Shown here piece by piece: positions 1 through 64,000 of a stretch of 64,000 nucleotides of DNA. A model generated the notes under the pieces. It ran no database searches and was not told the DNA's origin. It saw only the letters and a program-made list of their open reading frames with translations. Positions within the stretch are counted from its first letter, which is position 1. Every line of letters starts with the position of its first letter. A program made the translations under genes and the position numbers. The stretch is from an uncultured bacterium (GTDB lineage: Bacteria > Zixibacteria > MSB-5A5 > GN15 > FEB-12): assembly GCA_965372795.1 (NCBI GenBank), contig CBDVDR010000006.1, positions 64,001 through 128,000 of the forward strand. Direction: 5' to 3'.

Positions 1-75
1 ATTAAACAGATAAAGCAATTGCAGATCGATTTTATCAATCTCTTTTCTAAGCTTGGTTATGTTCTTTTTGCTCAT
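1..75 (-). CDS. Chorismate mutase (AroQ/type II) domain protein, 5' part only (runs off the window)
   Basis: Manual translation from ATG at 75 gives [25 protein letters not shown], with the LRxEIDxID motif. The start overlaps the trpA stop (TGATG). Confidence 0.75.
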   Translation of the reverse strand, partial: MSKKNITKLRKEIDKIDLQLLYLFN

Positions 76-860
76 CAAATTGCTTTCCTGATACGTTTCA
101 AGAAGTTACCAACACCACTTAAAGCATCGGTTTTGGATTTACCGGTTCGTATTAATTTCACAAGAGCCGATCCGATAACAACACCGTCACAAAGCTTGGA
201 AAGTCTCTTAGCATTATCTACGTTTGAGACACCAAATCCGGCAACTACTTTTTTATCGACATATTTTCTTAAATTCTTAAAATAGTTATCGGTTTCTTTG
301 CCGAAAACTTTTCCTGTCCCGGTTACCCCTGTAACAGTAACGGCATATACGAAGTCCGTTGAGAAATTTGATATTTGTGATAATCTGGAATTGATCGTTG
401 TTGGTGCTGTTAGAAATATTGCAGACAAATTTTTAGTCTCAGCATTTTTTTTGAATTCTCTTCCCTCTTCAATTGGGATATCCGGAATAATTAAGCCATC
501 AACGCCTGATTGGTTGGCATCAGAGTAAAATTTCTTCTCACCATAAGCAATAATCGGATTATAATAGCCCATTAAAACAATCGGGATTTCAGAATAATTT
601 CTAATTTTCTCAACAGATAATAAAATATCATTCAAATCAGTACCATTTTTTAACGCAATCCGGGATGAAAATTGGATTTCCGGTCCATCGGCTAGCGGAT
701 CGGAAAATGGTATCCCAATCTCAATAATATCGGAGCCCTGATCAATTGCTATTTTGATTAGTTTATGAAAGGTCTTCTTATCAGGATAATTAGCCGTAAA
801 AAATGGTATCAGTAATTTATGGTTCAAATTATTTAATTTATTTTTAATGCGATCAGACAT
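75..860 (-). CDS. trpA: Tryptophan synthase alpha subunit
   Basis: Motifs [38 protein letters not shown]; follows trpB. Confidence 0.97.
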
Positions 861-2055
861 GACTATTCTCCCATTCGTGGATTATACTCATGTCCTTATC
901 GCCCCGTCCAGATAGACAAATAACAACTTTACTATTTCTTTTAAAGTTCTTTTTGTTTTTGATTAAATATGCGAGGGCATGCGAAGATTCCAGCGCCGGA
1001 ATAATGCCTTCTAATTTTGAAACCAACCTAAAGGCAGAAATCGCCTCTTTATCAGTAACAGAGCCATACCCCACTCTTTTTATATCTTTAAGATGTGAAT
1101 GTTCCGGACCAATTCCCGGATAATCAAGACCGGCAGAAATAGAATGTGGGAGTTGAATTTGACCATCTTTATCATATAGCAGATAGCTAAATGAGCCATG
1201 AAGGACTCCCGGCTTACCCTTAGTGAGCGAGGCGGCATGTTTCCCTGAGTTGATGCCATATCCGGCAGCTTCGACGCCTATCAGAGTAACCTTTTTGTCA
1301 GTTAAAAAAGGATTGAAAATCCCCATTGCATTTGATCCGCCTCCAACGCAGGCAATAATTGTATCAGCCTGTCTCCCCCAGAGTTTCTGGCTTTGTGTTT
1401 TTGTCTCTTTGCCGATAACCGATTGAAAATCACGAACAATCATCGGGTATGGATGAGGGCCTACAACTGATCCGATTATATAGAAAGTATCTCTGACATT
1501 GGTTACCCAGTCACGTAAGGCTTGATTAGTGGCATCTTTTAGAGTTTTTGAACCGGAACTGACCGGGACAACTTCAGCGCCTAATAACTTCATCTTTTCA
1601 ACATTAGGTGACTGCCGTTTGATATCCTCTTCACCCATATAAACGATACATTTCATTCCAAAACGGGCGCAAACTGTAGCTGTAGCCAAGCCATGCTGTC
1701 CGGCACCGGTCTCAGCAATAATCCTTTTTTTACCCATATATTTAGCCAGTAGAATCTGACCGATAGTATTATTGATTTTATGAGCTCCGGTATGATTGAG
1801 ATCTTCCCTTTTAAAATATATTTGGGCTGAATTTAAATGATCGGTAAGGCGTTCGGCAAAATAAAGTGGGGATGGTCGTCCGACATAAGTTTTCAGATAG
1901 CCATTTAGTTCATTTTTAAATTTTTTATCTATTTTGATTTTATTGTAGAATAGTTCAAGTTCATCAAGGGCATAGATAACCGTTTCGGGGACATATCTTC
2001 CGCCGTAGTTTCCAAAACGTCCTTGCTTGTCAGGATATTTTCTATCAGTTGTCAT
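853..2055 (-). CDS. trpB: Tryptophan synthase beta subunit
   Basis: [15 protein letters not shown] (PLP lysine), [25 protein letters not shown]. Confidence 0.98.
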
Positions 2056-2677
2056 ATCTTAACCGGTTACATTCTGAGAAAAACTGTTTTAATTTCCTTT
2101 TAGATTTTACTCCGGGTGAAATTTCAACGCCGGAATTAACATCAATCATTATCGGCTTAAATTTTTTAATGCCTTTTTCAATATTACTTAGATTAAGACC
2201 ACCGCTTAAAATCAAATTCTTTATATTTATTGATGGGGTTAAATTCCAATCGAATGTTTGACCACTTCCACCCGGTAAATCTTTACTGATATTATCGACC
2301 AAGACCAGATCTGCTTTTGATTTTATTATTTTTTCATAGTCATTCTTTGATTTTACGGAATAGGAATTAATGACTTTCAACTGATTTTTTTGTAAAGTTA
2401 GAATCTCTTGATGTTTCTCCTGTCCATGAAGCTGGACATAGCCAAAGCCTATTTTCTTTGAAAGCTTGATAATTTTTTGAATATCTTCATCTACAAAAAC
2501 ACCAACCACCGCCACTGTCGCAGGGATGACTGCGGTTATCTCTTTTGCTATTTTTTGAGAAACAAACCGGGGTGATTTTTTATAAAAGATCAGCCCGAGC
2601 ATATCGACTCCCAAATTAACAGCCGTTACCGCATCCTCTTTTCTGGTAATTCCGCAAACCTTTATTTTAAAATTCAT
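2045..2677 (-). CDS. trpF: Phosphoribosylanthranilate isomerase
   Basis: [27 protein letters not shown]. Confidence 0.95.
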
Positions 2678-3456
2678 TCTTTACCCTGAAGTTGTCTAAG
2701 ATATTCTGCCGGATCATCAGCTTTCATCAAAGCCTCCCCAATCAGAAAATTATTAAAGCCACACTGTTTTAACCTTAAAATATCTTCATAATTTAATATT
2801 CCGGATTCTGAAATTTTAATAATATGATCCGGGATTTTTTCAGCAAGTATTTCTGAAGTTTCCAGACTTACAGAAAAATCATTTAGATTGCGGTTATTTA
2901 TTCCAATAATTTCACTGTCGCAATCAAGAGCGACATCAAGTTCTTCTTCATTATGAACTTCGACAATACAGTCAAGTTCAATCTCTTTGGCTATTTTTAA
3001 AAATTTATTTATACGCTTTGGAGTTAATATTCTTACGATCAGCAAAACCGCATCAGCTTTCATATACCTGGCGTAGTATAACTGATATGGATCAATGATA
3101 AAATCCTTGCAGAGCAAAGGCAGACTTGTTTCATTTTTTACAACAGTCAAATATTCATGGCGTCCGAAGAAAAAATGAGATTCAGTTAGTACCGACAGGG
3201 CTGTTGCTCCACCATCAGAATAAGCTCTGGCAATTGCAACCGGATTAAAATTGGGCTGGATAATGCCTTTAGAGGGAGACCCTTTTTTGATTTCGGCAAT
3301 AATATTGACTCGGTCGAGATTAGAAAGCGCTTCTTTAAAATTAACATAACCATCAGAAGAAAATTCAGGAATGATCTTATCCAGTGGTTCAGATAGTTTT
3401 AACTCTTCGATTTCAATTCTCTTCTGAGCAGTAATTTCATCAAGAATATTCATCAA
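2674..3456 (-). CDS. trpC: Indole-3-glycerol phosphate synthase
   Basis: IAEIKKGSPSKG, LSVLTE, KDFIID, GINNRNL, ISESGI, LIGEALM. Confidence 0.96.
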   Translation of the reverse strand: MMNILDEITAQKRIEIEELKLSEPLDKIIPEFSSDGYVNFKEALSNLDRVNIIAEIKKGSPSKGIIQPNFNPVAIARAYSDGGATALSVLTESHFFFGRHEYLTVVKNETSLPLLCKDFIIDPYQLYYARYMKADAVLLIVRILTPKRINKFLKIAKEIELDCIVEVHNEEELDVALDCDSEIIGINNRNLNDFSVSLETSEILAEKIPDHIIKISESGILNYEDILRLKQCGFNNFLIGEALMKADDPAEYLRQLQGKE

Positions 3457-4757
3457 GTATTACTTTCCCGCGAGATTATCCACCGGGGTGAGCCGGAGCT
3501 TTTCTTTTCAGTATCTTTGAAAAACAGATAAAATGTTATCGAAGATATTACGTAAAGAATAACTGTTATATTCATGGTAAAAGTATATCCTTGTCTTTCA
3601 ATCAATTCACCCCCGACCGCCGCTGAGACCATCCAGGCAGAAGTCCAGGCGACCATCAGAAGAGCATTTACAAGCCCTTGTTCCTTTTTATCGGACAATT
3701 CCATACCTAAATTAGTAACAATCGGAACGCCCAAATTCATCAATCCGCCCCTGATTACAAAAGCAGCAAATGCAAGCGGTAGAAAATAAGTATATGACAA
3801 AGTCAGCATAAACGGGATTGAGGCTAACTGGGTAATAACAACCGTTCTTACGAGACCGAATTTTTTAGCGAGGACCGGACCAGAAAGCGACCCAATTAAC
3901 ATCGAAAACTGGACTACAAAATAGTAAACGCCAATCATATCAGGGCTAAGGTTAAATCTGTCTCTAAAATAAAGGTTTAAAAAAGGGATAATCAAACCGG
4001 CTCCGGCACCGACCAGAAAATTACTAAAAGTAACTTTGAAATAAAATTTCCCCCGTCGTCTGAATTGATCCCAACTAAGAGTTATTTTATTTTCTTCTGC
4101 TGATGGATTCGACGATTTGATCATTAAAAATGGAATCAGCGCAATCAGGCCGATTAATATTCCCACAAATAATGTATACTTGTAACCTAAAATTATATCC
4201 CCGGTAATACCTTGAATTACTGTTACAAGTTTCCCTGAACCGATTGAGCCCGCCATACCGGATAAAAGCATCATCCCAAAACTAACTGAGAAAAGATGAG
4301 TCCTTTCTGTTGGCGAAGAATTTCTCATATAAAAAGGAGCGGCGGCTACTCTATAAAACGAAAATGACATACCAGCCAGAAGAGAACATCCGATCAGAAA
4401 ATATAACTGGGTAGCGGTAGTGATATAATAACTGAAAAATGCAAAGAGTAAAGTTGAGGCAATCAAAATCGGTTTTAACCGAACTCTGCTTAAAAGCATT
4501 GCGGCTGGGATGGCAATCATGCTCATACCAACAGCTCGGGAAGAAATCACTAATCCAATATCACCTTCGACAAACCCGTATTCTCTCAGATACAAATTCA
4601 AAAGCAGATTGAAGACATGAAAATTGACCCCGATAAAAAACGATCCAATTAAATACAATCGGGCATTTTTTGTAAATAGCTTGATATGGCTATGGTAGTC
4701 ATCAATTTGGAATTTTAGTTTAGCAAAAAAACCTGATTTATTTGAAGAAATTGACAT
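3453..4757 (-). CDS. MFS transporter embedded in the trp operon
   Basis: 434 aa with about 12 hydrophobic segments and an MFS loop-like motif (GPVLAKKFG). Overlaps trpD and trpC. Confidence 0.85.
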   Translation of the reverse strand: MSISSNKSGFFAKLKFQIDDYHSHIKLFTKNARLYLIGSFFIGVNFHVFNLLLNLYLREYGFVEGDIGLVISSRAVGMSMIAIPAAMLLSRVRLKPILIASTLLFAFFSYYITTATQLYFLIGCSLLAGMSFSFYRVAAAPFYMRNSSPTERTHLFSVSFGMMLLSGMAGSIGSGKLVTVIQGITGDIILGYKYTLFVGILIGLIALIPFLMIKSSNPSAEENKITLSWDQFRRRGKFYFKVTFSNFLVGAGAGLIIPFLNLYFRDRFNLSPDMIGVYYFVVQFSMLIGSLSGPVLAKKFGLVRTVVITQLASIPFMLTLSYTYFLPLAFAAFVIRGGLMNLGVPIVTNLGMELSDKKEQGLVNALLMVAWTSAWMVSAAVGGELIERQGYTFTMNITVILYVISSITFYLFFKDTEKKSSGSPRWIISRESNT

Positions 4758-5770
4758 TAGATATTATTTGAAGCTTCCACCCATTGTTTGAGCTTCTCTC
4801 TGGCTGACCCGTTATCAATAGCCTCAGAAGCAAACTCGACGCCTTCCTTAAAGGAGTCGGTTTTGCCGGAAACTTTGATCAAGGCAGCCGCATTTATTAA
4901 CACTGCATCCCGACAACCGGATTTTTCACCATTGAATATATTTGACATGATATTCATATTCACTTCAGCATCTCCCCCCTTGATAGATTCAGCCGGAAAT
5001 ATCTTCAAATTAATTTGAGTCGGATCTATTGTATGCTCAGTTTTAACGCCGTTAATGATTTCTATATAATCAGAAGGGGCAGAGATTGAAAACTCATCAT
5101 GTCCATCATGGGCATGGACAACTATCAGATGATCAACGCCAACCAAAGTCATGACCTCAGCCATCAAAAACATTAAATCCTTATCATAAACTCCAATAAC
5201 CTGACGTTTAACATTCGCAGGATTAGTCATTGGACCAAGAATATTAAAAAATGTTCTTATCCCCAATTCTTTGCGAACCGGCATAGCGAATTTCATTGCC
5301 GGATGAAATTTCGGCGCAAACATAAATCCAAAACCAACCTTATTAATATTATCTTGTACTATTTCAACTCCCGGATCAATATTACCGCCACTCTTTTCCA
5401 AAATATCTGCTGATCCACATTTTGAACTGATTGATCGGTTTCCATGTTTAGCAACCGTAACACCGGCTGCTGAGGTAATAATTGTGGCTGCAGTTGAAAT
5501 ATTAAAAGATTGTGTCCCATCTCCTCCGGTGCCACATCCGTCAACCGCATTTGGATCATCAAGTGTAACTTTCAGCGAATGCTCTCGCATCCCCTTCACG
5601 AACCCCGCAATTTCTTCGGCTGTTTCACGTTTTTGTTTCATAGCGATCAAAAATGATGAAATCTGTACCGGGGTTGCCTCGCCTTTCATTATTGTATTCA
5701 TGCCTTGATAGGCTTCTTCGATAGAAAGGTTGTTTCCTGAAAGAATTTTATTTAACAGATCAGATATCAT
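4757..5770 (-). CDS. trpD: Anthranilate phosphoribosyltransferase
   Basis: DGCGTGGDG, FNIST, KHGNRSISSKCGSAD, RTFFNILGPMTNP. Confidence 0.97.
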   Translation of the reverse strand: MISDLLNKILSGNNLSIEEAYQGMNTIMKGEATPVQISSFLIAMKQKRETAEEIAGFVKGMREHSLKVTLDDPNAVDGCGTGGDGTQSFNISTAATIITSAAGVTVAKHGNRSISSKCGSADILEKSGGNIDPGVEIVQDNINKVGFGFMFAPKFHPAMKFAMPVRKELGIRTFFNILGPMTNPANVKRQVIGVYDKDLMFLMAEVMTLVGVDHLIVVHAHDGHDEFSISAPSDYIEIINGVKTEHTIDPTQINLKIFPAESIKGGDAEVNMNIMSNIFNGEKSGCRDAVLINAAALIKVSGKTDSFKEGVEFASEAIDNGSAREKLKQWVEASNNI

Positions 5771-6333
5771 AAAGTCTCCAGATAATTTTTGAGAATGGCT
5801 TTACCGGAAAGGGTCATGATAGATTCCGGGTGAAACTGGAGTCCGTACAAAGGCATTTTTTTATGCTGGATTCCCATTATAATTTTATCTTTAGTCCAGG
5901 CAGTAACTTTAAAATCTTTTGGCAAGGACTTTCGTTCCACGACCAAAGAATGATAGCGGGTTGCAATAAACGGAGAGTCGATATTTTTAAACAGTTTTGA
6001 GTTATTATGATAAACATCAGAAGTTTTTCCATGCATCAATGTCTTGGCATAATCAATCTTGCCGCCAAAAACCTGAGCAATAGATTGATGTCCGAGACAA
6101 ACACCCAAAATTGGAATTTTACCCGAAAGGGTTTTCACCAGTTCGTTCATAATCCCGGCATTTTCAGGTCTCCCCGGTCCGGGAGAAAGTACGATCCCTT
6201 GAGGTTTTAGCTGAGTAATTTTCTCGATACTGATCTCGTCGTTCCGATAGATTTTTAAATCAGCTCCTAATTCGCTTAAGTATTGAACCAGATTATATGT
6301 AAACGAATCGTAATTATCCAGCATCAATAACAT
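5767..6333 (-). CDS. trpG: Anthranilate synthase component II (glutamine amidotransferase)
   Basis: DNYDSFTYNL, SPGPG, GVCLGHQ, QFHPES. Confidence 0.95.
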   Translation of the reverse strand: MLLMLDNYDSFTYNLVQYLSELGADLKIYRNDEISIEKITQLKPQGIVLSPGPGRPENAGIMNELVKTLSGKIPILGVCLGHQSIAQVFGGKIDYAKTLMHGKTSDVYHNNSKLFKNIDSPFIATRYHSLVVERKSLPKDFKVTAWTKDKIIMGIQHKKMPLYGLQFHPESIMTLSGKAILKNYLETL

Positions 6334-7790
6334 TATTCATCCCCCGCAATAGCCATCATAAGAGCATGAGCCTTCGCTTTGGTTTCATTATACTCGCGAG
6401 CAGGTTTTGAATCAGCAACAATGCCGGCACCAGCCTGAACAAAATATTTGTCATCTTTTTTAACAACAGTTCTAATAGCAATGCAGGAATCAAGATTTCC
6501 CCAAAAATCCAGATAGGCAATTGAGCCAGCATAAACTCCTCGACGTTCTTTTTCAAGTTCATCAATTATTTCCATAGCGCGAATTTTGGGAGCGCCTGAA
6601 ACAGTACCAGCCGGGAAACAGGAGAAATGTCCATCAAGGGGTGAAATATTACGTTTGAGTTTCCCAACTACCGAGCTTACGATATGAATGACATGGGAAT
6701 ATTTCTCGATAATCATTTTATCTTTTAATTTTACCGTTCCCGGTTCGCTGACTTTGCCGACATCGTTTCTGCCCAAATCAACAAGCATAGTATGTTCGGC
6801 AATTTCTTTGGCATCTTCGAGTAAATCCTTAATCTGACGTTCATCAGCAGCATCATCTTTCCCTCTCGGTCTGGTTCCGGCAATCGGTCTGGTTTCGATA
6901 TTTCTTTTTTCAACCCTGACCAGCATTTCAGGCGAGGCACCAATTATGGCATCATCTTCAAACTGTAATAAAAACATATACGGCGATGGATTAATTCTTC
7001 TTAATTTTCGGTAGACAGTTAAAGCCGATTTCTTAGATTCAATTTCCCAACGCTGTGAAAGTACAACTTGAAAAATATCGCCTTCCTTGATATATTTTTT
7101 AGCCTTGCGCACCATTGACTCATATTCTTTTTGAGTATAGTGAGATTTAATCTTTGCTTTTTTCTCAGGTTTTTCTTTTGAAGGATGAATATGGGAGTTC
7201 AATCTATTGACCATTTTATCAATATCAGCCACAGCCTCTTTATATTTTTTTTGCAATCCTTTTTCTTCGGGATGATGCAAGATATTGGCAATTACAATAA
7301 TTTCCTGATTCAGATGGTCAAAGGCAACTATCCGGCTGAAAATTCCAATTCGCATATCCGGCATCTGAAGCTTGTCAGGATTATTGTCGGGAATATTTTC
7401 AATCCATCTGATTGTATCATAAGCAAAAAAACCGACTCCGCCACCAGTGAAACGAGGCAGTGATTCGATATGCACCGGATTGTAAAAACTGAAAAGTTGC
7501 TTCAAAAATTCAGCCGGATCTGATTCAATTTCTTTTTTATTCTTCCCATGACTAACAGTAACTTTGTTATGGTCCCCTTCAACTATTAAAAATGGATCAA
7601 ATCCCAAAAACGAATAACGGGCAAGTTTCTCGCCCCCTTCGATTGATTCTAAAAGAAAAGAATTCTTTTTCCCTTTGCATAATTTTATATAAGCCGAAAC
7701 AGGAGTATCTAAATCGGCGGGGATTCGTTTGAATAAGGGAATGACATTCCCTTTTTTATTTAACTTTTTGATTTCGCTGTATGAAAACAT
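6333..7790 (-). CDS. trpE: Anthranilate synthase component I
   Basis: [61 protein letters not shown]. Confidence 0.95.
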
Positions 7791-8623
7791 TAGAAATTAT
7801 AATCTCCATTACATAAAAATTCAACCGGTCCTGTCAGTTCAATTTGATTATCAGAATTTTTCCAATCAATAAACAAAGATCCGTTTTCAAAAATTACTTC
7901 GCAGATCCTGTCAAGCTGACCGTTAATTACACCAGCGGCAACCGAGGCTGCGGCTCCGGTCCCTGAAGATCCGGTTGCACCGGCTCCTCTTTCCCAATCG
8001 GCAACTTTAATCTTTTTCTTGGTCATAATTTTTACAAATTCCACATTGGTACGATTCGGAAACAATTTATGGTTTTCGATATCAGCTCCGAGAGTTTCCC
8101 AGTCAAAATTAAAGTCACCCACAAATAAAACAGTATGAGGATTTCCAAGAGATAGACAAGTCACGGGGAAATCAACTTCACCGACTTTTATAGGCGAATT
8201 GATCATAAATTTCTGCTTAACTTTTACCGGAACAGCCTCGACCTCAAATTTTGGTTCACCTAAAGATGTTTTGACCATGTAATCGTTCTTCTGTTTTTTT
8301 ACAATCTCAACCTGTTCTATTCCATTAGCAGTTTCAAAAGTAAACTTTTTGATTTTATTTTCCAAAAACAGATGGAGTCCTGCAATTCTTAAGCCATTGC
8401 CTGATTTCTCAGCCCAGCTTCCATCAGAATTGTAAATATTAAATTTCCAATCCGCTTTAGACGACTCAGTAATGACGACTATTCCATCGGCGCCAACACC
8501 ATAGTTTCTATCACATATCGAAAGAGCCAACTCTGACAATTTCTTTTTTGATACTTTATCTAAATTCTGTAAAACGATAAAATCGTTTCCCAGTGCCTGG
8601 TATTTATAAAATTTAACAATCAT
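7790..8623 (-). CDS. dapF: Diaminopimelate epimerase-family protein, Ser/Ser active-site variant
   Basis: KYQALGNDF, GVGADG, NSDGSWAEKSGNG, GNPH, TNVEF, WERGAG, SSGTGA. The start is taken at ATG 8623; the ORF track extends to TTG 8653. Confidence 0.8.
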   Translation of the reverse strand: MIVKFYKYQALGNDFIVLQNLDKVSKKKLSELALSICDRNYGVGADGIVVITESSKADWKFNIYNSDGSWAEKSGNGLRIAGLHLFLENKIKKFTFETANGIEQVEIVKKQKNDYMVKTSLGEPKFEVEAVPVKVKQKFMINSPIKVGEVDFPVTCLSLGNPHTVLFVGDFNFDWETLGADIENHKLFPNRTNVEFVKIMTKKKIKVADWERGAGATGSSGTGAAASVAAGVINGQLDRICEVIFENGSLFIDWKNSDNQIELTGPVEFLCNGDYNF

Positions 8624-8659
8624 AAAATCAAAATATGAAGATTTGAATTTCAATCAATA

Positions 8660-8685
8660 AAAAACCCGCCAAAAGGCGGGTTTTT
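8660..8685. terminator. Intrinsic terminator after the aminotransferase gene
   Basis: AAAAACCCGCC-AAAA-GGCGGGTTTTT perfect hairpin with A/T tails. Confidence 0.85.
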
Positions 8686-8705
8686 AAAGTCTAATAGTCT
8701 TGAGA

Positions 8706-9914
8706 CTAAAGATTCTCTCTAAAAAGTTCGCCAAGGCGTTTTATGCCCTCAATTATCTTATCTGGCAAAGCATTTGAAAAATTAAGTCTTAGAGTATTTT
8801 CGCCGCCACCTTCCGGATAGAACGGCGAGCCATAGACATAAGCGACTTGCTTTTCAATCGCTTTGGGAAGAAGTTCTTTAGCAGACATATATGCAGGCAG
8901 TTCCACCCAAAGGAATAAACCACCTTCCGGCTCAGTCCATGTAATACCTTCGGGGAAATACTCTTTCATAGCCTTCAACATGACATCACGCTTATGCCGA
9001 TAATCAACTTTGATCTTTTCAATATGCGGTTCAAGTTTCCCGCGGTTCAAGTAATCATATATCAAATATTGTCCAAAAGTGGAAGTGTGTAAATCAGTAC
9101 ACTGTTTTACTTTTTCAAAAACAGAAATAATGTCAACAGGACCATTCATCCAGCCGATTCTAAAACCGGGAGCAAGTGTTTTCGAAAATGTTCTCAAAGC
9201 AATAACCTGATCGCCCCCATAATATTTCAAAGTAGGAATTCGTTCACCGAAAAATCTGATATCGCCATAGGGGTTATCATCAATTATAGGAATATTATAT
9301 TTGACGGCAACCTTTACAAGTTTCTCACGGCGTTCTTGAGACATTGTTATTCCGGTAGGATTTTGGAAATTTGAAATAGTATAAATCAGTTTCGGATTGT
9401 ATTTTTTAATCGCTTCTTCAACATCTTCAATAATTAATCCATCATCATCTATTTTCACCGGAGCATATTTAGCTTGATAATAATTGAATGCCTGAAGGGC
9501 TCCAACATAAGTTGGATTTTCAGTGATCATATAATCACCAGGAGTAATAAAAGCCCTTGCCACAAGTTCCAATGCTTGCTGGGCGCCGGAAGTTATAATA
9601 ATATTTTCAGCATTACTTTTTGTACCGCGCTCGGTGGCTCTTTTTGCCAGAAGTTCTCTTAGCGGAACAATACCGCGAGTCAAAGAATACTGTATTGAAG
9701 TAGCCCCATATTCTTTTAATATTCGATTAGCACATTCATTCAGATCTTCAATTGGAAATAATTCAGGTGCAGGAAGACCTCCGGCAAAAGAAATCACACC
9801 CGGTTTACTTGAAAATTTTAATATTTCACGAATTATTGAAGACTCAAGATTTATAACATGATCAGCTATTTTCCAACTACCTGTTACAGTTTTGTCTTTT
9901 TCTTCAACCAACAT
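8706..9914 (-). CDS. PLP-dependent aminotransferase class I/II (LysN/2-aminoadipate transaminase-like)
   Basis: ISFAGGLPAPELFP, FQNPTG, DNPY, TFSKTLAPGFRIGW, LRLNFS. Confidence 0.9.
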   Translation of the reverse strand: MLVEEKDKTVTGSWKIADHVINLESSIIREILKFSSKPGVISFAGGLPAPELFPIEDLNECANRILKEYGATSIQYSLTRGIVPLRELLAKRATERGTKSNAENIIITSGAQQALELVARAFITPGDYMITENPTYVGALQAFNYYQAKYAPVKIDDDGLIIEDVEEAIKKYNPKLIYTISNFQNPTGITMSQERREKLVKVAVKYNIPIIDDNPYGDIRFFGERIPTLKYYGGDQVIALRTFSKTLAPGFRIGWMNGPVDIISVFEKVKQCTDLHTSTFGQYLIYDYLNRGKLEPHIEKIKVDYRHKRDVMLKAMKEYFPEGITWTEPEGGLFLWVELPAYMSAKELLPKAIEKQVAYVYGSPFYPEGGGENTLRLNFSNALPDKIIEGIKRLGELFRENL

Positions 9915-10077
9915 AATTATCCTTTCTAGGAGGTAATTCCCTAAATATATAAGGAATAAATTAGCTCTTTTAATCAGCTATATAATAGTAAAGAGTCTAA
10001 CATTAATCAATCGAATTTCGAAAATTTCCACAATATTTGCAATGTGATTAAATGTTATCTTATATGTCTACATAAGG

Positions 10078-10998
10078 TTAAGAGTCTCTTAAAAAAGATG
10101 CATCTTTAAACCAGTTTAAACAGTACTTTTCGATAACATCTACGAATTGTACGTTATCTTTTGCCATTTCATCAGCCTTATAATGCAATCCAAAGTACCT
10201 TTGCACAGGATTAATATAGCCTTGGGACTTTATTTTGTTTATGCATTTATTAGCATAATTCTCTCCATGAACAGCTAAACAAACATCAAAAATAGTTTTT
10301 AATCGTTCATCATTTATTTCAACTTTTAAATCCGGATATTTATTATGAAAAGCCTTTTTGATCACATCATCCGAATCAACTCGATATTTTTCATCATGGA
10401 CGACTGTTTCAACGCCAAGTTTCCTTTTTGATTTCGGGCGTACTTTTGGATATCCGACACACAAAAGAACAACCGGAAAAACGCCTTCGGGAAGTTCGAA
10501 CATTGTTTTAAGTTCAGAAAAATATTCCATAACTGTTCCAATGTAAACTGTCCCAAGATCCAATGCATCAGCCGCAGTACAAATGTTCTGGGCTGTAATA
10601 ATTGTATCCTGAAACGAAATCCAAAAATGACGAAATGATTCATTGGCAGAAAATGGAGCTGTTTCAATTTCTGCCCATCTTTTTATTCGATTCCAATCAA
10701 TACAAAAAAGTAAATTAACAGGAGCAGTTCCGATAAAATCCTGAAAACACATTTCACCAAGTTTTTTACTGGTGGCTTTATTTTCAATTTTAATTATTGA
10801 ATAAGGTTGGAGATTCCCTCCCGTTGGAGCATGGATGCCGGCTTTTAAAAGGTAATTCAGTTTCTCAGGTTCAATCTTTCGATCATGAAAACTTCGACAA
10901 CTTGAACGCTCTAATAAAAGTCGGATTGTTTCATTAGGGTAATTAATTTCTTCACTCCCATCAACTCCATGATGTGATGGCATATTTTTACTCATCAT
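10078..10998 (-). CDS. Nitroreductase family protein (NfsA-like)
   Basis: RSSCRSF, APTGGNLQPYS, LGTVYIG, LCVGYP. Confidence 0.85.
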   Translation of the reverse strand: MMSKNMPSHHGVDGSEEINYPNETIRLLLERSSCRSFHDRKIEPEKLNYLLKAGIHAPTGGNLQPYSIIKIENKATSKKLGEMCFQDFIGTAPVNLLFCIDWNRIKRWAEIETAPFSANESFRHFWISFQDTIITAQNICTAADALDLGTVYIGTVMEYFSELKTMFELPEGVFPVVLLCVGYPKVRPKSKRKLGVETVVHDEKYRVDSDDVIKKAFHNKYPDLKVEINDERLKTIFDVCLAVHGENYANKCINKIKSQGYINPVQRYFGLHYKADEMAKDNVQFVDVIEKYCLNWFKDASFLRDS

Positions 10999-11121
10999 GA
11001 CTCCTTTCTATTTATGTTTATGAAGATACTTATATTATCCTGTTAAAGATACATTTGTTTATAGCCTTGCACTTATGCCATATCCGGGTTATTATAACAA
11101 AAATTCTAACAGGATTAATAT

Positions 11122-11883
11122 ATGTCAAAAGCTAAATTAACTTTTTATAAATCATGCGACACTGAAATTATTATAAAAGAAGAAGTTGCTCTGGCGAGAA
11201 TAGCATGGCCAACTTTTATGCTACAGGACCCTGTTGCCTGGAAATATTTTGGCGAACTTTATTCAAACTTTAATGAGTTCCAATTCGGCTTAATCGAAGA
11301 ATCATCTGATAAACTTGTTGCCGTAGGAAACTGTATTCCGCTTTATTTTGACCAACCATTAGCTGAATTGCCTGCCAGAGGGTGGGATTGGGCATTACAA
11401 AAGGGTTGTGAAGATTTTAAAAATAATATCAAACCTAATCTGCTTTGTGCAATTCAAGTGATGTTAGATCCTGATTACTTAGGACAGGGACTAAGCTCAC
11501 AAATGGTAGGCCATATGCGGCAAATTGGAATCGATGCCGGATTGGACAACTTAATCGCTCCGGTTAGACCAAATAAAAAAACTGACTATCCTATGATTTC
11601 GATCAATGATTATATCACCTGGAAAAGTGATGACAATTTCCCTTTTGATCCCTGGCTGAGAGTTCACAGTCGATTGGGAGCTTCGATATTACACCCATGT
11701 GAAAAATCGATGCTGATCTCTGGAAAAATCAGCGACTGGGAAGAATGGACCGGAATGAAATTCCCACAAAATGGTAACTACCCCGTTCCGGGAGCCTTGA
11801 GTCCTATTAGTATTGACCTTGAATCCAACACCGGATTATACACCGAACCTAATGTCTGGATGGTACATAAACTCAAAGAATAG
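11122..11883 (+). CDS. GNAT-fold acetyltransferase-like protein
   Basis: Acetyl-CoA-binding-like DPDYLGQGLS motif, plus APVRP and FDPWLRVHSRLG. Confidence 0.7.
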   Translation: MSKAKLTFYKSCDTEIIIKEEVALARIAWPTFMLQDPVAWKYFGELYSNFNEFQFGLIEESSDKLVAVGNCIPLYFDQPLAELPARGWDWALQKGCEDFKNNIKPNLLCAIQVMLDPDYLGQGLSSQMVGHMRQIGIDAGLDNLIAPVRPNKKTDYPMISINDYITWKSDDNFPFDPWLRVHSRLGASILHPCEKSMLISGKISDWEEWTGMKFPQNGNYPVPGALSPISIDLESNTGLYTEPNVWMVHKLKE

Positions 11884-11953
11884 GGTTATAATCCATAAAT
11901 CTTTAACTTGAAAATCTGAGTATATTTTATATATTTATGCCTGCATTTTGTTA

Positions 11954-12026
<73 letters not shown>

Positions 12027-12045
12027 CTTATGTGATTGTCTCTCC

Positions 12046-13023
12046 TTGACATACGCTCCTCATATCTCGCGATACATTAACTTGAATTGCCCAAATGGGC
12101 TCCTGACTGTGAGGAAATTATGTCTAGTGAGAGTTGAACAGACTGAATGGTCACCCTTACTCTATTCTATTAAGGTTGATTGCCAACAAAGGAACCTCTC
12201 CCCTAAAACTATAAGCGTGTATTTCGAGAGGATATGGTATTTAGCTGATTACATGAACCAAAGCAGTTTGACTGTACAAGATGTTAACAAGCAAATTATC
12301 CAACAGTACATCCTGTCCATCAAGGACACTGTATCCAGTGAAACTGTCAATGGAAGAATCAGAGCCTTCCGCAGGTTCTTTAACTACCTAGTCGAGGAGA
12401 ACCTATGGGACAAAGCCAGCCCAATGATTGGGATTAGACTACTCAAAACAGCAAAGAGCATTAAAAAGATCATCAACCAGGAAGAGATACAACTCATACT
12501 CAATGGCTTGGATAGGAACAGATTTGAAGGCGCTCGAAATATTCTTATGGTCCTTCTCTTCTGGGATGGGATGATCAGAAAGAGTGAGCTGTTGAATCTC
12601 AAGATTGAAGACTTAGACTTCAACTCAAGACTTATCAAAGTATTTGGTAAGGGTCGTAAAGAGAGAATGGTCCCTATCGGTCTAAAAACATTGAAGACTA
12701 TACATAACTTCTTAAGCAAATGGAGGAGCAAGTACTCGGGAGATTATCTCTTCTGCATGAGCGATGGCCAACCGATCAAAGACAGGCATTACCATAAGAT
12801 CATTCAACGGATCGGACAGAGACATGACATCAAGCTTCATCCACACTTGATCCGACATTCGGCTGCCACCTTCTATATCCAACAGGGTGGTAACCCGGCG
12901 ATCCTACAACAGATCTTAGGACATACAAGTTTATCAGTGACCCAGAAGTATTTACATCTATCGAATAAGGACATGGTAAATAGCTATAATTCATTCAGTC
13001 CATCGAATGCAATTAGAATTTAG
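12046..13023 (+). CDS. Tyrosine recombinase/integrase (start uncertain)
   Basis: Catalytic set R (IRKSEL), K (GKGRKER), HxxR (HLIRH), LGH and Y (QKYLH); lies directly after the tRNA. Confidence 0.92.
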   Translation: MTYAPHISRYINLNCPNGLLTVRKLCLVRVEQTEWSPLLYSIKVDCQQRNLSPKTISVYFERIWYLADYMNQSSLTVQDVNKQIIQQYILSIKDTVSSETVNGRIRAFRRFFNYLVEENLWDKASPMIGIRLLKTAKSIKKIINQEEIQLILNGLDRNRFEGARNILMVLLFWDGMIRKSELLNLKIEDLDFNSRLIKVFGKGRKERMVPIGLKTLKTIHNFLSKWRSKYSGDYLFCMSDGQPIKDRHYHKIIQRIGQRHDIKLHPHLIRHSAATFYIQQGGNPAILQQILGHTSLSVTQKYLHLSNKDMVNSYNSFSPSNAIRI

Positions 13024-13385
13024 AATTGTCATGTATGAAAGAGTAGTTTTAATTTGATGTACTAACTCGTAAACTCAGTTTTTCAGGTGTTATGTGATCG
13101 AAGCAACACTTCTGTAAGCTTATAGTGACCATGTGATTTCACGTTTAAGGTTGTTGAGTTTTGGCTTCAGTAGGTTGTGACCTATTTGAGTTACCCCTAC
13201 ACGTTTTTCGACTCATTATTGAGATACTTGCTGTATTCGTAGAGAATAGCAGGAATTGCTGCATCTATAGCTTCATCAATTCAACTATCATTAGCTGGAT
13301 AACTTGATTCTAACAAAACGCATGGAGGCTGGTAATTCAATATAATGGCTAAAGAAAAAAAGAAGAACAACGAACGATTATTAAA

Positions 13386-13583
13386 ATGAGTTCTACACGC
13401 GACAAAGCGATTAAACTCTTTACCTACCTGAAAGAGTTATCGAAGCTCCGAACAACGCCAACTAAGGATGTTGCAAAGTATTATGAGATTCTTTGGTTTT
13501 CGGATATTCCAGAGGAAAATGATTGTCATTGTATAGCATGGGATTTGTGGACCCAGTCAGAAGAAGAAAAGGACAGAACGACG
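13386..13583 (+). pseudogene. Truncated N-terminus of a larger gene, possibly a large helicase/nuclease-type protein
   Basis: MSSTRDKAIKLFTYLKELSKLR...EILWFSDIP reads as a real protein start, then runs into the antisense of the M14 gene at about 13584. The family guess is from memory only. Confidence 0.45.
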
Positions 13584-16130
13584 TCAGTCTATACAGCCAC
13601 ATATTGGCGCCACTCCATCATTAAATAAATAGTCAACAAAGTTGGTCAGGTCTGAGACGTTGAGGCTGCAACTAGCGTCCACATCGAACTCGCTCTGACA
13701 GATTGGGGCTACACCATCTTCTGCAAACATGTACTCTACAAAATACGTCAGGTCGGATATACCTACACTTCCATCGTCATTCGCATCTCCAGCCAGATTG
13801 CAGCACATTTCGCATTGATCACCAATACCGTTCCCATTGCCGTCCGTCTGATTAGGGTTGTAAACATCGACACAGTTATCACAGACGTTGCCGACACCAT
13901 CGATATCGCTGTCTACCTGGTCTGGATTGTAAGTCGTGGGACAATTGTCAAGGGCGTATCCAATTCCGTCATTGTCACTGTCAAGGTCAATCAATGGAAA
14001 CGTAATGTCATCTAACCAGGCGGCATCACTTCCCATGGAAAGCGAAACATCTTTCGTATATTGCCACATGAAAGTATGATCGCCGGCAGTGACTGGAAAA
14101 ACCGCCTGCATCCAGTCAACTTCCCCGGAGTATTTTCCCTCTTCATCGCCGTCAATATAAAACCTCAGGTAGTCCCAGCCACTTTCAGAAGAAACCTTGT
14201 AAAAGAACGAAATCGTTCCAGCCTGTCGGCTCTCCATGGTTACTTTAAACTCGGTCGACTGCATATGTGTGATTGTACCCGATTGCGAATCAAAGGTACC
14301 CTGGTATACTGCGCTGTCATTAATTTCCCAAACTTGTTCCCCTTCCAGCACCCAGTCAAATCGGTTGTAGTCGCCGGACTCAAAATTCTCTACTTCCAGA
14401 CCGACTGTAAACTCAAATATCAGACTATCAGAATAGCCACCATCGGCTGTAACCAGTAGAGCAAATTCTACTGTCTTGGGAAGCGGTGTTGATGATGCGA
14501 CTGTGAACTTAAATGGTGAAAGGGAACTGCCCTGCCCACCCAAAGCCTCAATGTCGGTAAGAGATACCGTATCCAATAGAATACTTATGTCGGTATCAGT
14601 AGTCACCAGACTCGCGTCTACTGCCTCGGCGTTACCTGCTCCATTGTTGACTAGCAATACGTTCATATAAGCGGTATCACCGGGAAAGATCGATGTTCCA
14701 TCGTGAGAGCTGAAGGCCAGTGATGGTTCTTGGACTTCGGGCACCAATTGCACATTAACAACTGTGATAGATCCGGTCGTTGAAGTCGCCGAGTTAACTG
14801 TCTGTGTGATGTAGCCAGGGGACGAAAACTCCAGATCATATGTACCATCCTCGATCATGCGGTGGTAATCACCCACTTGTGGGTCTGTCCGAACTTGAGA
14901 ACTGTCCTGATCCAGGTCGTAACCTACAACAGTCACCAGTGCAGAAACCGCTAGACCTGACTGAGCGTCTGTTACAATGCCCCTGATGCCGTAGCGAGCC
15001 TGCCCAAGATAGGTGAGCATCGACTTACGGTTGTACGTCCAGAATGCAGCAAGTTGTGAAGATGGTGGCAACTTTTCATTTGATAGCTCCAATGTTACTT
15101 CCCGACAGTGATGCCAGTAGTTCATAAAATCCTGGCGTCCCCCTTCAACAGAATACCAGTCATAACCGTTGGTTATGCCATCGTCAAAACTACTCATATA
15201 TCCGGAGGGACTGTTGGCCTGAGCCGTATCAGCATACTGGTGACAAATATCCTGCCACCAAGTATCATCGACATGTCGCCTGACCCAGGTATCCCACGGA
15301 TAGTTGACAACCTCAACTCCACCGTGCATGTTCGCCGAGATGACAAAATGATGCTCTCCGGCAAAATTCATCATCGCCACCGTCTCCATTTGCCAGGAAT
15401 TGCCGTCAGGATGTTGGCCGTCATCCGGATCGGGATAATTGCGGTTCAGGTCAATTCCATTGGCGTTGTAGCGACGGGCTCCACTGACACTACCGTTTCC
15501 TGTCCAATATGTGCCATCCGGATTCGCTAGCGGATTGATCCAGATTTCCATATCATCAATCATGTCAGTTATCTGAGCGTCTGTGCCATAGGCGGACAAA
15601 AGGCTATCGATTAGCCGCAGGCACAGTACATAGCCAACTGTTTCGTCGCCGTGCATGGTTGAAGTGTACATAACTTCCGGCTCATCCTCTTCGATGGCGA
15701 CGTTATCAGATATCTTAACATACAGTAGTTGACGGCCCTGCACACTAAAACCGATATTCTGCACCTGGCACAGCGAAGGGTAGTCTGTAGCGAATTGATA
15801 CATCATTGAAAGATAGGTATCGTACGTCGGGTACACATCCCAGTCCTCCATAGCGACCCGGCTGCTTCCCATATCCGGTATGACGAGAGTTGATGGATGG
15901 GGCAATGTCGTGAATTCATAACCGAGTTTGATAAACGAAGCGAGTGTGTGGTCGTTAGCATAAGCATATACGGTATCTCCAACGACTTTGTCGATAGATA
16001 TCATCCGCGTGAGCTTTTCCAGTTCAACTCGGTCGGAAATATTGAATCTGAAGTAGTGTTCCGAAATGTCGACAGCGATTGCCGTGGTGGCAATCGCTGC
16101 TATCAATAAAACATTAAAGAAATATTTCAT
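13584..16130 (-). CDS. Secreted M14 zinc carboxypeptidase with regulatory beta-sandwich, TSP3-like repeats and C-terminal dockerin-like domain
   Basis: Signal peptide; HGDE, RYNANGIDLNRNY, MHGG, VTLE; DxDxDGxGxxxDNCP repeats; GDANDDGSVGISDLT. Confidence 0.9.
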   Translation of the reverse strand: MKYFFNVLLIAAIATTAIAVDISEHYFRFNISDRVELEKLTRMISIDKVVGDTVYAYANDHTLASFIKLGYEFTTLPHPSTLVIPDMGSSRVAMEDWDVYPTYDTYLSMMYQFATDYPSLCQVQNIGFSVQGRQLLYVKISDNVAIEEDEPEVMYTSTMHGDETVGYVLCLRLIDSLLSAYGTDAQITDMIDDMEIWINPLANPDGTYWTGNGSVSGARRYNANGIDLNRNYPDPDDGQHPDGNSWQMETVAMMNFAGEHHFVISANMHGGVEVVNYPWDTWVRRHVDDTWWQDICHQYADTAQANSPSGYMSSFDDGITNGYDWYSVEGGRQDFMNYWHHCREVTLELSNEKLPPSSQLAAFWTYNRKSMLTYLGQARYGIRGIVTDAQSGLAVSALVTVVGYDLDQDSSQVRTDPQVGDYHRMIEDGTYDLEFSSPGYITQTVNSATSTTGSITVVNVQLVPEVQEPSLAFSSHDGTSIFPGDTAYMNVLLVNNGAGNAEAVDASLVTTDTDISILLDTVSLTDIEALGGQGSSLSPFKFTVASSTPLPKTVEFALLVTADGGYSDSLIFEFTVGLEVENFESGDYNRFDWVLEGEQVWEINDSAVYQGTFDSQSGTITHMQSTEFKVTMESRQAGTISFFYKVSSESGWDYLRFYIDGDEEGKYSGEVDWMQAVFPVTAGDHTFMWQYTKDVSLSMGSDAAWLDDITFPLIDLDSDNDGIGYALDNCPTTYNPDQVDSDIDGVGNVCDNCVDVYNPNQTDGNGNGIGDQCEMCCNLAGDANDDGSVGISDLTYFVEYMFAEDGVAPICQSEFDVDASCSLNVSDLTNFVDYLFNDGVAPICGCID

Positions 16131-16173
16131 AGTTGCATGTGTGACGTTCCCGCCAGATGCGACACTCAGGTCG

Positions 16174-19100
16174 TTACTGGCAGACTAGTGCTGTACCTCC
16201 ATTAAACAGGTAGTTAACAAAGTATGTGATATCCGACACTGTCAACTCGCCATTACCGTCAACGTCAGCAGCGTCAATAACCGGTGGCTGGGAACCATTG
16301 ACGAACAAGTAATCCACCAGGTAAGTCAGGTCTGAAATGTTCGGCATACTTCCATCGTTGTTAATATCGCCACAAATATACGGCGGTTCGTCACTGACAG
16401 TCAACTGGGCAGGCACTGTCCACGTATTATTCTCGGGGTCGTTGCTGTTAATAATAACGTTGGCATCATAGACACCCACATCCAAACCTTCCGCGAGGAA
16501 CTTGCAGGTGATCGTATCTGTTTCTCCGGCCGCCAGGTTGCCTGATTCACTGGATAGATTCAACCACAGTTGCGGCTCATAGAATTGAATCGCCAGGTCG
16601 TCGTGCAAATAAGAGGTCAAGTAAGCTACTTCCAGGCCATCGGTGCCTTTGGCATCCTCGATACCTATTGCACAATTAGCAATATCAAATCCAGCCGCTA
16701 TTGATAGATATTGGAAAGTGATTTTACCGGACGAGTACAGAATCACTTCGGCGTTGATAACCTCGCCGGCAGAGGCACCGTACTCAGGATAATCAGCAAA
16801 CTGAATCACACATCTTTCTGGAGATACATCAATGTATACATGAACATCCGGATTGTCGCCATCCAACGGATTCAGGTCATCCCATAGCCAGGCTAGGATG
16901 TTGTTCGGTGTAGAATTGGTGGGGATGCTGGTCTTGGAATAGGAATCCATCTCGTCAGTCTCGAATCCGATAATACCGTTAGAACCGACATACAACTGAT
17001 TATAGGATGTACCGTAGTAGTTGAAATCGAATCCGATAGCATAAGGACCGCCATAGTTGTCATCCTCCAGATCAGCGACCACATCGATACCGGTAGCAGA
17101 AACGTCAAGCCAATCGAACATCGGACCACCCGCCTCATCAGAATCAATCCAATAATAACCATACAGATCGGGACCGCCGGCATTCTTGGTGACTGCTGTA
17201 CCTTCACGCCTATCATCAATGCCTTTCGCCTTGGAAAAATCGTGGAACCCTTCCGGATAGGCACGTCTCGCTGGCTCGATATCGCCTGATGCCAGTAATC
17301 TCTCGAATACGGCATTCTTTATAGTCGGCTGTATTTTTACACTGTAATTTAGTCCTCCGGGGCCAATGTTTGAGATAATCAAGTCAGCCTCGGTGCTGTC
17401 GTCTATCATCAACATTTCGCTGAAATTCCCAGGAGTAACCGAGATGTCCGGTGCGAAATCGATATGGATGTCATCAACGAACCAGTCATCGAAGTCCTCG
17501 CCAGAACCGTTACTCCGGAAGCGAAGCTGGAAACCTGGGTGATAAGCATCGTCTGGAAGACCCAAACTGACTAAAGTGAACACTCCCTGGTTACTGCCAC
17601 TGCCGGCGTATCCGGACAGCTGATTCCAACGGCCGAAATCGTTAAGGTACTCTATCCACAAAGAGTCTTCGGCGTCGGGCGCTTCCCCACTACCGCCTTC
17701 TTGGTAACTGTACGAGACGATAACGCCTGCTTTCTGTGAAAGATCAATAAGTTGCGTCACAGCCGTGTCAACACCACCGTTAAGATTCATGGAATAGGGT
17801 GGCGATGGAGGATTCAATCCATCAATAACAACATCTATTCCCGCGCTATAATACCAGCGTTCAGCATCTAGTGATGCCTCTGGGAACGGCTCAAACCATG
17901 GGTAGCCAGCAGGTACACCTGCCGCTACAGCCACGATTGTAGTACTGCCTGAAACTTCACTGTCGCCCTGAGACCTAACCTCAACCATGCTCGTATCGGC
18001 CTCATTCATGGCCGCCGAGCCGGGGATGGCTACCTCGGCTACTATTTTTACTGAATCGCCGACCGACACTAGGCCCGTAGTTGAGAGCGAAGTAACGCCA
18101 TCTTCCTCGTAAAAAGCAACAGTCCACATCCCATCGGATGAACTCAAGTCATAAGTATCATCATAAAGACCACGGTTATATATAGTCAGAAGAAATGCGG
18201 CATTCCCACCAGAAGGACCGCTGTTAGTAGCAAAAGTTGGTACCACCCTGATGTCGTAATCACTAGGGTGTCCTACAAACACGTCATCGATGAACCAATC
18301 ATCAAGACTGCTCGTACCCGAAGTACCGGAGCTCATAAACCGCAGACGGAAATTACTATGGTAAGCGTCTCCCGGGGTAAAGGTCTCAACCTCGATAAAC
18401 TCTGTCATGTCCTCACCATCACCCAATTGCTGAGAAAGCAGCTGCCAACCCCCAAGGGAATCGAGATACTCGACAAACAGATCATCTCCGGACTCAGGAG
18501 AGTCTCCACCACCGGTGCGTTGATACCAGAAACTGACAATCACATTGGTCTCACTCTTAAGATTGATTGCCTGTGACATCACGGTATCGGCCCCGGTTGG
18601 GCTGCCGTCTAGATTCAAACTAAATGGCAATGAGGGTGTATTCAGGCCCAGCGTGCTTGATTCACCGTTCACGTTCATAATCCACTTCCCCACATCAATC
18701 GTTGCTGTCGGGAAAATGTCCTCAAACGGAATTGCAAATGGTTCTCCTGCTGAAGTGGTCTTCAATCCGATCAGACCAGCTACTTCCGGGTCAGCCAATG
18801 AACTAATTTTAATGGTCACACTGTCGTAATCGCCGTACATGCTGACAGGAACTGCAACCATGACCTTGAGTGAAAGTGATTCGTCCATGGCCAGTACACC
18901 GGTGGAACTTATTTCCGCACTACCTGTCTCATCGAAAAACTTGGTTGGCCAGGCATTGCCCGAAACAGCCATACCGTATTCATCATCATAAACACCGATA
19001 TTAGTTACGGTCAAATTGTACCAAGCCGTGTCATTAGCCGCCACAGTTCGTTCATCATACGATGGAGTAACTGACAAGCCATAATCAATCACCTGGAAAC

Positions 19101-20724
19101 TGAAGACATCGGTTGTATCAGATTTACCTTCATCGTCACGGGCAAAAAGGTAGTAATTTATCACCGTGCCCGGTGACTGAGCGGTTATAAATGCGCTAAA
19201 TTCGTCAGGTTGACCGTTCGAAGTAAGCAGCTCTGTATACCAGGCAGAACTAATCTCATAATACAACAACAGTGAGTCGGTGGTGAGGGGCGCATTGGAT
19301 TTGATAGAAGCTGTTACTTCATAGTCGTTCACGTCATCCCTCGTATCCTCAAGAGGGGTATGAGTAATTTTTATGCCGGCGGCATCGCGACCATTAAGGA
19401 CGAGAGCGCCAGTGTTGTCGGGATCGAGCCAGTCCCTCAAACGTGTTGAAGCACTACTGCCGTTATCCCAGGAAACCGAAGTTTTGCCATACCAATCGGA
19501 TGTTATGCTTGCACAGGAAGCATAGCCACCGTGAAGCTGACCGACAATGCGATGTTCAAAATCATAGATGGGAGACCCTGAAGAACCCGGCTCGGTGGTT
19601 CCGTCTTCCCAGTCATCGACGCGCCAGTGTGAATTATCACCGGCTGACTCACCTAGATAAGATGTCGAACTTAGTTCATCGTAGTTGAAAGATATCTTCT
19701 TGATATCTCCATCAGGGTGATGGATAGCCACACAACTGTCGGCGGTAGTATCGATAGCTGACCATCCAGAGTAATAAACATTATATGAGTCTGGAGGTGG
19801 TTCAGTGAGTTCAAGCAGACCAAAATCTGAAATGCTCGCACTAGCAAGTAGAGTCGATCCAGAAACCGACATCCACGTCGGTCCATCGACATTGGCGCAA
19901 GATGGACTCTCATAGTTAAAAATAAATACCCACGTCTCCTCGCCGCCCAGACAGTGATTGGCGGTCAGGAAGTAAGGTGTGAGGTCTTCTCGAACATTGT
20001 TTATCAAAGATCCCGTACAAAGCCGGAAGCCACCACTGGTTGTAATAAGGGCTACCGCCCGTTTGTCTTCCTGCCAGTCTGTCCCCTCAGCACAGTTTAC
20101 GTTGTTGTTGCAGGAACCGGATCCACCAAAGTCACGACCTTGATCTATCACCTCAGCCCTAAACACATTCTTGTAAGCATGTACAATCCGCTGAATTTCA
20201 ATAATACCCTGTCCTCTTACCGCGGCCGGCTCGTAATACTCGAGAATGCACACGTCGCCAGGCACAGGAGCGGTTGCAAATTTGCCATAATCTTTGTTAT
20301 TTTTTGATGTAAAGGCACCAATGACATGACTGAAGTCTTCATTGTAAATGAACAGTTTGGCGCCTGCAGGAAGCGAAAACTCCCGGTAAATCAGATTAAT
20401 AGAAAACGCATCATGAGTGGCTATGCGTAACCTCCAGACGGCGCTCCCGTCATTCAAATCATTCCAGGTTCCGCTGTTCTCCAAGTTGTAGCCAACCTCA
20501 AAAGGAGTGCCAAACCTGTATGGAATCCCCTTACCCTGTTCGATCTCATCCTCAGCCAGAAGAGCCTCAACATCTACATCCGGCATCTGAACCGTATGCA
20601 TTACAGCTGACAGAGTCCTGGAGACACTTATCGGCTGGCCGCCTTCGCTAATCTGTGCATGGGTCGCTCCCATAATTAACAAACATAGAGCTATAGTGAG
20701 GTAACAGATTCTGTTCATAAACAT
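16174..20724 (-). CDS. Secreted S1 serine protease (lysyl endopeptidase-like) with multiple beta-sandwich modules and dockerin-like tail
   Basis: Signal peptide; triad motifs LTANHC, SDFGLL, GSSGS, plus GQLHGG; two DDWF(I/V)DD-ending modules; GDINNDGSMPNISDLT. Confidence 0.9.
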   Translation of the reverse strand: MFMNRICYLTIALCLLIMGATHAQISEGGQPISVSRTLSAVMHTVQMPDVDVEALLAEDEIEQGKGIPYRFGTPFEVGYNLENSGTWNDLNDGSAVWRLRIATHDAFSINLIYREFSLPAGAKLFIYNEDFSHVIGAFTSKNNKDYGKFATAPVPGDVCILEYYEPAAVRGQGIIEIQRIVHAYKNVFRAEVIDQGRDFGGSGSCNNNVNCAEGTDWQEDKRAVALITTSGGFRLCTGSLINNVREDLTPYFLTANHCLGGEETWVFIFNYESPSCANVDGPTWMSVSGSTLLASASISDFGLLELTEPPPDSYNVYYSGWSAIDTTADSCVAIHHPDGDIKKISFNYDELSSTSYLGESAGDNSHWRVDDWEDGTTEPGSSGSPIYDFEHRIVGQLHGGYASCASITSDWYGKTSVSWDNGSSASTRLRDWLDPDNTGALVLNGRDAAGIKITHTPLEDTRDDVNDYEVTASIKSNAPLTTDSLLLYYEISSAWYTELLTSNGQPDEFSAFITAQSPGTVINYYLFARDDEGKSDTTDVFSFQVIDYGLSVTPSYDERTVAANDTAWYNLTVTNIGVYDDEYGMAVSGNAWPTKFFDETGSAEISSTGVLAMDESLSLKVMVAVPVSMYGDYDSVTIKISSLADPEVAGLIGLKTTSAGEPFAIPFEDIFPTATIDVGKWIMNVNGESSTLGLNTPSLPFSLNLDGSPTGADTVMSQAINLKSETNVIVSFWYQRTGGGDSPESGDDLFVEYLDSLGGWQLLSQQLGDGEDMTEFIEVETFTPGDAYHSNFRLRFMSSGTSGTSSLDDWFIDDVFVGHPSDYDIRVVPTFATNSGPSGGNAAFLLTIYNRGLYDDTYDLSSSDGMWTVAFYEEDGVTSLSTTGLVSVGDSVKIVAEVAIPGSAAMNEADTSMVEVRSQGDSEVSGSTTIVAVAAGVPAGYPWFEPFPEASLDAERWYYSAGIDVVIDGLNPPSPPYSMNLNGGVDTAVTQLIDLSQKAGVIVSYSYQEGGSGEAPDAEDSLWIEYLNDFGRWNQLSGYAGSGSNQGVFTLVSLGLPDDAYHPGFQLRFRSNGSGEDFDDWFVDDIHIDFAPDISVTPGNFSEMLMIDDSTEADLIISNIGPGGLNYSVKIQPTIKNAVFERLLASGDIEPARRAYPEGFHDFSKAKGIDDRREGTAVTKNAGGPDLYGYYWIDSDEAGGPMFDWLDVSATGIDVVADLEDDNYGGPYAIGFDFNYYGTSYNQLYVGSNGIIGFETDEMDSYSKTSIPTNSTPNNILAWLWDDLNPLDGDNPDVHVYIDVSPERCVIQFADYPEYGASAGEVINAEVILYSSGKITFQYLSIAAGFDIANCAIGIEDAKGTDGLEVAYLTSYLHDDLAIQFYEPQLWLNLSSESGNLAAGETDTITCKFLAEGLDVGVYDANVIINSNDPENNTWTVPAQLTVSDEPPYICGDINNDGSMPNISDLTYLVDYLFVNGSQPPVIDAADVDGNGELTVSDITYFVNYLFNGGTALVCQ

Positions 20725-21007
20725 ACATCCTTTTCTCGAAGTATTGGTTACTCTTCAACTCTCCGGTCTGTGAATCAACAAAGATTGTGGCTGCCCGCAT
20801 TGGAATCTCCAATCGGCAATTGCCTCACTTTCAGCGTCCTTCCGCCTGTACCGGATCCCAGTATATTACAGAGTGGACATTAAAACACAAATCGTCCTTT
20901 CCGGTTCATTAATCTTGAAATGAGCAGAATCTTTATCTTCAAACGCGTCGGCTATACTGTCGAACCACATCGCTAATAACTTCTTAGCAACTGAACATCT
21001 CAATTGA

Positions 21008-21038
21008 AACCCGCCGGTATCAATTATACCGGCGAGTT
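21008..21038 (-). terminator. Hairpin terminator after the 1342-aa gene
   Basis: Minus strand AACTCGCCGGTAT-AATTG-ATACCGGCGGGTTT. Confidence 0.65.
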
Positions 21039-21058
21039 GTTGTTTTTGAGCTATATGC

Positions 21059-24000
21059 CTACTTCTGTATCGGTTCAGGACCGTTGTTGAACATATAGGC
21101 AACCAAGTATGTCAGGTCAGAAATGTCTGCGTTGCCATTTAAATTAACATCGGCTGTTTCAATCACAAGTGGCACATCGCCTCCGCTGAAGAGGTACGCC
21201 ACGAAGAATGTGACATCTGAGATACTTACAAGCCCGTCAAGATTCAGATCACCGCTGCGATGGGAACGAATCATTACCCATGATGTCAAATCTGCACTGC
21301 CGGCACCACCTCCATAGGTCCAGGCGACAGTGTAATTACAAATGTTCTCATCCCAAAGGAGGAAACCGTTCTCCTCACAGACGATGAAATCGTATATGGG
21401 GAACTCAACATCGAGCACCTGCCCCGTCAAATCGGGATACGTAGCCAGCACTTCTGGCGTTCCCGAAAGGGGAACACTACAACTACTGTTGGTGACAGTG
21501 ATAGTAACACTTGCGGCGTCAATATCGGTTACCGCATGACCCAGATCAGCGGTGTAGGCGTCGCTGATGATAACGTGTCCCATCATGGTCTCCAAGGTGT
21601 ATTTCATAACAACACTAACCGTATCAGGATCAAATAGGAATGTTGGTGCTAGTTCTCCACCTACTTCAATGGTATAATCCTCGACTTCACCCCAGCTTGT
21701 GGTCCCACATGGTCCCGGTAGACTAGAGTAATTGAGACGTACCCTCATGACACAAGAACCAACCACAGCGTCACCAGGTACTGTTACTGTTCCAGAATAA
21801 GGACCAGAGCCACTATAAGTATCGAGCGTTACCGCTTCCGTAACTTCGTCAAAAACGAAATCCTGGTTCCAGTCAATCCACACGGCACCATAATCGGACG
21901 AATAGCCACCGCCTATCTCAATTGTGAGCGGCGCACTGTCACCGATCTCCAACAACGTGGACAGGCTTTTGTAATCGCCGTAGTTATCGCAGCCACTCGA
22001 GTTATCGATCGAACCAATGGCCACACGGCTTATATATTCGTCACAGCCACCGCTGGCAGTACAATGCCCGACGACCGCTTCAGCCACTACATTAATAGTG
22101 TATGGACCTTCCGCATCACTGGCTGGGTCCAGCATAACTGGATAATAGTACGTTCCGGGAGCAAGGCCATCCCAGACGATAGTGACATTGTCATCACCAC
22201 AATCATCGGTGTTGAATGTTCCTGCAGTCGTGAACTCGCCGCACGGACAACCCAGTGCTAGATTCAACCAGGCATTACCAAACGCTGGTGAGGTTCCGCA
22301 GTAGTCCAGAGTGACGTTAGCTGACTGTGTGATTGTAAAGGCTTCCCAAACGTGTCCGCCCTCAAAATCAGGACACTGATTGCTGGCGCAAGTATTGTCA
22401 CCAGTAAAGGTAACAGATGTACCCAAAGTTAACGTAACTGGAGTCACATCTTCGCAGTTGTCATTCGATGGAGGATCACATTCGACACAATCGACTGTGA
22501 TAATACCATCACCGGTGTTACTTCCAAAACCACCGACTTCAATCAAATAAGTATTACCCTCAACCGAAGCGAAGGTAATTTCTGATTGTAAAGTACAGAA
22601 ATCGTCATTGCAGCCAAGCATATCGGCTGTAGACGGATCAACACCATCGTATACTGCCATCTTTGTGTCATAGCTGGAACCGCAGAGGCTAACAGTTGTA
22701 AAACCTGTGCATGTGGCTGTATAGCAGTACCAGATATTCGGCGAGCTCAGACAGCCCTGAGGACCGTCGGGAGTGGAACCGATGGTTGTAAACGGCTGTT
22801 CAGTAACATCTCCGATTTCCTCGCAAAGTTCCCAGTCATCACCCGGCTGCGGTCCGGCCGCCAAAGCGATGGTAAGATCAAAGTCCGGGATGCAGTCCGG
22901 AGAAGCCCAAGTATCAATCATTAGATAATAGACTCCAGCTTCCAGATGAAGACCGTAAAAACCTTTCGGATCGCTGGAGGATCCGGTGATGGTCGCAATG
23001 CATGTCGTCGGATCGGCTGGACACGAGGCATCTAAAAGCATACCACCATATGAGGTACCTTTCGGATCGAAAATTATATCTAAGGTTATAGGTTCTGAAA
23101 CATCAATGGAATAGACAATGTCCTCACCGCTATCATATGAGCTGAGACAAGTGTTATCGTAGTTATTTCCCCTGCCACAGTTTGACTGCGAAAGGTCCGC
23201 GTATGGCAGATCTGCGGGAAATTTGATCACAATCGGGTCAGTACAATCGTCACCAGGAGTTGGTCCTGCCGCCTCTTCAATCGTTAGATTAAACGACGGG
23301 ATACAATCAGGTGACGGCCAGGTATCAACCATAATATAATACGTTCCCGCTGTTAGATACAGACCGGAGATAGAGTGTGGTGAGCTTGAGGAACTGGTGC
23401 TGGTGGCAATACAAGTGGATGGATCAGCCGGACAAGCGGCATCAACCAGAATGCCGGTGTAGGTTGTTCCCTGAGGATCAAGAGTGATATCCACAGTCAT
23501 GTCTGCTGAGACATTGAGCTGATAGACAATGTCCTCGCCACCATCATAGAAGCCCAGACAAGTTTCTTCATAGTAGTTGACCCGTCCGCAAGTGTACTGG
23601 TCGACATCGGTATAAGGCAGTTCGCCCTCAGCTCCGATATTGATCACGATCGGATCATCACACCAATCGCCAACCTCTGGCGGAGGTGGCTCGGTCACAT
23701 TGATTGTAAACTCAAAAGGCTGTGCACCTTTCGCACTACCAGTAGTTACCGGAATGTAATAGGTGGCCGGTCCTGGAAGCATATCCCACCACGTGTGTGG
23801 ATTTTCCTCACCGTCGCCACAGTCCCACCATTCATAATCCGTACTCATAATATACTCGTCACACGCGACCGGGTCGGCGTAGAGAACTATGGCAGCTTCT
23901 TCCAAACCAGGAACTGTACCGCAATAGTTAATATCAATGTTGTTGAGTGCATATGGGGCATCGAAGACGTACCAGACGCCATCCCAATCAAGTACGCCTG

Positions 24001-25087
24001 GACAATCAACCGTTGCACCCTCAGTGGTTCCCTGTATTACGACTGGGAACGGACCGGTTATTGGTGTTGCATATTCCCAGGTATCGTTTTCCGGAGCAAG
24101 TGGACAGGGATCATCAATGCAGTTCAGTCCTTCGACCCAATAACCGCCCAGAGCAGCGGCATCGGCTTCGGTGATGCCATCCTCGCAACTTGGGTTGGCT
24201 GGATCACCATAGCAGGCACGGCCCACAGGCAGGATATTATCATCGATCGAGAAAACATCGACACTAAACTGGGCACCGTCGTATCCATAGTATCTGATCC
24301 CGAACTTGACGTCGTTATAAGACAAGTACGAAGTCAGCGGAATCGTTACCTCAGACCATATGAAACTTTCGAAAATTCCGGCATCAGCTTCGCTCCAGAG
24401 GAGAACGTCGAAGTTGGCACCGCCATCGATTGATATCCATATTTCCATATCGTAGTTGTCATACGGGTCAATACTCCAGTAGTAACTACCCATCCAGGCA
24501 AAATTTAGTGTCCAAGCAGTACCGCCGGTGGTTAGATCGACTGAGGGACTGATTAGCCACTCATCCTGAGTGTCTGTTAAATTTTCATCATAGAAACAAG
24601 TAGCATTGTAACTTCCCTCAAAGGGATTACCATCGTCTATCTCAAAGGTGTAACTGTTGTTGACGACTACTGTCCAATCTGTGGGTGGAATCATACCACC
24701 CTCAAATCCTTCAAAGAGCAAATCAGCCCTCTGTGGATTGGGCACATAGTCACTCGATCCCTGATAAGGATTGGTTTTGAGAGATGGACTATAATGCTTG
24801 GCGATTGGTTGCTGTCCCTGAGCCATTTTCTGTGCGATCTCATCATCACTCGGGATAACGCCATTGGAATAATGTCCCGAACTTCCTGGCTCCTCAAGTG
24901 GCACGAAACCTTCGGTGTGTTCCGGCTGGGAACTGCTTTTTAGCTTCCAATTGGGATCGGGTAGAGGATACTCATTGACTGACATGGGTCCCGGAATCGG
25001 TTTCTCATCAACTGCAATAGAGAAACCTACAGCCATTACCAAAGCAATGAACACGACAGAACTAGAGAATAATAACTTTTTTTTCAT
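21059..25087 (-). CDS. Large secreted Cys-rich multidomain protein (cleaved-adhesin-like domain, repeated beta modules, GEVED domain, dockerin-like tail)
   Basis: Signal peptide; FEGFEGG...QDEWLISP module; internal ~140-aa repeats; GEVEDY; GDLNLDGLVSISDVT. No catalytic motif seen. Confidence 0.8.
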   Translation of the reverse strand: MKKKLLFSSSVVFIALVMAVGFSIAVDEKPIPGPMSVNEYPLPDPNWKLKSSSQPEHTEGFVPLEEPGSSGHYSNGVIPSDDEIAQKMAQGQQPIAKHYSPSLKTNPYQGSSDYVPNPQRADLLFEGFEGGMIPPTDWTVVVNNSYTFEIDDGNPFEGSYNATCFYDENLTDTQDEWLISPSVDLTTGGTAWTLNFAWMGSYYWSIDPYDNYDMEIWISIDGGANFDVLLWSEADAGIFESFIWSEVTIPLTSYLSYNDVKFGIRYYGYDGAQFSVDVFSIDDNILPVGRACYGDPANPSCEDGITEADAAALGGYWVEGLNCIDDPCPLAPENDTWEYATPITGPFPVVIQGTTEGATVDCPGVLDWDGVWYVFDAPYALNNIDINYCGTVPGLEEAAIVLYADPVACDEYIMSTDYEWWDCGDGEENPHTWWDMLPGPATYYIPVTTGSAKGAQPFEFTINVTEPPPPEVGDWCDDPIVINIGAEGELPYTDVDQYTCGRVNYYEETCLGFYDGGEDIVYQLNVSADMTVDITLDPQGTTYTGILVDAACPADPSTCIATSTSSSSSPHSISGLYLTAGTYYIMVDTWPSPDCIPSFNLTIEEAAGPTPGDDCTDPIVIKFPADLPYADLSQSNCGRGNNYDNTCLSSYDSGEDIVYSIDVSEPITLDIIFDPKGTSYGGMLLDASCPADPTTCIATITGSSSDPKGFYGLHLEAGVYYLMIDTWASPDCIPDFDLTIALAAGPQPGDDWELCEEIGDVTEQPFTTIGSTPDGPQGCLSSPNIWYCYTATCTGFTTVSLCGSSYDTKMAVYDGVDPSTADMLGCNDDFCTLQSEITFASVEGNTYLIEVGGFGSNTGDGIITVDCVECDPPSNDNCEDVTPVTLTLGTSVTFTGDNTCASNQCPDFEGGHVWEAFTITQSANVTLDYCGTSPAFGNAWLNLALGCPCGEFTTAGTFNTDDCGDDNVTIVWDGLAPGTYYYPVMLDPASDAEGPYTINVVAEAVVGHCTASGGCDEYISRVAIGSIDNSSGCDNYGDYKSLSTLLEIGDSAPLTIEIGGGYSSDYGAVWIDWNQDFVFDEVTEAVTLDTYSGSGPYSGTVTVPGDAVVGSCVMRVRLNYSSLPGPCGTTSWGEVEDYTIEVGGELAPTFLFDPDTVSVVMKYTLETMMGHVIISDAYTADLGHAVTDIDAASVTITVTNSSCSVPLSGTPEVLATYPDLTGQVLDVEFPIYDFIVCEENGFLLWDENICNYTVAWTYGGGAGSADLTSWVMIRSHRSGDLNLDGLVSISDVTFFVAYLFSGGDVPLVIETADVNLNGNADISDLTYLVAYMFNNGPEPIQK

Positions 25088-25665
25088 AGGATTACCTCAT
25101 CCTTAAATAGTATTACCGTTTCTTATAAATACGCTGTTCTTCAAAGATGCACAAAAATCCAAATCCACGTCCACGGTATTTATCATTGAACCCCCTTCCT
25201 CGCAAAGTTGTATGATGATTTGATACTGGTTTTATAGAATACTATGTACAAGGATACTTAAAACCCTTCTATCGTCATGGTGCAGCTTGATTTACAATGT
25301 TTATTGAAGATGAGATATTCCGCGGCACTCAGCTGATTAACACGTCTATCGATGAAGTAATCTAGTTCACATTAATAAACAACTGATAAATCCCGCTTTA
25401 CTTCCACCTTACTGACAACAAACAATGCCAGTTTGTTTAGATGCACTAACGGTTGTTTTTAACACTTGTGATGGCAGCATTTATTGAAATTGAGGTCTCA
25501 CAGATAGTAATTCAACTGGTCGGAAGCGCATAACAATCATACTTAATTAAATATGAAGACGCGACTCACGGTCCGATCGTCATTAAGCTGCTGTCATTTC
25601 TTATACCAACTTTATAACTACATTATATCTATATTGCATCTTGTATCCACGTATCCTGTATCTAT

Positions 25666-25694
25666 ACAATACTACATGCGATCCCATATGTCAA
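25666..25694 (-). promoter_or_regulatory. Sigma70-like promoter facing the island cargo genes
   Basis: Minus strand TTGACA-N17-TATTGT. Confidence 0.5.
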
Positions 25695-25969
25695 ACGGAA
25701 AAATGCATAAATAGTAGAATGTGACGAGGATTTTGAGAGTGAACTTCCCCCCTTTCGGTTCTGTTTGAGAGTCAGTTTGTTGGTTCAAAAAGAAAGTAGT
25801 GATGAGTCGAAAATAGTGGTTTGAGAATAAACGAAGCGATACACTAAGCTTCAGGCATTCGCATCAAGATTATTTACAGTTGTGATGTTAGTCACTGTAA
25901 CAGTCGTATCTGTTGTCAAAAGTCAGGAAACATTTGATCTAATAGAGCGAAAAGAAGTAACACCGGAAT

Positions 25970-26691
25970 TTGCCGCGACTCTCGGAAGTTAAGAAGATAG
26001 ATGCACTTGTGGAAAACGACCCAGCGACTGCTAAGCAGTACTTAAGCGAAGGCGCTGATCCAAACGCGCAATTGGAGAATGGTGATTCTGTGTTGATGGC
26101 AGCGTGTTTACATAGGGGGCAGTTTGATATTGTCAACTCCCTAGTTGCCCATGGTGCAAGCGTTGATCAAATTGCAGATGATGGATTAACTGCCCTGTAT
26201 GTCCCTGCTGATTCGGAAAATTAGGACATCGTAAGGTTGTTATTGGCAAAAGGGGCGGACGTTAATGCCAGCGACGGTGGTAGCTACGGGACGGCGTTAA
26301 CAGCAGCGTCAATAGAGGGCATCGGCCCGTGTTTCTCGAGTTACTATCAAATGGGGCAGATGTCAACGCACGAAGTGTACATGGTTCAGTATTGGGTTTT
26401 GCAGTTGGTTCAAGTGATCGTAAATCTGTAAAGGAGCTTATAGATGCCGGTGCAGATCCAAGGATTGAGACCGTATCATCTGGAATGAGTCGTCGTCCTG
26501 TTTTGCAATTGAAGGCAGCATTGTATCTCCGAAAGGAAGCGGAGAAAGTCTCTGCAGAGAAGATCGCCAGCATTCCAGAGCTAAAACAAGTCCCAGAGTC
26601 TCCTGTAACCATTGAAGAGCTACAGAAGCTGATTGACCTCCTAAATGAGACCAGTGAACGTTTAGATTCACTTGATTCAAGTAAGAACTGA
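25970..26691 (+). pseudogene. Degraded ankyrin-repeat gene
   Basis: GADPN, GASVD, GADVN and GADPR repeat ends, split by an in-frame TAG (26222-26224) and a frameshift near 26320. Confidence 0.8.
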
Positions 26692-27120
26692 CCCAAGCAC
26701 GCTCACGATATTTAGGGATTTCGGAGTCTTAGTGATGACGTTGACTGATAGATCTATTGGTCAAGGTCATCCTATAAAAAGCATCCTCGAGTCTTGGAAT
26801 ATTGAACTTTCGCAAGTAGGGAAAAGTAATTAGTAAAGTGAGTTTGGTCCTGCGAAACCAAATTTTTTAATTTTGTTATCAGGAGTTATGTAATCAAATC
26901 ACTTTTTTTATAAGAAAATAAAATTAGATAGTATCTCTCCCTCAAGCTACAATACTGGGTGGGGTTGTTTCGACGGCGGTCATAGAGGGATGGGGGGGCA
27001 CTCCAATAGGTGCATCTTTTTACTTTACAAAGTCGATTTGAACTGTTATAAAAGACTCATAAAGGGCACCTGACTGCCCCAATAAATAGCGTGACTGACG
27101 AATGTAAGTCATTGTCTTTC

Positions 27121-27193
<73 letters not shown>

Positions 27194-27249
27194 TATTAGA
27201 AACTAAAGGGTTACTTTATCAAATCATTTAATTCACTATATCGAAATTA

Positions 27250-27588
27250 TCATTTCCAGCAGGTTACGGTCAGAAAGTATGAACCTGTAACCAATGAGTC
27301 TGATATTAAACAAGTGAAGGTTGTGTCGGATGCTATCCACGAAGTTGCCAACTGGTAACCACGTGCAAAACAATAGAGGTTAGCATTAGTTTGATTGGCT
27401 TTAAATAAATTTTCACAATTAATTTGTTCGGCTGGATTATTAACGGTGTAAGTTGTATTGGCACCAATCGCTGTTGACTTATCCTCTTCAATCTTTAAGG
27501 GATTTAAGCTGAAATCTTCAAACAGACAACCAGAGAATTGAAAAGAAATAATAAATATCAAGAAAATTATAAAAATTATCTTTTTCAC
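27250..27588 (-). CDS. Small putative lipoprotein, Cys-containing
   Basis: GTG start after AGGTGG; MKK, hydrophobic stretch, then lipobox-like FSGC. Confidence 0.65.
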   Translation of the reverse strand: MKKIIFIIFLIFIISFQFSGCLFEDFSLNPLKIEEDKSTAIGANTTYTVNNPAEQINCENLFKANQTNANLYCFARGYQLATSWIASDTTFTCLISDSLVTGSYFLTVTCWK

Positions 27589-27668
27589 ATCTAACCACCT
27601 AAATTTATACTTTACATATAAATTATCGGTGATTCGATGTGATGATTAGAAATCCATAATTTTTTTGC

Positions 27669-30338
27669 CTAATTTTGACATGGCACCAAACATTCTGGTC
27701 TATTCCCGAACAGATAATCGACAAAACAAGTCAGATCACTTACTGTTATTTCACCGTCACCATTAAGATCACCCTCCGCAAAACAACCGGGACCATCTCC
27801 ACCATTGAACATATAATCAACCAAACCGGTTAAATCTGAAATATCAAGACTTCCTGATCCATCAAAATCCCCTCTTAATTGACAACAATCAGGACAACAA
27901 CAAGCATCACCAACATTGTCACCATCAGAATCAATTTGATCAGGGTTATATATGTCTATACAATTATCACAACTATCTCCAACGCCATCAAAATCAACAT
28001 CTAGTTGTAAAGGGTTAATAATTTCAAGGCAGTTATCACAGGCATCGCCAATGCCATCTGTATCAGTGTCAGTCTGTTCCACATTCGGAACTGCAATGCA
28101 ATTGTCACAGGGATTTCCGATGCCATCACTATCAGTATCTTCCTGATTTGGATTTGGTATATCTGAGCAGTTATCTCGTTCACAAAATATAGTAGGGAAA
28201 TTAGGATCAGCGTAGCCATCATCATCACTATCAGTACACTGATCACAAACATCTCCCTCGCCATCCCCATCAGTATCTATCTGATCAGGATTAGCAAGAT
28301 ATTGGCAATTATCATCAGGACAGACATTATTTGGAAATGAAGGATTGCCGTAACCGTCTCCATCAGAGTCAGTGCAATAATCACATTCGTCGCCTACACC
28401 ATCATTGTCATAATCAAGTTGACTGTAGTTCGGTGTATTTATACAGTTATCGCATACATCTCCGGTACCATCACCGTCTGAATCTTCCTGATTTGGGTTT
28501 GCAATTTCGGGACAATTATCTACATTGGCACACAATCCGTCACCATCGCCATCATCCAATGAATCTTCGGGACATTGATCACATAAATCGCCAACTCCAT
28601 CCCCATCAATGTCTTCCTGTAATGGATTTGTAATTATTGGGCAATTATCATTTTCATCACATATTTGATCATTGTCATCATCAGGACATAACTGACAGCC
28701 GGCTCCTAAAGCTCCGATTAAAATTCCACATTCATTCTGCACTGATGACGAAAGACAAGGCGAATATTCGTCTATTCTCAGATCTAAACTTGCAGTATCG
28801 CAAAAGAAAGGATTTAAGGACATATTACCGTATTGTGCAGCTAAGTTGGGATTTGTCCAGTCTCCGCCAATGTTGCCATAAATATTAGTGCATTGGATTA
28901 ACGGATTCATAGTGCTAGATATCCATACCGATCCAGGACCGTTACCATACGCTATCAAATTGTTAAAAAAGTTAACATAACTCTTTTCGTTGCATGATCG
29001 ACAACCGGAGTCATCAAAATGGATTGAACTCCCATATTCAGCCGAGTTTCCAAACATAGTGCAATTTACAACCGAAGGATTTCCCCCATATAAAACTCCA
29101 ACAGCTCCACCATAGTAGGAACTGTTTTTGATAAAGATACAAAACGAAAATGCCGGTGAGGAACCATACAACCCACAAACAGCCCCACCATTGTAAGATG
29201 AATAGTTGTTTATAAAAGTACAGTTTTGAAAAACAGGCGCACTTGTTTGACAGGAAACAGCTCCTCCATATGAACCAAAATTATTTTGAAAAACAGAGGT
29301 CTTAAATAAAGGCGAAGAATCCCAGATATCAAAAGCACCCCCATAATAGGAGCTTGTACTATCACCGCCATTTTGGAAAGTAAACCCTTCAATTACACAA
29401 CTGGTATCAACCTCACCTTTAATTCTCATAAAACGATGCGGTTCAGAAGCTGAACTTTGCAAATCAAATATTGTAAGCTCGGCGCCGGTAACTGATTTAA
29501 GTACAAATGGCGCACCCATTTCAAGATCACGATTATTATCTCCGGTGTAGGTCCCTGCTTCAACCATAATTGTGTCAAGAAATATGACGGCTTCAAATGC
29601 AGATTGTAAATCAGGATAATCATTCGGAACATTGAATGAAACAGGAGTATAATTGACCGGACAACGACCGGCTTCTATTGTTAAAACGACATCAACATTA
29701 GAACTATACAGATCGCTGATTGTGTACCAGTTAGAATTATAGAAAGCGACTGTTCTCTGTTCCCCTTGATACGGTCCTTCTCCGCCATCAGAGACGCAAA
29801 ATAGGGTGTCACCCTCTCCTCCGACACTGTTCCATCCGATATAAAAATCCTCACCCTGCCCAAATACACGGCTGTTATTTAGAAAATCTACTTCAACCCA
29901 ATCCAAATCTCCGATGGGAAGTTCACTATAAGGAACATACGCAGAATCAATTTTGCTACCCGGAAGACCGGAACCATTATTATCCCATAAATAGATTTGC
30001 ATATCAGGAGTGCCTGTCATAAATGGTCGATAGAGCAATATTTTAGTTGTACGAACAACATAAATATATTCATCAATTACCGTAAAACGAACAGCAAGAT
30101 CAGTTATATTATCAAAATTTGGAATATTCCAGGAATACACAACCGGTGCATTAATATCATAAAAATATTTTGTTTCACAATAATCAGAAAACGCAGTAAT
30201 TTTCTTTCCTGATGATTCAAATTGATAAGCAATTTCAGGATCAATTTCTCTTAAATTTAATTCAGATGCTGGTAAATTGATGTTTATGAAAAGAAAAAGT
30301 ACAAGTGATAATAGTAGGCAAGCTTTGATGAATTTCAT
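27669..30338 (-). CDS. Secreted beta-helix (GGA-repeat) protein with TSP3-like Ca-binding repeats and dockerin-like tail
   Basis: Signal peptide; YGGA/FxNN repeats; many DxDGDGxGDxCD(N)C repeats; [15 protein letters not shown]. Confidence 0.85.
27900..28690 (-). repeat. Thrombospondin type-3-like repeat array (coding)
   Basis: Tandem NPxQxDxDGDGxGDxCDNC units; boundaries approximate. Confidence 0.8.
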
Positions 30339-30389
30339 GCTTTCTCCCCTGATACAAATGTCTTTTTAAAATAAAATTGTTATAAATAA

Positions 30390-30413
30390 AGCCGGGTAAT
30401 ATCATACCCGACT
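30390..30413 (-). terminator. Terminator after the resident M14 gene
   Basis: Minus strand AGTCGGGTA-loop-TACCCGGCT followed by TTATTT. Confidence 0.6.
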
Positions 30414-30452
30414 ATATTATAACATATTTAATTTAATATGTCCAGCTTAATC

Positions 30453-33311
30453 TTATTTCAAAAAACAATCAGCAATACATTCCGGAGCGCCGCCAAACAT
30501 ATAATCGACCATACAGGTCAAGTCGCTAATCCCGGTATCTCCGTCACCATTAACATCGCCTTCTTCAGGACATGGAGGAGCATCACCACTACCAAAGAGA
30601 TAGTCGACAAAATATGTAATATCTGAGATATTGATTTCAGTCGTATGATTAACATCACCTCTTAATTGACAGCACTCACAAGCATCCCCGACATTATCAT
30701 TATCGCTGTCTTTTTGATCCGGGTTAGGTTCATCAATACAGTTATCACAAAGATCACCAACCGTATCACTATCAATATCACTTTGGTCATTATTGGAAAC
30801 ATCAGGGCAATTATCACAGGCATTACCTAAATCATCACTGTCATTATTTTCCTGTCCCGGATTAATAATATTCAGACAATTGTCGCAGACATCGCCGACG
30901 TTATCATTATCAATATCTTCCTGACCGGCATTATCAATATCTGGACAATTATCACAGGCATCTCCTAATCCATCTCCATCAGCATCGTTTTGTATTGGAT
31001 TACTTACGCCAAGACAATTATCAACATCATCACAAATTGAATCACCATCAGCATCATTATTTGGATCATTCGGACATGTGTCACAAACATCGCCAAGACC
31101 ATCACCATCAGAATCTACCTGTACCGAATTGGGGGTATTAGGACAATTATCAAAGTCTCCACAAATACCATCATTATCGATATCATCATCAGGATCTCCG
31201 GGACAGCTGTCACAGGCATCAGCAATTCCATCTCCATCAGTATCAGCTTGATCAGGATTATAAAACTCTGGGCAATTATCTTCAGGGCAAACATTTTCAG
31301 GATATCCGGGATCACCATAGCCATCACCATCAGAATCAACACAAATTAAACTACTTACAACATTTGTAGATTTAATATTCGAAAAAATACTCCACTGATT
31401 TTCTGCATCTTGCGCTCGCACTTTGTAGTAATAAATTCCGATTGCTTTTTCATTAATGGTGTAACTGGTATTAACTATTGTAGAAGAGATTACTGTTTGT
31501 GAAGAATAGACAGGAACAGGAGTTATATCATCAATCCAAAAACCTGGATCAGCCACATAACTGTCGGTTCTATAAGAGAATTGAATGATCACTTGTTGTC
31601 CGACAAATCCTGATAAGTCAAATATTCCTTCTACCCATCCATTTGAATATCCGGTAATACCGTTACCCAAGTTACTTCCAGTTGGATTATAATCTGTTGT
31701 TAAATTACCGGGTATTGTCGAGAAGGTTGCACCTCCGTCGGTTGAAACTTCTATATACCCATAATCCCAATCAGTTTCAATATCATAATACATCCAAAAA
31801 GTTAATTGATCGCCTGACTCAACATCTATAGGTTCAATCAATTTCAGACTATTATTCAAATTATCCCCTGCACCACTGTAAAAACTGGTCGATGGTGAGT
31901 GATTTCTTACTCCGCTTATACTGAAACCGGAACTGACCCAGTTAGCTAAATTATCAGCATAATCAGTTACTTCTGCATAACCTTCTAATTCAACCAACTC
32001 ATAATATTCGGCAGGATTATCTCCCCCACTTGCAGACCAATCAACATTATAGCTCACGCTATCTTCTATTGGTGAAACGTAAAGCGTTGGAACATCTGGA
32101 GGGTTTAAACTGTATATATTATCAATAATTCTGGCATAAAATAAGTTTGGTGCAAGATTTTCCTGTACCAGAGCTTCTTTTCTAATAAGAGTTGGCCAGA
32201 AACCATCAGCATAACCACCCACTTCAGGTGTAAAAGAAAATACTTTATTTTTTAATAATTGTTCTCCATAATTCCAATCATCTGCATCACCGTTAGTAAC
32301 ATAAAGTCCCCAACCAGGAGTTGGAAAATATCCATTCATATTTTGGACTGTATCTCCAATTTGTGCAAACAACCCATTATCCGGTGTATATATTCTGTCA
32401 TAGCCCCAAGGCCATAGAAGTAAATTTGAGTGTGAATGATAATTCATAACGATTACAAATTCATGAGCAATAATGAAATCTCTCATAACCTGTGTTTCAG
32501 GTTCTGAAAATGCACCTATGCCACGATATGTTTCACTATTCGTATTTGGAGATGAGCCTTCATCATCGTATCCCCAGGCATAACCATAATTTCGATTTAG
32601 GTCAACTCCAAAGGTGCCGTCACCGTTATCTTTTCTATTTTTACGCCACATACCGCCACCATTGGGCTCTATCACTTGATTATGATAATATCCATCAGGA
32701 TTTACGCACAAAATAAACCACATCTCACGTTCGTCAACCAGTTCAGTTACATTTGGCCAGAATCCATAATTTGTAGTCAAATGATCCATGAAATAGAAAA
32801 GAACTTCCGGAGTAATAACTTCACGGGCATGATGTAAGGCATTGTACAAAATTTCAGGTTCATCTTCATCAATATTAGGATTGTCAGAAATTTTCACAGC
32901 CCAAATATCCCGCCCCTCCAGAGATTTACCAATGCTTATTTTCTCTGAGACAATATCAGGATTTTCTGCAATAATCGTATCAAGATAGGCATTTATCTCT
33001 TCAAGTGTTTTCCAGCCGCCCATATCAGTTTTTGCAGCCATTCTTGATTGATAAAATTTGGTTACATCTTCATGAACAGTTTCTGTTTGGAGACCAAGAG
33101 ACTGTATTAAGAATAATTCCTCATTATTTGTAATGACCTCAATATAGCTATCGGTGCTTGTTATTTCATCAAGTTGCAGACTTTTAATTTGCAATACATC
33201 TGACTTTGTTTCATAAAATATCTTAACCTGCATTGAAATTGATTTGGCGGAAATTGAACTAATTAATGTGAGGGAAATGACAAGGCATAACTGAATTAGC
33301 TTCCTAAACAC
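30453..33311 (-). CDS. Secreted M14 carboxypeptidase T-like enzyme with jelly-roll module, TSP3-like repeats and dockerin-like tail
   Basis: GTG start after GGAGG; HHARE, WRKNR, GVDLNRNY, NYHSHS, FTPEVG; YDIETDWDYGY module; GDVNGDGDTGISDLT. Confidence 0.9.
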   Translation of the reverse strand: MFRKLIQLCLVISLTLISSISAKSISMQVKIFYETKSDVLQIKSLQLDEITSTDSYIEVITNNEELFLIQSLGLQTETVHEDVTKFYQSRMAAKTDMGGWKTLEEINAYLDTIIAENPDIVSEKISIGKSLEGRDIWAVKISDNPNIDEDEPEILYNALHHAREVITPEVLFYFMDHLTTNYGFWPNVTELVDEREMWFILCVNPDGYYHNQVIEPNGGGMWRKNRKDNGDGTFGVDLNRNYGYAWGYDDEGSSPNTNSETYRGIGAFSEPETQVMRDFIIAHEFVIVMNYHSHSNLLLWPWGYDRIYTPDNGLFAQIGDTVQNMNGYFPTPGWGLYVTNGDADDWNYGEQLLKNKVFSFTPEVGGYADGFWPTLIRKEALVQENLAPNLFYARIIDNIYSLNPPDVPTLYVSPIEDSVSYNVDWSASGGDNPAEYYELVELEGYAEVTDYADNLANWVSSGFSISGVRNHSPSTSFYSGAGDNLNNSLKLIEPIDVESGDQLTFWMYYDIETDWDYGYIEVSTDGGATFSTIPGNLTTDYNPTGSNLGNGITGYSNGWVEGIFDLSGFVGQQVIIQFSYRTDSYVADPGFWIDDITPVPVYSSQTVISSTIVNTSYTINEKAIGIYYYKVRAQDAENQWSIFSNIKSTNVVSSLICVDSDGDGYGDPGYPENVCPEDNCPEFYNPDQADTDGDGIADACDSCPGDPDDDIDNDGICGDFDNCPNTPNSVQVDSDGDGLGDVCDTCPNDPNNDADGDSICDDVDNCLGVSNPIQNDADGDGLGDACDNCPDIDNAGQEDIDNDNVGDVCDNCLNIINPGQENNDSDDLGNACDNCPDVSNNDQSDIDSDTVGDLCDNCIDEPNPDQKDSDNDNVGDACECCQLRGDVNHTTEINISDITYFVDYLFGSGDAPPCPEEGDVNGDGDTGISDLTCMVDYMFGGAPECIADCFLK
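30680..31345 (-). repeat. Thrombospondin type-3-like repeat array (coding)
   Basis: Tandem DxDxDGxGDxCDNCP units; boundaries approximate. Confidence 0.8.
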
Positions 33312-33524
33312 TGATGAACCTCCAATTTGTTGTAACCGGTTAGACCAGTAAGAACTTTGATGAGTTTTTTAAAAGATAATAATAATATCTATTTTTCCAA
33401 GCCAATTTTAAAAGTAGTTATGCCAATAACTTGCCTCTTTTCATAAATTGGTTAATTATTTATAATCTGAGATTGCAAATTGCAACTATTGACTGTATAA
33501 TCTTATATAATAAAGGTTAAATTA

Positions 33525-34274
33525 ATGAATATTATAATACTAAAAGACGGTGATAAGGATGCTAACTCGACTTACAAAATTGCTGATAACAGAGCAGATC
33601 ATATCAGGACTATTTTAAAAGGTGAGGTTGGACAATCAGTCGAAATTGGACTTTTGAATGGTCAAATCGGTAAAGCTGAAATTAGTGAAATTACGAATCA
33701 GTTCGTTTCATTAAAAATTATAGAATTGAAAGACCCACAAATTGTTGCTCCAGAATTAACTTTGATTTGTGCCTTGCCACGACCTCAGACATTGAAAAAA
33801 GTTCTTCTTACATCCGCAATGATGGGTGTATCTAACATTCATTTTATAAAAGCCAACAGAGTCGAAAAAAGTTACTTCCATTCTCCACTACTCCAACCGG
33901 AAAAATACACTCCATACCTCATCGAAGGGCTTTCACAGGGCAAGTCAGTTCTCTTACCCGAAGTTAAATTCCATGAGCGATTCAAAGTATTTTTTGAAGA
34001 TTATTTCCCTAATCAAATTGAAAGTGAAAATCAAACTTTATTAAAGCTTCTTCCTGATCTTGATTCATCACAAAATTTAATTGAGATGCATCAGGAAAAT
34101 CCAGAAAGAATTATAATTGCTATCGGACCTGAAGGTGGATGGGTGCCCTTTGAAACGGAGTTGATTGCTTCATTGGGATTTAATAAGTTTTCATTGAGTC
34201 GATGGACCTTAAGAGTAGAACACGCTGTTACAGCAGTATTATCACAAATCGAATTACTCAAAAACAAAGCATAA
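33525..34274 (+). CDS. rsmE: 16S rRNA m3U1498 methyltransferase
   Basis: HIRTIL, LPRPQ, AIGPEGGW and TLRVEHA SPOUT motifs. Confidence 0.88.
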   Translation: MNIIILKDGDKDANSTYKIADNRADHIRTILKGEVGQSVEIGLLNGQIGKAEISEITNQFVSLKIIELKDPQIVAPELTLICALPRPQTLKKVLLTSAMMGVSNIHFIKANRVEKSYFHSPLLQPEKYTPYLIEGLSQGKSVLLPEVKFHERFKVFFEDYFPNQIESENQTLLKLLPDLDSSQNLIEMHQENPERIIIAIGPEGGWVPFETELIASLGFNKFSLSRWTLRVEHAVTAVLSQIELLKNKA

Positions 34275-34275
34275 A

Positions 34276-34306
34276 AAAAGCCGGATAGATTGACTATCCG
34301 GCTTTT
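34276..34306. terminator. Bidirectional terminator between convergent genes
   Basis: AAAAGCCGGATAG-ATTGA-CTATCCGGCTTTT. Confidence 0.88.
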
Positions 34307-34321
34307 ACGATCTATTTCAAC

Positions 34322-35323
34322 TTAGAAGTTGAATTTCGCTGTAAAATACTGATTAGCATCAAAGTAATCAGTTTCAGTCCATGAATACTCAATTGTCAGC
34401 TTAGATTCACCAATAGGATAGGAGAAACCAGCTCCAAATGAGACTCCATAGATATATTCTTCCTGATCAGCATAATTGTATCCCGCACGGAGTGAATATC
34501 TGCTGTCATAGATATACTCGAAACCACCCTGATAAATATCTTCTGCGAAGGTATTTGAGGTGAAGTTTCCTGCTAATGTGGCATAATTCGGACCTTCATT
34601 CATAAAGTCGTATGAGAATCCAAATTTAATATATCCCGGAAGTTCAAAAGACTGTGCATTACCACGAACTGAACGCTGTCCGGCAACTTCAAATGATTGA
34701 TCAAAACCCGAGCCGGAGAATTCCATGGTTGGACCATAATTCATTATAGCCATACCAAAAGAAACACCTTTCCAACGAGGATCATAGATAAATCCAGCAT
34801 CAAATGCCATACCAGAAGCTGAGACATCAAAAATAGCTTCATTGATAAACTTTACAGAAGTACCAAATGAAACATTTGCAGTTAAAATTCGTGCATAAGA
34901 AATTCCCAAGACTGAAAAGGTCGGACTAAATAATGATCCGGTACCTTCCGGGCTGGAAATTGTAGTCTCTTCAATATCACCAATAGTAACAACTTTGGCA
35001 GTAAAAGCAATGACACCAAAGTCTTCTAAGTTGGTGGCAATACCACCAAAATTAACATTGATATCAGCAAAGTACGGAATATGTGTAAACATCGCTTCCG
35101 AACCTTCCAAAGATGCTAACCCGGCAGGATTCCAGTAAACGGACTCCAAGCCGCTAACATTTGAAATGACCGCACCACCCATAGCGGAGCCACGAGAACC
35201 AACTGGTATCAGCAGTTCTGTAGCACCGGCGGTACCGATCCGTTTTGTGTTCCCCGCATAGGCCGTTGAGAGGGCCATTCCAAGGAGCACTATGATAACA
35301 ATCGCTACTTTATATTTCATCAT
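34322..35323 (-). CDS. PorV/PorQ-like (FadL-type) outer membrane beta-barrel
   Basis: Signal peptide; LLIPVGSRGSAMGGA, YWNPAGLA, LRAGY; C-terminal Phe. Confidence 0.8.
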   Translation of the reverse strand: MMKYKVAIVIIVLLGMALSTAYAGNTKRIGTAGATELLIPVGSRGSAMGGAVISNVSGLESVYWNPAGLASLEGSEAMFTHIPYFADINVNFGGIATNLEDFGVIAFTAKVVTIGDIEETTISSPEGTGSLFSPTFSVLGISYARILTANVSFGTSVKFINEAIFDVSASGMAFDAGFIYDPRWKGVSFGMAIMNYGPTMEFSGSGFDQSFEVAGQRSVRGNAQSFELPGYIKFGFSYDFMNEGPNYATLAGNFTSNTFAEDIYQGGFEYIYDSRYSLRAGYNYADQEEYIYGVSFGAGFSYPIGESKLTIEYSWTETDYFDANQYFTAKFNF

Positions 35324-35339
35324 CTAACCTTCCTTAGAA

Positions 35340-38300
35340 TTAATATTGACCCAATTGTTCTTCTTCAACGAATATGGCCATCTTTCCGATTTTTTGACCA
35401 AAACCTTCAGCTTCTACAACATATACATATATGCCGGAAGCAATCGGAACACCATTAGTATTCAGCATATCCCAGGTAGTTTCAGTTTCAGAGTCGTCTT
35501 TTTCGACCTTTGCAACTATATCACCAGAGATAGAGAAAATTCTAATCGTGCACTTTTCCGGAAGGTTTGTAAATTTCAGGTTTCGGTTAAAGACAGAATT
35601 ATCAAATCCAGAAAACAAATAATAAGGATTTGGTACTACTTTAATATCATTGAGAAGCTCTTCGGAGGCATCTGCTACAACTGGAGCTTCAGCAACAAAT
35701 GAGAAAGTATCCACTGCTGCATTAATTCTTTGATAATTAAATGAGAATTCATCTTCACCGGTTCCACCTGGAGAAAATGGAACTGATCCACGTCTTGCGA
35801 CCAATATCCAATATAGAATTGGCATTGGATCATCAATTGCATTTAACATATAGTCAGGATTAGCAGTCTCTGAATATTCATCCAGATAAATCCATAACCA
35901 TTCACGTGGTCCGGATCCAGAAACATTATCATAATCGATATAACTACCAGGGAACCACATACCATCAACCAAGCCACCTTCAGTGTTATTTTCAAGGAAG
36001 CCAACTGTAAGTCTTTGTGGAGGGTCTACACTGACATTCCACGCAGATAATGGTACATTAGGTTCAAAAATCTGGAAGCCGTAACTTCCTGAATTCGGAT
36101 CTATAATAAATGGAGCAAATTCTGGAATTGCTGGAGGACCAGCTCCTCTGAGATAACGATAACCATAAGAAACATTTTCATCGTTAACATCAAAATTACC
36201 ATCTTCATCAACTGTTGCCAATTTTAATAAAATGTCAACATGATCAGGAATTGGAACTGGATCATGACTACCAAAACCATGAGTATCACCAGGACCACCC
36301 CAACCGATAGCTCCTTCAAATCCTTCGAATCCAAAACCATCAGCTCCACCAGCCCAGGTAAAGCGACGAGTGCCACTTGGGGCATCCCATTCGCCTACAC
36401 CACCGGCAGGACCGATAACTTTGAGCAGAAATCCATCAGCGATTGCATAGTCAGAATCACCTGCCTGATTTGTTTGATCAGCAAGAATGACTTGACCGGT
36501 AGTTACATCAAGAAGATGCCATACCCAACCACTAACGAGTTCTTCAAAAATCACTTCATATGTATGACCGGTTAAAGCTAACGGATCAATAATCGTAGCT
36601 GTAACTGTACCATCTGAACTGGTTCTTGAAAGATCAATTTCAATTTCTTGACCGAATTCAGTACTAACTTCTGTGCCAATTGTTGGTTTTGATGGTTTTG
36701 CAGTAACAATTGTCTGAGAAGTTAAAGTCTGTTCACCAGCAAGTTTTGTTTGATCAACTGAATAAGCATCAACTTTGAAATAATATTCAGTATTATTAAA
36801 CAGAACAGCACCGGAGAAAGCATCTTGAGAAATCTCAAAATGACGTTGTAATCCAGTGTTTTTACCTTCTTTAACGATAACAGGGAATGGTTCACCTAAG
36901 ACACTGTTAAAGAATGTATCAACAACAACAGAAATATCATTAACAACATCAAAGTTGCCTAACATTTTCCACGGACCGGATGGACTTTCACCCTGATGTA
37001 CAGTATATCCTTCAAAAGGATAATCACCAGAATTTTCTTCTGAAATATTAGTCCATGCCAGTACAACCTGCTGATCCAAATTAGTAACAGTTACAATCGG
37101 TTTTGCAGGTGGCGGAGGAGGATTGAATCCACTTTCATAGATTCTTTGTGCTGAAGCATCAATCTCTTTCATAAGAGTAATTGATGATAAACGATCAGAA
37201 CCCTGACCAACAACAATAGCAGCCAGAATTTCAGTTGAATCACCAGGAGCAAAATCAAATGGTCCGGTTGTTACCATGAAACGACGATCAGCCGGATCAA
37301 AGTCAAGAGAACCAATGCCAGTGACTGGATCACCAGCAAAATGGAATGTAGTTACAACACCCTGATCATCCGTATAGTCAGAACCGTCAGCATTCAAACC
37401 TTGCATATAGTTATATGTTTCAGTTTTATTCTGAGGGTCAGTACCGTTAATGTACTTGGCAAAGGATGACATTGGAAGGTTACGGTATTGTGGGAAAGTT
37501 GTTCCCCACATTAGCGCTGTATCTGCATCATCTCCCGTGAACTCAAGTGGTCCTTGGAAGAAGTCAAATCCAACCGCTGGTGGGTTCGAGCCATAACTAC
37601 CGTCATCATTATTACCGTTATAACAATACCCTAATGATAATGCAGTATCACATCCATCTAAATCATCACCGGCATCTCCTAAATCAGGATCTGACCAAAG
37701 TGATACATAAACGTTTTCCAAATTTTTTCCGCCTTTGTTCATAACTTTGAACTTAAGGAAGATAATATTTGCTAACGAACCGGTACGATCGAAACCAAAT
37801 ACGGTCTGTTGTACCTCAATACCCATTGGATCTGTACGACCAGAGTTATTGGTATGAGCAGATGCGTCCGCATCATTATAAACAGTCCAAAGCATTTGAT
37901 CACCAATCATATCAGGAGTGCCGTCTTCTTTAACTGGGGCACCCTGATTAGCCGGCCAATCGTTATAATCATCATTCGGATTGTCAGCAAGACTATCAGA
38001 ATAAAGTTTATATACACGGAAAGAAGAATTATCTGGTATAAATGTGCCATCGGCCATTGGACCAGGGACATATTCTTCAGAATATTCTGCCAAACAAATC
38101 AAAGTATCGTTGGTAGCAGCATCAACGCCACCGATCCATAATCCAGCAGCATAAATCACAGAATTGGTATTAAAACCACTCTCGATATCTGCTGTGCCGG
38201 TATATGGAAAATAAAGTCCATCGGTTTTACCAAACAGACCTCCAAGATCAGTTGCAAAAGCTCCATCATTCGAGAATAACATCAACATACTGTTTACGTC

Positions 38301-38426
38301 GATGTATGTGTCAGTATCAAGGGCTGTAGTTCTACTGCCAGCCGATATTGACTTCTGGGGAGCTCGGGCAAAGACAGGCAATGCCATTATTAGTATTAAC
38401 ATAAATACTAAAAGTGTTTTTTTCAT
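35340..38426 (-). CDS. Large secreted protein with T9SS-CTD/FlgD-like C-terminal domain
   Basis: Signal peptide; C-terminus IKVVPNPY...FTNLPEKCTIRIFSISGDIV...WD...ASGIYVY...KIGKMAIF. Confidence 0.72.
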   Translation of the reverse strand: MKKTLLVFMLILIMALPVFARAPQKSISAGSRTTALDTDTYIDVNSMLMLFSNDGAFATDLGGLFGKTDGLYFPYTGTADIESGFNTNSVIYAAGLWIGGVDAATNDTLICLAEYSEEYVPGPMADGTFIPDNSSFRVYKLYSDSLADNPNDDYNDWPANQGAPVKEDGTPDMIGDQMLWTVYNDADASAHTNNSGRTDPMGIEVQQTVFGFDRTGSLANIIFLKFKVMNKGGKNLENVYVSLWSDPDLGDAGDDLDGCDTALSLGYCYNGNNDDGSYGSNPPAVGFDFFQGPLEFTGDDADTALMWGTTFPQYRNLPMSSFAKYINGTDPQNKTETYNYMQGLNADGSDYTDDQGVVTTFHFAGDPVTGIGSLDFDPADRRFMVTTGPFDFAPGDSTEILAAIVVGQGSDRLSSITLMKEIDASAQRIYESGFNPPPPPAKPIVTVTNLDQQVVLAWTNISEENSGDYPFEGYTVHQGESPSGPWKMLGNFDVVNDISVVVDTFFNSVLGEPFPVIVKEGKNTGLQRHFEISQDAFSGAVLFNNTEYYFKVDAYSVDQTKLAGEQTLTSQTIVTAKPSKPTIGTEVSTEFGQEIEIDLSRTSSDGTVTATIIDPLALTGHTYEVIFEELVSGWVWHLLDVTTGQVILADQTNQAGDSDYAIADGFLLKVIGPAGGVGEWDAPSGTRRFTWAGGADGFGFEGFEGAIGWGGPGDTHGFGSHDPVPIPDHVDILLKLATVDEDGNFDVNDENVSYGYRYLRGAGPPAIPEFAPFIIDPNSGSYGFQIFEPNVPLSAWNVSVDPPQRLTVGFLENNTEGGLVDGMWFPGSYIDYDNVSGSGPREWLWIYLDEYSETANPDYMLNAIDDPMPILYWILVARRGSVPFSPGGTGEDEFSFNYQRINAAVDTFSFVAEAPVVADASEELLNDIKVVPNPYYLFSGFDNSVFNRNLKFTNLPEKCTIRIFSISGDIVAKVEKDDSETETTWDMLNTNGVPIASGIYVYVVEAEGFGQKIGKMAIFVEEEQLGQY

Positions 38427-38447
38427 AATTACTAACTCCTAACTCCC

Positions 38448-41342
38448 TTAGAATGAAAATCTCAATCCAGCAAGAATCGTACGTGGAAGTCCGTAGCTCT
38501 GTGGATTTCTTGATTTAAGTTCATATTTATCAGCACCAGTTAATCCGGAATAATCTTCCTCTGTACCATCTGCGCTATTAAGCCAGCTGGTACCAGCATC
38601 AGAATCAAGCCAGCCGGTATTATCAGGATCACCTGTACCTTCATAAACAGAGTAAACATTATCACGATTCAAAGCATTCTTGACCCAAACATAAGCTGAA
38701 AGTTTGTAGTTACTAACATCAAAGAATCGTTCAACTTTCATATCAACCTGGAAAGTCCAAGGAGTGTAATTTGAATTACGAGGACCATTCGGGGTTGGTG
38801 AAGTTGCAGCAAGTGTGATTTCATTATAGACTTTTTGTGGAGAATAAGGTGTTCCACTCGAAGCCTGGATAACTGCATTGGCACCAAAGTTTTCAAAGAT
38901 ATAATAATCTCCGATTTTTGGACCTTCGCCTTTAGTAGTACGGAAATCTACAATACCTAATACACTATGACGCTGATCAAATGATAGAGGAGCTGTTTGT
39001 TTAGGCTCATTAGCATTTACCCATGCGACATTACTCTGTGTGTTGGCATACGAACCAGTACCATTAGCATAAGAGAGAGAATATTTAAGATCTAATCTAA
39101 TGTTATTAGTTCTGCGCATTACAACCTGGAACTCAAGACCTTTAATTGTACTATAGTCTGAGTTACGGAAACTTGCAAAACTCTTCGGGAAAGCAGATTG
39201 ATTATAAACCTGCATCAATCCGGTTACATCTTTATAGAAGGCAGTAAAGTTAAATACTGCAACATCACTCAATTGATGAGTGAAGCCAAACTCGTATTGT
39301 GTTGTTTTTTCAGGTTCCAGATTCGGATTACCAAAGGCATAAAAGAATCCACCGCGATTAATCATCTTTTCATAGAAGTCATAACCAACGAAAAGGCGGA
39401 GCAAGTTTGGACGCTGGAAGAACTTACCATAGTTTACATGCACCTGAGTTCTATCACTGATTGGGAATGAGATTCCTAAACGTGGTGATAATTTCGTGAA
39501 TGATTTACTTGGCTCAAGATCTTCTGGTTCAAGAGTTGCTAATCCATCAGCATCTGGATCTGTTAAACGAATTGAATCAGGATCAAGTGGCTGTTCCGGA
39601 TTTTTAAGACGTTCAGCCTTATAATCATAATAATCAAAACGTAATCCGGCACTTACTATCATACCATACCATTCGAAACGATCCTGTAAATAAAAGGCAC
39701 CGTTGATCGGATGCTTGGTTTCATTTTGCCAGGGTTCATCATCTGATTCTTCACCGTCAAATGTATAACCATAACGGTCAACATCGATAAAGCCACCACG
39801 GTCTAAACCATTGTATGATTCAGTTGGGAACAAAGCACGATAATAGCGAAGAGTGTGACGTTGATAGTCAAAACCAAATTTCACTGTATGCATATCATGG
39901 ACCTGGCTATTGATATCACCTTTGATACCGAAATATTCTGATTTTCTTCTGTAAAAATCATCATAGACGTGACCTTCATCACCACCGGTGATATATGTGC
40001 GGACTACACCATCAGTAGTAAGAGTATCAGTTGTTACTTCGGTAGTATCGATATCATAATTCCAGAACAGATTCGTGTTTTCAAAACGAGGGTTTCCACC
40101 TGGACGACCATAAGCATATAGGTCTTCCCTATGAACACCATCTCCACGGAATCTTTCCGTGATATAGTAAGTACCACTCAGATTCATGAAAGTATTTTCA
40201 TTAAATGTATGAGTAATTTTACCATTCATTCCAAGGTTTTCATCCTTATAATAAGGAGAATGCGTATAGTTCAAACGATATGAATGCAAATATTCACGCC
40301 ATTCATCGACCGAACCATTGGCACCTAAGTATAATTTGGTGTTTGGACCAAAAGAGTAGTCTAATTTACCCTGATATGACCAGCCACTGAGACTGTTGCT
40401 AGGCATAGGAGCGTAACCGTCAAGTGAAGATGGGTTACGATCTTTTTTCCAACGACGTTCGCCGGACAAAAAGAAATGACCTTCTTTAAGTCCTGGAATC
40501 GGACCGCCAAAGTCAGCGGAATAATAATTCTCATCAAAAACCTTATGAAGGTCATCAAGATAATTATCAGTCACAACTTCAACGTTACCATGGTATTCAT
40601 CACTACCGGCATTTGAAATTACGTTTACAATACCAGAAGCAACATGACCATATTCTGCCGGGAATCCACCTGATATAACAGTAACTTCTTTAATAGCATT
40701 GTTACTGATATTTGCAGTTGATGTACCTGACAATGGATCCTGTTGTGAGAATCCATCAACGTAGTAAGCGACTTCAGAAGGTCGACCACCACGCAAGTTT
40801 AATTCCGAACTGTTAATTGACTCACGGCCACCACGGGCACGGGTTGTCACATTCGGATTAATTCTAACTACGGAGTTCTGAAGACCTACCAGCTGCTCGA
40901 ATCCACGAGTAGGCATAGCAAGAATTTCATCTCTCTTGACAATACTTATTGAGGCTACTTTATCCCTTATTACTAAAGGAGTCTCTGCAGTAACCCTAAT
41001 AACTTTGTCAAGTTCTGTTGTAGCTGGTTCCATAGCATGACTCTGATAAGTAGCTAATTCCGCAGAAACGGATACATTACCAACTTCTAAGGATGTATAA
41101 CCAACAGAACTAATTTTTAAAATAAATGTGTTTACAGGTACATTTAAGATTGTATACCTGCCATTTGCATCAGTAATAGCACCTAAATCAGTACCATCAA
41201 CTGAAACAGTAACACCGACAATCGGCTTCTCAGTTTGAGCATCAGTTATCATCCCAGTAATTTTACCGGTAACTCCAGCCCAACTTGATGTTGCGAACCA
41301 AAATAGCAGCAGGATTGCCACCAAGCTCAGGTTTCGCTTCAT
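38448..41342 (-). CDS. TonB-dependent receptor with N-terminal carboxypeptidase-regulatory-like domain
   Basis: ATG 41342 after AGGAGG; GKITG..TDANGRY; plug RGGR..YYVDG..GGFPAEYG; SPRLG, GNPNLEPEKT; ends LRFSF. Confidence 0.92.
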   Translation of the reverse strand: MKRNLSLVAILLLFWFATSSWAGVTGKITGMITDAQTEKPIVGVTVSVDGTDLGAITDANGRYTILNVPVNTFILKISSVGYTSLEVGNVSVSAELATYQSHAMEPATTELDKVIRVTAETPLVIRDKVASISIVKRDEILAMPTRGFEQLVGLQNSVVRINPNVTTRARGGRESINSSELNLRGGRPSEVAYYVDGFSQQDPLSGTSTANISNNAIKEVTVISGGFPAEYGHVASGIVNVISNAGSDEYHGNVEVVTDNYLDDLHKVFDENYYSADFGGPIPGLKEGHFFLSGERRWKKDRNPSSLDGYAPMPSNSLSGWSYQGKLDYSFGPNTKLYLGANGSVDEWREYLHSYRLNYTHSPYYKDENLGMNGKITHTFNENTFMNLSGTYYITERFRGDGVHREDLYAYGRPGGNPRFENTNLFWNYDIDTTEVTTDTLTTDGVVRTYITGGDEGHVYDDFYRRKSEYFGIKGDINSQVHDMHTVKFGFDYQRHTLRYYRALFPTESYNGLDRGGFIDVDRYGYTFDGEESDDEPWQNETKHPINGAFYLQDRFEWYGMIVSAGLRFDYYDYKAERLKNPEQPLDPDSIRLTDPDADGLATLEPEDLEPSKSFTKLSPRLGISFPISDRTQVHVNYGKFFQRPNLLRLFVGYDFYEKMINRGGFFYAFGNPNLEPEKTTQYEFGFTHQLSDVAVFNFTAFYKDVTGLMQVYNQSAFPKSFASFRNSDYSTIKGLEFQVVMRRTNNIRLDLKYSLSYANGTGSYANTQSNVAWVNANEPKQTAPLSFDQRHSVLGIVDFRTTKGEGPKIGDYYIFENFGANAVIQASSGTPYSPQKVYNEITLAATSPTPNGPRNSNYTPWTFQVDMKVERFFDVSNYKLSAYVWVKNALNRDNVYSVYEGTGDPDNTGWLDSDAGTSWLNSADGTEEDYSGLTGADKYELKSRNPQSYGLPRTILAGLRFSF

Positions 41343-42145
41343 GTAAATACCTCCTATCAAGTGATTAATTGTTATGCTTTCCTTGGAGCTTTTAAGAAAA
41401 TGTCCCTATTTACTTGTTTAGATAGAAAACAAATACTAGAACCAAGAAAAATAAATACTTTGTTAAGTCCTTTAACTATACTCTCATACACCTCCTGTTT
41501 TTTCACGATTTTGTTATCTTCCTTATTCACAACTATTTATATAGATACCTTTATGAATTTCATATATCACGCCACATTACTTAAGCCTATAAACGGCATT
41601 TTTACCGTCAACTGTCAACAAAAAAAAACTTATAAATTATCTATTTTTAACATGTTGCAGAGATTTTGTGAATAACAATTCACTTCCTACTATACTAAAC
41701 ATGATTTCACGCCTATACTCCTTATCTATTGCATTACTTGAGCTTAAATAATACTCATACAATTTTGACAAGTTTAGAGCAATAAACTAAAGTTAGGTTA
41801 GTATTTGATTAATTCTGAGGATGATAAAACAAGAATTAGCTATTTTTTATAAAAACCTCCTTATTTTTATTAAATTTAACGATTCTTTCTATTTTTAAAC
41901 CAAAGGCAAGATATTAACGTCATAATTCATAAAAATGTTTGCACAAACGCAGTATTTGCCTTAGAAATTTAGTTATTTGAGTATTACATTCCCTGCCTTG
42001 AAATGGATAAATTTATATCTTTTAATTGACTCGATCTCCAAAGCTTCGTATAATATTATGGTAGGAAAAAAACGAGCACAATCAGTAGCCTGCCATTATT
42101 GTTTAGTAAATAATAATATAACATATACATATAAAGAGGTGACTT

Positions 42146-42604
42146 ATGCGAGTCAAAACAGAATTAGAGAAAAAGAAGAGAAAAATCATCACAGCCTTAC
42201 CAGATATGACCATTGACAAAGCGATGGACCTTATGATTTCAGAGAAAATTGGTTGTTTACCTGTCCTTGATCATAATAAAAATTTGGTTGGGATAATCAG
42301 CGATAAAGATATTTTTAAAAAAATCCATGAAACCAAAGGTGAATTTCATCATCTGAATGTCGAAGACTTAATGACCACTGAACTAATAGTTGCTCAACCT
42401 GAAGATGATATCAATTTTGTTGCCGGCATCATGGATAAATATTGGATCAGGCATATTCCGATTATTGAAGACAATCAAATGGTTGGATTACTTTCAATTG
42501 GTGATATCAACAAAGTTCAAATGGAAGATACTGAAATCGAGAATAAATATTTAAAATTATATACTAGCGGACTTGGCTTAAGGGACAAATCTTCTGATAT
42601 GTAA
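42146..42604 (+). CDS. CBS domain pair protein
   Basis: IGCLPV..LVGIISDKD and IRHIPI..VGLLSIGD. Confidence 0.9.
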   Translation: MRVKTELEKKKRKIITALPDMTIDKAMDLMISEKIGCLPVLDHNKNLVGIISDKDIFKKIHETKGEFHHLNVEDLMTTELIVAQPEDDINFVAGIMDKYWIRHIPIIEDNQMVGLLSIGDINKVQMEDTEIENKYLKLYTSGLGLRDKSSDM

Positions 42605-42662
42605 GTATAAAAGTTTTAGTTTTAAAAAAATCCAATTTGATGTTAATGTATCATGGATTTAA

Positions 42663-42688
42663 TGAAACCATAATGCCATTTCTACGTA
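42663..42688 (+). promoter_or_regulatory. SigW-type ECF promoter before the STAS gene
   Basis: TGAAAC-N16-CGTA. Confidence 0.65.
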
Positions 42689-42730
42689 TTCCTTACTAAC
42701 CGATAGATTAATATCATAAAGGAATATAAA

Positions 42731-43105
42731 ATGAAGTTCACAGATACCGTCCTGGAACGGACAATCCTCTTTAAATTTTCCGGTAGAATTTATGGCGGGA
42801 AAGAAGCCACCTTATTCTATGGAAGGCTACATGAATATTTGAACCTTGGCTACAAAAATTTTATCATCGACTGCAATAATGTCATTAGAATGAATTCATG
42901 CGGACTGGGTATATTAACCTCAGCCAATAATACTATCAAAAAAGTAAATGGAAATATTTGCTTAACTAATATTGATAAGATTGAATCTCTTCTTGTAGTT
43001 ACAAGGTTGGCAACTGTTTTTGATCACTATGACACGATTGAAGAAGCGATATTGCCAAATTCAATGAAGGTTCAGAGCAGACAACAAGATAGTTTGTTAA
43101 ATTGA
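42731..43105 (+). CDS. STAS domain anti-sigma factor antagonist
   Basis: IIDCNNVIRMNSCGLGIL (DSxGLG-like motif) and TRLATVF. Confidence 0.85.
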   Translation: MKFTDTVLERTILFKFSGRIYGGKEATLFYGRLHEYLNLGYKNFIIDCNNVIRMNSCGLGILTSANNTIKKVNGNICLTNIDKIESLLVVTRLATVFDHYDTIEEAILPNSMKVQSRQQDSLLN

Positions 43106-43636
43106 AAAAACTTTGAGCCCTTTGACTTTTTTCCTTAAAAGAAAACGATCAAGAAGCCCAAAAAAGATTAAGACAAAAGCGATAAATAAAGCCGTTTCAA
43201 AACTTATACCAAATTTATCATATAAAATATCACCTTGAGATTTTATTGCTTGAGATGCATTTGATTCCATCTTATTGAATACTTTATAAGTATTCACAAA
43301 AGCCTGCAAACCGTTATAATATACAAGCAGAATTATTGATGCGACTGCAGCTGCAAAGCCCATGACAAAATCGAAGACTCTCCCTCGTTCTTCTTTTTGT
43401 TGAGCAATTTGAGGAATAGGCAGAGTTGCAATTTTATCCATCAACCGATTCTCAAAGTCAATTGATAAATCAGGTGTTTTATCAATCCCCAAGCCGCCAT
43501 ATATTTCTTGATACGAATTTAAATCAGCCCGGCATTTTGAACATGAAGAAATATGACTTTCGAATTTACTTTGATCTTTTAAAGTTCCATCAAGAAATTC
43601 TTGAATAAGATCGTCTTTCAAATGTTTCTGGCTCAT
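43097..43636 (-). CDS. Membrane anti-sigma factor with zinc-binding (ZAS) domain
   Basis: H...HISSCSKC (HxxxCxxC) and two TM segments; overlaps the stop of the sigma gene. Confidence 0.85.
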   Translation of the reverse strand: MSQKHLKDDLIQEFLDGTLKDQSKFESHISSCSKCRADLNSYQEIYGGLGIDKTPDLSIDFENRLMDKIATLPIPQIAQQKEERGRVFDFVMGFAAAVASIILLVYYNGLQAFVNTYKVFNKMESNASQAIKSQGDILYDKFGISFETALFIAFVLIFFGLLDRFLLRKKVKGLKVFSI

Positions 43637-44205
43637 AAATCACCATCTTCATATTTTAACATCAATCGATCCTTCAATAGCTTCCGTCCTCGGAATAAAT
43701 AGCTTTTAACGGTCCCTTCCGGAAGCTTCATAATTTTTGCAATTTCATCATACTTAAGTTCATCCAGATGATAAAGAGTGATTATAGTTTTATATTGCAT
43801 CGGTAAAGAATCTATTTCATTTCTAATACGCTCAGAGAGATCAATTTGTTCGACCACTTTCTCGGGATTCATCAGACTTGATGGGATATTATCAATGGTT
43901 TCATTCTCAGCCGAAATATCTTCATATAAAACAGCTTTTTTCTTTTCAAGAAACGTCAGACACCGATTGTAGGCAATTCTTCCAATCCAGGTTGATAGTT
44001 TTGCATTAAAATGAAATCCACCCAAATTTTGATAGACTTTCACAAAAACATCCTGACAAATGTCCTCTCGTTCGGTTATGTTCGGTATCATCTTATACAC
44101 TATATGGTTAACCAGTTTTCGGTAATTTTGAAACAATTCTCTAAAGGCACTTTGATCACCTTCTAATACCCTCTGAATTAACAGTTTATCATTATCTAAT
44201 CCCAT
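43633..44205 (-). CDS. ECF RNA polymerase sigma factor (SigW/RpoE-like)
   Basis: DICQDVFVKVY, LSTWIGRIAYN, YDEIAKIMKLPEGTVKSYLFRGR. Confidence 0.93.
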   Translation of the reverse strand: MGLDNDKLLIQRVLEGDQSAFRELFQNYRKLVNHIVYKMIPNITEREDICQDVFVKVYQNLGGFHFNAKLSTWIGRIAYNRCLTFLEKKKAVLYEDISAENETIDNIPSSLMNPEKVVEQIDLSERIRNEIDSLPMQYKTIITLYHLDELKYDEIAKIMKLPEGTVKSYLFRGRKLLKDRLMLKYEDGDL

Positions 44206-44218
44206 ATCATTAACTTAT

Positions 44219-44246
44219 TTGACAGATTATAGAAGGAAAGGTTGCA
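44219..44246 (-). promoter_or_regulatory. ECF-type promoter of the sigma/anti-sigma operon
   Basis: Minus strand TGCAAC-N17-GTCAA. Confidence 0.65.
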
Positions 44247-44265
44247 TTTAAATTATAGTTTAATC

Positions 44266-44293
44266 TGCAACTTTATTTTGCCCCAACAGTCTA
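44266..44293 (+). promoter_or_regulatory. ECF-type promoter of the divergent membrane-protein gene
   Basis: TGCAAC-N17-GTCTA. Confidence 0.65.
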
Positions 44294-44335
44294 TTACACC
44301 AGAAGACAAAACGAAACATAAAAAAGGAGACTGTC

Positions 44336-44698
44336 ATGGATTGGGCAGAAGTTCTTATCCCGATTACAATATTCGGATGTGCAGTTTTAATAGTCAAAAT
44401 CGTTACAGACTATAAACTCAGAAAGCAATTGGTCGAAAAAGGAGAAGTCAGCGAAAATGTTAAATATCTTTTCTCTGGATATTCAGACAAAGTCAAAATG
44501 AGATCTAACCTTAAATGGGGCTTAATTTTAGTTGGAATTGGTGTTGCTATGTTATTAAAGCAAATTTCACCTTTCTACATTTCCGATGAAAGTATCCTCG
44601 GTCTTGTTTTCTTATTTGGGGGCATTGGTTTTTTGGCATATTTTTATGTCGCATCGAAAGATTCCAACAATAGCAATGCCGGACCTCAAAATCAATAA
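44336..44698 (+). CDS. Small 3-TM membrane protein (DUF6249-like)
   Basis: AGGAG RBS; RKQLVEKG..LKWGLILVGIG pattern; divergent from the ECF gene. Confidence 0.7.
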   Translation: MDWAEVLIPITIFGCAVLIVKIVTDYKLRKQLVEKGEVSENVKYLFSGYSDKVKMRSNLKWGLILVGIGVAMLLKQISPFYISDESILGLVFLFGGIGFLAYFYVASKDSNNSNAGPQNQ

Positions 44699-44727
44699 AT
44701 CTTTTTTCTCTGATCCCATTCGATAAG

Positions 44728-44753
44728 AAAGCCGGGCTTAGCCTGGTTTTTTT
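44728..44753 (+). terminator. Intrinsic terminator
   Basis: AAAGCCGGGC-TTA-GCCTGGTTTT plus T run. Confidence 0.7.
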
Positions 44754-44832
44754 ATTTGTCTCAAAATAATTGATTTTCCCATATTTATCATTAAATTAGC
44801 ACGATTACAATCTATTATAATTGGAGGAAAGA

Positions 44833-46269
44833 ATGTCCGGACATCATATTCTATTTAAACTCTCAATGCTATTCTTGCTAATTATTATTACAGTTCCCGC
44901 TTTTGCAGAAACAGGTAAAATTGATGACAAATTAATCGACAGATTTATAAGTGACTTCAACAATCACGGTGATCAAAGTTCGTTGATCAATGCTTTGACT
45001 AATAACAATATAAAAAGCTTATCCCTAAATCGGGAAAAACTATTATCGCATGACACTTTCATGAATTTAAAACTCGAAGGCAGTAAAATCACCAACCAGA
45101 AAGGTTCCGGTCGGTGCTGGATGTTTGCCGGAGGTAATATTTATTCTCCAAAAGTTATAACCAAACTCAGCATTGATAATTTTGAACTATCAGAATCCTA
45201 TCTTGCCTTTTGGGACAAAATGGAAAAATCAAATCTGTTCCTTGAAAATATAATTGAACATCGCGATAAAGAATTTAATGATCGAACGATGCAGACTATT
45301 ATTGACTCTCCATTTGGTGATGGCGGCTGGTGGCATTATTTTACTGATCTGGTAAACAAGTACGGCATCGTTCCAATTTCAGCAATGCCTGAGACGAAAC
45401 AATCAAGCAGCACCGGCAATATAAACAAACTTGCAACATCACTATTGCGAAAAGGTGCTTCAAATATTCGTCAGATGCATCGCTGGGGGAATAAGGAAAG
45501 TGAGTTACGACAAATTAAAGAAGAAACTTTAAGCGAAATATATCGCCTTTTAACTTATAGCTATGGTAAGCCTCCGGTAGAATTTACATTACGATACAAC
45601 ACTGATGACAGCGCCAAAACTACTGTAAAAAAAACATATACTCCAATTAGTTTCAGCAGTGAAATTTTCGGTGATCAATTGCCTGATTATGTTGCCTTGA
45701 TTAACAATCCGGTCAGAGATTTTGATCAGCTTTATCTTCTTGAAGGGAGCCGAAATATTTATGAGAAATCTGACTTCAGCGTTTTAAATCTCACCTCTGA
45801 AAAACTTCGTGAATATACCTTAGCCTCCTTAATAGACTCTCAGGCAGTCTGGTTCGCCTGCGATGTCGGCAAAGATAACTATAACGACTCTGGGTTATTC
45901 AAAGTTGATATTTACGATTTCAATTCTACTTTTAATATGGATTTTAAACTTTCAAAAACAGACCGGATTAATTTCCAGGAAATCTCCCCCAACCATGCCA
46001 TGGTAATTTCGGGTACTGATACAACTGATACTGGCGAACCGGTTAAGTGGATGGTTGAAAATAGCTGGGGATCAAAAAAAGGAAAAGATGGTTACTGGTA
46101 TATGTACAATGACTGGTTTGATGAATATGTACTGATGGTCATCATTGATAAAAAGTTATTATCAGATGAAGATGCTAAAAAGTTTGAACAAAAACCGATA
46201 ACAGTCCCAACCTGGGAACCATTCTTTCTGGCGTTGAGAAATCTTGGCTCCAGTTTAAATAAATACTAA
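44833..46269 (+). CDS. pepC: Aminopeptidase C / bleomycin hydrolase (C1B) with signal peptide
   Basis: NQKGSGRCWMFA, NHAM, VENSWG; ATG 44833 after GGAGG. Confidence 0.88.
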   Translation: MSGHHILFKLSMLFLLIIITVPAFAETGKIDDKLIDRFISDFNNHGDQSSLINALTNNNIKSLSLNREKLLSHDTFMNLKLEGSKITNQKGSGRCWMFAGGNIYSPKVITKLSIDNFELSESYLAFWDKMEKSNLFLENIIEHRDKEFNDRTMQTIIDSPFGDGGWWHYFTDLVNKYGIVPISAMPETKQSSSTGNINKLATSLLRKGASNIRQMHRWGNKESELRQIKEETLSEIYRLLTYSYGKPPVEFTLRYNTDDSAKTTVKKTYTPISFSSEIFGDQLPDYVALINNPVRDFDQLYLLEGSRNIYEKSDFSVLNLTSEKLREYTLASLIDSQAVWFACDVGKDNYNDSGLFKVDIYDFNSTFNMDFKLSKTDRINFQEISPNHAMVISGTDTTDTGEPVKWMVENSWGSKKGKDGYWYMYNDWFDEYVLMVIIDKKLLSDEDAKKFEQKPITVPTWEPFFLALRNLGSSLNKY

Positions 46270-47634
46270 ATGGAAATAATAAAAAAAATCAAACTGATTG
46301 TCGACCCTGAACAGATATCTCAACAGTCTGATCAGCTGATGGTTGCATCAAAAGATGAATCAACTCTACCCGGAGTTATGCCGTTAGCAGTTATCTGGCC
46401 CAAAGACAAACAGCAAATTTCTGAAATAATCAAACTATGTGCTGAGACTAATACGCCTATTACCACCAGAGGAGCTGGGAGTGCCCTTGAGGGTTCAACT
46501 ATCCCCAGCGAAAATGGCATTGTTCTTGATGTCAGCCGAATGACTGCTATTCTTGAATACTGGCCTCAGGATTTACAAATTAGGGTGCAACCCGGTTTGA
46601 TCTATGATCACCTTAATGACAAACTCAAACGAGATGGTTTGTTTTTCCCACCCTCGCCGGGTGGCTCGGGAGATGTTGCCTCAATTGGCGGCATGGTATC
46701 TACTAATGCCAGCGGTATTTATTCTGTAAAATATGGTGGGACCAAAGAATATATACTTGAACTTGAAATTGTAACCGGAACCGGAGAAATTCTAAAAGTA
46801 GGCAATCGCGCGATCAAGCGTTCCAGCGGATATAATCTTGTCGAACTAATCACCGGGTCAGAAGGTACTCTGGCAGTTATTACAGCTATCACTTTGAAGC
46901 TCGCTGGACTCCCCGAAGATAAGCTTCAAACCGCATATAAATTTGAAAATGAGATAAACGCTGCCAAAGCTGTCTCGGAGATGCGTCGTTATGGTATTGA
47001 TCTGGCTGCTATTGAATTCCTTGATCGAAGAGTTATGAAAGCCTTAAACCAATTAAAAGATTATAAACTCGAAGAAGTACCATGCTTATTTTTAGAATTC
47101 CATGGACCCAAAGCATCAATTGAGTCCAATAATGAAATGGCTGAATCTATCTGCAAAGAGCATAATGGCACAACTTTAACTCTTGAGGAAGGTCAACGTC
47201 CCTGGGAAATTCGTCATTATGTTACCGAATCAATCAAACATCTGAAACCGGGATTCACAATTATTAGAAATGATGTTGCCTTTCCAATTTCCCATTTGCC
47301 GGATATGGTTGAGTATTGTTATAAATTAGCAGACTCTAATAATATTCCTATCCACACTTTCGGTCATGTTGGTCTGGGGCTCCTCCATGCCTTATTGTTA
47401 GCCGATATGAATGATTCTGACCAATGGAAGCTTGCTATTAAAATAAACGATGAGATCATTAAGAAAACACTCGAATTAGGCGGTACTATCTCAGGAGAAC
47501 ACGGTATCGGAACCGGACACAAAAACCTCTTCAATCTTGAACATGGTTTATCTGTAGATTTAATGCGTAAGATAAAAAAACAATTCGATCCAAATAATAT
47601 TTTAAATCCCGGAAAAATCTTTGATTTAGTTTAA
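46270..47634 (+). CDS. FAD-linked oxidase (GlcD/D-lactate dehydrogenase family)
   Basis: RGAGSALEG, SIGGMVSTNASG, GSEGTL, GTISGEHGIG, DPNNILNPGK. Confidence 0.9.
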   Translation: MEIIKKIKLIVDPEQISQQSDQLMVASKDESTLPGVMPLAVIWPKDKQQISEIIKLCAETNTPITTRGAGSALEGSTIPSENGIVLDVSRMTAILEYWPQDLQIRVQPGLIYDHLNDKLKRDGLFFPPSPGGSGDVASIGGMVSTNASGIYSVKYGGTKEYILELEIVTGTGEILKVGNRAIKRSSGYNLVELITGSEGTLAVITAITLKLAGLPEDKLQTAYKFENEINAAKAVSEMRRYGIDLAAIEFLDRRVMKALNQLKDYKLEEVPCLFLEFHGPKASIESNNEMAESICKEHNGTTLTLEEGQRPWEIRHYVTESIKHLKPGFTIIRNDVAFPISHLPDMVEYCYKLADSNNIPIHTFGHVGLGLLHALLLADMNDSDQWKLAIKINDEIIKKTLELGGTISGEHGIGTGHKNLFNLEHGLSVDLMRKIKKQFDPNNILNPGKIFDLV

Positions 47635-47789
47635 CTTCTCTCACTATCTCAATAAAGTATTGACCGATAATTAGATGGTTATTTGAGGAGTTACACTTTT
47701 AATATTCCAAACTTGACAATTTTTGCTCATTTTGTATAATACTTAGCTAATTGGAACATTTTTTAAAAATAAATTTATAATAAAGTAAT

Positions 47790-48503
47790 ATGAAAACAAA
47801 AAAAAATACAATAATTACATTACTGTTAATTGCTCTTCCGGCAGTATTATTGGCAGCCTCTAAACTTGAAGTAAAAGAAAGTAAGTTCAATTTTGGCTAT
47901 ATTCCGCAAAATTGTAATATTACTCATAATTTCTGGTTTATTTCAGCAGGTGAGGACACTTTAAAAATCAATAAGATAAAAACCGGCTGCTCCTGTGCTG
48001 TGATGCCCCTTGAAAAAGACTGGATTGCCCCTGGTGACAGCATGCAAATTGGAATTCATTGGAAAATAAAACGTGAAGCTGGTGAAGCGGCAAAAAATCC
48101 GGCTATTTATACAAATGCTAAGGCAGATCCTTATCGAATTGGTGTAGCAGGATCCGTTATGAAAAACCCGATGAGCGATATTGATGCTGCCTCGATAAGT
48201 CCTTATATCATAGAATTGGCTAAAGTTGGAAATAAATCCATTGATAGCCTTTCATTTGAGATTACGAATAAATTAGAATATGAAGTTTCAGTCAATATTA
48301 TTGAATCGAATATAGAGCAATGTATTTTAACCCTTCCGGAACTTTTGGGACCATTTGAAGTTTTTACAGCTATGGCTGTTGTTAAACCAGAATTTCTCGA
48401 TCAGGAGTTTACCGGTTCTGTTACAATTGAATTATCGGGACCTAAAGATACAAGAATAACGATTCCGATTAGAAGAAAAATATACAATTCAAGTTCTCAA
48501 TAG
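47790..48503 (+). CDS. Secreted DUF1573-like Ig-fold protein with CxC motif
   Basis: Signal peptide; FNFGYIPQ..HNFW..GEDTLKI..KTGCSC..IAPGDS. Confidence 0.75.
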   Translation: MKTKKNTIITLLLIALPAVLLAASKLEVKESKFNFGYIPQNCNITHNFWFISAGEDTLKINKIKTGCSCAVMPLEKDWIAPGDSMQIGIHWKIKREAGEAAKNPAIYTNAKADPYRIGVAGSVMKNPMSDIDAASISPYIIELAKVGNKSIDSLSFEITNKLEYEVSVNIIESNIEQCILTLPELLGPFEVFTAMAVVKPEFLDQEFTGSVTIELSGPKDTRITIPIRRKIYNSSSQ

Positions 48504-48565
48504 AATTTGACGAAAAAAGAGAAGAAAACGAAAAACATTATTTATATAGAAAGCATATAATAAGA

Positions 48566-49291
48566 ATGAAACGCTTAATTATTGTAACTATTTTAGTTGT
48601 CTTTGTAGCCTTGGCTGCCTTCAGTGCTCCGAGATTATCAATTCAGGAAAGTAGCTTTAATTTCGGTTATGTACCACAGAATTCAAAAATATCTCATGAT
48701 TTTTGGCTGATGTCTACCGGAGATGATACTTTAAAAATTCTCAAAATAATACCTGGCTGAGGATGCACAAAAGCTCCTCTTGAGAAGGAGATACTTGCTG
48801 TCGGTGACAGCACAATATTAGAAATCATATTCTCAACCAAGAAATATAAAAACAGAATCACTAAACGCCCGAGAATCCAGACCAACGAAGGCACACCCGA
48901 TAAAACGGTACAAATTATTGCCCACGTTGTTCAACGTCCTGACTCTACCTATCCTGTTATAATTCAACCTTACAAACTCGACCTGTCCCAATTCACAGAA
49001 AAAGTAAGAGACAAAATAAACTTTAAAATCACAAACGTTTCTGACCAGCCTTTGGATTTATCTTTAATATCATTCTCTGCTAAAATGTTTGAAGTCAAGC
49101 TGCCAAGTTCTGTTGACCCCGGTAAAACAGCTGAAGGTACTCTCAAACTTAAAAAGAGTGCCCTTGATAAATCTTTCGAAAAATCTTTTACGTTTGAAAT
49201 TAACGATGAAAAAAATAGCCGCTTTACTATACCTGTAAAAAGAACTGTTCGCATTACTGCAAACAAAGGGAGCGGCAAGGCTGGAAAATAA
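48566..49291 (+). CDS. DUF1573-like paralog (241 aa) with in-frame TGA; candidate selenoprotein (UGC motif)
   Basis: ORFs 48566-48760 and 49052-49291 are in one frame, joined by open sequence after TGA 48758-48760. The TGA aligns to the first Cys of GCSC in the upstream paralog. Confidence 0.75.
48774..48812 (+). promoter_or_regulatory. Candidate bacterial SECIS hairpin(s)
   Basis: CTCCT-CTTGAGA-AGGAG (48774-48790) and TGCTGTC-GGT-GACAGCA (48796-48812), just 3' of the TGA. Confidence 0.45.
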
Positions 49292-49311
49292 TTCTGGTTT
49301 AATTCAGTTAT

Positions 49312-49341
49312 AAAAAAAGTCGCCGATTGGCGACTTTTTTT
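49312..49341. terminator. Bidirectional terminator
   Basis: AAAAAAAGTCGCC-GATT-GGCGACTTTTTTT between convergent genes. Confidence 0.88.
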
Positions 49342-49354
49342 TTGAAATTTACTT

Positions 49355-50782
49355 TTACTCAATGTCCATTCGTTGTCCCTCGGCAAGATTCTCTTCCCAT
49401 ATTTTACTAAATGGTTCTCCGAAGACATTGGAATGAACTAAACGGAAATCAAAGTTCCCGCTCCAATCCTCGAATACAAACAGTTTTCCTTCAGCAATGG
49501 ATCGATAGTACCAGACAACATACGGATTACCAATCCGAGGAGAGCTGATTTCATCAATTTCTTCATAAGGTCCGTAAGTAAGATAAATTCTACCTTGGTC
49601 AGATTGCCAACCATTGTTCTTTTGGGGGTTGTTTGAGAATAATTGATTTACATAATAAAATCTTTCAATTAACTCAAGACGTGATTCGTTCTCGGGCGTA
49701 TTTTTTTCAGAATCGTGCTCTGCCCAATATTGGTTCAGATAATTATTTTTCCCTTCATCAGTCAACCGATTCAAGGTAGCCATATGCTCAGGATTCAAAA
49801 CATATTTCACTAAATCAATTTTTTGCTTCAAGGAGAATCTATCATAAGGGTCTCCCCCGGCTGCTAATGGCTTGGCTATCTGATCAGGGATCGGTTCAAT
49901 AATTGCAAATGGGATAATGGTAGTATCAACCTGTTTGCTTTGTTTATCTAAAGCAATCATTTGAAAAGCATAAATATTCACCGGCCACCCTTTGATATCA
50001 AACTCTTCCACTATCACTGCTGAAGAACCGATTTTTTCAATTTGACGTTCGCCAAGAAACATAAAGAAACTTGAATCCTGATTCAAGGCCACATACGTCA
50101 GCTGGAATTTTGATGGTTTCTCAGAATTGTAATCCAGATTATACAATTCAGTATAAATGGTTATAGAAGTATCATTAGTTCCATAAATTGATGGCGGGTT
50201 GGGGTAAATACGGTATCCGTTTTTCACCATCTTTGAATTCGTATCCAGACTTTCTCCGACATAGTCAATATTATAGGCCAGATAAATATCACTCAAAGTA
50301 AGTTTTGCTTTATAAATCGGATCGACAATAATCTCGCCGATAAAAAACTCTCCCCGGTTTTTATTGACTACATCAATCACTGTAATTCTGGCAAGAAAAA
50401 TTCCTGGTTTGGCAAGGAGTTGCAAGCGACTGAATATTCTAACATTTTTTTTAGCAGCTTCTTCTTTTGTGGCAGCGACAATTGCAAAATAAGTATATGA
50501 TGAATCAATCGTTTGTCCTAATGTGTCTATTAAATCAACTTGTGCATAAACTCTGGCACTAAGTTTACCTTCGATTTTTTCATCATTGAAAAATTCGAAT
50601 TCATTTCTTTTTAATGCAATCGGAAATTCGAGTAATACAACAGAGTCCATTGACGGATTTGGAAATATTTTTACTGCGGTATAAACATTTATAATTTTTT
50701 CACCCGCGAAAATATTACCTGCAATTAGCAATATTATAAAAAAACAAAAAACACTTTTCGAAATAACCTTAATACTGTTCAC
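49355..50782 (-). CDS. GWxTD domain protein (GWQSD variant)
   Basis: Signal peptide; YW..D....ENE...GWQSDQGRIYLTYGP..VWYY..FVFED. Confidence 0.8.
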   Translation of the reverse strand: MNSIKVISKSVFCFFIILLIAGNIFAGEKIINVYTAVKIFPNPSMDSVVLLEFPIALKRNEFEFFNDEKIEGKLSARVYAQVDLIDTLGQTIDSSYTYFAIVAATKEEAAKKNVRIFSRLQLLAKPGIFLARITVIDVVNKNRGEFFIGEIIVDPIYKAKLTLSDIYLAYNIDYVGESLDTNSKMVKNGYRIYPNPPSIYGTNDTSITIYTELYNLDYNSEKPSKFQLTYVALNQDSSFFMFLGERQIEKIGSSAVIVEEFDIKGWPVNIYAFQMIALDKQSKQVDTTIIPFAIIEPIPDQIAKPLAAGGDPYDRFSLKQKIDLVKYVLNPEHMATLNRLTDEGKNNYLNQYWAEHDSEKNTPENESRLELIERFYYVNQLFSNNPQKNNGWQSDQGRIYLTYGPYEEIDEISSPRIGNPYVVWYYRSIAEGKLFVFEDWSGNFDFRLVHSNVFGEPFSKIWEENLAEGQRMDIE

Positions 50783-50796
50783 ATATCCCTCGTCTT

Positions 50797-52146
50797 TTAA
50801 AAGTCAGGCCTCATATTAAACCCATCATAGGGATATGCCAGCCGATATTCACCATCCTCATTTTCATCAATAAATACAAATTTACGATATCTTCCATCTC
50901 GATAATAATGCCATTCCTGATAAGGTCTTCGATTGGGAGACAGCGGAAAATCTTCAAGTTGATCAGGTTCTCCATACATAATGTATGTTCTTCCACGATC
51001 AGTTTTCCACCCATCCCTCCTCAAATAAGAATACCTTGAGGTAGCATGTCTCACCCGGCGATAGAATTCAGTTTTATATTCATTATCTGATGTTCCGGGT
51101 GTTGGATCCCTTAATTCCCAGAATTCCTTAAATGCCTGGATTCTTAATTTTAAATCTTCAATTTTCTTCATCTCGTCAATTTCGCCATCATTTGCAATAA
51201 AGGATAACTGCTTAAGGACAACATCATAGTCATGTTTGATAAACATTTCAGGGGTCATTTGAATATTAAAAGCTTTATGTTTGGAATCAAATTTCTTCTT
51301 TCGGTTACTTCGAAGTTCGATTTCAAGTTCATAATCCCCGGGACGGAAATCATCAATTACAATATCTCTTAACTGCATTGATCGCGGGTATTCAATCGGT
51401 ACTGTTACACTATCACGATAGATCATTTTACCATATTTATGATCACGGAGAATTGTAATCATTACTGCTTCTTTTACATCTTTTTTCCCCGGATAAATTT
51501 CGACATAAAACAGTAGGTGGTTTTCTCTATTTAAACCGCCATAGATATGGGTAACTGATGGAACAACAGCAATATTCCCTTTATTAAATGGGCTTGTTTC
51601 CGATTGTATTTCTCCGAATGCCTGGGAGAATTCAATTTCAGAAAACTTTGGAGATTTCTTATCATATTTTTTTAAATTAACTTTCAAATCTTTGGTATTA
51701 ACTTTTCGGCTATGTTTATCTCTCAATGTTACAATAATTTTATATTTTCCAGGATCCAAATCAAAATTCATTTGTAAAGTTCTGAAATCAGCCAAAGATT
51801 TTGTTTTGTCGATTGAGTTTACAATAATTGTCTTGGGAATTTTATCTAAAACTACTTCGTTTTTCTTTTTATCTAAGATAGTCAGCTCAACTTCATAATT
51901 CGCTATATACTGATTGTTCTCTTCTTTAAAAGATAAAAAATAATTGTATATCTGATAATAAATTTCAAGGCGAACTTTGTCGGGCTGGTCTGATTTAAAT
52001 ATGGAATAATCAATAGGAATACTTTTTAATCGGATATTGCCTACATCCCCAAATTGAAATAACTCTCTCGATTCAGTTGAAAAAACTGAAATAAGAATTA
52101 TTAAAATTATCGCCGTAAATGTATTATTTATTTTCTTCATATTCAT
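50797..52146 (-). CDS. GWxTD domain protein
   Basis: Signal peptide; FWELRDPTPGTSDNE..GWKTDRGRTYIMYGEPD..EWHY..FVFID. Confidence 0.88.
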   Translation of the reverse strand: MNMKKINNTFTAIILIILISVFSTESRELFQFGDVGNIRLKSIPIDYSIFKSDQPDKVRLEIYYQIYNYFLSFKEENNQYIANYEVELTILDKKKNEVVLDKIPKTIIVNSIDKTKSLADFRTLQMNFDLDPGKYKIIVTLRDKHSRKVNTKDLKVNLKKYDKKSPKFSEIEFSQAFGEIQSETSPFNKGNIAVVPSVTHIYGGLNRENHLLFYVEIYPGKKDVKEAVMITILRDHKYGKMIYRDSVTVPIEYPRSMQLRDIVIDDFRPGDYELEIELRSNRKKKFDSKHKAFNIQMTPEMFIKHDYDVVLKQLSFIANDGEIDEMKKIEDLKLRIQAFKEFWELRDPTPGTSDNEYKTEFYRRVRHATSRYSYLRRDGWKTDRGRTYIMYGEPDQLEDFPLSPNRRPYQEWHYYRDGRYRKFVFIDENEDGEYRLAYPYDGFNMRPDF

Positions 52147-52236
52147 CTTTATAACAAATTTAGTTAAAGGTCAGTTCCAAATTGTTACAAGTCGTCAATA
52201 TAACTATTTTATAAACGTAAGAAAGTAAGAAAACAT

Positions 52237-53487
52237 CTATTCGTAATGAAGAGCTGCGATAGGATCAAGCAACGATGCTTTGTATGCAGGATATATTCCT
52301 GAAATTAATCCAACAGAGACCGAGACAGTAAATCCAACAATAATCCAAAAAATAGATATCGTAACCGGAAAACCAAGCAATGAATTGATTGACATGCCGG
52401 CAATAAGTCCAAAAATTACGCCTATTACTCCACCGGCTGCAGATAATGTCACAGCTTCGGTTAAAAATTGAATAATTATGTTAGATCGCTTAGCTCCAAT
52501 TGCCTTCCTAATACCTATTTCCCGCGTTCTTTCAGTGACCGAGACCAGCATGATATTCATAACTCCAATGCCCCCAACCAGAAGCCCGACAGAAGTTATC
52601 AGAATCATTGCCATGTAGATATAGTTAGTAATATTAGATACGTAATCCTTGAAATTATCCTGAGTAGATATTGCAAAGTTATTACCTTTGTTAAAAGGTA
52701 CTTTACGATAAACTCGCAGAGCACTGATAAGTTCTTCTTTGGCAAGTTCTATATTTTCAAATAAATCAGCTTTAGTGATAAGAAATAATTCTTCTTCCCA
52801 GGGATGAATCTTTTCAAAAGTAGATAATGGCATTATAATTTGGTTGTTCTCTCCATCATTATCAAAGTTTGATTCTTTCTTTTCGAAAACACCAATAACC
52901 TCAAATTTATTTCCGTTTGCCCTAATCTCTTTTCCAATAGGGTTCTCCCCTTCAAACAATCCTTCAACAACGTCATCACCTATCACACAGACCATCGCTC
53001 GAAACTGTAGATCAGTTGAATTTAAAAATCGCCCTTTAGCCAGAGTTGAGTTATTGACTTTCATATAATCGGGCCAGGTCCCCATCAGAGCAGGCCGGTT
53101 GGCTTTTCGGTTTTTATATTTAACTACATTACCACCACGGTTAAAATAATAATTTTGGGGAGAGACCCCATCTATGTGAGGACAGTTCTCAACTATTACC
53201 TTAGCTTCACCGATTGTAATCGGAGGGCGGTTTCGATCCTCTTCAGAAAGCTGACCTCTGTCAACATCAAAAGGATGTTTTGTAATCATTATGGTATTTG
53301 AGCCGATACTGTCAATCTCTTCATTAAACGCACCATCGAGCCCATTAACAATTGACGCCAGTCCGATTACGGAACTAACTCCGATCATAACACCCAGAAT
53401 AGTTAATCCCGAACGCATCTTACTTGCTCTTAATGACGAGAGAGCCATCAAAATTGCTTCTTTTATTTCAATAGGAGTTAATACCAT
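52237..53487 (-). CDS. MacB/FtsX-family ABC permease
   Basis: RSGLTILGVMIGV; GGIGVMNIMLVSVTERTREIGIRKAIGA. Confidence 0.93.
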   Translation of the reverse strand: MVLTPIEIKEAILMALSSLRASKMRSGLTILGVMIGVSSVIGLASIVNGLDGAFNEEIDSIGSNTIMITKHPFDVDRGQLSEEDRNRPPITIGEAKVIVENCPHIDGVSPQNYYFNRGGNVVKYKNRKANRPALMGTWPDYMKVNNSTLAKGRFLNSTDLQFRAMVCVIGDDVVEGLFEGENPIGKEIRANGNKFEVIGVFEKKESNFDNDGENNQIIMPLSTFEKIHPWEEELFLITKADLFENIELAKEELISALRVYRKVPFNKGNNFAISTQDNFKDYVSNITNYIYMAMILITSVGLLVGGIGVMNIMLVSVTERTREIGIRKAIGAKRSNIIIQFLTEAVTLSAAGGVIGVIFGLIAGMSINSLLGFPVTISIFWIIVGFTVSVSVGLISGIYPAYKASLLDPIAALHYE

Positions 53488-53490
53488 TTT

Positions 53491-54714
53491 TTACTCATAA
53501 CTCAAAGCTTTAATAGGGTCCAACCGGGCAGCTTTCATAGCCGGATATATTCCAAAAACTACGCCAATTCCGATAGATATAACAAGGCCGGCAGTAATAG
53601 CAAACACCGAAGGTTGAATTTGCATATCAATCATATTAACCAGTGATCTAGCAATCAAATAGCCGAAAACAATGCCGGCAACACCTCCTGTAAATGTAGT
53701 CATAAGAGCTTCAATCAAAAATTGCCCGAGAATATGTGACTGTTTTGCACCAATCGCCTTTCGGATGCCAATCTCCCGTGTCCTTTCGGTAACCGAAACC
53801 ATCATAATATTCATAACGACAATCCCGCCTACAACAAGTGAAATCGAAGAAATCCCAACCAATCCAAGACGGAATATTTTGGTAATGGAATTTAACTGTT
53901 CCAGAATTGCATCAGCAGTAATTAGTGAAAAGTCATCCGGTTTATTATATGGGACATGACGGTTCGATCTTAAAACCATCCGTACCTGATCCATTGTTTC
54001 ATCTAATACTTCAACCGATCTTGCTTTGACTAATATTGAGGAAAACCGGCCTGGTTGACCAAACTGCTTGATATGAGCGGTAAGAGGAATCACACAAAAG
54101 CTATCACGATTCTGACCAAACATAGAACCTTGTTTATTCGCAACCCCGATTACAGTGTATTTTTGCCCATCTAATTTTATTGTTTTACCAATCGGGTCTA
54201 TGCCTTCAAAGAAAGTTTCCCGTAATAATTCTCCAATAAATACTACATGACGCTTCTCAAAATCATCTCCGGGAGCATGAAATCTCCCTTGTTCCACTTC
54301 AAAATCAACAATATCAATAAAATTGGATGTCGATCCGATTACGAAAACATTTTTTAATGATTGTGAACCATATTTTATCTGGGCATTATTAAAACTGCGA
54401 GGACAGATTTTCTCACAAAGGTTGCAGGATTCATCGATTTCATCAACCAGATCAATGTCAATCGGCTTACGTTTCATCATTTCAAGATATTCTTCTTCAG
54501 AGGTTACAACCCCGTCAAAGGCTGCAATTATAAATGTTGACGGACCTAACTTATCAAGTTGCGCCTCGACGCCGTCCATCATTCCCTCAAGGGCTGATAT
54601 AATAGTCATAACCGAGGTTACACCGATGATTACACCCAACAATGTTAAAGAGGTGCGAAGTCGATTTGCTAATAAAGCAAGTAAGGCAATTTTTGAAAGT
54701 GCGCCTGTTATCAT
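53491..54714 (-). CDS. MacB/FtsX-family ABC permease
   Basis: Same signature motifs as the neighbouring permease; start taken at ATG 54714, just after the ATPase stop. Confidence 0.92.
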   Translation of the reverse strand: MITGALSKIALLALLANRLRTSLTLLGVIIGVTSVMTIISALEGMMDGVEAQLDKLGPSTFIIAAFDGVVTSEEEYLEMMKRKPIDIDLVDEIDESCNLCEKICPRSFNNAQIKYGSQSLKNVFVIGSTSNFIDIVDFEVEQGRFHAPGDDFEKRHVVFIGELLRETFFEGIDPIGKTIKLDGQKYTVIGVANKQGSMFGQNRDSFCVIPLTAHIKQFGQPGRFSSILVKARSVEVLDETMDQVRMVLRSNRHVPYNKPDDFSLITADAILEQLNSITKIFRLGLVGISSISLVVGGIVVMNIMMVSVTERTREIGIRKAIGAKQSHILGQFLIEALMTTFTGGVAGIVFGYLIARSLVNMIDMQIQPSVFAITAGLVISIGIGVVFGIYPAMKAARLDPIKALSYE

Positions 54715-54715
54715 T

Positions 54716-55423
54716 TTATTGAACGCCGTTTCTAATGTCCTTAGATACGATCGTATCACTATCAATTTTACCATCAAGAATTGAAAGAACCCGGTCGGCT
54801 TGATTTGCAATAGACTGTTCATGTGTCACAACTATAATAGTGTTACCCTGGTCGTGAAGGTCATTAAACAGTTTCATGATTTCAACCGAAGTTTTACTGT
54901 CCAGGTTTCCGGTTGGTTCATCAGCTAATATTAACGATGGATTATTAACTAAGGCTCTTGCAATCGCAACTCTTTGTCTTTGACCTCCGGAAAGTTCACT
55001 TGGTTTGTGAGTAATTCGATCAGAAAGTTCAACCTTTTCTAAAGCTAATTTTGCGAGATGATCACGTTCATCAGTCTGAGTGCCATTATATATTAAAGGC
55101 AGCTCGACATTATGGAGGGCTGTTGCCCTTGGCAAGAGATTAAATGTCTGAAAGACAAAACCAATTTCCCTATTTCGAATATTAGCCAGTTCATCATCAT
55201 TCATAGAGCTGACACTTTTATCATTCAGGAAATATTCCCCTTTGGAAGGGGTGTCAAGGCAGCCGATAAGGTTCATCAAAGTTGATTTACCTGAACCGGA
55301 TGGTCCCATAATTGCAACATACTCACCTTTTTCAATTTTGATTGTGACACCACTGAGAGCATGAACATTTTCAGTTCCCATAGTGTAGGTTTTCCAGATA
55401 TCTTTTGTTTCTATAAGAGTCAT
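54716..55423 (-). CDS. ABC transporter ATP-binding protein (LolD/MacB-type)
   Basis: [31 protein letters not shown]. Confidence 0.95.
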
Positions 55424-55424
55424 G

Positions 55425-56729
55425 TTATTTCTCAGATTTCTTTTTTTCAATTTCTACTAGTTCACCATCTTTTATTGAACGTAATACCCGATATGGACCG
55501 GATACAACTGAATCTCCTTCAGCAATACCGTTCAATATTTCAATATTCTTTTTATCTGCAATTCCAGTTTTAATTTCAACAAATTGAGCCAAACCGTCTT
55601 TTATAACAAAAACACCTTTCAAATCCAGAGCTTTTTCATCAGAATCCTGTTTACTTTCAACTGATTCATTTTCCGCGGCATGGACATCAGTCGCCGTCAA
55701 TGGAGAATCATTTGAAGTTTCGCCACTTCTCGCCAGTAACAAAGAGTCCATATCATAATTACGAAACACAACCGAGCTATATGGAATAGAAAGAGCATTG
55801 TCGCTTTTATTTGTTGTAACTTCAACCGTTGCAGACATTCCCGGTCGAATTTTTACATTTGGATCGTTAAATACTACTTTCACCAAAAAGTTAGTTGATT
55901 GATTCTGTGTTCCACCACCTAAGATAGCAGTATTTCCAATTTCCACAACTTCTCCCGAAAATACTGTATCAGGGAAGGCATCTACTTCTATTTCAACTTC
56001 CTGTTTTAATTCAATTTTGTTTATTTCGGTTTCATCAATTTCAACTTCAACTTCAAAGACCGAAAGATCGGAAATTGTCATTAAGGTTCTGCCTTGAGTA
56101 AAAGCAGTTTGAGCAGCTGCAATTTCTCCAACTTCACAATCTAAAAATGTAATTATTCCATTCATTGGCGGGACGATTACAGCTTTACTAAGATTATCAA
56201 GCTGTTTTGCATATCTTGCCTCGGATTGAGACTTCTGAGCCTGAGTAGCTTCATAATTAGCCTTACTGTTCAAATATGTGTATTTAGCATTATTGAAAAC
56301 AACTTCAGGAATTTGTTCTTTTTCAAACAGCTTTTTCTGGATTTCAAAGTCTTCTTCTGCTTTTTGCAGTGAAGCTTTAAAGCCGGTCAAACGTGCTTTG
56401 ACTTCACTTAAAGCATACCTTGCCTGGTCTACATCCGATCTCAACTGAACGGTATCCAGCACAACCAAAAGGTCACCTTTATTGACATAGTCACCTTCGC
56501 TAACATATAGACTGATAATTTCGCCAGTTATTTCTGATGTAATATCAACTTTAGTTTGAGGTTGAATTCTGCCGGAGGCTGAAACCGTTTCAATAAGTTT
56601 CCGACTATCGGCTGCTTCAGCATTTACTTTTGTCGCTTTATCGGTATTGGTAGTAAAGTTCAATACGATAATAGCCACGATCAGAATTCCGATGCCTCCG
56701 AATGTCAATATTTTTTTCTTCTTATTCAT
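55425..56729 (-). CDS. Periplasmic adaptor / membrane fusion protein (MacA-like)
   Basis: N-terminal TM, lipoyl-like [13 protein letters not shown], coiled coil, IRPGMSA. Confidence 0.92.
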
Positions 56730-56788
56730 TATACAACCTTATTATTCCCTTCATTTCGATTAGCTTTAGGGATTGTATTATCTTTCAT

Positions 56789-58111
56789 TTAGTTATAAAT
56801 CTTACCCATTGATTTTTCAATTTTTGCAACCGCAAGGTTTAGATCAAACTCTGCCTTAATCAATGAGACTTGAGCTTCTTTCAAAGAGACCTGGGCATTC
56901 AGCAGATCCAAAATTGTTGCTGCTCCAAGATCGTATTTTTCCTGGGTAATACGCAAATCCTCAACAGATGCATCAACATTTTCCTGTGAAACAGTTTTCT
57001 GTTCTTGAAGTCTTTCAATATCGAGAAAGGCTGTTTTGATATCTTTAACCAGCCAGTTTTTTGAATCTGAATAGTTTGCTCTGGCATTGTTCAGCTTTAT
57101 CTTGGCTGAACTAATATTTCTTTCACGGCTAAAACCATCAAAAATATTCCAGGAAATCTGAAATCCATATGATCTAGAATTTGAGCTTGAAGTTATCAAA
57201 GTTGGGTCACCATAACTTTGAGGTCCGATTCCTTCTGAATGTCGGTAAGAAGCATTGAGACTTAGCTTTGGTAAATATTCAGCTTTTCTTGATTTTAAAC
57301 CATACTTTGAAGCATCAACCTCTTTTTTAGCAGACAACAAGAACGGTGTATTTTGAAAAGCATAGCTCAGTGCTTCATCCATCGTACCATTATAAATCGA
57401 TTCAATATATTTTGGAGAAAAACTTACATCACTTTTTGGATCCACACCAATAGTATAGGCAAGCGCTGCTTTGGAATTTGTTACGGCATTTTCTCCTGAC
57501 AATAAAGTAAGCCGGTCACGACCAAATTGCACTTTTTGTTTTAAGACATCAGATTTTGCAGCCGATCCAAGTTCAAATCTCGACTCAATTAATTTTAACT
57601 GTTCTTCACTTCTCTTAACAGCTTCCTTTTGAACTTCAACATTTTCAACCGAGGCCAAATACGCATAATAAGAAGTTTTAACAGCATAAATTAAATCCAG
57701 TTCAGAATTTAGTACATTTAGCCTGGCTTTTTCCTGATCTACTTTTGATCCGATGTAATTAAACCATGACGGGATATTAATTCCCCACATATTTGCTGAA
57801 ATACTTAAAAATTTATCAGATCTGTCTTCCTGATCGCCAAAAGAAATATCACCAATTTCCAAATCAGTTGTTTTCGATTTTGTGTATGAATATGAAGTAT
57901 TAATTCCCGGTAAAAAAGCGCCCAACGCCGCTCTTTTATTATCATTTGAACGAGTTAATTCACCTCGGACAGCAACAATGGAAGCTCGGTTTTTGAGGGC
58001 TAAATCAATACAATCATCAAGCGTTAATTGTTCAGCCTGGACAACATTCGAAAATAACAAACCTATAATCAGGGTTAAAAGTGTAATAGTTTTAATCGTG
58101 ACAGATCTCAT
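56789..58111 (-). CDS. TolC-family outer membrane factor
   Basis: LTLDDCIDLALKN, YLPKLSL, SWNIFDG, YDLGAATILDLL. Confidence 0.92.
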   Translation of the reverse strand: MRSVTIKTITLLTLIIGLLFSNVVQAEQLTLDDCIDLALKNRASIVAVRGELTRSNDNKRAALGAFLPGINTSYSYTKSKTTDLEIGDISFGDQEDRSDKFLSISANMWGINIPSWFNYIGSKVDQEKARLNVLNSELDLIYAVKTSYYAYLASVENVEVQKEAVKRSEEQLKLIESRFELGSAAKSDVLKQKVQFGRDRLTLLSGENAVTNSKAALAYTIGVDPKSDVSFSPKYIESIYNGTMDEALSYAFQNTPFLLSAKKEVDASKYGLKSRKAEYLPKLSLNASYRHSEGIGPQSYGDPTLITSSSNSRSYGFQISWNIFDGFSRERNISSAKIKLNNARANYSDSKNWLVKDIKTAFLDIERLQEQKTVSQENVDASVEDLRITQEKYDLGAATILDLLNAQVSLKEAQVSLIKAEFDLNLAVAKIEKSMGKIYN

Positions 58112-58126
58112 ATAAAACTCCTTAAG

Positions 58127-58843
58127 TTAAAACAGTGCCATCACTGCAGTAAAAAGTACTTGCAAAATAGATAACATTCCTATTGATAGGACAGACAAGA
58201 CATACCCTTTGTTGCGTGGTACATTATAAATTACTGATAATCCGATACCAACAACGATAATTTCCCATATAATAAATAAATCAATTTTAGATAATGCGAT
58301 ATACATCAACGATTGAGGACCTTCACCAGCGGCTAAAATTCCAAGTGATAATGATGTTAAAAGACTTCCTTTGGCAAGCATCATTGGTAAAACTATTATT
58401 CTACCAATTATAAATAATACTTCGCCATATAACATCACAGAGAGTAATTGTTTGAAGTTCGCTTTCCCACCATATACAAAATTACCCCAGAAAAGAGCTA
58501 AGGCTGCCGCAATTAACGGAGTTAATCCCAGAGCAATCGGTCCGAGAATGAGAGTTGTCATTCTCATAGCAGTTTTAATCTGATCTGTAATTGGAGCACC
58601 CTGCAGTCGTTCCTGCATTTCCGGCATCGAAAGCTGCATTTCAACAACCATATCAACTATTGTATAAAAGAATGCTATACCGATACCAATGATAAAAATA
58701 TATGGAATTAGAATTTTCGGATTATCTTTTAGATAAGCGAAAAATTCAGAAGGTTTTGTCATCACTTCATATAATCCCTGAAATGATGAACTTTTTGGAG
58801 CTATCGTTTCCTCAACAACAGCCTGATTATTTTCGTTTTCCAT
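58127..58843 (-). CDS. Yip1-family membrane protein
   Basis: KPSEFF, five TM segments, IDLFIIW; first gene of the exporter operon. Confidence 0.8.
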   Translation of the reverse strand: MENENNQAVVEETIAPKSSSFQGLYEVMTKPSEFFAYLKDNPKILIPYIFIIGIGIAFFYTIVDMVVEMQLSMPEMQERLQGAPITDQIKTAMRMTTLILGPIALGLTPLIAAALALFWGNFVYGGKANFKQLLSVMLYGEVLFIIGRIIVLPMMLAKGSLLTSLSLGILAAGEGPQSLMYIALSKIDLFIIWEIIVVGIGLSVIYNVPRNKGYVLSVLSIGMLSILQVLFTAVMALF

Positions 58844-58872
58844 TTATCTCTCCCTCAGTTCTTAAATTTAGT

Positions 58873-58898
58873 TACGTTTTTTTATAAAAATAGTTTCA
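58873..58898 (-). promoter_or_regulatory. SigW-type ECF promoter of the Yip1-TolC-ABC operon
   Basis: Minus strand TGAAAC-N16-CGTA, 30 nt before the start codon. Confidence 0.68.
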
Positions 58899-58972
58899 GA
58901 ATCATATATTAGTTTTAAATTATTACAATCGAATGAGTGAAATATTCAGATAAAACGCAAGAAATTATAAAA

Positions 58973-59004
58973 AAAAGGTACAGTAGTCAAATACTGTACC
59001 TTTT
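58973..59004 (-). terminator. Terminator after hppA
   Basis: AAAAGGTACAGTA-GTCAAA-TACTGTACCTTTT. Confidence 0.85.
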
Positions 59005-59023
59005 AAACCGTTATTTTTTAGTC

Positions 59024-61024
59024 TTAATTAAAAAGATATGGACCAACGACTAATGATACAATTGCCATTAGTTTGATCAAAATATTCATAGCCGGACCAG
59101 ATGTATCCTTGAAAGGATCACCAACAGTATCACCAACGACAGCCGCTTTATGAGCGTCGGAGCCTTTACCGCCATGGGCACCGGATTCAATATATTTTTT
59201 CGCATTATCCCAGGCACCGCCGGCATTTGCCATCATCAGCGCCAACATAACACCAGACATTGTAGCACCGGCAAGCATGCCGCCTAAGCCTTCTTTACCA
59301 AGCAACAAACCAATAACAATCGGTGAAAGAATCGCTGTAACACCGGGGGCTACCATCTGAGCCAGAGCGCCCTTAGTTGCAATATCAACACAGCGACCGG
59401 TATCAGGCTTGGCTTTTCCTTCCATCAATCCGGTTATTTCGCGGAATTGACGACGGACTTCCTCAACCATTTGAGCGGCGGCTTTTCCAACCGCAGTCAT
59501 TGTTAAGGAGGCTACAAAGAACGGCAGAACACCGCCGAGGAAAAATCCAATAACAACTTTCGGCTCAAGAATATTTATTACCGTTAAGTTAACGGCTGAA
59601 GAATATGCTGAAAAAAGTGCTAAGGCTGTTAAGGCAGCAGAACCAATCGCAAATCCTTTACCGATAGCGGCTGTGGTATTGCCAAGAGAATCAAGTTTAT
59701 CGGTAATCGCACGAACTTCTGGTCCTAAGCCAGCCATTTCAGAGATACCACCGGCGTTATCAGCAATCGGTCCATAGGCATCAACAGACATTGTGACGCC
59801 AATAGTACCTAACATGCCTACTCCGGCAATACCGATACCGTATAAGCCGGCAAAGGAATAACCTACATAAATTGCAATACAAATTACAATTACCGGGAAT
59901 AAAACTGATTCCATTCCTACGGCAAGACCGGAGATAATATTTGTTGCCGAACCGGTTTCTGAAGATTTAGCAATTTTTCTAATCGGACCTGCAGCAGTAT
60001 AGTATTCAGTCAGTAAGCCTAAAATAATACCTGCAACATTACCGCCAATAATTGCCCAAAAAACATTTCTATCAATTTTTAACCATTCAATAATATAAAA
60101 TGATCCTATCAGCATAACTAAGGCACCTACGTAAGTGACGAGTCTTAACGCCGAAGCAGGATTCATACTTGAGAAAACACGAACTGACAAAATACCGAGC
60201 ATTGAAGCAATCGCTCCAAAGGCTACGATTAAAAGCGGCAGTTCCATGTAAGCCATACGGTTGGCCATAATGACATCTGATAATGTTCCGGAAGTAATTG
60301 TTGCTGCAATTGCAAAAGTTGCAATTATTGAACCAACATAAGATTCAAAAAGATCGGCCCCCATACCGGCAGTATCACCAACATTATCTCCAACATTGTC
60401 AGCGATAACAGCAGGGTTCCGAGGATCATCTTCCGGAATCCCAGCTTCTACTTTTCCTACAAGGTCAGCACCGACATCAGCAGCTTTGGTAAAGATACCG
60501 CCACCTACACGGGCAAACAGAGCGATTGACGATGCTCCCATTGCAAAACCGTTAATGGTAGAAGCAGTTGCCGGATCACCTCCGAAGAAATAATAGACAA
60601 CGCCAACGCCGATCAATCCAAGCGAGGCGACTGACATCCCCATTACAGCACCGCCTGAAAATGCGATGGACAATGCCATTGCTTGACCGGAATCTTTTGC
60701 GGCTGCAGTAGTACGAACATTAGAACGAGTAGCTGCTTTCATTCCAAAAAAGCCAGCCAACATCGAACAACCGGTACCGCCTAAAAAGGCGTATCCGGTA
60801 TGCAGTGAAATTTTCCATGATAATAAAGCAAAAACAATAACAATAAATATTGCTAAGATTGAGTATTCTCGTTTTAAAAATACCATTGCTCCATCATGAA
60901 TTGTTTCAGAAATTTCTCTCATTAGATCTGATCCGGTTGGTTTTCTTTTGATCCAGAAAAAGAGGATCAAGGCAAAAAGAAGCCCAACCAGGCCAATTAC
61001 GGCTGATAATAAGCCAGAATTCAT
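59024..61024 (-). CDS. hppA: Membrane-bound ion-translocating pyrophosphatase, K+-dependent type
   Basis: [34 protein letters not shown] (Ala determinant), [10 protein letters not shown]. Confidence 0.95.
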
Positions 61025-61270
61025 TTAACTAATCTCCTGTCAAGATATTAGTGTTTAATAAGTTATACATTATTTCCACTTAAAATTTAGCTGAAAATAT
61101 AGAGGCAGACCGACGTTTTTGCAAGATAAATTTTGGATTATTTAAGTATTATATTCCATTCATTCAGAGCCCGATAAAGCGACCTGAACTATCTTGCTTT
61201 CAAAGACTTACCTTCACAGACATAAATCTCTCTTTTGTTTATTTTCATTAAAATAAAATAATTAGCAATA

Positions 61271-61298
61271 AAAAAGCCGACATCTAAGGATGCCGGCT
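61271..61298 (-). terminator. Terminator after the lipoprotein gene
   Basis: Minus strand AGCCGGCATC-CTTA-GATGTCGGCT-TTTT. Confidence 0.8.
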
Positions 61299-61318
61299 AA
61301 ATATATTCTTGTCTAAAT

Positions 61319-62800
61319 TTAAAATCGTTCGATAAGAACTCTGATTTTTGGGAAGCCTCTATCAGCAGTTGCTGCACCGGTCCAATTACGCATTGTCAGA
61401 TTGTTTTGTAGGTTCACTTCAATTTCTGAACGCTTAGTTGGTAATGCGCGAATCATTACAAATAGTGGAAAGTTGGTCTTGTTATCAGGACTTTGCAAGG
61501 CAATCGGTTCAAGCGTAATAAATACCGTTCCCGTATTTCCTGTTGCGTTCGGTAAAAGATTGATCGGATCGGAGCCACCTGGCAAATTCTGGAAGAATTC
61601 ATCTCCCGGATTTGGTGGTATCCTTAAAGATTTCACATAAAGATTAGCATCATCGGGACCATCAATTTCACTGAATGTACCGGTTGTAATCAAACCACCA
61701 AAATCACCAGGGATTGTGATGAAGTTATGTGCAGTATCATTATAAGTCACACCCCATCCCGGAGGATTTAGTGTGCCATAAGAAGTATCAAGAAGTGGAG
61801 AAACAATCCAGCCTTTGTATTTCCAACCATATCTTTCTAAATTTGGTAAACGGAAAGCATCCTGACTGAAAGTGTCTGTAAATAGTTGTCTTGGAGTAGA
61901 ATCAGGATATGGGACAGTTTGTAAATACCAGTCAATAATATATTCTTTTACAGAATCTCTAAATATTAAAGTGTCTGAATCGATATCAGAACTTAAATCA
62001 AGAGTATCGGTGAAAAGTTCGGACGTATATCTGGCAACAATCTGTGGAAGGGTATCAATACCAAAAACGCGTTGAATGGTATCAATCCAAACTGAATCAA
62101 TCGACTTCCGGCTGATTATAATTGTATCTTTATCGAATCTTTTCATTGTATCACGAATCACAAAACTATCAACACGAACAGTATCTCTTAGAGAATCAAG
62201 ATTACGACGATAATTAGCAAACCAGATACCATAGCCATTTGAACTAACATTACGAGTATTTTGGATTACACCAAGATGCCCGCTCTTAATAAACGTGGAA
62301 TCGTCTGATACTGTTTCCATGCTAAATCTAACAATTGCCGACCAAAGCGGAATCGTATCACTTATTTCAGGAAATACCATATCAATTGCATCAACAGACG
62401 GTTCAGTTGCATTGTCTATTAACATAATTGCTGAAGGTCGAGAAGGATTTGGATCCGGATATTTCTCTACAGAAATAAAGACCGATCGGTACAACAGAAA
62501 ATCATCCGATAATAAGAATCTATTTGAATCAGATTTTTCAGCACCAAATTCATCATAAAATTTGCGTAATTTATTGTTATATCCAAACTTACCCATTGAA
62601 ACGGTATCGGAAGCATCAGCAACCCATAACTCATATTGCATTCCATCATAACTGCTGGGGAAATTCCAAACTTCATCCAGATAAACATAAGTGTTTGAGA
62701 CACGTACGAGAACATCTTCTGGTTGTGAACAGCCAACATAAATAGTAATTAAGGCGATTGCCAAACCAAAGAATGTCAATCGTTTATTGCGGTTAGTCAT
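61319..62800 (-). CDS. Putative lipoprotein of unknown function
   Basis: Lipobox YVGC after a hydrophobic stretch; AGGAGG RBS; two similar segments (YELW..GKF..FISVE and YKGW..GTF..FITLE). Confidence 0.7.
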   Translation of the reverse strand: MTNRNKRLTFFGLAIALITIYVGCSQPEDVLVRVSNTYVYLDEVWNFPSSYDGMQYELWVADASDTVSMGKFGYNNKLRKFYDEFGAEKSDSNRFLLSDDFLLYRSVFISVEKYPDPNPSRPSAIMLIDNATEPSVDAIDMVFPEISDTIPLWSAIVRFSMETVSDDSTFIKSGHLGVIQNTRNVSSNGYGIWFANYRRNLDSLRDTVRVDSFVIRDTMKRFDKDTIIISRKSIDSVWIDTIQRVFGIDTLPQIVARYTSELFTDTLDLSSDIDSDTLIFRDSVKEYIIDWYLQTVPYPDSTPRQLFTDTFSQDAFRLPNLERYGWKYKGWIVSPLLDTSYGTLNPPGWGVTYNDTAHNFITIPGDFGGLITTGTFSEIDGPDDANLYVKSLRIPPNPGDEFFQNLPGGSDPINLLPNATGNTGTVFITLEPIALQSPDNKTNFPLFVMIRALPTKRSEIEVNLQNNLTMRNWTGAATADRGFPKIRVLIERF

Positions 62801-63025
62801 CTAAATAGGTCCTCCTCAGCATTTTGCCGGATTCGAAGTTCAAATATCCACCATAAATCCAAGACAAATAATAAAATATATCGCCCTGTAGAGTCAAGTC
62901 TTTATTTCAGTCTTTTCAGTTATTATAGGACGTATCAGGATTTTAATCATCTAAAGAAAACCTCTCAACTGGTCGATTATAAACATAATAGAAATAATTT
63001 AATTATTAAAGTATATGAGGTTGTC

Positions 63026-64000
63026 TTGCAAAATTGTCATAAATGCAATAATGTTGTAATAAGTGCTGTTAGTGGAATTTGTGATAACTGTGGAGCTCTT
63101 CTAGACACTTCCGCAGAAAAAAACCAATTAAATCAAGAGAGTGATGGACTTGATTTTGTTGTCACAGAAGCATCCAACAACTCGCCGGAGTTTGTTGACG
63201 GCAAAAGTAATTACACGAGTGACGATAATGACTTATCTATTGAGTCAACATCCGATTTGATCGAAAATGAAGCTCAGAATAATGTTAACGTTAATTCGCA
63301 TCCAAGCAGCTTCCAACAAAACCCTGATGACGAGCCTATTGGCAACTCTGCTCCACACCTTCCGGAATTCAGTCAAGAACCAAAGCTCGAAATTTCTAAA
63401 CCTGAATTGGAAGTAAACTCTGATTTTGTTGATAATAGTCATTCTGAGATTGACCTTCCTCCGTCAAGCTCTGACAAAATCACAGAGCTTTCCAAAGAAG
63501 ATTTAAAGTCAATTAATAATGAACTTAATACTTCGGAAACATATCTTTCTGATAACGAAAAGTCAGAATTGCTTTCAAAACTTGGCAATATTCCCAAAAA
63601 GAAAATTATCGAAGAGCCTTCACCTCCAAAACCATCTTTAGAAGAATCATCTCTCCCCGCCCCCAAGATGGCTGATCATAATAAAGGGATAGCATATTTT
63701 CACAAAAATTATATTCAAATAGTCAGTGCTCTGGAATTACATAATGGCGATGATTTAGTAATTAATGATAGAGAATTTGTATTAAAACAAAAATCATTGA
63801 ACAAGAATGTTTTATATAGTGCCGTTGCCTCACTCTTTATAATTGTTTTGATTTTTGTTGGGTCTCTTTTTGTCGGTGACATTAGCAATGGTGAAGGCTA
63901 CATCGTTGGTGTAGTTTTCAATACTGATGGTTCGCCTTATTTAAATGGAACGACTATTAGATTTCCAGAAGACGGAAATTCAGTAAAATCAAATGCTCAA
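63026..64000 (+). CDS. Zinc-ribbon membrane protein, 3' truncated by the window edge
   Basis: Manual translation from TTG after GAGG: CHKC..CDNCG, acidic linker, TM (VLYSAVASLFIIVLIFVGSLFV), then a beta domain (GYIVGVVFNTDG). The frame stays open to the window end. Confidence 0.7.
   Translation, partial: MQNCHKCNNVVISAVSGICDNCGALLDTSAEKNQLNQESDGLDFVVTEASNNSPEFVDGKSNYTSDDNDLSIESTSDLIENEAQNNVNVNSHPSSFQQNPDDEPIGNSAPHLPEFSQEPKLEISKPELEVNSDFVDNSHSEIDLPPSSSDKITELSKEDLKSINNELNTSETYLSDNEKSELLSKLGNIPKKKIIEEPSPPKPSLEESSLPAPKMADHNKGIAYFHKNYIQIVSALELHNGDDLVINDREFVLKQKSLNKNVLYSAVASLFIIVLIFVGSLFVGDISNGEGYIVGVVFNTDGSPYLNGTTIRFPEDGNSVKSNAQ

Follow-up and report, generated by a model that had tools for sequence, protein, structure and literature searches.

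The window (the whole 64,000-nucleotide stretch of DNA analyzed here) contains two adjacent genes for DUF1573 proteins, the second of which is interrupted by an in-frame TGA (Table 1). In the list of open reading frames, the interrupted gene appears as a 64-aa ORF, 48566-48760, that stops at the TGA, and the next start codon 3' of the TGA is found only at 49052. Translation with the TGA read as U gives a 241-aa protein that has no further stop and ends at the TAA at 49289-49291.

Table 1. Features of the DUF1573 locus and its surroundings (window coordinates).
Feature	Position	Strand	Basis
Sigma-70-like promoter sequence (TTGACA-16 nt-TATAAT) preceding the Cys paralog	47713..47740	+	12/12 consensus positions
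Cys paralog 5' of the Sec gene, DUF1573 protein of 237 aa, signal peptide, G-C-S-C (C67, C69)	47790..48503	+	PF07610, 67.7 bits
Selenoprotein gene, 241-aa DUF1573 / Ig-like protein, Sec = residue 65	48566..49291	+	Translation with TGA = U
Signal peptide, residues 1-20, MKRLIIVTILVVFVALAAFS	48566..48625	+	Sequence, modeled helix 2-16, ortholog AxA
Domain 1 (residues 24-122), DUF1573 / HYDIN-VesB-type Ig-like beta sandwich	48635..48931	+	
In-frame TGA = U65, position 1 of the U-G-C motif	48758..48760	+	Cys in aligned paralogs
SECIS hairpin 1 (+13..+38), variable stem-loop	48771..48796	+	One covarying pair
SECIS hairpin 2 (+39..+53), GCUGUC-GGU-GACAGC, codons A78 V79 G80 D81 S82, candidate SelB-binding apex	48797..48811	+	
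Domain 2 (residues 131-226), another Ig-like beta sandwich	48956..49243	+	Strands 131-226, pLDDT 93-98
Bidirectional intrinsic-terminator-like hairpin, A7-GTCGCC-GATT-GGCGAC-T9	49312..49343	.	Between convergent genes, read by eye
Convergent GWxTD-domain gene	49355..50782	-	PF20094, 29.8 bits

A split gene collinear with a Cys paralog

The motif LKILKIIPG-U-GCTKAPLEK of the interrupted gene aligns with LKINKIKTG-C-SCAVMPLEK of the upstream 237-aa ORF, and the U65 column coincides with the leading Cys of C-x-C in that paralog. BLASTP alignment of the two proteins gives 77 identities over 228 positions (34%; E 2e-47) with one gap, and the proteins remain collinear up to RITIPIRR and RFTIPVKR at their C-termini. 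The original prediction, that read-through of the TGA yields a 241-aa protein collinear with the upstream paralog and that similarity runs to the C-terminus with no other stop or frameshift, is thus borne out by both translation and alignment.

The upstream paralog falls in a Cys-only clade of 16 rows (SH-aLRT 99 in a quick tree). A second Cys form is encoded elsewhere in the same genome (contig C28, 4136-4834); it is 60% identical to the Sec form and may serve as a selenium-independent backup.

The promoter-like sequence upstream of the Cys paralog is the sole perfect match in 47600-49420, a segment in which 8 sites were found vs. 6.7 expected from shuffles; the Cys paralog and the Sec gene are probably co-transcribed from this putative promoter. 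The terminator-like hairpin between the Sec gene and the convergent GWxTD gene was absent from the automated hairpin scan, which may have missed it as stem extension ran into the A/T runs. A GWxTD homolog lies downstream on the opposite strand in 43 of 50 loci examined and is a conserved neighbor, a position that does not imply a functional link. Neighboring genes in the window and at the 50 loci gave no hint of function.

Conservation of the TGA across the phylum

Of the 30 loci that match best among 200 related genomes, 29 have the TGA at the U65 column. In 20 further loci, a sample biased by having been picked entirely from rows flagged as containing one TGA, U is found at PG-U-GC in all 20. 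Coding similarity at the relatives' loci extends 176 residues beyond the TGA, at 45-72% identity. The homolog survey called for at the outset, for TGA at the same column with conserved downstream coding, therefore gave a positive result, and the situation that would have spoken for a one-off nonsense mutation, TGC or TGT in every homolog, is not what the loci show.

Of the 201 genomes sampled from the phylum, 142 carry an exact 53-nt signature made up of the TGA, a fixed spacing and an invariant hairpin (127/180 among high-quality genomes; 13/19 families); the reversed control of this signature has no match in the 201 genomes. The named homologs of the Sec protein are from Zixibacteria. For the comparisons below, 50 Sec genes served as the comparison set and 30 Cys forms as the contrast set. 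All 50 Sec genes encode His44. Among 122 database homologs, C67 is invariant and C65 nearly so, the U65 column being occupied in 92 sequences as CGC and in 25 as CSC, with the two window proteins included in the count. Five database homologs have W recorded at the U65 column, which we read as a putative translation of TGA under another genetic code.

These data bear on the possibility that the TGA is a nonsense mutation or a sequencing error and that the gene is a pseudogene or a pair of unrelated ORFs. Standard ORF calling does split the gene, and Cys does occupy the U65 column in most of the full-length database homologs listed; Cys forms are, however, expected to dominate full-length database matches because gene callers truncate Sec forms. 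Against a mutation or an error stand the retention of the TGA and of the exact signature in independent assemblies, the conservation of coding up to the C-terminus, the distance to the first start codon beyond the TGA, and the W in the five database homologs, and a shared systematic error is implausible for independent genomes at such levels of identity. We consider this explanation exceedingly improbable. We conclude that the interrupted gene does encode selenocysteine.

Selenocysteine machinery and codon usage

The original prediction named selA, selB, selC and selD as genes to look for, and all four are in the genome. The selA and selB genes adjoin each other on contig C19, which also carries the gene for tRNA-Sec (selC; anticodon TCA), and selD itself contains one in-frame TGA. 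Across the phylum, SelA is present in 191 of 201 genomes. It is also present in G104, the genome of the sole Cys-form ortholog examined; because SelA is this widespread, G104 included, the Sec or Cys state of a gene and the presence of SelA are uninformative about each other.

TGA terminates 198 of 1337 ORFs of at least 300 aa and is thus a normal stop in this genome; together with the finding that neither selA nor selB contains an internal stop, this argues against genome-wide reassignment.

The results allow assessment of the possibility that the UGA is recoded by something other than Sec, through reassignment, through near-cognate read-through by Trp or Cys, or through regulated termination yielding a 64-aa peptide plus some full-length protein. 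The W in the public homologs could be taken in this sense, and selenium in the protein is deduced here from sequence. Two genomes, G045 and G109, carry the signature, and neither selA nor selB was detected in either, a result that we count against decoding as Sec, although missing contigs are the likely explanation. On the other side are the codon usage just described, the full Sec machinery in the genome and the prevalence of SelA in the phylum, and the occurrence of UGA in place of a conserved Cys with hairpins tied to the TGA forms, which is the pattern expected of Sec decoding. Recoding without Sec is accordingly very improbable, if less so than mutation or error.

Two scans of the genome place the gene among other selenoprotein genes. 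A strict scan, which required a triloop hairpin (GGU or GGC) after the TGA, gave four matches, of which we judged two convincing: selD and the DUF1573 Sec gene. A wider TGA scan gave 819 candidates, 38 of which were left after a hairpin filter; we judged four of the 38 to be real selenoprotein genes, and two of these four were checked by Pfam. The genome thus has at least four selenoprotein genes, the hairpin filter being able to miss others.

Two hairpins downstream of the TGA

Two hairpins had been predicted to start 14 and 36 nt after the TGA, and stems are found at both starts. In hairpin 1, an outer stem of 3 bp and an inner stem, CUCCU/AGGAG (48774-48778 / 48786-48790), enclose a 7-nt loop, and the inner stem begins at the 14th nt past the TGA. 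Hairpin 2 has 7 bp if the pair U48796-A48812 is counted and then begins at the 36th nt. The 60-nt stretch after the TGA folds with -18.3 kcal/mol (z = -2.46), and since 3 of 200 shuffles fold equally well, the single-sequence fold is only mildly unusual. It is the comparative evidence, as read from the aligned sequences, and not the single-sequence fold, that puts the hairpin signal far beyond chance.

Hairpin 2 has all six pairs in 50 of 50 Sec genes vs. 2 of 30 Cys forms, and the two Cys forms able to fold it are, in the tree, close relatives of Sec forms. The third positions of codons 78, 79 and 81 have an entropy of 0 in the Sec genes, vs. a gene mean of 1.62 bits. In the Sec-gene alignment, 100% of hairpin 2 cells are paired, and the stem and the GG of the loop are invariant across the phylum; because hairpin 2 never varies, covariation lends it no support, which we count against it. 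Hairpin 2 is also a palindrome at the DNA level, a further point entered on that side.

Hairpin 1 differs in sequence and register among lineages, and no motif is constant in its loop. In the same alignment, 84.6% of hairpin 1 cells are paired, the pair 18-35 being UA in 26 genes, AU in 8, GU in 4, GC in 3 and other in 9, and its mean MFE is -9.53 kcal/mol in the 50 Sec genes vs. -3.74 kcal/mol in the 30 Cys forms. An alternative long-range helix, columns 7-12 / 46-52, is also conceivable; it is 92% paired, with two compensatory cells but seven mismatches at one and the same pair.

The standard bacterial SECIS model has an apical loop 16-37 nt after the UGA and a G among the first two bases of the loop. 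Hairpin 1 fits this model in spacing, but neither of the first two bases of its loop in the window, CUUGAGA, is a G; hairpin 2 has the G, in a GGU loop that is 42 nt past the UGA and so outside the standard spacing. Neither hairpin, therefore, combines the spacing and the loop of the standard model. In the same genome, the single hairpin of selD has its stem from +15 and its GGU triloop at +23, and the three selenoprotein genes other than the DUF1573 Sec gene have loops at +23 to +26, which matches hairpin 1 and not hairpin 2. An Rfam scan of 48700-48900 at E <= 10 found no SECIS family and gave three chance-level matches (NBR2, Ysr209 and SprD). Frozen synonymous sites, specificity for Sec forms and one covarying pair identify a stem-loop 3' of the UGA that is under selection as RNA, and the folding check proposed at the outset found Sec-specific hairpins after the TGA.

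With the machinery present, the TGA kept in homologs and Sec-specific hairpins downstream of it, the candidate selenoprotein interpretation is supported. We conclude, with a probability of roughly 0.9, that 48566-49291 is a single gene in which the UGA at 48758-48760 is decoded as Sec to give an exported Ig-fold product of the DUF1573/OS_HP2 kind.

Proposed decoding mechanism

Decoding of the UGA as Sec by the standard bacterial route is strongly supported. By this route, tRNA-Sec would be charged via SelA with selenophosphate from SelD, which would supply Sec for the UGA, and SelB would deliver the charged tRNA-Sec to the mRNA structure just 3' of the UGA. The structure recognized would be the two adjacent hairpins, first the variable one (+13 to +38) and then the one that is invariant across the phylum (+39 to +53).

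As to the division of labor between the hairpins, we somewhat favor a model in which SelB binds hairpin 2 as the apex, with hairpin 1 acting as a folded spacer by which the distance from the UGA to hairpin 2 is shortened to one like that in selD. Folding out hairpin 1 would leave hairpin 2 with a start at +13, near the +15 at which the selD stem starts. The converse assignment, in which hairpin 1 is the SelB-binding SECIS and hairpin 2 is accessory (a pause site or recoding enhancer) or is conserved for another reason, is the less probable of the two, though well worth considering. The loop of hairpin 1, at about +21 to +27, is placed much as in the other three selenoprotein genes and within the usual SECIS spacing, and hairpin 1 is Sec-specific and includes a pair that covaries. 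The lineage-to-lineage variation of hairpin 1 and the lack of a constant motif in its loop argue against that assignment, whereas the fixed stem and GG loop of hairpin 2 and the GGU triloop that it has in common with selD have the look of an element recognized by a protein.

If hairpin 2 is the SelB-binding apex, the element would be a two-part SECIS, with an invariant 15-nt GGU hairpin as SelB site and a covarying spacer hairpin that sets the distance. The standard search model would not cover such a layout, and this would go some way toward explaining why the gene has stayed hidden.

Export, fold and the U-G-C site

The AlphaFold2 model of the Sec protein (pLDDT 93.8, pTM 0.86) has two beta domains, with a helix at residues 2-16 preceding the first. 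Signal-peptide cleavage is probable before APRLSI; in orthologs, the hydrophobic stretch closes in AxA, followed by APRLTI. In the model, U65-G66-C67 sits in a loop of domain 1 after the strand 56-62. Pfam assigns PF07610 with 79.6 bits (cut-off 26.1) to residues 25-121, covering model positions 2-98 of 98, and PF22544 (HYDIN/VesB Ig domain) with 67.1 bits. For domain 2, Pfam gives no separate above-threshold match, only a second weak stretch. Foldseek matches are to two-domain ASH / PapD-like Ig folds and to 2qsv (E 1.6e-12 to about 1e-6), and a PDB sequence search with a profile of 122 sequences gave no match at E <= 0.01. The prediction of an exported Ig-fold protein is thus supported by the signal peptide, PF22544/DUF1573, and the Ig-like AlphaFold2 and Foldseek results. 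The model and the sequence support a product that is exported by its signal peptide and folded as two Ig-like domains.

The U-x-C pair would be a working site in the cell envelope. We rank a selenenylsulfide-forming redox centre first, at a little under even odds. Ranked second, with a smaller though substantial chance, is the possibility that U-x-C binds a soft metal (Cu(I), Hg, Cd or Zn) or a chalcogen in the periplasm, the protein acting as chaperone, buffer or carrier. Ig-like periplasmic metal chaperones exist, and SoxY is a sulfur carrier; both are precedents for such a role. His44, fixed in all 50 Sec genes, would also suit it, and several metal-related families stand beside DUF1573 in the selenoprotein tables of reviews (PMC9312934, PMC13188914). 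Opposed to metal or chalcogen binding are the finding that no metal-resistance or transport gene adjoins the Sec gene in the window or at the 50 loci and the finding that no named metal-binding protein is prominent among the Foldseek matches. A covalent carrier of sulfur or selenium species ranks third and is rather unlikely.

Implications

The results show that a gene split by standard annotation is a real, strongly conserved selenoprotein gene. They provide a phylum-wide data set for DUF1573 selenoproteins, which comprises the 142 of 201 genomes in which the exact signature is found, Sec and Cys copies in tandem, and recent Sec-to-Cys converts in which the hairpins are still kept. The 53-nt signature is usable for annotation repair in the genomes of the phylum. 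The two-hairpin element is a test case for SelB recognition beyond model organisms, and an exported Ig-fold protein with U-x-C is a tractable target for the role of selenium in the cell envelope. No new kind of system is revealed.

A broader proposal is that a two-part SECIS serves an envelope Ig-fold selenoprotein that is a main reason for the Sec machinery of the phylum, with a selenol redox or chalcogen/metal site; taken as a whole, this is speculative and on balance doubtful. If true, an envelope Ig-fold selenoprotein, often with tandem Sec and Cys copies, acts outside the cytoplasm.

Comparison with known systems

Like bacterial SECIS elements (E. coli fdhF type, as sought by bSECISearch), the structure described here is a stem-loop within coding sequence just 3' of the UGA, and a G in the apical loop is common to both (GGU here). 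It differs in that two hairpins abut, of which the one at the usual distance varies in its loop.

In Methanococcus, Sec and Cys isoenzymes of hydrogenases are both maintained in one genome, and the genome analyzed here likewise has Sec and Cys forms. In contrast to the Methanococcus pairs, the neighboring Cys paralog here represents an old, separate Cys-only clade and is not an isoform.

The tandem beta-sandwich domains of the Sec protein are like those of ASH / MSP / PapD-like folds, including the Porphyromonas gingivalis protein 2qsv, but TM-scores over the whole model are only 0.24-0.39. To our knowledge, none of the ASH / PapD-like matches has a C-x-C or U-x-C site.

The Sec gene has what is expected of a SelB-dependent selenoprotein gene, a UGA that is aligned with Cys and kept in orthologs. 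By the NF041425 model (OS_HP2 family (seleno)protein), the Sec protein is not an OS_HP2 member, since it scores 78.5 bits (model positions 1-94 of 98) against a cut-off of 100 bits; in a six-frame search of the genome with this model, the best score was 58.6 bits and that of the Sec gene 55.7, none being above the cut-off. By the definition in the literature (pfam07610, Sec in UxC, Cys homologs), the Sec protein is OS_HP2, a match in which the correspondence of the U65 column rests on the motif. The literature on DUF1573 outside selenoprotein reviews yielded no functional information.

Whether such a protein had been described before, a point that the original prediction left open, can be answered: DUF1573 with UxC/UGC is already listed, as OS_HP2 and as NCBIfam NF041425. 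OS_HP2 was listed as a selenoprotein family in 2007 and was first described in deltaproteobacterial worm symbionts (Zhang and Gladyshev, PMC1976440), the GOS table of 2008 gives pfam07610 with a UxC Sec motif (PMC2398784), and reviews list a DUF1573 selenoprotein with a UGC motif, their tables placing mercuric transport, cation ATPase, YHS and CobW-like families beside it (PMC9312934, PMC13188914). We conclude that the DUF1573 Sec gene is a real selenoprotein gene of the already known OS_HP2 / DUF1573 family. With OS_HP2 it has in common the Pfam domain pfam07610, the UxC/UGC Sec motif and abundant Cys homologs; it differs in that OS_HP2 was first described in deltaproteobacterial symbionts, whereas the named homologs here are from Zixibacteria, and in its second Ig-like domain, its Cys paralogs in tandem and its conservation throughout the phylum, features that the excerpted OS_HP2 descriptions do not mention.

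A TGA codon splits a gene collinear with an upstream Cys paralog

The original prediction was that a TGA splits, and thereby hides, a gene whose read-through product is collinear with an upstream Cys paralog. In the ORF list the frame is indeed broken after 64 codons by the TGA, and translation with TGA as Sec (U) meets no other stop across the gene. The Sec context of the product is ...ILKIIPG-U-G-C-TKAPLEK..., and the corresponding context in the paralog is ...INKIKTG-C-S-C-AVMPLEK.... The two proteins are collinear over 228 residues, with 34% identity and one gap (E 2e-47); both match Pfam DUF1573 (79.6 bits for the Sec protein and 67.7 bits for the paralog; cut-off 26.1) as well as the HYDIN/VesB Ig-like domain. 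Contig 28 of the same genome also encodes a Cys form that is 60% identical to the Sec protein. The two hairpins predicted to follow the TGA are both present.

The Cys paralog and the Sec gene, separated by a 62-nt gap, probably share one transcript, with a perfect consensus promoter match ahead of the paralog and a hairpin between an A-run and a T-run after the Sec gene. A GWxTD homologue occupies the same convergent position in 43 of 50 loci across the phylum, a recurrence that we read as conserved gene order only. A quick tree was built from 79 DUF1573 genes, after omission of the one among the 80 found that was truncated at a locus end (<200 aa). It groups the upstream paralog with Cys forms only, in a clade of 16 (SH-aLRT 99), and defines a group of 61 comprising 50 Sec genes and 11 nested Cys forms; its well-supported branches force at least six Sec/Cys state changes.

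Features of the Sec locus and of other selenoprotein genes in the same genome
Feature	Position	Strand	Description
Promoter-like site	47713-47740		TTGACA-16-TATAAT, ahead of Cys paralog
Peptidase C1-like gene; FAD-linked oxidase gene			upstream of DUF1573 pair
Upstream (Cys) paralog	47790-48503	+	237 aa
Sec gene	48566-49291	+	241 residues with TGA as U
In-frame TGA	48758-48760	+	Sec codon
Hairpin 1	+13..+38 after TGA	+	directly 5' of hairpin 2
Hairpin 2	+39..+53 after TGA	+	GCUGUC-GG(U/C/G)-GACAG(C/U) in 50 Sec genes; 6 bp, triloop
Hairpin after Sec gene	49312-49343		read from sequence
Two tandem GWxTD-domain genes	49355-50782, 50797-52146	-	convergent to Sec gene
selD (L003)	G000:C4:204174-205094	+	outside window; SCAG-U-ASK
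Thioredoxin-like gene (L063)	G000:C1:118267-119139	-	outside window; 290 aa; in-frame TGA, W-U-T-W-C
DUF3179 gene (L064)	G000:C16:37408-38460	+	outside window; 350 aa; in-frame TGA, W-U-P-L-C

The genome encodes Sec machinery, and the TGA is conserved across the phylum

Bacteria decode Sec by the SelA / SelB / SelC / SelD route. A search of the genome holding the window (3.35 Mb, 98.65% complete) for the four genes found all of them: selA and selB (425 and 324 bits for their products) adjoin on contig 19, which also carries tRNA-SeC with anticodon TCA, and SelD (389 bits) is encoded by a gene that itself has one in-frame TGA. With these components present, the UGA of the Sec gene would be decoded by the established route. 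Of the 1337 ORFs in this genome that span 300 codons or more, 198 end in TGA, which is therefore an ordinary stop codon there.

The expectation that homologues carry TGA at the same column is borne out. The read-through protein matched 199 of 200 related phylum genomes (200 of 201 with its own), the majority of the best matches carrying a '1 TGA' flag. U is present at PG-U-GC in 29 of the 30 best loci, the sole exception (L042, in genome G104) having Cys at that column, and in all of 20 further, more distant loci, a biased sample picked from matches flagged '1 TGA', one of which contains two Sec genes. An exact signature pattern (TGA-GGN-TGC, fixed spacing, GCTGTCGGNGACAG), for which sampling is unbiased and whose strictness makes its counts lower bounds, occurs in 142/201 genomes, 127/180 high-quality genomes, 77/108 genera and 13/19 families; its reversed control gave no matches in the same genome set. 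A lesion or an altered genetic code at the TGA is ruled out by the Sec machinery, the TGA usage and the TGA conservation.

Some genomes have tandem signature copies, up to three. Genomes G017 and G127 each have three tandem Sec-form copies ~0.9-1 kb apart, with the invariant hairpin in each, so the selenoprotein has been amplified in some lineages. Separately, SelA went unmatched at E <= 1e-30 in five signature-bearing genomes (G045, G109, G021, G115 and G183). In G021 a fragment of SelA lies where a contig ends, and SelB is present in G115 and G183; neither selA nor selB was found in G109 or in G045 (100% complete by markers), for which a lost contig is the likely explanation, because the two genes adjoin.

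The genome also encodes two further read-through proteins. The thioredoxin-like product (Pfam Thioredoxin, 58.3 bits) has a hydrophobic N-terminus and a thioredoxin-fold domain, ends in a TPR/YfiO-like tail and is probably exported; its gene has a 9-bp hairpin with loop GGUC at +26. The DUF3179 protein (209.7 bits) has a signal-like N-terminus, and its gene has a 7-bp hairpin at +24; DUF3179 too is a listed selenoprotein family (PMC9312934, PMC13188914). Of the four selenoproteins observed in this genome, three are apparently exported.

An invariant hairpin follows the TGA

When the 50 Sec genes are aligned by codon, the third positions of codons A78, V79 and D81 have an entropy of 0, those of S82 and G80 have 0.33 and 0.77, and the gene mean is 1.62 bits. 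These codons form hairpin 2, all six pairs of which are possible in 50/50 Sec genes vs. 2/30 Cys forms from the same loci. The remaining Cys forms use varied codons for identical or similar residues (A-P/V-G-D-S), and the constraint is therefore on RNA and tied to the TGA. The two hairpin-capable Cys forms, L042 and L050 (genome G155), are very close kin of Sec forms in the quick tree. Both have TGC at the Sec column and retain both downstream hairpins, and the Cys copy L050 adjoins a Sec copy almost identical to it. Both genes resemble recent conversions from Sec to Cys with a fossil SECIS.

Hairpin 1 varies in sequence and register among Sec genes. In its common register 84.6% of cells are paired (slid controls, 30-58%), and one pair covaries (UA 26, AU 8, GU 4, GC 3, unpaired 9); the covariation score exceeds 500/500 shuffles, a comparison in which kinship among sequences can outscore shuffles without any structure. 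Folded alone, the stretch has a mean energy of -9.53 kcal/mol in Sec genes (50/50 at -4 or below) vs. -3.74 kcal/mol in Cys forms (13/30), with a Mann-Whitney p of 5e-10 that is inflated by relatedness. The window's own two-hairpin fold, a single sequence, is mildly better than shuffles (z = -2.46), and the region matches no Rfam family. We rank lower a long-range helix in which UGCACC just after the UGA pairs with GGUGACA, which is 92% paired with two compensatory cells but has seven mismatches at the very pair that has those cells.

We favour hairpin 2 as the candidate SelB site, with hairpin 1 as a folded spacer, because folding of hairpin 1 would place the start of hairpin 2 effectively at +13, and the stem of the 8-bp selD hairpin, UCGCCAAA-GGU-UUUGGCGA, starts at +15 after its UGA. 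The selD hairpin and hairpin 2 also share the GGU triloop. The less favoured reading, with hairpin 1 as the SelB site, also has evidence for it: the selD loop and those of the thioredoxin-like and DUF3179 genes lie at +23 to +26, where hairpin 1 sits. The Sec machinery, the TGA at the same column in relatives and the Sec-linked hairpins together uphold the selenoprotein reading; the original observation and its main interpretation hold.

The U-x-C motif lies in a loop of a predicted exported protein

Full-length homologues listed in the protein database mostly have Cys in place of Sec. Among 122 sequences (including both window proteins) the motif is CGC in 92 and CSC in 25, and W occupies the first position in five full-length homologues with PG-W-GC (P0003, P0019, P0030, P0044 and P0107), at the column of the TGA. 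Judged from sequence, these five likely reflect a Sec TGA translated as Trp by gene callers under another code; if so, these public entries are misannotated. The homologues with a named source belong to Zixibacteria. Gene callers are expected to truncate Sec forms, which is why the gene appears hidden.

In an AlphaFold2 model from the 122 sequences (pLDDT 93.8, pTM 0.86), an N-terminal helix at residues 2-16, the signal peptide, precedes two beta-sandwich domains, one at 24-122 and the other at 131-226; this layout, with the Ig-like Pfam match, agrees with the predicted exported Ig-fold protein. The signal peptide would be cleaved before A21, because orthologue signals end AxA, followed by APRLTI. 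Foldseek matches, at TM-scores of 0.24-0.39, are ASH / HYDIN-type domains (ciliary central-apparatus proteins), the CEP192 SPD-2 domain, PapD-like chaperones and 2qsv, a Porphyromonas gingivalis protein of unknown function; no PDB chain matched the 122-sequence profile at E <= 0.01.

U65-G66-C67 lies in the loop after strand 56-62 of the model. C67 is invariant and C65 nearly invariant among the 122 homologues, and all 50 Sec genes encode His44. The conserved loop C-x-C, in which Sec here replaces the leading Cys, points to a reactive site, not a structural disulfide. The DUF1573 literature found reports no function for any member. By analogy, U-x-C may be an envelope redox centre that forms a selenenylsulfide, to which we give somewhat under an even chance; it could plausibly, at longer odds, be a soft-metal or chalcogen binding site; and a covalent sulfur or selenium carrier would be unlikely. 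The analogies are CXC redox motifs, SoxY and periplasmic metal chaperones.

Relation to the known OS_HP2 family

OS_HP2 was among six selenoprotein families newly named from metagenomes of worm symbionts (Zhang and Gladyshev, 2007; PMC1976440). The GOS table equates it with pfam07610, with motif UxC and two Sec sequences, and the next column gives 354, taken as Cys homologues (PMC2398784); OS_HP2 / DUF1573 also appears, with motif UGC, in review selenoprotein tables (PMC9312934, PMC13188914). The Sec protein scores 78.5 bits against NCBIfam NF041425, 'OS_HP2 family (seleno)protein', under its 100-bit cut-off, which no gene in a search of the genome reaches. Among the passages found on DUF1573 selenoproteins and on selenocysteine in Zixibacteria, none describes this protein in the phylum, its tandem Cys partners or its two-hairpin signal; supplementary lists may hold members from the phylum.

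We conclude that the Sec gene does encode a selenoprotein and that its family had been listed before. The kind is not new; the new detail is its phylum-wide conservation, invariant hairpin and paralog structure. The Sec gene is of the same kind as OS_HP2 and represents a separate lineage of that kind.
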